DNA from: Piromyces finnis finn
Taxonomy: Eukaryota; Fungi; Neocallimastigomycota
Length of the DNA: 64,000 nucleotides
Assembly (NCBI GenBank): GCA_002104945.1
Contig: MCFH01000035.1
Span: 310,001-374,000, forward strand
Direction of reading: 5' to 3'
Below the pieces are notes generated by a model. It did not search any database. It was given only the letters and a program-made list of their open reading frames with translations, and had not been told where the DNA came from. This document shows, in pieces, positions 1 to 64,000 of this stretch (position 1 is the first letter of the stretch; the number at the start of each line of letters is the position of its first letter). Both the position numbers and the translations under genes were made by a program.

Positions 1-399
1 TTATTTTCATTCAATATTTCATTGTAACTCTCTTGTAAATTTCTTAATTTATTTTGAACTTCATTTATTTCTGAAATTTTAATATCATTTTCATGATTTA
101 AATTGGTAATATTGACTTGTAGTTTTTTAATCTTATCTTCATTATATTCAATTTGTCTCTTATACTCCTCAATATCTTCTAAGTATTTCTTATTTAATAA
201 TTTTTCATATTGAATATCTTGTTTATGCTTTTCAACTTGATTGTCATACTTTAATTTTAATTCTTTATTTTCTAATGTTAAATCATCAATAGTTTCTTGA
301 TATTTGATTTCATTCTGTGAATAAAAATTAAAATAGTTATTTATAAATATTAGAATTTTTATATAATTTTTGAATATTTAAGTCACTATCTTCTTTATC

Positions 400-465
<66 letters not shown>

Positions 466-3400
466 TATATATTTCTTAGCAAAAATAATTTTTATTTACA
501 ATCTTCGAGCGGGTACTTAAAGAATTGTTAATCTCTTGTTCACATGAATGAGACGTTATTTCTGATTCAAGTTTACTTAATTTTAAATTAGATTCATTAT
601 AAGCCTTCTTTAACATAATATTTTCTTTGTTAATACGTTTTATTTCCTAAAAAATAAATAAAAATTTAACTTATTACTACACTACATTTTTTAACAATCA
701 TTTTTAATAATTTGATTTCATACCTCCTCATAGGTTAGTATATCTCTTCTATTCTTTTTGTTTTCTTCTTGCAAATTAATATTTAAAACATTTGCTTGTT
801 TTACTTGCTATAAATTATTTTATGGCAAAGATATATAAGTAAATATCTTTAATTCTATTTAAAAAAATAATGTGGTTTTAAATATTTACATACTTCTAAT
901 AATTTATTAGTTTGTTCTGTATTACTTAAATATTTTTCTTTAATACTTTCTAATTCTTTTATCTTGGCTACAATATCTAAATTATTATCTTTACTTTCCT
1001 TCATTGCACTTATTTCCTAAATTATTCAAAATAATATTTATTATTATCCATTAGGCTATCTAAATTACTTTATTTAAAAGAATGATATTTATATATATAG
1101 TCATAAATAACTTACTAATTTCAATTCTTCAACGTAAGAATTCTTAAATAATAATTCTCTTTTAAGACCTTTATTCATTTCTTTTAATTCTTCTATATCA
1201 TTTAGATTAATATCAATATTTGATTTTTGTAAAAGATTTTCATTTTCATTTTCCAATTCCTTTAAGGATTCCTTCATTTTTTCTAATTCCTTTGATTTTT
1301 TATCGAGTTGGTCTCTTAGCCTTTGAATAATTGAATCTTTTCTTAATACTTCAGACTCTATTTCACTAGTTGAAATCACTTGTTGAGTCTTCATTAAATT
1401 CTTTAAATATTGAAAAAAATATAGCAATAATAATAATAATAATAATAAAATAACAAAAGCTATGTTAATATTTCTTTTTCATTGTACTAGCACTTTTATA
1501 TATATAAATATTTACATTTTGAAGCTTCTCTATAAACTTATAATGTGTTTCTAATTCTTTACTTTGAGCTCCATTTAGTTTATGAAGATCTGTAATTGCA
1601 TCTTCGTTGATCTTAAAGTTTTTTCTCATTGTTTCAAGTTCCTGAAAAATAAAACAAAATAAATTTAATATTAAAATAGGAGAATTAGTAAAATAAAAAA
1701 TTGTTTTTTTTTTTTTTTAGTACAATGATATGTTGAAATTTACCTTATGAATCTTTATTAAATATTCATTATTAATATTTTCATTATTTGAATTGTTATT
1801 AGTATTATTATTATTGTTATTATCCTTTATCTTAAGGGAATTTATTAAACTTTCATTTTCCTTTTTCAAATTTTCGATTTCCTTATTTAATAAAATAATA
1901 GTATTATTAGAAGAATTAATAAGTTCCATATTGGTAATTGACATTTCATTACTTCTTTGAATATCAATAATTTTCTTTTTTAATTCGATAAATAAAATGA
2001 TTAAGAATATTAATAAGTATTTTCAATAAATTATTCCATTTTATATTTTATAGTATAAAAATTAAGGAATAAGCTTACAGTTTGAAGTTTATTAATAGTT
2101 TCATTCTTGGTTTCTAAATTATTTTTAAGTCTTAATCTTACAGAATCATTTTCATTTAATTTTTGATTTAATGAATATATTGTTTCATTTAATCTTTCAT
2201 TTTCCTTTTTATTGTTAAAAAAAAAAAGGTGTAATTAATATTATTTCTTTTTTTTTTTTTTTTTTCTAATTCATATATATATATATCATATGACATAATT
2301 ACTTTTTGTATTTTTTCTTTTTCTTCCATAATTTTCTCTACTTTTATTGCATTATTTTCAATAGTATCATGTAGAAGTTGCTCTCTTTTATACGCTTCGT
2401 ATAATTTTTTATCATTATTTGTTTTTTCAAATGTTTTATTATTTTTCATATCATTAAGTTCTTGATTTAAAATTTCATTTTCTTTTTCAATTTTTTCAGT
2501 ATGTTCTTTAAGGAAATCGTGTTCTTGTATTTCTTTATCAAATTCATTTTGAATATCTTCTAATTCTTTTTTTAATAAATCCACTGTTCCATTTAAATCT
2601 TTTATAATCTAAAAAAAAAAAATTGATTTATTTTAAAGATTTTCATTAATAAATTTACGAAATAGAAACAAAATAAAAATATATATTTTTGAAATTTTGA
2701 TTCATAGAATTCTATTCACAAATCATAAAATTCAATATATATTTGATTAACTAATTTTTTTAGTTGATATTCTGGTTATATTATATAAATATAAAATATA
2801 ATGATTAATACTTCATTCAATTTTTTATTTTCCTCCTTTAATGAATATTTATTTTTATTTTCTAGTTCCTGAATAGACTCAATTTTTTTCGACATATTCT
2901 TATTCTCTGATTTTTGTTGAATTAAATTATTTTCTAAATCCATAATTTTCTGTTATTAATTTATATAAAGTTTAAATGTATTGGTGGTATGAAATTAATA
3001 TTATTATTGTGTGTGTTTTTATATTCGAAAGTAATAATAATATAAAACAAAGTATTTTTAAATTTGAACATAAAATATATTTAATGGTTTAGTGATTTGT
3101 TATTACGTGAAGAAATAAAATATTATTAACATTAAAATAAATAATGATAGATATACTATGTGGATTGAGGATGTATATTAGTTTATATTATAATCTTTCC
3201 AATTATATATATATACCTTTTTTTGATCTTCAATTTGTTCTCTTAAATCAGAATTTTCAGTGATATACTTAAGTGTAGCATCACTACTACTTTCAATGCT
3301 TTTATTTAATCTCTCACTAAGTGCTTTATTTTTTACATTAAGTTGGTATATTTGATCATTCAAGTTATCTATTATCTATGGAATAATCGAAAAAATTATT

Positions 3401-5268
3401 TATATACACATAAAAGAAATGATAATAAATAATATATATTGTAAATGTTTTAATAAATAATTAATATATCTATCATAATAATTAAAAGTCGATTTAATCA
3501 TTTATAATGTAAAATATTTTATAATACTTTACCTTTGAATTATTTTTTAATATAGATTCATTTTCATCTTTTTCTGATTTAAATTTATTGATTAATGATA
3601 ATTGTTCATTATAATCTTCCTTTAATTCATTGTACTCATCATATATTTTTTCATATTTAATATCGGATTGTTGCAACTCAAAACGTAAATTACTAGCTTC
3701 CTTTGTCACTCTATCAATTTCACTTTGTAAATAATTTATTTCAACCTTATTGTCCTGATTTTTATTAATATAAAAATTTATTATTATACACATTAATATA
3801 TATAATTAACATTTAATTATATTTTGTTTATTCTATATACATTTTGTTTAATCTTTGTTAAATCTTCCTGTAATTGTTTATTCTTTTGAAATTCATTTTG
3901 TAACTCTTCATTTGTATCCTTTAAATTTTGAGTTACTCTTTTATTTTTTTCTGTTAAGTTAATTTTTATTTCATTTAATTGTTGAACTACTTCCTGTTCA
4001 TGTTGAAGATCTTTTTTCAATGAATCCATTTTTTCTTCTGAATCGGATAATTCCTGTTTTTTATATTTAAAAATAAAATGAATAAATAAAAAATTGGTGT
4101 TGACAATGAATTCTTTATTTTTAAAAAGTATTTTTTCTGATATTTAGGAAAAAATAAAACTTTGATAAAATAATAAAGCTATACCCAATACATATATATT
4201 AGTATATGTGAATTTAATTACCTTTTGTAAATTTTCAATTTGTTTATGACAAAAATCAATTTCTTGATTTTTTAAATTTTCAACTTCCTTTTGCATTTCT
4301 AATGAATTATGTAATTCATTTTTATTTTTCTTCACTTCTTGTGAACAAAGTAAATATTCACTTTGTAATTCACCATATTTCTTTTCTAAATCATTTTTTT
4401 GTTGTTGTATTTCTGCACAATACTGTTCTAAATCATTATTATTAGCAATTAAGTCTTCCTTTTCATTTTTTTCTTGATCTAATAAATCATTAACTTCCTG
4501 ATAACTTTGTTGTAACTCTCTAAAGTCTAATTCTAATTGATGATATTTTTGAGTAAATTCATTATCTTTTTCGATTGTTTTATCACTTTTTTGTCTTAAT
4601 AAATTAAGTTGCTGTTCAACTGCTTCATAAGTTTTAAATAAATTTTGGCGATCTTCTTGCAATTTTGCATTTTCAGATTTTTCCTTTTCAAGTACTTTTT
4701 TCATAGTTTCAAGATTTTGTTCCATTTCTTGATATTTTGTTATAAACTCATTGGAATCCTGATTAATTTGTGCTTTACTGCTATTTCCTTGAGTTGATTC
4801 ACTATCATCCTTTTATTTAAATATATATATTAAATTAATTATAATTTGATTCTTTAAAAATATATATCCGAATATATATATTATTTTTATAAATTAATAA
4901 TATATATACTTTATTATCCATATATTTCATTCCATCTTCGTAGAAAAATATTTTCATTTTCAAACTAAAATTTTCTTTTTTCAATTCATTTACAAGCTTT
5001 TAATTTTATTATTTGAATTTAATTATAAAAAACAAATAAGATTTATCAATATATTCAAAATAATTAAAAATAAAAAATAATAGTAATTTACATTCTCTAG
5101 TTGAATCAAGCCCATTTGTTGATCTGTTTTTCGAGGATTAGTATTTTCAACACTTTTATAGTCATCTAAAAATAATTCTGAATTTAATTCAGATAGATTT
5201 CCTACATTTGAATTTTGGTCATATTCATTTTGAGCCGTTTGGTCTCCCAAACGGTCATTATATATCAT
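1..5268 (-). CDS. CM1 (centrosomin motif 1 / Cnn_1N) long coiled-coil protein, Mto1/Pcp1/ApsB/CDK5RAP2-like gamma-tubulin complex receptor; multi-exon, 3' end lies beyond the window start
   Basis: Joining exon 5268-5092 (ends LEN|gtaaat) to exon 4996-4910 gives QMGLIQLENLVNELKKENFSLKMKIFFYEDGM, matching the CM1 consensus (LKKENFxLKxRIxFLEE). Downstream exons (ORFs 4144-4725, 3817-4029, 3494-3793, 3178-3363, 2189-2584, 1717-1944, 1101-1427) are all E/K/Q/L-rich coiled coil on the same strand. Confidence 0.8.
401..464. repeat. (AAT)n microsatellite, intronic in the CM1 gene
   Basis: Direct reading, ~21 units. Confidence 0.9.
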
Positions 5269-8200
5269 TTTTATTTATACTTAAATATTTATTTATATGT
5301 TTTAATAACACTATAAATTTGGAGTTATAATATATAATTAAAAAAAAAAGAGAGAGAGAATTAAAATATTAGATTTTTGAATTATAAAATTATTAATAAT
5401 TTTACATAAAATTTCAATATTTCAAATATTATAATAATGAGAAATTAAAAACAATATTATGATTGTATAAAAAATATAAATAGTATTATTTGTAATATTT
5501 AATGGTTTTATTATATTTAATAAGTATAAATGGTAGGTTTGATTCTGAAATTTTCGATATTTCAATTAAGTTAGAAATTGAGATTTCTATAAAAAAAAGT
5601 TTAAAATGAAAAACTTTTTTTATCAATAATAACGTTGAAATCATAAATATCCAAGGTTTATTTATATTTTTTGTAGTTATACTTGACATAATTTTTTTCA
5701 ACTGTAACATATATATTTAAATGATTTTTATAAAAAAAAATATTATTATATCTTTTAAAACAGTACCAAACAATATGCAGTTTTTATTCTTTTAATATTT
5801 ATATAATTATATATTTCTGTAATATGGATAATATATATTTATATTCAATAAATCAAGTATATATATATATATAATTAATACAAAAAGAAAAGGGTAAAAT
5901 TTCTAAAATGGAAATTGAAATTTCTAGTTAAATCTGAATTTTGAATTATATAATAATTTCTTTATAAATTAAAATAAGACCTATTCAATTAATTTCTCAT
6001 TATTCATATTTCAATTTTATTAATTTCTTGTATAAAAAAAAAGGTATTATATTTTAATTTTATTTCATTATACTAACCGCACAATCAATTATATGAAATT
6101 TTACTAATTTCTATTTTGTTTTTTTTTTTATTTAAAATATTATTATTGACTTTTTATATTAATTTTATATAAATATCTTTAAGAAATCAAAAGTTTATAT
6201 TATTATTTCATTATGTTGAAATTTATTGGTAATATATTATTAGCCAATAAAACATGATAATTTTAATTAAAAAATATATTATAATATATTATAATATATT
6301 TATTAATATAAATAAGAAATATGAGAAATTAAATAAAATATATATTAGAAATAATAATTACATTTTTACTATTTACTATTAATCTATTAATAGAGAATAG
6401 ATGTAAGAAATTTTATTGACTTAACAACAATAATATATAAAATTTGTTACAATTATAGACAAGTTTCATATATTATTGTTATTGTTATTACAAAGATAGT
6501 TATATTGATAATATTATATAGTTTTTACATATAAATAAAAATTATTATTACTAATTTATATCTTTTTATACCTTTTTATATTCATCAAATTTATAATTTT
6601 TAATCTTTTTCTTTAATTTTTACTCTTCAAGGTTTTGTAATTTGAAAATTATATCAATTTAATCATAAAAAAAAAACGAAATTTCAATAATTAAAAATCT
6701 AAGTTTATTATATGAAATAATATGGAATATTTTGTATTTCTTTATAATATTCATAATTTAATTGTATGATAATGATAATAACTCTTGATTAATATTAATA
6801 TAAAAAAAATGATATATAATATGAAAGAATAATAAGATGTTAAAATAAAAAAAGATTAAAAATATTTAATTTCATATATTAAATTTAAGGTTTTTAAAGT
6901 TTTGGATGTTTTATTAAAAATTTTTATTAGAGGGTTAAAATTACTTATTTAAAAATTTTTATTATAAAGTATTTCATCGCTAAGGAAATGTTTTCATTAA
7001 TACTATTAACAGAATTGGGTATAATAGTTTTTTTATTACTTGTCTTTTTATTTAGTTAGTTGTTTTGTTTGCTATCATATATAAAGTTCATTGAGTATAT
7101 TATATATCGATAAGTGGTAAAAAAAAGTTGTTGATAATACTATCATAAATTTCTATTAATTATATTTGTATAAAAGAATTATTAAAAATAAAAAAAGGGA
7201 TTTTACATTCCTATTTATATATATTTAATAATTTGATAACGTATAAGTAATAATACACCTTTCCTCTTCTTTTCTAAATTATGTTTTATTTTTTTTTATT
7301 ACATGAAAAAGTCCTCTTTATTTTTTTTATTATTCATTTTATTCATCAAAAATTCATTTAATTAAATTTCCATAATTGGCAATTTTAATAATTAATTAAT
7401 TAAAGTTTATTAAATATAATTTTTTTTAATGACAAATAATTTATTTATTATTTACTTTTAAAGAGAATATAAAGAAGCTCATAAAAAAGTAGAAAACCTT
7501 TTTAAAACTTTATTTTTTAACATTCTTATTCTTAATAATAATAATAATAATAATAATAATTATATAGTAAATATTGTCGTTTTTCTATATATATAATTTA
7601 ATTGAAGCATTTTTTAAATATCTTATATTTTGTTTCATAGCTTGTTGGTTTTAATACAATATATATAATGTATATTCAATATTACTTTTTTTTTTTTTTA
7701 ATATTTAGATATATTTAACAGTTAAATAAATATCTTTATTTATACGATTTACCATTATTTTTTGTGTATATATCTATAATGTCTTAAAGTATATATTTTT
7801 ATTATTTTATTTTATCATTATATCATTATCTTTTTTAATCATTATTATTAACTCATTGTATCATATTAATACTATATTTATATTTTTCAAATATAATTCT
7901 TGATGTATATTATTATTACTATTTTTAATTATAAAGTTCAATTAAAAAGAAAATAAACTACATTTATTAATTATTATTTACACTTTAAAATATTCGACAT
8001 TTCTAATTTTATTGGGATGATTTCAAAAATTTAAATGCTATAATTAAAAAGAATTTAATTTTAATAAAAAAGGTATCTTTAATATATTATGATATATATT
8101 TCATTGTACTATAATATATAATCCTAATTTAAATAATCAGAATTGTGTAAGCAAAAAGAAACAAACAACAACAACAAAGAAAAAAACTATAAATAAAAAG

Positions 8201-9181
8201 AAATTACAATTCATATTATTAATTAAAGTGATAAAAAACTATTTATAAAATTAAAAAAAAAAAAAGAAAAAAGTTTTTTATTCTTCAATCTTTTTATATT
8301 AAAATTATAATTTCTGAAAAGACAAAAACAAAACAAAACAAAAAAAAAAAAAGAAAAATAAATAAAAACAATTTAAAAAAGTTAATATTTGCCATTAAAA
8401 GAAATATTATTTTGTAAGTAAAATTGAAATAAGAAATAAGAATAAAATATCTTAAAGAGAGTATATAATAAGTATGAATGAAATATTAACTGTGCCCATA
8501 TAAAAACTAATATCTTTGTAATCTATAAAATTAAAAAAGATAGAAACAAAAACATCTTTATTAAAAAAGTATAAGAAAAATTTTCATTAAATTTATAAAC
8601 ATTCTTTAAAATATATTGTTATAAATTCTTTTTAAATATTATTGCATAAAAAAGTGCATACTATCGCTACAAAAAAACTAATAATAACAACAACAATAAT
8701 AAGACAGTAGTTGTAGTTATTAACACTCAAAAATATTCTAACACTAACAAAATCATTTGTATATAATAAAGTATATACATATATAAACATTCAATATATT
8801 TTATCTCAATCATTATCTTTATATTCTTTTTTTAATTCTTTTATTACATTCAATATATTTAATCTTAATCATTACCTTTATATATATATTTTTTTGATTC
8901 TTTTATTACATCCAATATATTTTTATTTCAATAAAAATCAAATTATTGTACATCTCAATGAAATTTGGATAAGCAAATTACTAGATAACTTTAAATTATT
9001 ATAATAAAAATCTAAATTTACTTTCATATATATTTCTATTGATGCAATTTCTTTATTTATTTATTTATTATTGTTTATTTTTTTTAATATCACTACTCTT
9101 TATTTAATTATAAAATTATTAAAAGAAATATATTTATTTTATATTGAATATTTTTTAGAACTAATAACAAGTAATAAAAAA

Positions 9182-11599
9182 ATGAAAAAAATTCATCAAT
9201 TGAAGCAATGGACCAATGAAAAGGTTGGTCGTGCTAAAAAGACAGGTATAAAAGAGAAAATAGATTTTAAAGAAATCTATATTATAATTATGATTTCAAA
9301 CTGATTAAATTGTCATTTTACATATAAATATCTTATTAATATTAAATATAATTTTATAGAAATGGATGAAGACATTAAACAATTAATTCAAGAAACTGAT
9401 CTTCAACGTGAATATTTCGAAAGATTTCAAAAAACTTTAGGAGATTATATTCATATTTATGGTAAAGTTTAAAAATTATAAAACTATTGATATTTTGATA
9501 ATTATGTTAATATATAATCATTTTATTTTAAATAATAATAACATAATAATAACGAAATAAATAAATAATTCAGATAAAAGAGTTGATACACAAGAAGAAA
9601 AAAAAATCCAACCAGTTAATGCTATTGGTTTATTAACTATAAATTTCGGTACTATTTTCCCAAACAACTCTGCATTTGGTAAGCTGATTCTATATTAAAT
9701 TTCAATAATATATCTTATATGGTGAAACTAAATTCTATATTGAATTTTTTTTTATTTTGTTGTGGATAGGTCAAGCATTATTAAAATATGGTGAAGGTCA
9801 TACAAAATTAAGTGAAGTTCAAACTGATTTTGTAAGATATATATATATATATTATTTCTTTCTAATAAAAATAGAATATAGAATTTAATTGATTTTTAAT
9901 TGCCATTATTAGGTTAATCATACAAGAAGAGGTTTTGAAAATTATCTTAATGGTTTTGGTGCTGAAATGAAAAATTATTCTGTAAGTTAAAATAGTGCAA
10001 GAAATAGGATAAAATAAAATTATTAAACATATATATCCTTTTTTAATGTAATATATAAATGATATATATAATAGTCATTAAAGAAGAAATTCGATCATAG
10101 AAGATTAGATTTAGATGAAATTCAATCTCGTGTTAAGAAAAGTTCCAAAGAAAAACCACAATTAGTTCAGGAACTTCGTGTTTCTCAAGATAAATATGAA
10201 GAATCCCTTGACGAGTTGACAAAGAAAATTTTCGATTTAAATAATTACAATGTAATTAAGAGATTTTAAAAAAGAAACTTTAAATATTTGAATAATATAT
10301 ATTATATAAATATTATATAAATAATTATTTATTAATATTTATCCTATTGCATTACAATTATTATAAAAAAAAACCTTTTATAATAATAATATTATCATAC
10401 TATTTCGTTTAAAAATTAAAAAAGGGTAAACATTTAGAATCACTTAAAGAATTTTGCTTATCAGAATTAGAATACCATCGTAATGCTGTTGAAATTCTTA
10501 ATAATGTATACAATAGTATTGTTGATTTGTAAGTATTAAATATAATTATATAATTATGAATTTTTAATAATACTAATAATATCAAATACTAAAAATATTT
10601 AAAATTTATTTTAATATTTTAAATAATATTAAATAATAATTAAATATTGATACTATTTTCTCTATATTTGTAGGAAGGAAGATGATTCTGTAAGTTATGA
10701 TACTTATGCTTCCAATTTAACTAGTAATCCTAGTAATTATGATCAAGGAAGTTCCTATAGGTCTTATAGTAGAAAGAGTTCTTACTCTAGTATCCAAAAT
10801 TCTTATGATATTAATCGTAGTCGTAGTAATAGTTCTTCCTTCTCACCACAATCTCCAATATATGAATCACCATCTGTTAAAAGTTCTATTATTAGCCAAG
10901 CTTCTGTTCCAATTCCAAGACAACAAACAGGTAAATATTTTTTTTTAATAATTTATGCTAATTATAAGGATATCATTTATTATTATATTTTCAACCATAT
11001 ATATATTTTAGACAATAATAGTAAAAATATTGATATAATTTTTTTATCTATAATAAAATTTAGGGCAAAGTTCACAAAGATATATACGTCAAGTTAGAGC
11101 TAACTTTGATTTTACTGCTGAAGCTTCCAATGAATTATCTATGAAGGCAGGTGATATTATTAATGTTATCAAAGAAATTGATGAAGGTTGGTGGCAAGGT
11201 GAAGCAACAGATGGTAGTGGACGATCTGGTATTTTCCCACAAAATTATACCACAGAAATTACACCTCAAGTTCCAATAAATAATTCCTATGTTCCAGTCA
11301 ATACTACAAGTAGTTATGATAATTCGGTAAATGAAGTTACTCAATCAATGGCAGATACAAATATAGGTTACAGTAAACCTACTAGTAGTGGAGGCCATCC
11401 TACATCTGTTGCTGCAGAACTTCAACAAAGAATGGCTACAGTTGGTGCTAATAGAAACGCTTCTTCTGTAAGACAAAATACAGGTGATAGTAGTAATTCT
11501 AACAATAGCGTAGGTGTCTGTAGTACTTGTGGTTGTAGTGATTATGCTCTTAACGTATTTAAGCCACCATTATGTAATAATTGCTTCCACAATCATTAA
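9182..11599 (+). CDS. Endophilin-like N-BAR + SH3 domain protein with a C-terminal Cys/His motif; multi-exon
   Basis: Exon 1 MKKIHQLKQWTNEKVGRAKKT joins EMDEDIKQLIQETDLQRE (BAR N-terminus). Helical BAR exons include KKKFDHRRLDLD. Last exon (from 11064) encodes a canonical SH3: RQVRANFDFTAEASNELSMKAGDIINVIKEIDEGWWQGE...GIFPQNY. GT-AG introns. Confidence 0.85.
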
Positions 11600-12416
11600 A
11601 TATCAATATCTTGGCGACGCATGTATCAAAATTGAAATAAGTTTCATTCCACATATCCATTAATGAACAATTTTTAAAAGGTAATAAATAACAATTCCTT
11701 TTAAGAGAGAAAAGAAAATTACCCATAGCTATACCATATAGTATTATCAATGTATATTATCATAAATAAATAAGACAAACAAACAAAAAAAAAAAAAAAA
11801 AAAAAAGGCTGTAATAATATTTTTAAAATTTTAATTTCTTATAAGAAAACAATTGAAATGAATATGAAACAAATTGATTATTTATTTAAAAATCAATAAT
11901 AGTAAACACCATTATTAAGAATAGTTTAAATTACTATTATCATTATTTTTTAACGTTTATATATTTTATAACTATCTTTATTGCATTGATATATATATAT
12001 ATATAGCAATTATAAAATATAAAAAAAAAATAACTATTTAAATTTTAAATATATATATAAATATGTAATATATATATTATATATTAATAAATATTAGCAT
12101 CTTGTGTAAATAAAATAAATAAATAAAAATAAAGCATAAAAAACATAAATAAATATTTTAAAATCACTTTTTTTTTTTTTTATCAATTTCTTTTAGTTGA
12201 TCTAGTTAATTATATTCTTTTTTTTTTTTTATTAAAGGGATTAAGATAATTTTAAAAAAATTGTACAACTAAAGTTTTTATTTTTATTTTAAAATTATTG
12301 GATAAATAAGATTTTAAAATTTACATATTTTTTCATTTTTAAATTTTTTCATTTTTTAATATAACATTTTAATTATTATATTATAAGAAAGAAAAAAAAA
12401 AGAATTTAAATAAAAA

Positions 12417-12889
12417 ATGTACAGACGTTATAATCAATATAGTAATAGTAACAATAGTTTAAGTAGAGGTACAAGAAAATATGTACAAACTAAACTTGAT
12501 TTTGGTCAAAAAAAGCAGGATAAATATGTTGAAAATCCTTCATTAGTTAGATATAACTTTAGTAATATTATGTTATGTCAGGTAAAACTAAAAAAAAAAA
12601 AAAACTTTCTATATAAACAATATAATAACATGATACTTTTTTTTTTTTTTTACTATGATGATAATAGTATTAAGTTATTATTCATTTATTATATATATAT
12701 ATATATATTATATCATATAATAGAATGAATTAAATGTTGAAGATAAATTAATCAATCACTTACATTATATTCGTATGCCATTTTATGAAGTTGATAATCC
12801 AGAAAAATTAAATGTTAATAATTATAATAAAATCAAAAAAGCATTAACTAGTTTACCTATAAATAATTCAAACACATTTCAGGTAAAGG

Positions 12890-12926
<37 letters not shown>

Positions 12927-15190
12927 GAAAGAGAAAAATAATTTGTATAATAAAAAATCATTTTTAAATAATTAAAAACAATTAATAGAAGTCAAAGAAA
13001 ATTATTAAAAATTAATTCAATAATTACTATTTATTAATATATTATCAATTCTAGTATGCTTTATTACAATATCACCCAGAATTATCTAATACAGATAGTT
13101 CTTTATTAAATAATTTAAGACGTTATGAAAGTAAATACCCGGAAGAAGCTTCTTCATTTTTTAAAAATACCCTACCATATATCATTGAGCAAGCATTAAA
13201 TTTACCAAAATATTTAACAAAACCAATTCCATTACTGGGAAAATATATGAATATTGCAATCACGATAAATAAATTACAGGTATATTCAAAGTTAATTTAT
13301 ATAATATATAATAATTAATAATATTATTATTAATAAAAAATACAATGGACATATTTATTATCCATTAAATAATAATAATAATATAAAGAAAATAGTCAAT
13401 TTAGTAATAACATGATATATAATTATTTTTAATATTTTAAAGGCTATATCGTTATTAGCAAATCAATTTTTATGTATATTCACCAATGAAAATCACAAAA
13501 TATACCAAACACCAGAGTGCAGTTTCTTAGGAATGTTATCTTCTCCAAATTTCCCAATTGATTCTTCTGTTGAGAAAATTAGATGTGTAATTCACTATTT
13601 CGAAAAGATGAAAAGCAGAAGTAATTTATATATGTTCATATTATTATATTCATTAATAAATATATAAATATAATTTTATTTTTAAAAAAAAACTTTAAAG
13701 AGAAAATTTATGTTAATAATATTAATACAATATTTATTAATATTTTCATACAAAAATTCAGGTATAGATTCTTTAAAATCTGAATTATTAACATATCAAA
13801 GAGTAAGTTTGAAAGATAGTGATATACCAGATTGGATACATTCAAAGATGGATATTTGTAATGTTATTATAGATAAAGGAAAAAATATCGAAGATTGTGA
13901 AAATATGTTGCAAGTAGATTTTGCTAATAGTTATTTAGGTGGTGGTGTCTTAAAAGCTGTATGTTTTTTTGCTATTTTTATTTTTACATATTCTTTTTCC
14001 TATATAATATATACATATATATATTAATGTTTTATTTTTATATTTTTGTTTTTTATTTTAATATCATATATTTTATAATTATATTTCAAAAATAATAATA
14101 CTAATAATAACAATAATAAAAAAATTAATAAAAATATATATAATAAATAGGGTTGTGTTCAAGAAGAAATACGTTTTACTATAAATCCAGAGTTATTTAT
14201 TTCAATGATATTTACTCAACGATTAGATCATTTAGAATCTGCATTTATTATAGGAACAGAAAGAATTTCAAAATTTAAAGGTTATGGTAGATCCTTCAAG
14301 TATAATGGAGATTATAATGACAGTTATATAGCCTTGTAAATAATTGATGATTGGCATCATTTTTAATTTATTAAATAATAATATTTTAATTCATTTGAAT
14401 ACTTTTATATTAATTAAAATTATCATACCATTAAAAATAATATATAAATTATATAATAGTGATAAGTGGAATAGAAAATCAACAGAAATTGTTGCGTTGG
14501 ATGCAACTCATTATGGTTCATCATATAAAAAGTATATTCAATTTTCAACAAAAGATACTATCAGAGAAATGAATAAATTATATATTGGTTTCAAAGAGAA
14601 TGAATTTTCTAGCCTTAGTAAAGGATCATATATAGCAACTGGAAATTGGGGTATTTTAAATTATAATTATCATTCATGCGACTACTAATATTTATAATTA
14701 AAAAAACAATAAAATTAATATTTTTCTAAAAAAAAAAAAAAAAAAATAAATAAAAAAAAAAATAATGAAAAGGTTGTGGTGCTTATAATGGTGATTTAGA
14801 ATTAAAAGCCTTATTACAAATTATGGTTGCTTCTATTGCTGAAAGAAATATATATTATTGCCCATTTGATCAAGTCGAATTTGCGGATCGCTTAGGTCAA
14901 GTAATATCCAGTCTTAAGCAACATAATATAACCACAGGTAAATTTTCCAATTATTCAATTTATTATTTTTCATTTTAATTATATACATGAATCATTGAAT
15001 ATGTTGATTAATATATATTCATTCCATTTTATTTTATTTTATTTTATTTTATTTTATATTTTATTTAGATTTATTATACAAATTAATACGAACCTATAAT
15101 AATGAAGTTGTATTTGCAAGTGTTAATCAAAACAAATTACCAAATATTACTTTATTTGATTATATATTAGAAACGGTTAAATATAATTAA
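12417..15190 (+). CDS. PARG: Canonical-type poly(ADP-ribose) glycohydrolase, paralog 1; multi-exon
   Basis: Spliced QVDFANSYLGGGVLKA|GCVQEEIRFTINPEL gives the GGG-x6-8-QEE catalytic signature. Also GTERISKFKGYG (Tyr-clasp region) and ATGNWG|CGAYNGDLELKALLQIMVAS. Stop TAA at 15188-15190. Confidence 0.93.
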
Positions 15191-15739
15191 AGTGAAATAT
15201 ATATGTTATAATACAAAGGTCAAAAAAAAAAAAAAAAAAAAATCTTTCCAATTAATAATTTGAAAAATAATAAAAATGAGTAGAAATTTTAATTAATCAT
15301 TAAAATAAAATAAATTCATTTTAATAATATATAAATTATTTTATATTTTTAAGATGAATAGATTTCATAAAAGAATTATTTTTATAATATTTTTATTCTT
15401 TTTCATTTATCTTTTTCTTTTTTAAACAAAGTTTGAAAGTTAATAATGAAAATGATATAGTTAATATTCCAAAATTTTGTTTCTTCCTTTAATAATAAAT
15501 TAAGTCTTTTTCTTTTTAAAAAAAAAAAGAAAAAAAAAAAAGTTGTCAAACTTTAATTTATATTATTTTTTGAATTCAATTTAATTAAAAAAGTTTAATT
15601 AAATTTTTAATTTAAAAAATCAAAGTACCTTTTTTTTTTTTTTTTATTATTATATATACATACTTTTTTTAATCTCTTTTTTAATAGATATCCAAATTAG
15701 CTTAATAGCATTTAAATAAAAAAAAGATATAATAATAAA

Positions 15740-18161
15740 ATGACTAATGGAAGCTATTTTTCAAAATTTATTAATTTTTTTAAAAATGCATTAAGTTTTA
15801 AAGAGGAAATTGATTTTGATTTTTTTGTTGGAAATCCGGAATTAATAAAGTATAATTTTGGAAATATTATGTTATATCAAGTATGAAGTAAAAACATAAA
15901 TATATAAATATATGAAAAAAAACAAATAATAACATTAGTATATGTTAAAAAAAAAAAAAAGAAAAAAAAATTTAATAATTTTTTCAATAGTTTAAAAAAA
16001 AAACTCTTTTTTTTTTAAATTTTCGTATTTATTATTTGTCAGAATGAAATAAATTTGAATGATGAATTAAAAGACCATTTGCATTATATTTATATGCCAT
16101 TTTATGATTTTGATAATCCGTCAAAATTAGATAAAAAAAAATATGAAGAATATGTAAAAGCTTTAACAAGTACATCTATTACAGATTCAAAATCTTTTCA
16201 GGTACTACAATAATAAAAAGTCAATCATCTTTAGATGTTCAAGAAAAATATTATATATAATAATTAATAGAAGATATCCATATTTATATATGTACATTAT
16301 TTCTTCATATTATTTAAAATAAAAAAAAAATAATTTTTTTTGGGGGGGCTTAAAGAATGCATTATTAAAATATCATAAAAATTTACCCAATATCGATGTT
16401 TTATTTAATAATTTAAAACTATATGAAAAAGCATATCCAGAGGAAGCAAACGTTTTTTTTAATGATATATTACCTTTCATTATTGAACAAGCATTAAAAC
16501 TACCAGAATATTTTAAAACGCCTATTCCTCTATTAGAAAAATATATGAATATAGCTATCACTATAAATAAATTACAAGTAATTTAAACAAATAAAATATA
16601 TATAATATAATAAAGTTTTTAAATAGATAGATCTAAATTTTTTAACATGATATATGTATATATATAGGCGATTTCTTTATTATCAAATCAATTTTTATGC
16701 ATTTTTACAGATTATGATAACAAATATAGTTGTACACCATTTTGCAGTTTTTTAAATTTACTTTCATCCTATCGTCCTCCATCATCATCATGTGTTGAAA
16801 AAATTAGATGCATTATACATTATTTTGATAAAATGAGAAAAAAAAGTAAAAAAAAAAAAAAATCTTTTTATTTTATTCGAATTTCATAATAAAAATAAAA
16901 AGAACTTTAATTTTATTTATTTTGTGTATATATATTATACATGTTTCTTAGGTTTAGATACTTTGAAATCCGAATTAATAACTTATCAAAGAGTTAGTGT
17001 AAATGAAGATTCTATCCCTAATTGGATATCTAATAAAGCTAACATATGTCAAGTTATTGTTGATAAAAACAAATCTATTGAAGATTGTGATGGTATGCTT
17101 CAAGTTGATTTTGCTAATTGTTCATTAGGTGGTGGAGTTTTAAGAGGTGTATGTAAATAATGTATTTTTTTTTAAAAAATTATACAATGTATTATAAGTG
17201 TAATACCATCTTTCAAAAATTTTAATCAAATTAAAATTTTCCATCACATAGGGATGCGTTCAAGAAGAAATACGCTTTTCTATTAACCCTGAATTAATTG
17301 TATCGATGGTTTTTACACAGTTATTAGAACCATTAGAAAGTGTATACCTTATTGGTTCAGAACGTACATCCCAATATACTGGTTATGGATCATCATTTAA
17401 ATATAATAATGATTATGATGATACTATAAAATTGTATGCCCCTTTCTCTCTTTCTATATATAACTTTTCTTTTTTATTTGTTTATATAATAATTATACCT
17501 ATATATATATATTATTTATACAAAATAGTGATCAATTTAACAGAAAATTAACCGAGATTGTCGCCATTGATGCAAAATTTTATAATCAAGGAGCTGAATT
17601 GTATCAACAATATTCAAAAAAAGATATTGATAGAGAGATAAATAAATTGTATTCCGGGTTTAAAGATAATGAACTCTCAAATTATCAGAAAAATTCTTTT
17701 ATTGCTACAGGAAATTGGGGTAATTTTATAATTTAAAAATAAAGACTTTTGTATAAATCCATAATAATACTAATAACAATAACAATAAAATGTTTAAGGT
17801 TGTGGAGCATTTAATGGAAATATACAATTAAAATCTTTAGTACAAATATTGGTTGCATCTGTTGTAGGAAAAAATATTTATTATTGCCCATTTAATAAAA
17901 CAGAATTTGCAAGTCAATTAGAAATACTTCTTCAAAAACTTAAATCAAAACAAACCACAACAGGTAACTTTTAAAAGTATATATATATATATATATAATT
18001 TAAACAAAACAGTATACTAATTTATTATTATTTATTAATCAGATCTTTTATATCAATACATAGTATCATATTATGATGATATAATATATGAAAAAGTTTC
18101 AAATGAAAATCCACCAAAATTAACTTTATTTGATTATATATTAGAAAAATTGGAAAATTAA
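15740..18161 (+). CDS. PARG: Canonical-type poly(ADP-ribose) glycohydrolase, paralog 2 (tandem duplicate); multi-exon
   Basis: Spliced QVDFANCSLGGGVLRG|GCVQEEIRFSINPEL, GSERTSQYTGYG and ATGNWG|CGAFNGNIQLKSLVQILVAS. ATG 15740 is in frame with the exon-1 donor at 15880/15881. Stop TAA at 18159-18161. Intron positions match paralog 1. Confidence 0.93.
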
Positions 18162-18183
18162 ATATACAAAATACTAAACCATG

Positions 18184-18313
<130 letters not shown>

Positions 18314-19034
18314 GTATTATATAAAAATAAAAATATCTAATAAACTTTCAATGATATACATTTATACATTTATCTTTAGTATTTATATTTTTAAGCTTAT
18401 ATTTATTCATGTTTCGTATTTAACTTTTAATGTATCAATGAAGATACTATAATGCAGCATTGTTTTTAATATATATATTTATGCTGTCCTTATTATAGTA
18501 TTCAAAAAGAAAAATCTAAATGAAGTTTTAGTTTTAAAATTATTTTAAAATTAAAAAAAAAATTACTATAATGAAATTAAAATAACTTTATAAACTAATG
18601 CTTTTTCTAATATATTCAATATTACTGATTTTTAATGATTTATAAAAAGATGAATTAAATCAAATGGTTTATTAATTGTATTACTGAAATATGCTGTTTT
18701 TTTTTCCTTTTTTTCTAAATCCATTATTTTTATAATTATTAGCATTATAAAATTTTAAAATATATTTTAATTTTAAATACAATAAAATTTTAATTTAAGA
18801 TTTAATAAATTAATTTAATTTAAAAAATATATTTATATATATTATTATTATTATATATTTTTAATTTTCTTAATTTTTTTTTTTTTAATAATAAATAAAA
18901 AAAAAAATAATTATTAAAAATAAAAAAATATACAAAAAAAATAAAAAATAAAAAAAAATAATAATTTAAATATCAATAAGAATAATTGATTTTTATTTTT
19001 TTGTTATTAAAGGAAAGAAAAATAATTATTTAAA

Positions 19035-20416
19035 ATGGTAAATAATAATATTCAGAAACTAATAAATTAATAACAATAACTAAAAAAAAAAAAAAGGGGA
19101 GCCAGAATTTATGCCTCTATTTTTTATTATAATTAATATTGTTTAAAAGAGAATTAATATTCATTACTACTAGTATATATAAAAAGGAAAATAATAAAAA
19201 AAAAAAAAAAGTAATATGTTATAAAGAAAACTAATAAGCAAAAAAAAAGTATCTAAAATAACATATTAATGTGGAAAAAGCACATTTTTAATAATAAGAT
19301 GATACCTAATAATCTCAAAACTATATTATTATTAACCAAAAATAAAAAATCACAAAAATAAAGTTATATGCAAATTACATTGTTATTGAGAATAATGAAA
19401 CTTTTAAAAATATAAATTTCAGTATGAAAGAAAAAAAAAAAAAAGTTAAAGCTCTATAATTATTCAATTATACCAATTAATATGTATTTAACAATAATAC
19501 ATTTATTTAATAATACATGGATCATACATTATAATTTATACATGGTTTATTACAGTAGTTCTTCATAAACAAATTCATAAAGGAAAACTAACTATATGCA
19601 TATTGTTTTTAGTTATAATTCCAAATCAATGAAATTAAAAAATATTTAATAATAAATAAGTTTAATAAAAATTAATAATTGAACGTTCTTCATTGGACAT
19701 AATAATAAGAGTCACTAAGATATATTAAACATAAAATAAAACAATATAAAACCAAAAATTAGTTCCTTATAATAAAATGTTATTTATAATACAAACATTA
19801 TTGAAATTTGTTGAATAATAGGCTAAATTCTTTCTCTCTTTTTATATTTATTTTAATTTATATATATATAATATGATAATATGATTAAATATTAAAAATA
19901 AATTATTAATTTTATTTTTTTTTTTTATTACCTATTATATATATTAATACGCTCAATAAAAAACAATAATAAAAAATATATATTTCCAAAAATAAAAAAT
20001 AAAAATAAAAATAAAAATAAAAACAATAATAATATTGGTATTGGTAATAACAATTACATTAATAAAATGAAATATATATATAAACAATAATAAAATAGGA
20101 TCCATCTGAAGAACAACAAGATAAGAGAGACAAGCAATTAAATTATGCTATGGATTTAATGAGAAGATTACCTCCTCAAAACATTGAAATTAATGTTGCT
20201 AATTTAATTGATTTATGTCAAGATGGTGAAGAAGATTTTGATGATTTCACTGGTGACCTTCTTTCATCAATTCACCAACCTCTCTTAGTTAAAATTTGTC
20301 CAGCCACTAACAAGGAATACTTAGCTAGTGACTACAACAGAGATTTAGATTCATACCGGTAATGAAAAGTTTTAGTAAAGAAAAAAACACTATTAATTCT
20401 AGCAACTAAAGTTAAA

Positions 20417-20465
<49 letters not shown>

Positions 20466-20525
20466 ATTTATCTCATGTCTTTTCTTTTATCACAAATTCT
20501 CTAACAATTATAATAAATAACCATA

Positions 20526-20571
<46 letters not shown>

Positions 20572-21388
20572 GAAAGTATTATTTTATTAACAATATATTT
20601 GTCATTTATAAATTGTATAAACATTTAAATAAAATGGATAACTAGTTCTCCATGGTCTAATAAATTCGACCCACCACTTCAAGATGCTACCTACCCATCT
20701 GAACAATTAAGAAAACTTGAAATTCAAGCTAATGAAGCTTTTGATGTTTACCGTGACTTGTAATTATTATTTATCTAATTAAATATTTTAAATTTATAAT
20801 AATAAATTTATTATAAAATATTATTATAATAATTAAAAATATATATATAATTTTTTTTTATTAATATTATATATTAATTTATTTATTTATTTTTATTAAT
20901 TATTTGTTTTTTCTAATCTTTATATACTATCTATCTATCTATCTATATATTTATTTATTTTTATTTTTTTGGATATACACAAACAATATAATAAACAAAT
21001 CATCAATATTGAATCATCGTTATATTAACGTTTAATTAAAACAAAAAAAAACATTACAAAATCTTTTATATTATATCAATATAATAAATTTAAATAAATA
21101 AAAAAAACAATAATAAAAAACCAAAAGATACTATGGTGGTGGTTTATCATCTGTATATATGTGGGATACTGAAACTGGTTTTGCCGCTGCTGTTTTCCTC
21201 AAGAAAAGTATGTTGTTATTGTTAATATTTTATATATTATCATTATTTAATTTAATGATATTAATAGTTCATTTAATATAACTATTAATTATTTAAAAAA
21301 TATGTTAATAACCTTACTGTATTTATAATATAATATATGATATTGCATCAAATTCTTATATATATATACATTAATAATTATCCCCCAA

Positions 21389-21480
<92 letters not shown>

Positions 21481-22122
21481 ATTTCTAATCACCAAAATAA
21501 TAATAAGCTAATGAAAATAGTGAAAATGATAAGAGTTCATGGGATTCTATTCATATCTTTGAAGTTGAAAACAAGGGTCGTAATGTATTATACAAATTGA
21601 CTTCAACCATTACTCTTTACATTCTTAACAGTAACAAAGATATGGGTAATATGAATTTATCCGGTAGTTTAACTCGTTATGTAAGTCCCTTTTATTATAT
21701 ATATTAATCAGTATATAAAAAATTCTACTTGGATTTTTGCTTTTATTTTTTTTTTTTTTAATACATTCAATCATAATAATTATTAACCTATTATTTTAAA
21801 TTAATAATTATTAATCAAACCTACCTCTTTATTTTTTTTATTATGTCAATTATTATTATGATTATTATGATTATTTTAATTATTATTTTATTTTTGAAAG
21901 ACCGAAAGTGAATACCCATTAGCTCATTATTCAGATCATGTTGGTAATCTTGGAAGAATGGTTGAAGGTATGGAATATAACATGAGAAATACTTTACAAG
22001 AAATATATTTCGGAAAGACCAAAAATATTGTTAATGAATTAAGATCAATTGCTTCTCTTGAAGATGAAAAGAAGAAAATGTTATTTACTAAAGATCTTAT
22101 GAGCCGTCTTAAAAAGAACTAA
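19035..22122 (+). CDS. CAP2: F-actin capping protein beta subunit; multi-exon; start codon inferred in an ATG-only first exon
   Basis: Exons encode [39 protein letters not shown]|[43 protein letters not shown] and [13 protein letters not shown]...[19 protein letters not shown]. Start 19035 (ATG|gtaaat) is inferred; the coding body is firm from 20099. Confidence 0.93.
21389..21478. repeat. (AAT)n microsatellite in a capping protein beta intron
   Basis: Direct reading; source of the spurious poly-Leu ORF. Confidence 0.95.
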
Positions 22123-22715
22123 AAATAATAATAATAATAATAATAATAAAAAATAAGAAATAAAAAAAAAAAAAAAGTAAATAATTAAATAAAAAAAAGT
22201 AAAAATAAAATAAATTTTATTTTATTTTTGATGCTAAGAAAATATAAATGATAAGGAAAAAAAAAAAAAGTCAAAAACATCTCATTCTGATAATAATCAT
22301 AATAATAAAATAAAAAAAAAAAAAGTAATATTAAATAATATTCAACTTTACACTAAACTATAAGAAAAATCAAATAAAATAATAAAAATCTATAAAAAAA
22401 AAAAAAAAAAAAAAGTGTTTTGTTCATTTTAATAGTTATATTACTTTATTTATTTCGTATTTATATCATTTTAAAAATACTTTTTTGTAATAAAGATATA
22501 AGTTAATATATATATATATATAATTTCCTGATAGAAGATAAAAAATTGTCATATTTATATATATATATATATATATTTCTTTTTTTTTACATAACTTCTT
22601 TAATTTTCGGTTTTTATTTTTCAGTTTTTTTTTTTTAAAAAATTCTATTGTAAAAAAAAAAATATATTTATATAGAGTAAAAATAAAAAAAAAAATATTT
22701 AATAATTAATTATTC

Positions 22716-24687
22716 CTAATCTAACAAAAGTCTTTCTGTTTCTTTTGTTTTTTCGGTATATTGATTACTTAAATAAGAGAATGAAAATGCCATTATAATT
22801 AATAAAACTAAAATAATACTAAATATTGAAAATACAAAATTATTTCTATTCTCAATCATTTTTGAATAATGAGCACCAGCGCCTACACCTAAAAGAATAA
22901 GCATTAAGATTCCTATTATTAGGTAACACCATTTCCAAAATTTTGTAACAGATTTCATACAATCTGGACAATAATATTTTGGAGAAAAAAGACTTGGAAG
23001 GAAATAATAAAATCTTTGACTATGATCAAGACAACAAAGATCTATTATTATTAAAATTAAAAAAAAAAAAGGTTATTATGAATGTTATAACCATTATTTA
23101 GATATATAATAATATAAATTTTGCATACTTGAGCATTTTTCACATTTATTAGTTGCTATCCATTCACATTTATTATAAGTACATAGTTGGAATTTTGGAG
23201 GATTTTTTGGAAGAGTGTATCTGTTATTTGTACCACCTTTTAATTAGATTTAAAAGTGTTAGTTTTCAAATATTTATATTAAATTTTAAATTTTTCAAAA
23301 ATTGAACATATAATTACTTCTTAAATTGGTTGATTCGTTATTGATCTTTTTTGATGATCTAACAGCAGAAGGCATTTTTATTCTAATTCAATAAAAGGAA
23401 TAAAATAAATATTTTAACATAAATACAAATGATGTATATATGTAGTTTCAAATGTTATTTTTTTCAACTTACGATGGACTAGAATATACAATAGCATCAT
23501 TATTCATTGCATTATTTAATGATTTAGAGGTGGCTTGTTGTAAAAGTTTTTCTTGTTCTGCTAATTCTTGAGCTTTCTTTCTTCTTTGTTGTTGTAAAAG
23601 ACGTATTCTACATGAAACAGAACGTTGTGGAGTAATAACTTCATCTAATGGAATCATTGATTCTAAAATTGGAATTTTCGATGGTGGTTCATCTGGAGAT
23701 AAAAATTTTCTTTCTGGATCAATAGCTGCGTGATATTTAATCCAATCCTCAACAGAATTTGGTATTATTGCTGGATCAGTACTATAATTATATATCAATA
23801 ATTTTATATATATATCAACAATATTAATATAATTATTGATATATTTATTATATAGAATTTTATGATTAAAAATTAATAATTTATAATGTTTAAAAAACTT
23901 ACATGGTATTGACAACTTCATTTACTGGAAGAAGTAAAGTACTTGGATCAATAACAATAACCATTTGATTATCCTTTTCTTCTTCATAATCAGAATCATC
24001 CTTTCCTAATGCAAGTGGAGGAACTGGAGGAGAAGAAGCGCCTTTATTTTTCATTGGAGAAGAAGCTGGTATATCCATTGAATTTATAGTGTTTAATATT
24101 TTAATATTATGACTACTAGTATTTAAATTATTAAAACTATTGTTAATACTATTGTTAATATTGTTATTCATGCTATTGTTAACATTTTGTTGAGTGGATG
24201 GTGATGGTAAATTTGAGTTAATAATGTTAGTTGGTGAATTTTGTATTTGTGCGTTATTTGTAAAACTGTTATTAAAACTATTTTGGCGTAACTGATTCAT
24301 ACTATTATTTATTGTATTTAAAGTATTGTTTCCTAATAAATTCCTAGTAGAATTATTATTTAAGCTAAAACTATTATTATTATTAGAAGAGTTGCTCATC
24401 ATTAATGAATTATTAAAATTATTACTATTAACAAGAATGTTGTTGTTTGTAGTTGAATTATTAAATGATATATTTGGAGTATTTGTATTAAAAGTATTAT
24501 TGTTTAAAGTATTAAAATTAAAAGATTGATTGGGTAAATCTTCTAATAATTGATTATTAATTTTATTCTCAGGAGTCGTTGATTGAGAATAAGTTGAGTT
24601 TGACAAATCAGAATTTTCTCTATTTAGGTTATTATTACTTAATAATAAATTTTTACTTGAATTTACGGAATGTGTTGTTTGTTTCAT
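22716..24687 (-). CDS. Uncharacterised protein: Asn-rich low-complexity N-terminus, B-box/AN1-like Cys/His zinc finger, two C-terminal TM helices; 5 exons
   Basis: ORFs 23899-24687, 23469-23921 (in part) and 22716-22958 join through clean gtaagt/gtaatt/gtatgc donors and two short exons. Spliced C-terminus reads CTYNKCEWIATNKCEKCS..LCCLDH...YYCPDCM, then WCYLIIGILMLILLGVGAGAHY and FVFSIFSIILVLLIIMAFSFSYL. Confidence 0.7.
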
Positions 24688-27600
24688 ATTTATTTATTAT
24701 TTAAAAAACAACTTTTCTTTAATTCTTTTTTTTCATATATTAAAAAAAAAGAATATTTTATTACAATGTATAAAATGCGCTTTCCTATATTGTATTTACT
24801 GGTAAGATAAATATTTTTTAAAGTTTTTTTTACTTTAAAAATTAATTTTTGATACGTTTTGTTTGTATTTTTATTTTTGTTTTTTATTTATTGATAACTA
24901 TACAAAATAGATATTATGGGTTTAACATACTTTTTGTTTATTATCTATTATATTATTTTTAATAGTTTATTGTCAGTAAATATGTTTCTTAAATAATACG
25001 TTTAAAAAACATTATATCTATAACATACCTATTGTTTTTTTTTCTTTTATTATATTCAATATAATAATTAGAAAAATATTATTTTTTATTATTTTTGTTA
25101 CTTCTTATTAATATTTAAATTATATATAATAATATATATTTAAATTATTTCACTTTAAGACAAAGTATCAATATTTATTAATTGATTTGTATTATTTAAT
25201 TACTGTATATAATTATTGCTAATTTTTATTCATAAAAAATTGTCTTAACACAATTGTTATTTTTAGTAATATTTAATCAAAATTAATTTAATGGTTATTT
25301 CTATTTAAAAATCAAATATTTTTACTTTCTTAAATTAAAATAAACTAAACTATCATACGTTTTCTAATAATGTACTAAAATTATTAAGTAATATAGAATA
25401 AGTTATGACAAATATTTATATAATAAATGAATAAATAGATAAACTACGATGTATAGTATTATTAAAAGTAAAAGACAATATATAAAAATATTATTTAAAT
25501 AAAAATATATTTTGATTTCTATAAAGGTATTTTCTTTTTAAATAATCTAATATAAATATTATATAAAGATTATAGTTTTTTTTTTTCTTTTTTAATACTA
25601 ATGGTGTATTAGTATATATTAAAATGATATTGTTGAAATTATTTTAAGTTTATTATGTTATAAAAATAAAATATATATTATTTATATTTCATATTTGATA
25701 ACATTTATCAACAAAATTATAGTGTTATTTATATCTTTACTTTCAATAAGATTTAAATAACAAAATGTAAATTAATTTTGATTTTGGATATTGATACTTT
25801 ATTGAATAATTTTATTTAAGATATTTTATAATCTATTTATGTTTTCACCCGTTTATTTTTATTTTCTCTTTTTTCTTTCTTCTTCTTCTTCTTTAATTTT
25901 ACCAGAGAAATCTTTTAAAGCTAATTACACTCTTTTTTATTAATCCTAACATTAATATAAAAAAGTATAAAAAAAAAGAAAAGAAAAGAATAAAAATAAT
26001 AAAAATAATAATAAAACTATAAAATAAATAATAAAAAAAAAAAAAGATATAAAAATTGGTTAACAATAAAATTAATTACAAAATAAATTAATCAATAAAA
26101 TTTAAATATATTATCAATATACTTTATTAAATAGAAAATGATTTTAATAATGACAAAGAATATGAAAATTCCAAAAAGCTAGTAAAAGTAATAAATAAAA
26201 TAAATTATTTTAATTTTAAATATCAATATATTAATTAATATATAATATATTTGATATATAATAAATTTTATATTATTTAATATATTTTATAAGTTTTAAT
26301 TAATAGTTTTAAATTATAGATTTATTATATATTGTATATATTAAATAAGATAAATTAGTAATAAAGTTTATTTATTATATAAACCAAATTTAAGGATAAA
26401 ATATATTAAAATATATATTACATATATATAAATATTAATATTAACACAAATTTTATTAATTATTATTAAGTAAAATATAAAATGGCAACAAAATAAAATG
26501 TTCAACAAAAGAAACAAGGAAAAAGGGAAAAGATGATGATGAAAAGGTGAAAGAGTGAACTATTTATTATTAATAATAGCAATAATAGAAATACATCAAA
26601 ACCATTTAATATAGTCAAAGTATGAATGGATTATAAAAAAATTTTGTTATCTACGACATCCAATGATCAAAATACGAATGACTATCTATTTACTAATAAT
26701 AAATAATATGATAATTGCTGTAGCATTTTAACAAGAATCATATTATATAAATGAATTGGTTTACATATATGTATAATTTTTAAATATTTAAATAAATTGG
26801 AAGATTAATACTTTTGATTATTTATTCCTTTACGAATAGGATAAGATATAAAATAAAAAGGAAATATAAAAAAAAAAAATAATTATTTTTCTTTTTCAAA
26901 ATAAATTCTATTTCTTTTTTTTTTTTTTTACAGATAAAAAAATAAATTTACATTGGTATAAAATAGCAAAGAAATTAGTATAAATGTATTTCTTGTTTCA
27001 TAGTGCCATAGCACATAATGAAAGCTCATTTTAATTATCATTTTTTAATTTTTATTATAAGAAAAATAAAGATTTATATATAAATAGTTATAATATTTAT
27101 GATTAAAGAATCACATTTAAAATTCACCAATTCATTTGAATCATTTCACCTCTCTTTAAAAAAAGAAAACTGTTGTTACTGCTACTTCCTAGCCTAGATT
27201 TTCTTTTCTTAGCTATACTTTCCCTTCCTTCATTTTTCCATAAATAAAATAGTGTTTTAGGTTCTAAACCCAAATCATTATCCTTTTTCTTTAATTCTAA
27301 AATTCTTTTTAGGGTTATTAACTATAATTTTTGGAAGTATTACACAAAATAAATGAAATTGTAAATTTTTAATTATTTTTTTATATTACTGTATAACCAA
27401 TAAAACTTGTATACTATTAAATTACATTAATATATTGTGTCATTAATAAATTAAACAATTACAAATTTGTAATGTAGATTGTACCACTATAATATATTAA
27501 AGCTTATTTATCTATTGACATTTAAAAAATAAATATCAAAGATAGTTTTATAATATATTTCAATATATAACAATATATTGTTATAATAAATATTAATTTA

Positions 27601-29574
27601 TTTTACCAAAAAAAAATTTTAAATTTAATTTATATATATTAAGAGGTAAAACAAAAGAAAAATAAGATAACTCAATAATAAAATAAATGAATGAATGAAT
27701 ATATAAATAATAAATTATTATTATTTAATAAATAAATAAATAAATAAATAATGAATAAATAAATTTTTTATACTTCAATATTGATAAACAAATAATAAAA
27801 ATTAAGCAAAAGGTTAGATTACGAATATTCTCTAAATGTATCAATGTGAATGACAGTAAATACTAGCCTTATTTATATACTGTTATTAATAAACTCCATT
27901 CTATTAAATAGAAAATGAAAAATATAATATTATTATAATATTTATTAAGAAGTATTTTTTATTTCGACAGTAAATTATGCTTTTCACCATAACAATTATA
28001 CATTTTCTACTTGCTGGCCAAAAATAAAGTACTCTACCTACTTTTATTACTTTTTTGGTTTATTTTTATTAGCTTTTTTTTTATTTTATTATTTAAAAAA
28101 GTTTGATTTTAAGATTTATTAAATGTGGCTGATTTATTTAAAACGGCAAAAATTATATCAAAGAATTTTTGCTATTAAGGAATCAAGAAATTTGAAAAAA
28201 ATTCATTTTATAAAAAAAATAATACTAATTAATCATAGTTCATATTATTCTTTTTATTCTCTCTATAATGATATAAAGTAAATATGTTTGTTATACTAAT
28301 GTATTAGAATAAGGAATTAAAAAATTTAATATTATAAATATTCATTCTTTTGAATACTATTATATAATTCAAATAATTTAATACTATTATATAATTAAAT
28401 GTGAAAAGAGTTTTAAATACATATAAAAAGATTGTTAACTCTATATTAACTTAAAATTCTTATATAACTACAAACATTTCAAAAATATATTTGCTACTTT
28501 TGTTCCAAATTAGATTAAAAGATAAATTCTTTTACGAATATATTATATGTTTTATAAATGTCTTTGTTATTTTTATTTCAAAGTTGTAAAGTATTAAAAT
28601 ATATTAAAAGTTTAATAATAATATATTATATAATATAAATACCTTTTTTTTTTGTTTGAAAAAGTTAGATAATAAGTAGTGGATTAAAGAATATTTATTC
28701 CCAACACAACTACAAATATGAATTCTTATTTTTATTTTTGTATATATGCAGATATTATTTGAACATAACTATTATGATGTTTTGTTTTATTCATTTTAGT
28801 ATTCATTTGTCATAAATGATAAATGAATAGTAATTCTTTTGAATAAATATAAAGTAAAGATAATTTGAAAATAATAACAAACTTTCCTATTATTCATTAC
28901 TATTATATATATGGATATTATATGTGATAAGAGAATCGATTAGAAACAACTCATATGAAAGATGAATATTATAATTTATCAAATTATATATACTAAAGAG
29001 AAAAATATTAGTAATTCAAAATCAAAAATTAAATATCTCTATAATTATAGATATCGATATTAATACTTTTATTATTTTGGAAAGCAATTAGATTCATACT
29101 TTTATTTTTATTAATGTAATACTAATTTTTATACTATTTATTTTAATTATAATCTAGTTACTTAAAAAAGAAAGGTGTATTGTCCGGCCTCTTTCTATTC
29201 TCTCTATAATGATTTTTTCCCTCAAATTCACAATGTTGTATGGTTGTATGGTTTTATTATTAATTTTAATTTTACCATCCAACCAAAATTTCTTATAATT
29301 AGAAATATTAAATTTATATATATATATACTTTTAAAAGTATAATTTTAAAAAAATTTAATAAAAATTTTAAAAAATATATTAAAAAAAAAAAGTATTGCT
29401 TTAAATACTTTTAAATTTATCATCTTTTATTGTCAATTTTTTTTTTTTTTTTTAAAAAAAAAAAGAAATCTAAAAAGCATTATATCTATTATCAAATAAT
29501 AATAGCTCTTATTTAATATTATTTAATATAATATTACTTATTATCTTCGATTCAATAAATGAAAACAAGATAAA

Positions 29575-32339
<2,765 letters not shown>

Positions 32340-32499
32340 ATACTGCAAATAAAATATTCTTGGAAAGAGAAGCAATAAGGAAAATATATATAATAGCTTT
32401 CATCCACGTATATATTTATAGCATTAAGTATGATATATATTATATATATAATTTTTTTTTATTATTATTTTTTTTACCCTTATTTTTTATTCTTTAACT

Positions 32500-32502
<3 letters not shown>

Positions 32503-32592
<90 letters not shown>
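32503..32592. repeat. (ATT)n microsatellite between the convergent ZC3H3 and MPP6 genes
   Basis: Direct reading, ~30 units. Confidence 0.95.
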
Positions 32593-32594
<2 letters not shown>

Positions 32595-33303
32595 GCATTA
32601 TTTGAATTATTATAATTTTTTCCATAGCATTAATAGACTATACCATATTTTAATTATATAGAATTAAAATATAATTTACCCTGTTTAGCTTTCTATCTCA
32701 ATTTTCATTTTCAAAAATTAATACATTAATGTTTTAGTTTCTTTTTATTATAATTTTATTTTTCCTTTTTTTTTTTTTATTGTTTTTATTTCAATTTTAT
32801 TCCTTTATACTATGTAAATGGTTGAAATTCTTTATATTTTAAAGTGTATTATAATGTAATTATCTATAAAAATTCAGATTATTATAGAAAAAAGATAGAG
32901 TTTTAATGTCTTTTTTATAGCCATATGTAAAAAAAGGTAATGAGAAACAAATCAAAAAAACAAATCAAAAAAAAACAAATACAAAAAAAAAAAAAAAACG
33001 AAAAAAAAAAAAAATATATATATATATATATATAATTATAATAAAAAATATTAATAGTAAATAAAAAGTGATGATATTTCATGATTTTGTGTATTATAAA
33101 TAAATATATTTATATTATTTTTTTATTTTTTTTTTTTTTTTTTTTTTTTTGGTATTAATTTAAATATTAAATGATTCAAAAGATAGACTATAATGTTTGT
33201 TTAATATGTATATATATATGTATTTTCTATATGAATTCTAATAATATAATTTTGTAATAAAATGAAAAATACTATTATTGATTGATCTATATTAAAGGGT
33301 AAC

Positions 33304-33702
33304 TTATTCTGGTTTTATAAATTCTTTTGAAATATCTTTAGATTTTTTTGAATTTAACTTTTGTTTCTTATTAGAACTATCGTTATCTTTATCGTTGGTT
33401 AAAGAACGTTTTTCGGTTTTATTAGTTGGTAATACACCGATATCCTTTTTATAACGGTCAACCATTTCTTTGTCAGATACAGAATTCTTTTGTTCATTTT
33501 CTTCAATCTTTTTAATTTTTTGTTCTTTCATTTGTTCTTCAGCTAATTTCTTTTTATTATTTTTTTTAAAAAGAAAAAAACAATTTAATAATAATAAAAG
33601 GTCAGAAATATTGATACTATTAATACTACTACTAATAATAATAATACTAATAATAAAAGGGTAAAAATACTAATATTATACTATTATTACTACTACTACT
33701 AC

Positions 33703-33746
<44 letters not shown>

Positions 33747-34453
33747 GTGATAATGATAATAATAATAATAATAATTTATTGTAATATCAATCTTAAATAT
33801 ATATCTTTTTAATTTTTTTTTTTTTTTATTTTTAAAAAAAAAAACAGAATTATATATACTTCAATTGTATTGTTAAATTTTTGGTATGAACGTCTACCGA
33901 TATTTCCACCTTCTAAGAAATTCATAAATGAAGATTCACTTTCAATTTTTGTTTCACTATTACATATAATAAAATATAATAAAATAAATAACATTTATAT
34001 ATCTTCAATATTAATATTTGAAAATTGGTTATAATATTAAATTTAAATTTTATCCATATAAAAAAAATAATACTTTTCTGGAGTAATAGAATCAAAATCA
34101 ACAACCCAATGAGCTTCTGAAAGTGCACGCTGTTGTTCTTTTTCTTCTTCCTCTTTTTGTTGTTGTTCTCTGTTTCTTTGCATGAACTTTTATATATATT
34201 ATTATTTTTATTTTTCATTAATAAAAAAAAAAATTTAAATTTTTGGATTAAAATGAATTTCATTTTAGCATTCTTTAATTTTCTTGCTTTTTTCTAATTC
34301 TAATATATTACCGAAATTAAAAAATTTCAACAATACATAGAACAAACTTAAAGTAGATAATAAATTATGAAATAGATTTTCTTTTCATATTACCTTCATC
34401 TTTAGGATATTTCCTGAAAGTTCTTTAACATGTAATTGTCTATGTGAACTCAT
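33304..34453 (-). CDS. MPP6: M-phase phosphoprotein 6 (nuclear exosome cofactor MPP6); 4 exons
   Basis: Exons 34453-34394, 34186-34074, 33956-33860 and 33549-33304 splice in frame to MSSHRQLHVKELSGNILKMK|FMQR...ALSEAHWVVD...IGRRSYQKFNNTIE|KL...SVSDKEMVDRY...KEFIKPE*. This matches the MPP6 hallmarks LSxNLLxMKFMQR, EHW, GRxSFxxFN, DVSDEEM and the C-terminal FxKP. Only fragments appear in the ORF track. Confidence 0.9.
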
Positions 34454-35215
34454 TTTTTTACTTTTTTATATATATGTATTCTTTATTTTTTTTTTTTTAT
34501 ATATAGATTAAATTTATTATGAATTATAAATAGAGAAAGATAAATAAAATATAATGTTAATGTATCATACTTTAATAATATATATAAATATATATTTAAG
34601 AAAAAAATGAAAATGAAAATGAATTTCAAATTAAAATGATTTAGAAAATTTAATTTTTAATTTGAAATTACTTAAATTCATTTTATTTTATGTTTTTTTT
34701 TTTTTTTTTTAGGAATATTAATATTAATATTTCATGTATGTATAATGAAATAAAGTTTTAAAAACTATTTATACCCTTTGAATAAGTGATTTTAATTTAA
34801 TAAATAGATAGTTGAAGATTATAAATAGATGGATATATAATAATTCCTTAAAAATTAATATTAATAAAATTTCCAAAATAAAAAAAAAAAAAAATAAAAA
34901 AAAAAAATTAAAAGTTTTTAAAAAATTTTTAAATTTTTAATTACATTATTATATTAAAAATGTAGATACAAACTATATTTAATGTAAATGAAAAGTGGGC
35001 CTTCTTACTTATTGAAAACGGCAACGCCGTTAGACATTACTGTTTTATTCATAATACATTGTTTATTATTTTTTCAATAAATTATAGCATATTTAATATA
35101 TTCAATATTTAATGATATTAATAAGAATTAAAATTATATTGTTTTGTTTTATTATAACAATTATAATTAATGATTTTATTATTTATTAAATAAAAATATA
35201 TATATATAATATTAA

Positions 35216-35745
35216 AATGCTTAAATCCTTATTTTATGTGCTATTTATTATTTTTAATAGCAAATTGTACTGTTTTAGCAAATAAAGAATTATCAACATG
35301 GCATGGACATAACTACATCTATTAGTACTCCATTAGAATAGAATATGCATGACATAATTTTAACTTTAGTAATAAATATTTAGAAATTAATTGAATTTTT
35401 ATTATATTAAATTAATCTTTTTTTTTTAAACATTCTAAACTAGTAAACAATAATTCAACAGCTAAAATTCAAGATTCTATGTTAAGCATATTATATTTGA
35501 AATACGTCATAAAATAAAACTTAAAATTATTCTTTATCAATTATTAAAAGAAATTATTTTTGTGAAACTGTATATGTATATATCAATTTTGTAGTAAAGG
35601 ACAAGGATTTAAATACTTATTAGGTATATTGGTTCAAGGAGGAATTGCAAATGCGATAAAACTTACAAAAATTATTGCAGACAGGTGAAATTAGTGTAGT
35701 AGCTACATTAGGGTTTGTACCATTATGGGTATCATCATATACAGT
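35216..35745 (+). pseudogene. Possible decayed gene fragments (signal-peptide-like start, frameshifts and stops)
   Basis: ATG at 35216 gives MLKSLFYVLFIIF; a frameshift continues as LIANCTVLANKELSTW. A second island at ~35624-35743 reads ILVQGGIANAIKLTK, then frameshifts to LLQTGEISVVATLGFVPLWVSSYT. No intact spliced ORF could be built and no family was recognised. Confidence 0.2.
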
Positions 35746-35996
35746 ATATATAACATTGAAATTATTTTAAATTATTATTAAGTATAATTGATATAATTAA
35801 AGTTTATCAAAATAAAATAAAAATAGCAATTATTAAGTAATAATAATATTTATTTTTAAAATAATTTATGTAAATACATTTTTAAAAAATAATAATAATA
35901 AATATATTTTATTTCTTATTTTAAAACAGTTTATGTAAATAATTTAATATATATATTTTTCAAAAAAAAAAAATAATAATATAGTTTTTTTTTTAG

Positions 35997-36174
35997 ACTT
36001 CCATATATCCTCATTTAACCCCCTGAGTTATATATGGTATGTGATTGTACATTATTGTACATTGCCATATCATAACAACGTCGGCACAATCACCCTTCAA
36101 TGGTAGGGGTCAAACCAGAAGCCTTATGAATGCTAAGCGGGGTCTTAACAACCAGGTTAGAAACTGGAACGTCA
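35997..36174. other. Isolated ~42% GC island with several hairpins; candidate structured ncRNA or foreign/decayed DNA remnant
   Basis: Hand count of about 74 G+C in 178 nt against flanks that are almost all A/T. Stems CCATATAT/ATATATGG (36001-36037) and GTGATTGT/ACAATCAC (36041-36093). No known RNA family recognised. Confidence 0.3.
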
Positions 36175-38868
36175 ATAATATAGTAATAATTATATTTTAC
36201 TTATTTTAAAACAATTAATAAAAATAATTTAATATTATTTTAAAAAAATATATATCATTTTTAATTAAAAATTTGAAATAGATGATGACATAACAAAATG
36301 TTGAATGTAATTATTAATGATTTCATTCTTTCATCGATTAAACAAATTCATTTTATGAACTTATTAGTTGTGATGATTTCATTATCATTTTACAACAAAA
36401 ATAAACATATTATTTTTTTTCTGTAATTGAACTAATTCTTTAAACTTATTAATTATATTATATTATTCATATTTTGAAATTCTATTACATTAAATTAATA
36501 TTTTCTTATACTATTTTAAACGTGGATTACAAATTTTACTTTTCAAATTAATAATTTCTACAAGTTGTTTTCCAGTCAGTACTCGTACTAATATTTAATT
36601 ATTTATTTTAATTAATTAATTAATTAATCATATATATATTAAGATAATAAATCATTTTTTTAAGATAAATATTTGATATTATAGCAATAAAAATATTTTA
36701 ATTTAATAAAATGCTTGCTTTTTATTATTAAATAATTTGTTAAAAAATGTTTTGTTTTTTTTAAGGAAGGTAAAAATTCAATATTTTTATTTATTATTAT
36801 ATAATTATTATAAAATAAATGAAACAAAAATATTAAACGATAACATTATTGCTACGTTCTTTATATGTTCCTATTAAATATAAATCATATAAATAACAAA
36901 TTATTGTTGAAATATAAACATAAATTTTAAATGATTTATCATAATGAAAAGATAAAATAAATTGTATTAAATGTAATATAAATAAACCTATAATTATTGC
37001 TAAAATTAAAATTTTAATCTTGATATCAGTGAATTAAAACATTATACTTTGTTTAATTATGTATGTCTATATTATTAAATAATGAAATATTATGTATAAG
37101 TTTTAAAAACTTAAGAACTACTATGTATTACACTTTTGTGATTAAATATTTATTTAAAAATAAAAAGGGATTATCCACCTCAATTTTTAAAACTTTAACA
37201 TTAGAAAACTACATAATGTAATACATCTAGTTTTTATGTACATAAAATTTTGAATAACATTCTTCAAATGATAATAAATATTAATAATTATTACTAATCT
37301 GATAAAAATTATTGTATATTACCTACTGATTTGTATTACTATAATTAATATTCTTTATATTACATTGATAATACAATTACATAATTCTACATTAATAAAA
37401 GCATTTTAAACAAATGAACAAGAGGCTTTTTTAAATTTCCAATCATATTAAGGTTTTTTCGACTATATATTATGATTTGAACAATTATTAGATCATTGAA
37501 TTTTATTGGCTACTTAATATTTATATTATGACGTTTTAATACATTTTTATTGGTTATATAATATAAAAAGCATATATTAGCAATATATTTAATATTATAT
37601 TATTTAATATTATCAATATATATTTTTATGTATATTGAAAGTTGTAATATAAGAAATAGTACCTATATGGATCATATACTATAGAATATAATATAATATA
37701 TGATGCCTAATTAAATCAATTTAAATAATATATTAATTTATTAGAGTCAAATAATAACTTGATTTAAATTATTATCAAAAAGGAAGAAGAGAAAGTAAAA
37801 AAAAGATATCAAACTTTTTTGGTGAGGGTTAGGTTTAAATCTATTATCTTCAAGTATTCAACAAATGAAATTGTATTCAATAAAATAATTTATTATTTAA
37901 TCCAATTGATTTTATATATCCATGAATAGTATAGATTACAATATAATCAGTAGTAAATAATACAAAGGAATATTGTACGCTATTTAATTTTAATTAGTAG
38001 ATTTGATTCTATTTATTATTATTTTATTTTATTTTATTATTAATAATTAATATTATAAATCATTAAAATAAAATTAGTTTAAAATTTTTATTCTTTGTAA
38101 TCTTTTCAAAAAATTTATATTTCAATAATAAATTAATTAAAGGTAAGGATTATATATATTACAATATATTATAATATATTTACAATATATTTTATTGGGA
38201 ATACAAAAAATCATATACAAAAAAAAAAGTTTTTTTTTTTAAAATTTTTTATTTTTTCAAAGTTAAATAAAATAACTTAAAGAAAAATATAAATTTAATC
38301 AAAAATTAATATTGTATTTGGTAAGAATCGAGTAAAGAAAAATATAAATAAAGTCTATAAAGGAATAAATAAATGTATAATAAGATATTCAAAAGATAAT
38401 ATAAATTGAAGGTTATAAAATGAGATCGAAAATAAATATTTAAAATCAAAAAAAAAAAAAAAAAGAGTATTGGATCAAAAACAGTATAAATATTCAAAAG
38501 ATTATTACAAAATAATTCAAATAGTATTGAAGATATATTCAAATATAGAAAAACAGTAAAAAGTAATAAATATATCGCTAAACTCACAAATAAAAGTAAA
38601 CTTATAAAGTTATTTTTTGGAGATTATAAGAATTAACTACATTCTCTTAATAAGTTTAAACGCAGCAAAACAATTAAATGAGCAACATAATATATATGAT
38701 AAATAAAATATATATAAAAAATACAACTTTATTTTTAAAATATTCGAAAATAATGCAAAATAAATGAAGATAGTAGATGAAATAAGACCAATAAACAGTG
38801 TATTAATTATATATTTGTAAATATAATAATATAAAAATAAATAGATTTAATTTTGTAATAAAAGAAAA

Positions 38869-39723
38869 ATGGCTTTAAACGATTCTCAAGTTAAGGATGA
38901 AATGGAAAAGATGGTAAATATTATTTATAGAATAAAATAATAAAACTATAAATTTTTTGATTTCGAAAATATTCTAAATGAATATCATAAATGAAAACAG
39001 GTTTCTTTCATCAAACAAGAAGCCAACGAAAAGGCCCGTGAAATTAAGATCAAGGCCGATGAAGAATTCAACATTGAAAAGGCCAAGATTGTTCGTCAAG
39101 AAACCATCGCCATTGAAGCTTTATACCAAAAGAAGGCCAAGCAAGCTGAAATTCAAAAGAAGATGTAAGTGTTTTTTATATAATAAATATAATAAACTGT
39201 AATAAATAGTATGATACAAAGAATATTAAATCAACATATAACAATATAAAATAGTGCTGAATCCAACCGTAACAACAAGACCAGACTTCAAATTCTTCAA
39301 GCTCGTCAACAATACCTTAACAAGATCAACGAAGAAGCCCAAAGAGCTCTTGTTGACTTCGCCAACAACGATCCAAAGTACGCTGAAACTATTAAGAACA
39401 TTGTTTTACAATCTCTTTACCAATTAATGGAAGAAGATATTACCATTGTTTGCCGTGAAAAGGATCTTAACACTGTTAAGAAGGCCGTCGAAGAAGTTGC
39501 TCCAACTTACAAGGAAAAGACTGGTAAGACTGCTACTGTTAAGTACTCTCCAAACTACCTCCCAGCTGCTTCCGCTGGTGGTATTATTATGTCCGGTTTC
39601 AATGACCGTATTGTCATCAACAACACCTTAGAAAACAGACTTGAAATCGCTAGTGATGAATTATTACCAGCTATTAAGACTTTACTTTACGGTGCTTCTG
39701 AATCCAGAAAATTCTACAACTAG
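38869..39723 (+). CDS. VMA4: V-type H+-ATPase subunit E; 3 exons
   Basis: MALNDSQVKDEMEKM|VSFIKQEANEKAREIKIKADEEFNIEKAKIVRQE...; C-terminus SAGGIIMSGFNDRIVINNTLENRLEI...LLPAIKTLLYGASESRKFYN*. Confidence 0.96.
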
Positions 39724-40526
39724 ATTGTTTCTATTATTATTTAATACAATATAGTTTAACACTCCTTTTAAAAATTAAGAAGAATTAAAAATAATACAAT
39801 TTTAAATGGATACTCTATTAAATAAGGTTAATAATAATACAAACCTAAGCTAAAAAAACGAATAATATAAAAAACATAAACATAAAATAATATAAATCCC
39901 TCTAAAAAATAATTAATATAAAAAAATTAATAAAATAAAAATTAAAAAATACTATATTCCTTAATATTTTAAAAAAAGTTTAAGAAAAAAAGAGATTATG
40001 TAGAATGAAAAAATTATATATAAAATTGATATGTATTATTTTTTTATCTAATATAATATAATAATATTAAGTTATTCACATAGATTAATAAAATAAAAAA
40101 AATAATTAAAAATATATAACATTCTACAAGTATTTTTTTTTTTTAAAAATATTGCATTTAATAAAAAAAAAAAGAGGTTTATTTTTTTGTTAAAAAAAAT
40201 AATAAAACATATAAAATTAACCTAATAAAATTTAAAAAAAAAAAAAAAAGTAAGCATTATGGAATTTGAAAATAATAAATAAGAAAAGTTAAAGGAGAAA
40301 AAATGTTAAAAAAAAAAAGTATAGTATATCTTTTTAAAGGTATTGAAGTAAAAAGAATTTAATGAAAATTCATAAGATTAAATTGCTTTTATCTTTTTAA
40401 AAATTTATTTTATTTTGAATAAGAAGATAATTGATCAAGTATAAAGTTCTATTTGTCAAATTGAATAATGATAAAAGTTTGTTTATTAGTTTTTTGTATT
40501 GCTTTTGCTTTGTCGTTTTTAACTTT

Positions 40527-42371
40527 TTAAATAATAGAAAAATTATTTTCTAAATATTTAAGAAGTTTTTTCCCACGTTGAAATTCTGGAAAGATTTCCA
40601 TTGCTTTTTTACAATTCGTATAACTTTCTTGAAAGTTACCTTCATCCATATTTAAAATAGCTTTTTTTTTTTTTTTAATAGCATAATAAAAATATATATA
40701 TATATATATATAATCTTAAATATATGAAAAGAAACCAATATTATAAATATAAAATATATATATTACCAGTATTATAGTAAGGTTCATAAAGAAAATCTGC
40801 ACCTTTAGTGCTAACATTAAAATGTGTTCTTGCTGATTCTTTATTATCATGAGATAAAATTTCTAATACCTATTTTTTTTTTATTATTATTATTATTATA
40901 TTAATATAAAAAAAAGTATAATTAAAATAATGGAAATTTTAATATTGAACAAATATTTTAAATAATAATAACTTACACCTAAATTATTCCAAGCTTCATA
41001 ATGTGATGGATTAGAAGCTATAGCTAATTTTAAACATCTATAGGTTAATGATACATCACCAATATTATTAGCGACTTGAGATAAATTATACCTATAATTT
41101 TAATAATAAAAAAGAAAATTTATCTAGTGTTATTATTATTCATACTTTTTTTTTTTCGATTTTATTTTTATTTTAATATTAACTTTTTTTTCTAATTCAT
41201 CTTTACCATATATCACCCATAATGATATCATTTTCTGCTACTTGTAATGCTCTTTCGAAACAAACTAAACACATATCATATTGTTGAGAAAAGAAAGTAC
41301 AAAGACCTATATTATTCCATATTTCTGCATTATCATAAAAACCCATCTGAAGAAGTCGTTTATAATAACGTAATGCTACTTCTGGTTGATCTTTATAAAA
41401 TGAATTTGAAGCTAATGAAGCTAAGGCTTCTTTATTAGAATTATCAATATATAATACCTTGATGAAAATTAATAATAATAATGATAAATAAATAAATAAA
41501 TATAAATATATTGTTGATTTATTATAATTACATAAAATAAATATAGCATATATATAATATATATTATTATCTTTTTATTTATATTTTTATATTCCACTTA
41601 CTTTTCTAAAACATTCAATAGAATGTTCAAGATCACCTTCAGATTCATAAATTCTTGCCATAGCTAATAAAAGATCAATATTATTATTATGATTATCTAA
41701 TCCACGTTTAATACATTGAATTGCATCATTATTCTTTTGAAGTTTTAAAATGGCTTTAGATAAATATAGATAGGTGTTTTCGGTAGACTATAGGATTAAT
41801 ATATTATATAATAATAATAATAATAATTTAAAATTAAATATGTATAATATAAATAAAAGCATTATGATTAATTATATGACATTTCATGATATAAATGTTG
41901 TTAATCTTTACTTTTAACTTTAATGAACTTTCAAATTGCTTGATAGCATCTAAAAATAAACCAAGTTTATAATAGCATTTACCTAATTGAACTTTCCACC
42001 ACCAGTCTTTGTAACTTTATAAATAATGATAATTTATGAGGGGAAATTAATATCTTATAAAAATAATAAATAAAAAATAAAACATTTATAAAGAATCATA
42101 TAAAACTTCTTTTATATATCTATGCATAATAAAAGGCTCTAATTACTCATGTGAAACTGTTGCGTGTGCTGCCAATTCTAATGCCTTATGATATTTATTT
42201 TCAAAATAATATATATATAAAAACAATGCCTTTTTACGAAGCACAGTAATAAGAATATATATAATTAAAAGGATAAAGAGATCCATTATTATTATTTGTA
42301 TAAATAGTTTTATTTAAATATATACACTTAATATTCAAAAGTTTTCTTTATATATGTAATAGTTTATCAAA

Positions 42372-42406
<35 letters not shown>

Positions 42407-43761
42407 TATTTTTATATAAATATAATTGTTACCCTTGCAATTTTTTCACTTGATATTTTTTTTAAATCCAGCTTTTCAACATCAATTAATTGATTATTAC
42501 CACCATCTGTAAGTGACTCAGTACCTAATCGTACAAATCTAAATTATTAATAGTTTAAACAATATTTTATTAGAATAATACCATGCATGTCAATTTTTAT
42601 TATTATTATTAAAAAAATATATTCCATCTATGATATGGTATATATTTACCTTCCGGGTGTTGATATTGATTGTACTGTACTAAGTTCTATTCCAGTAGAG
42701 GTATTTCGTCTTGATTTTGAGCTATTGTATAGTTTTATTTTATATTTAATAATCATAAAATATAAATAATTATATATAATTAATGTATAAAATAAATTTG
42801 GTTATAATTAAATATACAAATATTTCAATGTATATATATTCTATATATGGTATTATTCATATTACAATGCCAAATCTTTATAATTTGCAACTCTAAAGAA
42901 ACCAGGTAAGAATTGACCCTTTGATGAAGCAGGCCTTATACTTTGATTATAACCTGGAGTTGAAGGTAATTTTGATGATGAAGGTCTTCCAGCAGATGAT
43001 GATGGAGTATGCGCTGTATGAGGAAGATGAGATGAAAGAGGTGTTCCTGAATGTAATCTCCCTCCTCCTGAACGTGGTACTGCTGTAGTTCCAGGTCTTT
43101 TGTTGTTGTTGTTGTTGTTGTTTTTAAATAAAATATGATAAAAATAGGTTGAATAAAAAAAAAATGATGATTCATATTAATATAATAATAAATGGTAAAA
43201 AAAAATTTTTGATATATGATATAAAATCAATAATAATTTAACAATAATCATTTTATTATTATAAACTTTTATTATATTATAATTATTATGCCTTATATTT
43301 ATTATTATTTAATTAACATAGAAAAAGTATATATATAAAATACTAATAAAAACAATTATAAACCTTGGAATATAATCAGTATTTAGTAATCTTTCGTCAA
43401 ATACAACATCATTTTCATTATATTCGGTATCATTAATATAACTCATTTCCGTTAAAACACGAATTTTCAAATACCATATAGTCTTATTTTTAATTATAAT
43501 GATATGCATTTCATTATAATTTAATTTTCATTTAAATATATATATATATATATAAAAATTCAATAGTTAATACTTCTTTTTTTGACCTTTTCCATTATTA
43601 ATTGATTTTTATCCATAAAAAAATTTATATAAATATAATACTTGATCTATAGGATTCTTTGCTAATAGTTCATCACATATAATTAAGCATTGTTCAAAAT
43701 TTTGTATTGAATAACAATACAATAATAAATATATTTTATTATCCAAACTCTCTATTTTCAT
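40527..43761 (-). CDS. BBS8: BBSome TPR subunit BBS8/TTC8; multi-exon
   Basis: Spliced exons give CDELLAKNPIDQ, WYLKIRVLTEMSYIND, PR|PGT, FVRLGTESL, YKDWWWKVQLGKCYYKLG, ALRYYKRLLQMG, WNNIGLC...QQYDMCLVCFERAL, SHYEAWNNLG and YEPYYN. All are BBS8 hallmarks. ATG 43761-43759, stop 40529-40527. Confidence 0.93.
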
Positions 43762-45134
43762 TTTTTTTATTTTCTTTATATACTAAAAAAAAAGGTTTCC
43801 AAAATTTTTGTTTAAAAAAAAAACAGCAATTTTTATTATTACAAAAATAAAAACAAAATAATGATTATTAATAAATAACTCCTCTTTTTTTTAAAGATAG
43901 ATTTTTAAAAAAAAAAAAATGTAAAAGGTTTTCTTAAAAAGATGAATTTTCTATCATTACTATATATTATTATTAATTTCTATTTTAATGACTGAATTGT
44001 TTTCCTTTTTTTTTTTTTTTTTTTTTTTTGTAGAATGATATTGTTATTGTAGTACATATATCTAGGATGAAATTATCTTCAATGATGCTTTTCACATTAA
44101 TTGAAAATAGAAAGAAATTCAAAATTAATAAATAATGTTTATTTCACAAAAAAAAAAAAAAACTTTAAAATTTTTATACCATATATGTAATAAATTAAAT
44201 TTTCAAAAATTTCAACAAATAAAATATCATCTTAAAAGTTTAAAAAAAAAAGGTTTCTAAAAATATTCTTTAAAAAAAAAAATGAAAATGAAATGGGAAT
44301 TACAAAAAGCTTGTTCATATATATAATGGGAAGATATTTCTTTCCCTTTTCAACTTTTTTTCTATCAAATGTATATATATACCTTTTGTATATTAATGCA
44401 TATCCTTTTATCCTTATTTAAATAGGGAAAAAAAAAAAAAACTTTTTAACATAAACTTTTTTTATACTTTCATATTCAGTACCAAGAAGATTTCAAAAAT
44501 TGATAATAGCTTCTTTTTTTTTTTTTTTGTAAAAGAAAGTTTTAATTTTATTTTATTATCAATCATGAAAAGTTTTACTATTAATAATATTGTATCTTAA
44601 CTAGCACTATTATTATTTTTTTCACATTTCATCATTTTTTTTTCTTTAAAAAACTAAAATGTTTTTTTTTTTTTTTAGTTTTTAATTTACAATAATGAAA
44701 AATAAAGAAAAAAAATAAATAATAAAAAAAATTAAATTATTTTTTGTTTTGTTTTGTTTTGGTTTTTGGTTTTCGATTTCGTTTAAAATATATCACATTA
44801 TTAAATATAATTAATTCTTTTTCCTTTTTGTTTTTATTTTATTGTTATTTAATTTCTTTTAATAGAATAGTATTACTTAAAATTGATTAATCATTGAATT
44901 GTATTATTTTAAGTGGCATAATTGTTAAAGTGTGTGAGAGATAACTAAAATTATCTCAATAATATAACTTCTAAATAAATAATTGTCTTTTATAATTAAC
45001 TGAAATATTAAATGTAATATAGATTTAATATAATTAAATAAATATATCTATATTAATATTATATAAAAAAAAATATTTTGGATTTTAATAAGAAAACATG
45101 AATTTCCGAATAAATTTGTAGTAACGTTCTAGAT

Positions 45135-46007
45135 TTAGTTTAACCATGATAATTCAACTTTTTGTTTCATAATAAAATAATTATAATAATGATATAATGA
45201 ATTTTAAAAAAAAAAAAAATTAATATCACAAAATGAATAATCTATACATTTTCTTAAAAATAAAAAAAAAATTAATAATTATTATTATATCTATTTTTAC
45301 CTGTTTCTTTAACTCTTCTATCGTATTCCTTTCTGTTTTCTTTAAAAAGTCTAGCAGCTTCAACATTAGCTGGACTACTTGGATTTGGATCATGAAGTAA
45401 AGATTGAATAGAGGTTAATATAGCAGCAACATCATAAGATGGTGACCAACGGTTTTGAACTATATCGTTATATATTAGGAATAACAAAGTGTAAGGCATA
45501 TACACTTTAATAAAAATATATATTTATATAATTTATACTTACGAATATCTAAACAAAGATTACCGTTAGAATAAACATTTGGATGGAACATTTTAGAAAC
45601 GAATTGAACCTTTGGTGGCTTAGTTGGGTATGCTTCTTCAAATTGTAAAGTGAGTTTAAAGGTACCATCTTCAAATGGAGTATCTTTTTACATTAAAAAA
45701 AAATAAATTTAAAAATGATATTCATTTTATATATAATAACTGGGGAAATAGTATTATAATTATAATAGCAATAATTACCTTCTGGACCAAAAATAACAGC
45801 TGCAATTTTTAATCCAAATTTCACATTTTAAAAAAAATTATTTAATATACAAATCAAATAAATTATAATTATTATAAAAAAGGATAAATAAATACCATTC
45901 CATAATAAAACATTATCTTGACATGGCGCTCCAGAAACACCAGCTGGTGGATCAGTTTGGAGTCTTTTGAAATCTCTCATTAAACGTCTCTTGGCTGGAG
46001 TAGACAT
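45135..46007 (-). CDS. RAD6: Ubiquitin-conjugating enzyme E2 Rad6/Ubc2; multi-exon
   Basis: [91 protein letters not shown], last exon VELSWLN*. Confidence 0.96.
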
Positions 46008-48256
46008 CTTGTTTTTATTTATAAATTATTAGATTATATAAAATTTACTGATGATATAAATAATGTGAAAAAAATAATGTCTAATTTAATTTGTTTAATT
46101 TGGTTAAACAATTTATTTTTTTTTTTTTTTTTTTGAAAAACATTTTTAGTTTTATTATAATCGTTTTTTTTTTTTTTTAATTTAAATTTATTTTATTATT
46201 TTATATTGAAATAATGATTTAGTTATTTTGAATATCATTTAATTTTACATCATTTTATATAATAGATATAATAATAACAATATATAATAATACTATTAGT
46301 TTACATTTTTATCATCTAAAAAATTATTTAAAAAAAAAAGATTATATATTTTTCGTTATAATTTATTATATTTACGTCTATAATTATACCTTTAAAATAA
46401 ATATTTTAAAAATTTTAATATTTAATTCAATAAAGAGTTATCTTCTATTTACAATAATATTTTTTATATTTGATTTCTCTTTTTTATTAAATTTTTGAAT
46501 TTTAAAATTGAACTTTTAGATTTCTTTTTAACTAAATATTAAAAAGGATTAATTTTAAAAAAAAAAAAAAAAAAATTATAAAATTATAATTAATAATAAT
46601 AATAAACTTTATTTATTAATAAAATAAAAAGAAATATAAAGATTTTTCCTTTTCAATAGTTAATTTATTAGGCACGGCTTTAATATCAAAATATTAATAC
46701 TTTTTCATTTTATTATTTATCTATTATATTAAAAAATATATTACAGATATATTGAAGATATATCTATTCAATATATTATTCTTTGATATTATTCGCTAAA
46801 CTGAATAAACAGTATATTAATAATTTATTGATATTAAAATTTTGTAATACAAATTTCCAGAAAAAGTATTTGTATACATTAATGTAAATGAAAAATATAA
46901 TGTTTAATTATATATATATATATATAAATTAAAACACAGAAAAAGTTTTAGAACAGCAGTAACCATTTAAGATAAAAAAAAAGAAAAGAATGATACTTTT
47001 TAAGACTATTAAAAATCAACGCTTTGATATAATAGTTGTATTTACCAATATACTTTTATAAATAACAAAAAATAGCATTTTATTTAAAAAAATTATCAAC
47101 ACATAAAGGAGAGCCTATTAATTAATGAAAAGATTAAAAATGATAAAGATACTATAATTATTCTAAAATTAATGATTATATTCGTTTTATCGTTCTGTAA
47201 TGTTTTTGTTTAAATGAACGATTTTATAAACTTTTTGTCTGTCCATTTGTTTGTTTGTTTGCTATTGAAATGTTTGTTTTTTGCTTTTTTTTCATTTCAT
47301 TAAATCCAAAAAAGAAAAATTTGAAACAAGAAAAAAAACCATGAAATTAATTTGTGTAACAGTAATTTTTAAAAAAAAAAATAATTTTTTTAATTTAAAC
47401 ATCATATTTTAAAAATAAAATATTAGTAGGTTATTATTCATTATCATCATTACGAATACAGTAAAGTATTTTTAACACTATAGCAACTATAAACATTAAT
47501 ATATACATATAACAATTAGAAAATGAAACACTTTTTTCAATATAATAAAATGGGGAATATCATCTTTATTGTATTGTAAAAAAAACTTTTAAAAAATAGA
47601 ATGTAATTTTTAATTAAAGAATGATTTTCAAAATGATAACATTTTATAGACCTTAACACTACAAAAAATAATGTGTTTTTCATTTGATACAATTACACCA
47701 CGTACATTAGAAAATAAAAAATATATAATTAATTTAAAATTATGATTTTTAAAGAATATATATATTTAAATATTTTATTAAGGTTCTCTATATATAAACA
47801 TGCATTTTTAAGTTTTAATCAAGAAAGGGAGAAAATAAAAACTATTTTGTTTTAAGATTTATGGTATATTATATATATTTAAATTTTAAAAAGCAAAATA
47901 TATAATACTTAAATTTACTAAAAAAAAAGAGATATGAATACATACTTTAAAATATTATCATAAAAACCTTTTTTTTTTTTCTATTTTCAAATAAATAAAA
48001 TAATAAGCTTTATAGTTTTTTATACTACACAATACTACTTTATATAAATATTATTGGTAAAAAAACTGAATGCTAATATATATTTTTGAATTTATAAATA
48101 TAAATAGTTTTTATTTTATTTATTTTTTTTTGTCTTCATTGTACTTTTACTGTAAATTATATTTTTTTTAAAAAAAAAAAAAAAAAGAAAAGAAAAAAAA
48201 TCATTCAAATATAATACAATATAATACAATAACATACAATATCAATTACTACAAAA

Positions 48257-48922
48257 ATGAAACTATTAAATAGTTTAATATTTATTATAGGTTCTATATC
48301 ATGTGTATTAGGAACACCATATGTTGATAGAAATAAGAATAAAGATAGTGAAAAGTATGTGACAATAGTTCATCAAGATAAATATAAACCATCTTTCAAT
48401 AGAAATAGTTATGGTAATGAAAATAATAAAATTAAACCTGAACCAATTCCAACATCAACAATCACATTTAAACAAAGACCAAAAACTAAATGGGCTAGAA
48501 CCACATCTAAAAATAAAAGATTCCATAAATTTACAAATGATAAAAAAATATATAGAAGATCATTTTTCGCGCCAACTATGACTAAAGTAGGTGATAAAAT
48601 TGAACCAACCTTTGGTAAATATGTATATGATTCAGATGTACCTAGTTGTGTTAATCAAAAGGATTGTCAAGAAAAGAATATTCCAGATCTTTTAGTAGAA
48701 CATTTAAGGGATAAAACTGCTTTTAAACCAAGTGAAAAATATTATCATAAAACTCTTTCTTTTAAACCAGTATGTACTAATGGAATTTGTAAAGCACCAA
48801 TTATTACTGAATTACCATGTATGCATGGAAATTGTAGAGTATCAAAAGAAAACGATGAAGATATCAAACATAGTATTGGAAATAATATTAATGAAATGGA
48901 AAAAAGAGCTAACAAGAAATAA
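48257..48922 (+). CDS. Intronless 221-aa predicted secreted protein with six mature-region Cys and dibasic sites; function unknown
   Basis: Continuous ORF with host-like codons. N-terminal MKLLNSLIFIIGSISCVLG resembles a signal peptide. Cys pairs CVNQKDC, CTNGIC, CMHGNC. Confidence 0.75.
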   Translation: MKLLNSLIFIIGSISCVLGTPYVDRNKNKDSEKYVTIVHQDKYKPSFNRNSYGNENNKIKPEPIPTSTITFKQRPKTKWARTTSKNKRFHKFTNDKKIYRRSFFAPTMTKVGDKIEPTFGKYVYDSDVPSCVNQKDCQEKNIPDLLVEHLRDKTAFKPSEKYYHKTLSFKPVCTNGICKAPIITELPCMHGNCRVSKENDEDIKHSIGNNINEMEKRANKK

Positions 48923-49610
48923 AAATATTTTTAAAGGGCATATTAAAAGTATATACTAATATTTTTAAAATCATCATACTCTATATTAATAGATTTATCT
49001 AGATTTATTTATTAAAATTTATATATTCATATAGTGATTTTATTGCTCTTATTTTACTATAAATAAAATAACTAATAAAGCAATTAATATCTATTTAATA
49101 TATATAGTTAAAATGTAAATTAACATAGTTATTAAAATAAATAATAAATAGCAAAAGTATTTTATGTTGCCAATATGTTGTTAAATGTAACACCTAACCC
49201 TATTCACATAAATTAAAAATGGATCAATTTACAGTTGATGTTTATTAAAAAATTATTAATAAAAATAAATATACAACAATATATATTATATATATATTAT
49301 TGGGTTTCTTTTTCTTTTTTTTTTTTTTTTATATATTTGTAAAAATTTTTTATTAAATTGCAAAAGATTTATTTTACGAAATGATAAACATAATGTTTAG
49401 TTTTAATTAATAGAAAACCATTGTAGTATTTTTAAATAACATAAATAATTTATTTTCTTAAAAACTATTTATTAAATAATAATTAAATATCCTCACTTAT
49501 ATATATTTATATGTATATATACATATAAATAATTACTGCTGCAGTAATTCTTTTTTTGTTCAAAGTAAAATTAATCTTTTTTTTTTTTTTTTTTACATTT
49601 ATAGTTTACA

Positions 49611-52600
49611 ATGACTGATTTAAGTGACAACGAAAATATCAATTTATCATTTCCAGATACCAATGAACTTTTTTCAACATTTTCAAATGATGATATAATA
49701 ATAGATCCTTTACCCAATAAAGTAGAAAAAGTTATTGATAGCAATGAAAAAATAAATTATAATGACAGAAATAATTCCATGGAAAACACATTTTCCAGTA
49801 ATACTAATAAAATAAATGAAGATATTTATAATTTTTATAAAGCTTGTCAATCAACTATTATTGTACCTATCAATTACACTAAACTTTCTTCAAATCAAAA
49901 AAAAATTGTACAAGATACTATCCAAAATCTGCTTCTTAATTTAAAACAAGAAAATGAAGAAGAAAAAGAACCTACTATACAAAATCAATTGGAACAGGAT
50001 GAAATTTATGCACAACAAATTATCGATGATTTAAATAGAAAAAGAGAAATAGTTAACTATTTAGAATATTTATTAAGTGATGAAAATAGAATTTATGATT
50101 ATTATATTGATTCATTGTATAAACGTAGTGGAGAAGGATATATTAAATTAGTATATCTTAATAAATATCTTCAATATATTAATCTTAATGTAGCAAATAC
50201 CGATAGCTTTGAAGAAAATCCAGATGTCATTTTGATCAAGAAATCTGTTGCCTTAATTTCAAACTTTTTAGAATTTAATACGGATGGAAATGCCATTCGG
50301 TATAACAGAAATTGTGATCCATTTTGTAAATGTTTGGATAATTATACCATTGAATTTGTATCAAGCCAAAATGGTAAAGAAAGTTCCCAAGATAGTATTG
50401 AAACTCATTCAAAAGAAAATGATAAAAAATATAATAACATACCCCATATACCCATTCTAACAACCGAAAATAATAAAGAAGATAATACAGAAAACGATAA
50501 AGAAATAAAAGATAATAAAAATAGCAGTGAAACAAAGTCAGAAATAAAGGATAATATAACAAATGAAGATGAAATAAAAATGGAAATTGAAGAAGAATCT
50601 GACATGGAAATCAGTGATGATGAAGATTCTGATACCCTTGAGTTATACAAAGAATCAAGTAGTAAAGATTCATCACCAGAAATGGAATCTAATTCGTTAA
50701 TAACCAATGAAACAGAAAAGGAAAAAGAGGATGAAAATAAGAAAGCTATAGTAAAAGATGATGAAAATACGAATAATAATGATTTTAAAAACCAAAATAA
50801 GATTACGCCAAATGATAATGATAATAATAACCATTCATCGGATCAAACGATAGAAACAAGTAATGAAGAAGAAGAGAATATGCTATCAGTCACATCATTG
50901 GTAGAAACAGAAAAGGAAATAAAAAAAGAAAAAGACGATCATGAAAATAATAGTAAAAGTATAACAAATAATTCATCCGATAATATTATGAATAAGGATG
51001 AAAAAAAGGATTATACCAATAACTCACTTTTAGGGAGCAATAATACCAATAATGATAATCAGAATGATATGATTGATGATACCCAAGATTTAATCCATGA
51101 AAATCAAAATAAAATAGAAGATGAAAATAATGAAATAATGGAATCTCAAATTAATATTACTAAAAATGAATCAAGTAAAGTTGTTAGTCAAGAAGACAAA
51201 GAGAATAAAATGGATATCACTTCAATAAATGAAGATGAAGATCAAATGGAAACGATAATACCAATGAATGAAATTAATGATGTAACAAAAGAATCCAAAA
51301 TGGAAGAAACCACCACTATGGAAGAAAATAATTATGAGACTACATCAGAATCCATTCCAACATTAGAAAAAGATGATGATCAAGTATCAGGAAAAGATTT
51401 AAGAAATTTATTTGATGATTATGATAATGATGAAGAAGAAGATGAAGAGGTAAAAGGTCCACCAACCTTTATTACTCTTAATGGTACTTTCCAATGGTTA
51501 ACAGAAGCGGATACGGTAAAGGAGACCAAAATACATATTTTCCATAATCTTAAGGAAGCAGAGGATGAAAGTCAAGTTGAATATGATTGTAATCGTGAGA
51601 TCGTTTTAGGAGAGGAATTAGATCCATTTAAAAAAGAAATTTTTGGTTGTTTTAATTGTCGTTCAATTTATCATGAACTCAAAGATTGTCCTCTTCCACG
51701 CAATTCAGAAGAAATTAGAAAGAATCGAGCATTATTTAAAGAACTTAGTAACGCCACCACCAATGCTCGGTATCATGAAGTTGTCGCCGAAGAAGAACTT
51801 TTTTCCAAATTTAAACCAGGTCAAATTTCAGAGGAATTACGAGAAGCCTTAGGACTTGAAGGAGATGAAGATATTCCACTTTATGTAAAACGAATGCATA
51901 CCTATGGTTATCCACCAGGGTATCTTGGTTTCACAGAAAAAGATGATCCTTATCAAATTAGAAATTTCAATGATTCCGAGGAACAAGCAAACGATGAATT
52001 AAAAATCTATTCGGAAGAAGAAAATGTAGGTAAGGCAACCAATACCACTCAACATGACAATGCTTCAATTTCATTGAATGGAAAAGAAGAAGATGAACAA
52101 AAGGAGGGTGACAATGCTGAAAAAAAGGAAGAAGAAGATCAAGCAAAACAGACAAAAAGTCAAGTTAAAAAGAAGACGGTTCAACTTTATAAATATCCAG
52201 GTTATAATGCTCCAATTGAACCAAGAAAGAAGGAAGAGGTGAAAAAAGAAGAAGAAGAAGAAAAGAAAGAAAAAGAAGAAGAAGAAGAAGAAGAAGAAGA
52301 AAAGCAAGAGGAAAAGACAAAAGATAAAGATCATAATGATCATGATGATTTTATGATTAAAGTACCTGTAAAAGTAACAAAAACCGAAAATACCGACAAA
52401 GATTATATTTCTTTTGATTCTACCACCACCACAAACAATAATAATAAAAAGCATGATACCACTAATAAAACAAGCAACGACACCAAAGAAAATTGGGAGG
52501 ACCGCCATAAAAAGCATTATGATGACAATAAAAGCAAGAGTAAAAATAAGAGTAGGCCTTCCACAAAAAACTATAATAGAAATAAGAATAATAAAAATGA

Positions 52601-53858
52601 TAATAACTATGGTTATGGAAAAAGTGACCATGATAATAGTACCAATAATAACTATGGGTATGGCAAGAAGGATTATAAAAATAATAACTATGGTTTACCT
52701 GCTCCTAATGATTATACCAACTATTCAAATGGTAGGAACACCACCACCACCGATAATAATAACTTTAACAATAATAATCTAGGTTATAATAATAATAATA
52801 GTAATAATACCTATTCTAATGATTACTCCATGACATCCATGACACCTAATTATACTCCAATGAACCAACCACCACCGATGAATGATTTCAATAACATAAA
52901 CACCAACAATAATTATGGTATGAATAATTCTAATGATTATCCTTCCATGAATAACATGAATAATTATAATGGAATGCCTACCACAATCAATGAAATTAAC
53001 AACCATCATGGTAACAACCTTAACACAATGAATGCTATGAGCACTATGAACAATATGAATAGTATGGACAATATGAACAGCATGAACAGCATGAACAGTA
53101 TGAACACTATGGCCAACATGAATAATGTGAACAGCATGAATAGTATGAACAATATAGGAAATATCAATGATTATGCTGCAATGAACAACCCGATGAATAG
53201 TATAGGAAATATTGGTAACTTTAATAATGATGGAAGCAACGTGAATCAATACAACTGTTCCAACACCACTAATTATAATTTTAATACAATGAATACGATG
53301 AATCATTTTAACGGAATGAACGCACCAAATGACTATTCATCCATGAATAATTACAATAATAGGAATACCACCATGGATAATAACTATGGCATGCCAATGA
53401 TGACCACGAATAATAATAACTATGGAATGAACACGGTGAATAATGCTAACACCATGAATAATTATGGTATGGGAAATAGTAGCCATAGGACCATGAATTT
53501 TAACAATTATCAAGAACCATCCTCGACGACCAATTTTAATTCAAGTGAGTCGGCGTCCTACTCCACAAAATCGTACAAGTCCTACACGAATAATAATGAC
53601 AAAAAATCCAATTATTATCATCGAAAAAATCGCAGTGGTAGCGACAGTAACAATCATCATTATCATAAAAGGAATCATTCGTATGAGGATAATAATGACC
53701 TACCACCGTCAAAGAATCATGCCATCAAGAGGCATAAAATAAGTTATGAAGATGTCGATGATACCCGCCGTCATAGTACAAATGAACCACCGCCTTCAAA
53801 AGTTAATTCTTTTACAGAGGGGGAGGATGAATTAGAAGAAGGTGAAATTATTGAATAA
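49611..53858 (+). CDS. ZCCHC8: ZCCHC8-like protein (zinc knuckle + PSP domain; NEXT complex scaffold homolog), 1415 aa, apparently intronless
   Basis: CCHC knuckle CFNCRSIYHELKDCPLPRN (from 51648), followed by RYH and the PSP domain FKPGQISEELREALG...YVKRMHTYGYPPGYL (51810-51926). This knuckle-then-PSP order is characteristic of ZCCHC8 rather than SF3B2/Cus1. Confidence 0.88.
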   Translation: MTDLSDNENINLSFPDTNELFSTFSNDDIIIDPLPNKVEKVIDSNEKINYNDRNNSMENTFSSNTNKINEDIYNFYKACQSTIIVPINYTKLSSNQKKIVQDTIQNLLLNLKQENEEEKEPTIQNQLEQDEIYAQQIIDDLNRKREIVNYLEYLLSDENRIYDYYIDSLYKRSGEGYIKLVYLNKYLQYINLNVANTDSFEENPDVILIKKSVALISNFLEFNTDGNAIRYNRNCDPFCKCLDNYTIEFVSSQNGKESSQDSIETHSKENDKKYNNIPHIPILTTENNKEDNTENDKEIKDNKNSSETKSEIKDNITNEDEIKMEIEEESDMEISDDEDSDTLELYKESSSKDSSPEMESNSLITNETEKEKEDENKKAIVKDDENTNNNDFKNQNKITPNDNDNNNHSSDQTIETSNEEEENMLSVTSLVETEKEIKKEKDDHENNSKSITNNSSDNIMNKDEKKDYTNNSLLGSNNTNNDNQNDMIDDTQDLIHENQNKIEDENNEIMESQINITKNESSKVVSQEDKENKMDITSINEDEDQMETIIPMNEINDVTKESKMEETTTMEENNYETTSESIPTLEKDDDQVSGKDLRNLFDDYDNDEEEDEEVKGPPTFITLNGTFQWLTEADTVKETKIHIFHNLKEAEDESQVEYDCNREIVLGEELDPFKKEIFGCFNCRSIYHELKDCPLPRNSEEIRKNRALFKELSNATTNARYHEVVAEEELFSKFKPGQISEELREALGLEGDEDIPLYVKRMHTYGYPPGYLGFTEKDDPYQIRNFNDSEEQANDELKIYSEEENVGKATNTTQHDNASISLNGKEEDEQKEGDNAEKKEEEDQAKQTKSQVKKKTVQLYKYPGYNAPIEPRKKEEVKKEEEEEKKEKEEEEEEEEEKQEEKTKDKDHNDHDDFMIKVPVKVTKTENTDKDYISFDSTTTTNNNNKKHDTTNKTSNDTKENWEDRHKKHYDDNKSKSKNKSRPSTKNYNRNKNNKNDNNYGYGKSDHDNSTNNNYGYGKKDYKNNNYGLPAPNDYTNYSNGRNTTTTDNNNFNNNNLGYNNNNSNNTYSNDYSMTSMTPNYTPMNQPPPMNDFNNINTNNNYGMNNSNDYPSMNNMNNYNGMPTTINEINNHHGNNLNTMNAMSTMNNMNSMDNMNSMNSMNSMNTMANMNNVNSMNSMNNIGNINDYAAMNNPMNSIGNIGNFNNDGSNVNQYNCSNTTNYNFNTMNTMNHFNGMNAPNDYSSMNNYNNRNTTMDNNYGMPMMTTNNNNYGMNTVNNANTMNNYGMGNSSHRTMNFNNYQEPSSTTNFNSSESASYSTKSYKSYTNNNDKKSNYYHRKNRSGSDSNNHHYHKRNHSYEDNNDLPPSKNHAIKRHKISYEDVDDTRRHSTNEPPPSKVNSFTEGEDELEEGEIIE

Positions 53859-54438
53859 AGAAAGAAAAAAAAAATTATACCATAAAAAAAAAAAGCACAC
53901 ACAAATCCCTAGATATTCTATAGATGAATTATTTCTATTTCACGATTTAATTTATTAGGTATTTTCAAAATTTTTTATTTTTTCTTACTTTTTGTTTATT
54001 ATTTCTATTTCAAAAAAAAAAAAAATTAATATATATATATTAATATTTTGTTCCACCTTTTACACTTTTATATATATACTATTAATCTATTCTCTATTAT
54101 AAAAAGTAACAAAATGCTATTATGTATTATAAATTAATTTTAATCCTTTAATAAAAAAAAAAAAAAAAAACTCTATGAAAATTTAATTTAAAAATTAATT
54201 TAAAAAATCAAATCCATTAAAAAAATTTTTTTAATATATTTTTTTCATTATGCATGATCAATGACCCTAGTATATTTAATGAAGCAGCAAGTTTTTTTTT
54301 TTTCATTATTTTTATTATTTTGGGTAGGAACGTGTGTCGGTGTGTGTGTGCGTGTATCTATCCCATTTTATTTATTTATGATACTAAATTATACACATTT
54401 AGTTACCCTAAAATAATAAAAACATAAATAAAAAAAAA

Positions 54439-54623
54439 GGCAACTAGGAATGATAACATCCAATATATAAATTTATTATCTACTGTAAAAAAAAAAAAAA
54501 GACAACTAGGAATGATAGCATCCAATATATAAATTTATTATCAACTGTAAAAAAAAAAAAAGACAACTAGGAATGATAGCATCCAATATATAAATTTATT
54601 ATCAACTGTAAAAAAAAAAAAAA
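54439..54623. repeat. Three tandem copies of a ~61-62 bp unit (46-bp core + oligo-A)
   Basis: Core CAACTAGGAATGATAGCATCCAATATATAAATTTATTATCAACTGT starts at 54441, 54503 and 54564, each followed by ~14 A. Copy 1 has two substitutions. Confidence 0.95.
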
Positions 54624-57600
54624 GAGGGTGAAAATCTAAAATAAAAAAAAAACTTTAAAAAAAAATTTTTTTTATTATACTATAAATGGTGATGATGAAT
54701 AAAAGTCTTTTTTTTTTTTTAAATTAAAACTTTAAAATTAGATAATAGAAAAAGGAAAAGAAAAAAAAAAGTTTTTAAAAAAAGACATTAAAACACACAT
54801 ACACACACACACTTTTCTTTTTTACACAGCTAAATAAACAACCTAATTTTTTTTTCTACTAAACTTTTTTATATTAAAATTTTTTAATAAATTATGTTAA
54901 ATTATTTTTTTACTAAAAAAAAAAATTTTTTTTTTTTTTAAAAAGGTAAAATTACATATTAATTTAAAACTTTTAAAAGGCTAAAAAAGATGGTTTAATA
55001 AATGTTTATTTATATTTCATCTATGATTAAAGTTAGGTTATCCATTAAGAAAATTAATTAACACAAAAAATTTTCAAATTTATATATAATTTATTTGTTT
55101 TTTTTTTTTTTTTATGGTTATATATATATATAAAATAAAAGGTATGACCACATCATAGTATTTATACTTTTTATAAACAATTGTCTTTTTTATATATTTG
55201 AAAAGAAAAAAAAAATAATAATAATTTGATAAACTAAGTAGAACGTTAAAGAATTAAAAATTAAAAAATTTTTAATTCATTTTTTTTTCAATAGTATTTT
55301 ATAAAGAATAAAATATATACAATACATATATGCCTATTTAATCATTAATTCATTTTTCTAATCAAATTAAGCTATTAATAAACTTGAATAGTATCAAAAT
55401 AATTTTATCCATCTAAACCATAAAATATAAAATAATCATGTTTTAACTCTTTTTTTAATACTGCCTTTTAAAATTTGTCTTTTTTATTCTTACCAGAATA
55501 TTTCTTTTAAATTATCCTAATAAAAAAAAAAAGTTTTACCACATATAATCTAGATGATTCTTTTATTAAATTTTATTCCTATTACATTACTATTAATTAT
55601 TAAACGTGGGGTGTTTATTTTAGTTTATTTAAACTTTAAAAGTATTATAATTAAAAATATAAAAATCTATTTATTTAGTGACACTTTTTTTTATTTATTT
55701 AAAATATATATATAAATAATATATAGTATAATTATTAATATGTTTTTTTTTTTTTTTAATATTTACAATTATTTTTGATTAAAATTCCTTTTTTAAATAT
55801 AATAATACATATTATTTCAGGTCATGTTTTTTTTAAAGATATTAAAGCTTATTAAACATTTAAGCTTTAAAACTATTTATTTATAAACACTTTTTTTAGT
55901 TCAAAAATAACCATATTAATATTATCAAAGAAATAAAAAAAAAAAAGTTTCTATAGAAATCCATACCATTTATTATTTTTTATTTATAGTTTTAAAAAAT
56001 CTTTATAACAGAAGTTTTCTATAGTTATGGATATACACTATAAAATATTGAAATGTATTTTTATTTAGTAATAATAAATGTTCAAGATATATTTTTTTAC
56101 ATATTCACACCATGAAAAGTTAATCCTAATTCTTTTAAATAATTTATTATAGAATATAAATAGTATTAATAAAATAAATAATATTTAATAAAAAGTTGTT
56201 ATTTTTTTTTTTTTTTCATTCTAATATAATTTCACTCTATAAGTTTTTTTTTAAAAAAAAAAAAACTAAAAAATCTTTTTAAAATATTTTGTTAATATCA
56301 ATTTCAATTGTAATTAAAAAGTTTAAAAAGAATATAAATTTTATACAAAAAAAAAAAAAAGTGTTAAAATAGATTACAAAAAAAAAACAATTATCGAAAT
56401 ATTTTAAAAAAAGTTTAAAAAGTACACACGCACACACAAACCACATACACAATAGATTATTAACTAATAATGATTCAAAATTTAAAAACTCTAGGTTACA
56501 CCCTTTTTTTTTTTTTAATTTTGTTCTTTTTTTTTTTTTATTATTTTTTTTTTCTTATTACTAATTATCCTTATGCAGTGTTCATACCTACTTTAATAAT
56601 CTTAATTCTTTAATGTGGATAAGAAACGTAAAATTAAAATGTAAAAAAAAAACTTTCTTTTTTTTGTTAAAGAAAAGGTGACATCATTCCATTTTCTTAA
56701 TATTATTTTCAATATTAAGCTTTATATTTCATTAAAGTACATTTAAATAAAAATAAAAATAATAATAAATACATAAATACATAGGCATAATACTTTAATT
56801 AGTTTAGTTTAATAGATTTAAAATTTTTTGTTATTTATATATAAACTTTTTTTTTAAAAAAAAAAAAAAAGTATTTTAATTTAAAAACCATGTCTATAAT
56901 TTTAATTAAAATATTATTAGTTTTATAAAAAAAAAAAAAGTGATAGTATATTCAATACATCCTAATTACATTACATACAATTCTTTATTTTTTAAAAATA
57001 TCTTTTTATATTTCAACTTTTTCACACCTTTATTATTTATTAGAGTTGAAGGAAGACTACTAAATAAAATCATCCTACTCTAATATCTTTTAAATGGTTT
57101 AGTAATTATTATATTAGATTCAACAAAGTATTATTATTCCTCAAAGGAACAAACCTTTCTATAAATTATTAGTAATAATAGGATAAATCTTTAAAACATT
57201 CACACCCACACATATATACAAATGAGGCATTAATTCTATAATTAAAAAATATTTCCTTTTTTCTTTTCTTTTATTTTTCATTTGTCACAAATAATTAAAA
57301 AAAAACTTTTTTTTGGTATTTTTTTAGGGATTCAATTTTATTGCTATATTGGTAAAAAAAAAAAAAAAATTCTCCTAAAGAAAATTCAATCTTAAAAGTA
57401 TTAAATTTAAAAAAAGCATGAAATGCATCATCAGCATCATAATTCTTGTTAAAATAAAACACCTACAAAATACCAAATTAAATCAACAACCTTACCACTA
57501 GTTCCTTCCTAACTTTCATAATAAAAAAAGGTCAAAGGATTAGTCATCCTTTTTTTTTAATAAAATTATTTTTTATTATTTACCATAAAAAAATTTTAAT

Positions 57601-59098
57601 TTGCGGCGGTTAAATTATTTTCTTATCTAATCGTAAAGCAACAAAAAAATTCCGTTTTTAATAAAAAAGAAAGAAACCAATAATAATTTTTAAATAAAAT
57701 TATTCGTTTTTTTTTTTCTTTTAAAAAAAATAGTCAAGGTTATATGAAAGTAAAAAAAAAATCGTTTTTAGCCTTTTTATATATATATATATATTTCATA
57801 GGTATTCTTCTTATCCTCAAAACTACCTAATGTAAATAGAATTACAATTTTGTACGTTTGTCTTTAACGTAGCATTTTATTGTAGAAAAAATAAATTAAT
57901 TTAGTAATATAATATAATAATATATAATAATATATAGTAATATATAGTATATTAACTTAATATATAATTAAATATAAATTAATTATACCAAATATAATTT
58001 TTTTTATTTTTTGTTTTTGTTTGTTTTTTTATGTATCCATTTTTATATAAATAAAAAATGATTAATTTCCATTTTAGTTATTATGATGTTTTAAATTAAT
58101 GAGAATATATTTTCAATATATTTACAATGGACTATAATATATACAATTTGATTAGTTCATTTGATATTTACTATTATTCTTTTCAGATGGTATTACACCA
58201 ATTTTACTATCACTATTCGTCACATCAACAAAAAGGTATATATTGAAGAAATAAAGTAATATTTAATAGTAGTAAGTAATGGTCATCCTATTGTATTAGG
58301 TAATAGTAATAATTGTCCTAAAGCAATCCTAATGTCCTATAGCCCTATAGTATATTAATTAAAGTAATAGTCCTAGAGGTATTCAATAAAAGACCTATTT
58401 TTATTTTCAATGAGTTGTACCTATATATTATAATATATGCTTTTTATTTAATTTAATATATAATTCTAGTCATGATTACTCCATACAATAGATTTATTTC
58501 TATTATTAATAAGTTATATATGGTAATTTTAATTAAAAATAAAATATATATTAATATATTAATATAATATATTACCTATCACATCCATAGCAACAAAAGG
58601 TTAATCTTTTTTTTCTGTTCCTCATCGAAACTAGCCCTTTTTTTAAATTTTTAACGTTTATTAAATTAATCTATTTTAATATATATTAAAACTTTAATTA
58701 TTAATATTTTATCATCATCCAAACTTTATTTAAATTAAATAATAATTTGAGCCTATTTAATTTAAAAATTTAAAAAAGTAAAAAAAATACAGAGAAATTT
58801 TTTATAGAATAAAATTTTTTTAATAAAAAAAGTCGTCTTTTTAAAGTATAAAAAAAAGGTAGGCCTAAGGGTGGGTGTAAGACATCATCACCCTTTCCAC
58901 TACTTTTCTATTTTATGTGGTGGTCATTGAGGAAGAGTGAGAAAAAGGGAAAAAAAACAAAGTTTTTAGACTTTAATGTTAGAAAAAGGGAAAAATTTAA
59001 TAAAAATGGCAGTTGAATAGACTCTAGACTCCTATTAAAAATATACTCAATAATAAAAATAAGCTTTTAAACTTTTTTACATCATATTTGCTTTATTA

Positions 59099-59450
<352 letters not shown>

Positions 59451-62114
59451 ATTATTATTACTCTATTATTAAAAATAACATAATACATAAGTAGTATAGT
59501 ATTATTGAATTGTATTATTACCTTTTTAGCACCATTTTATTAATATATTTTTATATTACCTTGAGTCATCCATGAAAATTAATATTTCATAATTTTAATT
59601 TTTTTTTTTAGTAATGACATGAATTCTATATTACTTAATACATAAAGCGATAAACGTATTTTTTACTATATTATACGATAGATGGCAGTATAAATTTTAA
59701 AAGTCTTAGAGCACCATTCTTTTAGAATTCAGTATTACCTAGTCTAATAACTTTCAATAATAATGTACTCTTTAATAATCTAAAACTATCATTAATTTTT
59801 TAATTTATTTTAATTAATGTAATGTAATATAGTAATAGAATATTTAAAATACTATTTTTTTTAAAATATGTCATTTTTTTATATAGGAAATAGACTACAA
59901 CTAAATAACATTCAAGCTGTAATATGAATTAGAAATAAACCGTTTACTCCTCATACCTACTAGTCCATCAATTCAACTTCAGTTGTTATTAATATTTCTT
60001 CTTTTCTCTTTTTTTTTTTTTTTTTTAATATTGAACATTTCACCATTATAAAAATAAAATAATGAAATCATATATTATAATATATGAGTAAATATATTTG
60101 TTATATATAGATATTTTTATTAATAAATTTATGTTACGCTTAACCATTTTTTTAATTTTTAATATTTTTTTTTAAAAAAAAAAAAGAATATATTAAATTT
60201 TTAAATTATTAAATATATTTTAATTTATATAAATATACTATTAATATATAATAAAAAATATATATAATTATAAATAAATATTAATTTAGATATACCATAA
60301 CTATATACCATACCATAATAAAATAAATGATTATGAATGAACCTGTAATTCAATAAAAAGAAAAAAACACCATTCACCATCATTACTATACCAGTAATGC
60401 TACCACACTTTTCCTATTTCTATGACCACTATTGTCTGTTCTTGTCTTTTATTGAATAATAAAAAATGTTTATTTTCTTTCCAATACTATAGATATATAT
60501 ATTTATTTTTAATAAAATTATACTACATTATGTATACAAATTATACCATAATATAATATGGAGTAACGATGTAACAACTAAATAGTAATATTCAATAGGT
60601 TCATTACGACGAGTGACACTGCTATAATATTCTTTTTATTTAATAAACTTTCTTTCGTTTCAATAGAATGAACAAGTCAAAAATGTTTATCATACGTCTT
60701 TTGATCATCTGTTCATTAATATTCAACATCAATTATTTATAAAAAAAAAAATGGGAGGGATTTATCATTTACCCACAATACAGCTGATAAAATAAACCAT
60801 CATTCGAATTAATGAGGATTGATACGTTCCTTTTTTTCCTCTTCATTCTTGTCATTTGCGATGTCAATGTCATATGAATAAGAATCATGTAATTACAAAT
60901 AGAATTTACAATAATACAATGGATCCACTTAAATTTTTATATTACATTAAATTGTATCCATTGTAATAGAATAATATATATTAATATATGTAATAGGATG
61001 ACCAATATATAATTTTATATTAAATAAGTTATTTTAATTAATATTATTCTTTAACTTTATTTTATTATAATAAATTAATTCATTTCAGTCATCACACCTT
61101 TGACGCATTCACGAATTACATTATTTTTAATAAAATGTTTGTAGTAATAATGTACAATAGAATGGAATTTATTTGTTACACTTATCACACTCACCACCAC
61201 CACTCACCCCAACCAAAGAATTAACATGCGTCAAGAAAATTAACGATGAAAAAGGAAATTTTTTTTATTCATCTTATGACGACGTAAATTAGGCTAATTA
61301 TTGGTTTAACCCAAACATGAATATTATTGGATTCTAATGGCAATTTTATAATAAATCGTAAAAAGTAACCATTTCCTAATGACCGGCGGTAGGGATAATA
61401 AAATATTATTATTATATACACACCCACATAGAAGACTAAAAAAAAAAAGTTCCTAAACGAATGGCAGGAAAATACAAAAAAAAAAAAAAAAAAGGTAGTT
61501 CCAGTTTTTTTTTATTACCTACACCACAACCTTTAGAACATAAAGAATTTTAGAAGGTACGACGTATAAATCATAGCATCCTTCTGCTAAAATTTAAGTC
61601 ATCCCACCAATAAATTAAAAAAAATAATTTTCAACTCTTTTTTTTCCTTTTAATTCTATCGAATGGCTATGGAAAATACCATCATAAATAAAAGTATTTA
61701 AAATCTTGGAATTAATGTGTATGTAGATTAGTAAAAATGTATAGAATGACTATTTTAATAGTATTATTTTTATTTTTTTAGAAAAAAAAAGCTTATGGAG
61801 AGAGAATAATTTAATAAATTGGTTCAGGCATTAAAAATTTTTTTCTACTTTTTATTATTATTATTAAAAAAATTTAATAACACACACACCATACAAAGTT
61901 TTTTATCAAATATTCATTCTATACCAAATGACTACTTAATAAACTTTACTTTTATCATTTTTTAGGTGAAGAGGTACATAATAAAAATAGTTTTAATGCA
62001 TTTTATAATGGTTAATATAATTATTAATATGAATTTTTTTTTTACATTTAACATTACTAATCCATACCTAGGTCATTATGATATTAATAACTAAATATTA
62101 GAAAAAATAGTTTT

Positions 62115-62256
62115 AATGCATAAAGTATTATTATCTTAATGTTATTAGGCACTAGCTTAAATGCATAAAGTATTATTATCTTAATGTTATTAGGCACTAG
62201 CTTAAATGCATAAAGTATTATTATCTTAATGTTATTAGGCACTAGCTTAAATGCAT
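62115..62256. repeat. Three perfect tandem copies of a 45-bp unit plus a partial fourth
   Basis: AATGCATAAAGTATTATTATCTTAATGTTATTAGGCACTAGCTTA at 62115, 62160 and 62205. Confidence 0.95.
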
Positions 62257-64000
62257 TAAATAATAATTACCATTCATTATATTCATTATATTCATTATGG
62301 TCATTATGGTCCTTTTAATATTTTATATTTTTAATCAATACACACTAAACACCACACCTTTCTTCATGCTTAAGGGAAAGATGAAAAAAAGCATTTTTTA
62401 TTATTTTTTATTGTAATTAAATTAAAAAATTAATTGAATTAATTGTATTATTACATTTAATATACGTATTAATATAAATATTATATTACATTATATGGCA
62501 TTTATTGAAATTTTATATGTCATATTAATAGAATTAATAAATTAATTAATATTAAATCATCTATAGAGAATAAAAAAATTAATATATTTTGGTTCATCTG
62601 TAATTTATTATAAAATACACTTTATATATAGAATTGATTTATTTTTTATATATTGGATTATATATACTATGAGAAAATAATGGTGTATAAAGAAAATGTT
62701 ACATCCTAACCCATTCATTTTTTTATATTAAAAAAAATAGATTTCCCTTCGTTCTATTGTAAATTAAATTTATATATTGTAATATATTATTACTATATTA
62801 TTATATATAGTAACATTCATTTTAATAAAGGGAAATAATCATTAATAATAAATTAAAGTTCATTCATTCAATATATTGTTAAAATAATAATTTATTATAA
62901 TATATTTATAATTGTATTGTTATATATTGTTATTATTTATTATAATATATGATATAAATATAATTTATATAATACGAATCCTATATAATTTTATAAATAA
63001 CATTATACTTAATATTTAAAGTTATTAATATAAACTTTTTAATATTATAACACCTATTAATATATAAAATATCTTTTTATATATATATTAAATATAATTC
63101 AATATAAACATTAATATATTAAATTTAAATAATTTAAACTTTTTTTCTCTTATAAAAGCAATCATTTTCTCCTCAAACCTTTCCTTTTTTTTCTTATAAA
63201 AAAAATATAAAAAAAATTTTTTTACTATAAAAAATTTTTTAACAAAAAAATATATTTAAAAAAAAAAACCATTTCCTTTTTTTTTTATTTTTATATAAAA
63301 TTTAGTCATTAATTTATTTTTTTTATTTCTTTTCTTTTTTATATCTCTACTATTTTTTTTATTTTTTTTTACTACTTTTTATTATAAAATCATTCTTTAT
63401 TTTTTTTAAAAAAAAAATTATTTCTAAGTACACATTTTTTTATTTAAAAAATTTCCTTTAAAAATTTTAAAAAGCTATTTAGAAATTCCTTTTTCACCCT
63501 AAAGTAAAAAAGAAATACAAAAATAACTTTAAAAATTTTTATTTAATAATTGTTAATATCTTTAGTATTTTTTAATAATAGAAAATATATATTTCATTAA
63601 AATATATAATATATAAAAAATACAAAAAAAATATACATAATTTATACTATACTGCAAATAACAACCAATACATTTGAAAAAAAAACATTTCAATTACACA
63701 TACATATTATAAAAATACATTAATTATATAAAAATATTTATATATTTTTGATACCTTTTAAGAAATTGCATATATAGAAAACAATTTTTTTTACTTTATA
63801 GTAAAAAAATAATTAGAAAATTACAATTTTTAGAATATAATAGAATATATTTTTAAACTTTTTGTAATTAGTTTTTTTTTTATGTATAATATACAGTTTT
63901 TATTGTAAATTATTTAAATTTATAAATAGATCAACACATACATTCAAAAAATAATTTAAACGATCATAATACATAAATCTTTGTCAATATATTTAATACA

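Follow-up and report, generated by a model that had tools for sequence, protein, structure and literature searches.

How NEXT comes to capped nascent transcripts is known chiefly from work on human cells, in which the complex is reported to reach ARS2 via ZC3H18 (PMC10720265). A locus within a 64,000-nucleotide stretch of Piromyces finnis DNA (the whole of which is hereafter termed the window) raises the question of whether the scaffold of such a complex may dock on ARS2 by itself, as an initial annotation had proposed from the C-terminus of a ZCCHC8-like protein. We find that the motif behind this proposal is present and conserved, and that it belongs to a much wider pattern within the ZCCHC8 family; the positions of all features discussed are collected in Table 1.

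On the evidence of sequence and profile comparisons, the gene product is a ZCCHC8-type scaffold, in agreement with the initial annotation. Its best named matches are ZCCHC8, it carries a Pfam PSP domain, and the CCHC knuckle together with the PSP region gives a collinear match to the human ZCCHC8 chains in structures of NEXT (7z4y, 7z52 and 7s7b; E-value 4e-21). The PSP segment additionally matches the ZCCHC8 peptide of the RBM7–ZCCHC8 crystal structure (5lxr_B; E-value 7e-8), the corresponding segment of human ZCCHC8 being the one that binds RBM7 (structure 5lxr). Fungal relatives align to the window protein from approximately aa 650 onwards. The conserved segment immediately before the knuckle occupies the position of the arch-interacting motif (AIM) of human ZCCHC8, at residues 178–220 directly ahead of the knuckle (PMC9278407), and of the human segment that wraps the MTR4 KOW domain, to which it may be equivalent. 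Nothing in the sequence of the window protein matched the dimerisation/AIM module at the N-terminus of human ZCCHC8, and an AlphaFold2 model of aa 61–263, built from a two-row alignment, had a pLDDT of 38.

Table 1. Features of the ZCCHC8-like gene and its product, with positions in the window
Feature	Residues (aa)	Position	Strand	Basis
ZCCHC8-like gene	1415 in total	49611..53858	+	Single uninterrupted ATG-to-stop ORF, from the ORF list and translation
Divergent La motif (LaM, winged helix)	142–230	50034..50300	+	Sub-threshold match to Pfam La and profile match to LARP6
Acidic SDMEISD	330–336	50598..50618	+	Kept in the window protein and N. sp. 'constans' within a diverged acidic region
Conserved pre-knuckle segment	616–679	51456..51647	+	78–80 % identity, window protein versus N. 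sp. 'constans'
CCHC zinc knuckle	680–693	51648..51689	+	C, C, H and C invariant in the family alignment; aligns to the human knuckle in 7z4y, 7z52 and 7s7b
PSP domain	735–772	51813..51926	+	Pfam PF04046, E-value 5.5e-13, 48.9 bits (cut-off, 19.6)
LYKYPGYNAPI, the family-wide YPGxN motif	859–869	52185..52217	+	Family alignment and consensus
Asn-rich low-complexity disordered region	~960–1400	52488..53810	+	30 % Asn
Basic NLS-like KRHK, then YEDVDD	1373–1384	53727..53762	+	Partly kept in N. sp. 'constans' (pairwise tail alignment)
C-terminal ARM, DELEEGEIIE		53826..53855	+	gat gaa tta gaa gaa ggt gaa att att gaa
Stop codon TAA		53856..53858	+	Two residues past the ARM core in the window protein and N. 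sp. 'constans'

Beyond the YPGxN motif, the protein continues into a long Asn-rich region that is 28–54 % identical to that of the ortholog in a second gut fungus, Neocallimastix sp. 'constans' (N. sp. 'constans'), with many gaps. Single-sequence AlphaFold2 modelling of the last 200 aa returned a mean pLDDT of 45 and no secondary structure. The KRHK element near the end of this region may serve as an NLS. Towards the N-terminus, the short acidic element SDMEISD is similar to the DM[DE][IL]S[DE] sequence in which Mucoromycota and Kickxellales orthologs end. A neighbouring ORF (48257–48922) has a signal peptide and was without a match in a Pfam search. Four public runs, from three studies, contain the stretch, although their kind (RNA or DNA) is a guess.

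The C-terminus itself reads as the initial annotation had described it, with DELEEGEIIE directly followed by the stop codon. Its core, EEGEI (aa 1409–1413; 53835–53849), fits the consensus of the ARS2 recruitment motif (ARM), [DE][DE]G[DE][ILV] (PMC10720265, PMC9402713), so that its assignment to this motif type also stands. Moreover, the tail is identical over eight of eight consecutive residues (DELEEGEI) to the human FLASH FARB peptide, 931-DELEEGEIRSDSE-943, a 13-mer that suffices for micromolar binding to ARS2 (PMC5923425); the annotation had given the core of this peptide correctly. The binding mode of ARMs is known from the crystal structure of Red1–Ars2, and the contact residues of ARS2 are reported to be well conserved among species (PMC9402713). 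In the window protein the motif lies at the extreme C-terminus, in a tail predicted to be disordered, which suits a linear motif, for which disorder is required. Three other readings of the tail were set aside by eye: a SUMO-interaction motif needs more than two hydrophobic residues and only two are present, the last residue is not that of a PDZ or EEVD-type C-terminal ligand, and an MTR4 arch-interacting motif differs in sequence.

Strong evidence for function comes from the family as a whole. Using a query free of the ARM, we retrieved 154 ZCCHC8-family homologs, 60 of which contain the motif, compared with 3.3 expected from composition (~18-fold); seven control patterns, five of them reorderings and two with Ala or Ser replacing Gly, were each found in only 2–8 of the same proteins. 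This enrichment argues strongly for a functional motif in the ZCCHC8 family. Two-thirds of the ARMs (40/60) occupy one homologous site, between the PSP domain and YPGxN, in insects, molluscs, plants, Ambispora and Coemansia, whilst the family overall includes N-terminal, internal and C-terminal positions. The same stretch contains no ARM in either the window protein or N. sp. 'constans'. Judged by these sequences, the motif is no peculiarity of gut fungi, as ZCCHC8 proteins of insects, molluscs, plants and Zoopagomycota have it. It is found in none of the seven vertebrate-type proteins, and in two mammal-type sequences (one named as whale) the ancestral ARM site holds a degenerate EAGE[VL]. 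Among Kickxellales and Dimargaris orthologs, 36 of 38 end in [LVI]EDGE[C/L/V]DMxxS[DE], position 5 of the ARM being Cys, a residue outside the published consensus, in 33 of these 36 tails; ZCCHC8 of Coemansia spiralis retains an internal ARM as well. Orthologs from Mucorales (Phycomyces, Cokeromyces and Mycotypha) and from Funneliformis have no ARM anywhere, and the motif is therefore dispensable in some fungi. The comparison of C-termini that the initial annotation had proposed gave a divided answer, the motif being terminal in N. sp. 'constans' but missing from these latter orthologs, which counts in part against the proposal.

The most serious alternative is that the conserved acidic C-terminus is functional but has a partner other than ARS2. 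This partner could be the MTR4 helicase, in which case the acidic tail would substitute for the basic C-terminal domain by which metazoan ZCCHC8 binds and activates MTR4, or it could be a protein that engages the adjacent DMxxS[DE]-type acidic motifs in a kinase- or phospho-dependent manner. In keeping with this, the metazoan-type C-terminal tail (G-x-Y...L-x-K-V) is missing from the fungal orthologs; furthermore, in Kickxellales EDGE[C] is fused to DMEESD, which is also the terminal element of ARM-less Mucoromycota orthologs, so an acidic terminus may have a separate function. Against it stand the exact eight-residue identity to a validated ARS2-binding peptide and an enrichment that is confined to the ordered pattern and does not extend to reordered acidic ones. 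The varied places of the ARM along the protein fit a portable handle for ARS2 better than a positional contact with MTR4, and the known motifs that interact with the MTR4 arch are unlike the tail. We consider this alternative unlikely.

Less likely still is that the tail is a functionless product of acidic, low-complexity, AT-rich coding DNA, arisen by chance and kept by shared ancestry. Only two related gut-fungal species are available to judge this. The N. sp. 'constans' ortholog (ORF L001:6001-10272, 1423 aa) ends in DDMEEGEILE and a stop after ~500 poorly alignable residues, and in a DNA alignment the motif and stop form the best-conserved block of the tail, although GAA, GGT and ATT are favoured codons of the genome and nucleotide identity over the motif hence adds little weight. 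A core-sequence word search for further gut-fungal orthologs returned the N. sp. 'constans' protein only, and no ortholog emerged when a metagenome scan was made with the core of the two species. A 500-aa query was swamped by low-complexity words, the matches of a profile search were almost all from Kickxellales, and the three matches to a degenerate GYPPGYLGF DNA pattern were all due to chance, in GC-rich contigs. Even with two species, however, most positions of the ~100 aa ahead of the motif differ (28–30 % identity), whilst the stop lies at the same offset in both. The pattern occurs once in the 1415 aa of the window protein, and EEGEI is its sole match among the window's six-frame ORFs of at least 100 aa (6652 aa in total). 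Of the shuffled versions of the protein, 3.8 % had at least one ARM at any position and 0.015 % had one among the last 10 residues, the number expected in those residues being 1.5e-4. The family-wide enrichment, too, is hard to explain without function.

That the Asn-rich 3' part is instead an intron, leaving the motif outside the mature protein and the true C-terminus elsewhere, is very improbable: the deposited N. sp. 'constans' model P0001 (923 aa) does splice this region out and has a different tail, but that tail is located past the ORF stop and resembles translated AT-rich non-coding DNA, whereas in both species ~540 codons stay open and lead into the shared, conserved motif and its stop (for the last 540 codons of the window ORF, a chance probability of ~4e-20 given the local base composition, with 42 and 119 stops in the other two frames).

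The reading that we favour, and hold to be reasonably probable, is that the ARM of the window protein docks ARS2 directly and so recruits a NEXT-like scaffold to capped RNA. On this reading the gene encodes a ZCCHC8-type scaffold for a NEXT-like complex, an adaptor that hands nuclear RNAs to the exosome, and its product displays EEGEI at the end of a disordered, Asn-rich tether of ~450 residues. The acidic motif is predicted to dock on ARS2, at a basic patch in its C-terminal zinc-finger leg; ARS2 itself would be associated with the cap-binding complex on nascent Pol II transcripts. Docking would in this way bring the scaffold directly to capped RNAs, making a ZC3H18-type bridge unnecessary, and would place it in competition with other ARM-bearing effectors for one site on ARS2. 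The partners expected from homology are the MTR4 helicase and, bound at the PSP segment, an RBM7-like RRM protein. Here we infer that this fungus has ARS2, that the tail binds it and what binding would bring about. For the anaerobic gut fungi, the model predicts a contact between a cap-bound complex and an exosome adaptor that can be altered by point mutation.

A separate lead lies at the other end of the protein, where a divergent La motif is present. Taken alone, the window segment scores below threshold against Pfam La (E-value 0.023; 15 bits, with the cut-off at 37), as do the orthologs from N. sp. 'constans', Dimargaris and Cokeromyces, and a single-sequence search of the PDB with the window N-terminus gave no match. 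A profile of the N-terminal region, however, matched the LaM of LARP6 (9ngx_A and 2mtf_A) with an E-value of 4e-11 over 83 of 87 positions, with La at 1e-4 and LARP7 at 2e-4. As a transitive link, a profile built without the gut-fungal rows recovers the window segment with an E-value of 1e-4. The motif is common to the window protein and the Mucorales and Dimargaris orthologs, but was not seen in animal or plant ZCCHC8 homologs. A La motif on a NEXT scaffold may point to RNA 3'-end recognition by the fungal complex.

Compared with human ZCCHC8, the window protein has the same spacing from knuckle to PSP domain and a YPGxN motif after the PSP domain; its conserved pre-knuckle segment lies at the place where the human protein contacts the MTR4 KOW domain. 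It differs in having double the length, in containing large disordered inserts, acidic and Asn-rich, and in carrying a canonical ARM, absent from the seven vertebrate-type proteins. Its tail is acidic, whilst animal ZCCHC8 proteins end in a basic amphipathic tail; the metazoan-type MTR4-activating C-terminal domain is absent from the window protein and from all fungal orthologs seen, and may therefore define the metazoan branch only.

With the ELM class LIG_ARS2_EDGEI_1 (FLASH FARB, S. pombe Red1, ZFC3H1, ZC3H18, ZC3H4, NCBP3 and PHAX), the window protein shares the fit to the consensus, the location of the motif in a disordered region and its occurrence in a nuclear RNA-decay factor. ZCCHC8 is, however, not among the carriers named in the papers cited for this class, and no publication assigning an ARM to ZCCHC8 came to our notice. 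The window motif is present as a single copy, in contrast to the tandem copies of several zinc-finger effectors. Known effectors usually have the ARM at internal or N-terminal positions with more acidic residues after it, whereas in the window protein only I-E and the free carboxylate follow. Closer to hand are the tails of Kickxellales and Dimargaris, which likewise belong to ZCCHC8 of early-diverging fungi and likewise consist of a terminal EDGE-type acidic motif after a hydrophobic residue; these differ in mostly having Cys at position 5 and in extending for six more acidic residues beyond the motif.

The nearest precedent for the proposed wiring is found in plants. In Arabidopsis, SERRATE (ARS2) binds ZCCHC8A/B directly, and plants are without ZC3H18 (PMC7337926, PMC8894942). 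The initial annotation had regarded an ARS2–NEXT link borne by ZCCHC8 as undescribed; as this binding was already published, the novelty of the wiring was overstated, and what stands of the proposal is the presence and conservation of the motif and the plausibility of the mechanism. By analogy, the window protein and Arabidopsis ZCCHC8A/B would each link NEXT to the cap-binding complex by direct contact with ARS2 and without ZC3H18. The papers accessible to us on the plant interaction name no motif. Plant homologs from Impatiens and Diphasiastrum have canonical ARMs a few residues past the PSP domain, and we propose that a conserved ARM in plant ZCCHC8 offers a simple molecular explanation for the binding of SERRATE. 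In the window protein, by contrast, this ancestral post-PSP site is empty and the ARM lies at the extreme C-terminus.

The ARM thus occupies a conserved site in ZCCHC8 of plants, insects and molluscs, is C-terminal in two lineages of fungi and does not occur in the vertebrate-type proteins, a distribution which suggests that a direct ZCCHC8–ARS2 link may be the usual arrangement and the vertebrate wiring the exception. A broader synthesis, which we put forward tentatively and as possible rather than probable, would hold that an ARS2-docking motif is ancestral and widespread in ZCCHC8 (plants, insects, molluscs and early-diverging fungi) and that direct docking of NEXT on ARS2 is the default eukaryotic wiring, the gut-fungal motif having moved to the C-terminus. 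On this synthesis, the La motif and the RRM of a PSP-bound RBM7 partner could act as a split La-module, such that one protein would read both the capped 5' end of its targets, via ARS2, and their 3' end. The ZC3H18-bridged form of vertebrates would then be derived, with EAGE[VL] as its relic in mammals.

The ZCCHC8-like protein of the window terminates in DELEEGEIIE followed directly by a TAA stop codon, and translation of the single ORF that it closes thereby confirmed the C-terminus read in the initial annotation. Its EEGEI core is the sole match to the ARS2 recruitment motif (ARM) consensus [DE][DE]G[DE][ILV] (Polak et al., 2023, PMC10720265), both within the protein and among all window ORFs of ≥ 100 aa. 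ARMs are an established class (ELM LIG_ARS2_EDGEI_1, 21 instances), for which a relaxed form, [ED][ED]GE[ILV], was reported together with the Red1–Ars2 crystal structure (Foucher et al., 2022, PMC9402713). The FLASH core given initially, DELEEGEI, was correct: the FLASH peptide 931-DELEEGEIRSDSE-943 is a validated ligand that binds ARS2 with an affinity of 0.5–5 μM (Schulze et al., 2018, PMC5923425), and the window protein therefore has eight consecutive residues in common with such a ligand. In the best-supported reading, which is plausible, EEGEI at the C-terminus would dock on ARS2; we infer this binding, as well as the existence of ARS2 in the organism and any effect on RNA decay. Contact would be made, as by Red1, with the basic surface that the zinc finger presents on the C-terminal leg of ARS2, and a scaffold resembling that of NEXT (the nuclear RNA-decay complex scaffolded by ZCCHC8) would thereby be anchored directly to cap-bound nascent RNA and would compete with other ARM carriers. 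Set beside the residues shared with FLASH, the alternative that the acidic tail has a partner other than ARS2 is one that we regard as unlikely.

That the motif arose by chance and is non-functional seems less probable still. Shuffling the window protein produced an ARM at any position in 3.8 % of trials, and in the final ten residues in 0.015 %; G+C content is ∼17 % in the window and ∼30 % across the ZCCHC8-like gene. Furthermore, the ortholog from Neocallimastix sp. 'constans' matches the window protein at eight of the 11 C-terminal residues and keeps the ARM core intact, and the best-conserved tail block in the DNA alignment of the two is GAAGAAGGTGAAATT plus the stop codon, the weight of which is limited by codon bias. 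No further gut-fungal ortholog was found by word, profile, metagenome or DNA-pattern searches.

The closest database relative, and the only one that close, is P0001, the deposited 923-aa model of the N. 'constans' gene (L001:6001-10676, GCA_050613775.1), which splices out the Asn-rich part and has a tail lying past the ORF stop. At the same locus we found an uninterrupted 1423-aa ORF (L001:6001-10272), collinear with the window protein and terminating in DDMEEGEILE plus a stop codon; as such, P0001 appears to be shortened by a false long intron. We consider the long ORF to be the genuine product because the corresponding 540 codons are open in the window (P ∼4e-20 at local composition), whilst the other two frames contain 42 and 119 stops. 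A mis-called C-terminus, to which the P0001 model would point, is thus very improbable.

The named relatives of the window protein are ZCCHC8 from animals, plants and fungi. The region from knuckle through PSP domain is collinear with the human ZCCHC8 chains of three NEXT cryo-EM structures (7z4y, 7z52 and 7s7b; E ∼4e-21), and also aligns to the ZCCHC8 peptide co-crystallised with the RBM7 RRM (5lxr_B, E 7e-8). Disorder is predicted for the final 200 residues (pLDDT 45). Within this tail, a KRHK basic patch followed by YEDVDD is partly kept in N. 'constans'; lying closely upstream of the ARM, the patch may represent a nuclear localisation signal. Elsewhere, an acidic SDMEISD is identical in the N. 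'constans' protein within diverged surroundings, and orthologs from Mucoromycota, Kickxellales and Dimargaris terminate in the same pattern, DM[DE][IL]S[DE]. The ORF directly upstream of the gene specifies a signal-peptide-like N-terminus and several Cys residues, with no Pfam match, and is not an MPP6 gene.

Features of the window and of its ZCCHC8-like protein, with identity to the N. 'constans' protein
Feature	Window position (strand)	Residues (aa)	Identity	Remark
V-type ATPase subunit E, C-terminal half	39427-39723 (+)			Pfam PF01991, E 4e-20; presumably one exon of the gene
Upstream ORF	48257-48922 (+)	221 in total
ZCCHC8-like ORF	49611-53858 (+)	1415 in total
N-terminal domain, divergent La motif	50034-50300 (+)	142-230	52-70 %
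Acidic low-complexity region		260-600
SDMEISD	50598-50618 (+)	330-336
CCHC knuckle		680-693		Alignment to human ZCCHC8 structures
PSP domain		735-772		Pfam, E 5.5e-13
Knuckle-PSP core			76-80 %
YPGxN motif		859-869		Family-wide; downstream of PSP
Asn-rich low-complexity region		960-1400		30 % Asn
Disordered regions			12-54 %
∼100 residues preceding the motif		1301-1400	28-30 %
KRHK patch and YEDVDD	53727-53762 (+)	1373-1384
Final 15 residues			60 %
DELEEGEIIE	53826-53855 (+)			Followed by TAA
EEGEI core		1409-1413

The conserved N-terminal domain is a divergent La motif. At corresponding positions, sub-threshold Pfam La matches were obtained for Dimargaris (E 1.6e-6), the window protein (0.023), the N. 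'constans' ORF (0.042) and Cokeromyces (0.073), and a profile of seven fungal segments matches the LARP6 La motif over nearly its full length (E 4e-11), as well as La and LARP7. With the window and N. 'constans' rows removed, the profile still recovers both (1e-4 and 4e-7), along with the Phycomyces and Mycotypha orthologs; language-model features agree, as a lead only. The profile detected no La motif in Coemansia, animal or plant ZCCHC8 homologs, and a literature search found neither a paper naming 'La motif' and ZCCHC8 together nor a fusion of the two. Speculatively, this domain and the RBM7 RRM could form a split La-module.

Across the family, an exhaustive search with an ARM-free query (aa 600-800) returned 761 relatives, the best 150 of which were listed. 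At least one ARM was present in 60 of 154 family proteins, vs 3.3 expected from the composition of each. Seven control patterns, of which five shuffled the order of the residue classes and two replaced Gly by Ala or Ser, were each found in 2–8 proteins. A hydrophobic residue precedes the ARM in 39 proteins, as it does in FLASH and the window protein. Among 139 non-vertebrate-type proteins, the ARM lies between PSP and YPGxN in 40 and near the N-terminus in 16. The former interval holds one homologous ARM place, by alignment, in Rhodnius, Impatiens, the lycophyte Diphasiastrum, Ambispora and Coemansia spiralis, and also holds an ARM in molluscs (Patella, Pomacea and Argonauta) and insects (Gryllus, Copidosoma and Hetaerina). 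None of seven vertebrate-type proteins carries an ARM; two mammal-type homologs, P0021 (whale) and P0026, have EAGEV or EAGEL in this interval, one residue off consensus, which may be a decayed relic, and shark- and fish-like ZCCHC8 have nothing like EAGE[VL] there. The C-terminus reads [LVI]EDGE[C/L/V]DMxxS[DE] in 36 of 38 Kickxellales and Dimargaris orthologs (position five being Cys in 33). Mucorales (Phycomyces, Cokeromyces and Mycotypha) and Funneliformis orthologs lack the ARM and retain only the DM[DE][IL]S[DE]-type tail, and the window and N. 'constans' proteins lack it at the ancestral post-PSP site, carrying it at the C-terminus instead. An ARM that is strongly enriched, favours an ancestral site and has moved elsewhere in some lineages behaves as a functional short linear motif should if it turns over in disordered sequence.

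This family-level pattern is of more interest than the single gut-fungal case, and we found no paper reporting an ARM in any ZCCHC8 in a literature search that covered mostly open-access papers and not the ELM instance list. Direct docking by the scaffold, as initially proposed, is plausible and backed by the family-wide enrichment, whilst its novelty was overstated. The window protein lacks the basic C-terminal domain of metazoan ZCCHC8. Human NEXT is reported to reach ARS2 via ZC3H18 (PMC10720265, PMC9278407). Direct binding of ZCCHC8A/B by SERRATE has been described in Arabidopsis, where homologs of ZC3H18 are seemingly absent (PMC7337926, PMC8894942); the initially proposed wiring is thus already known from plants.
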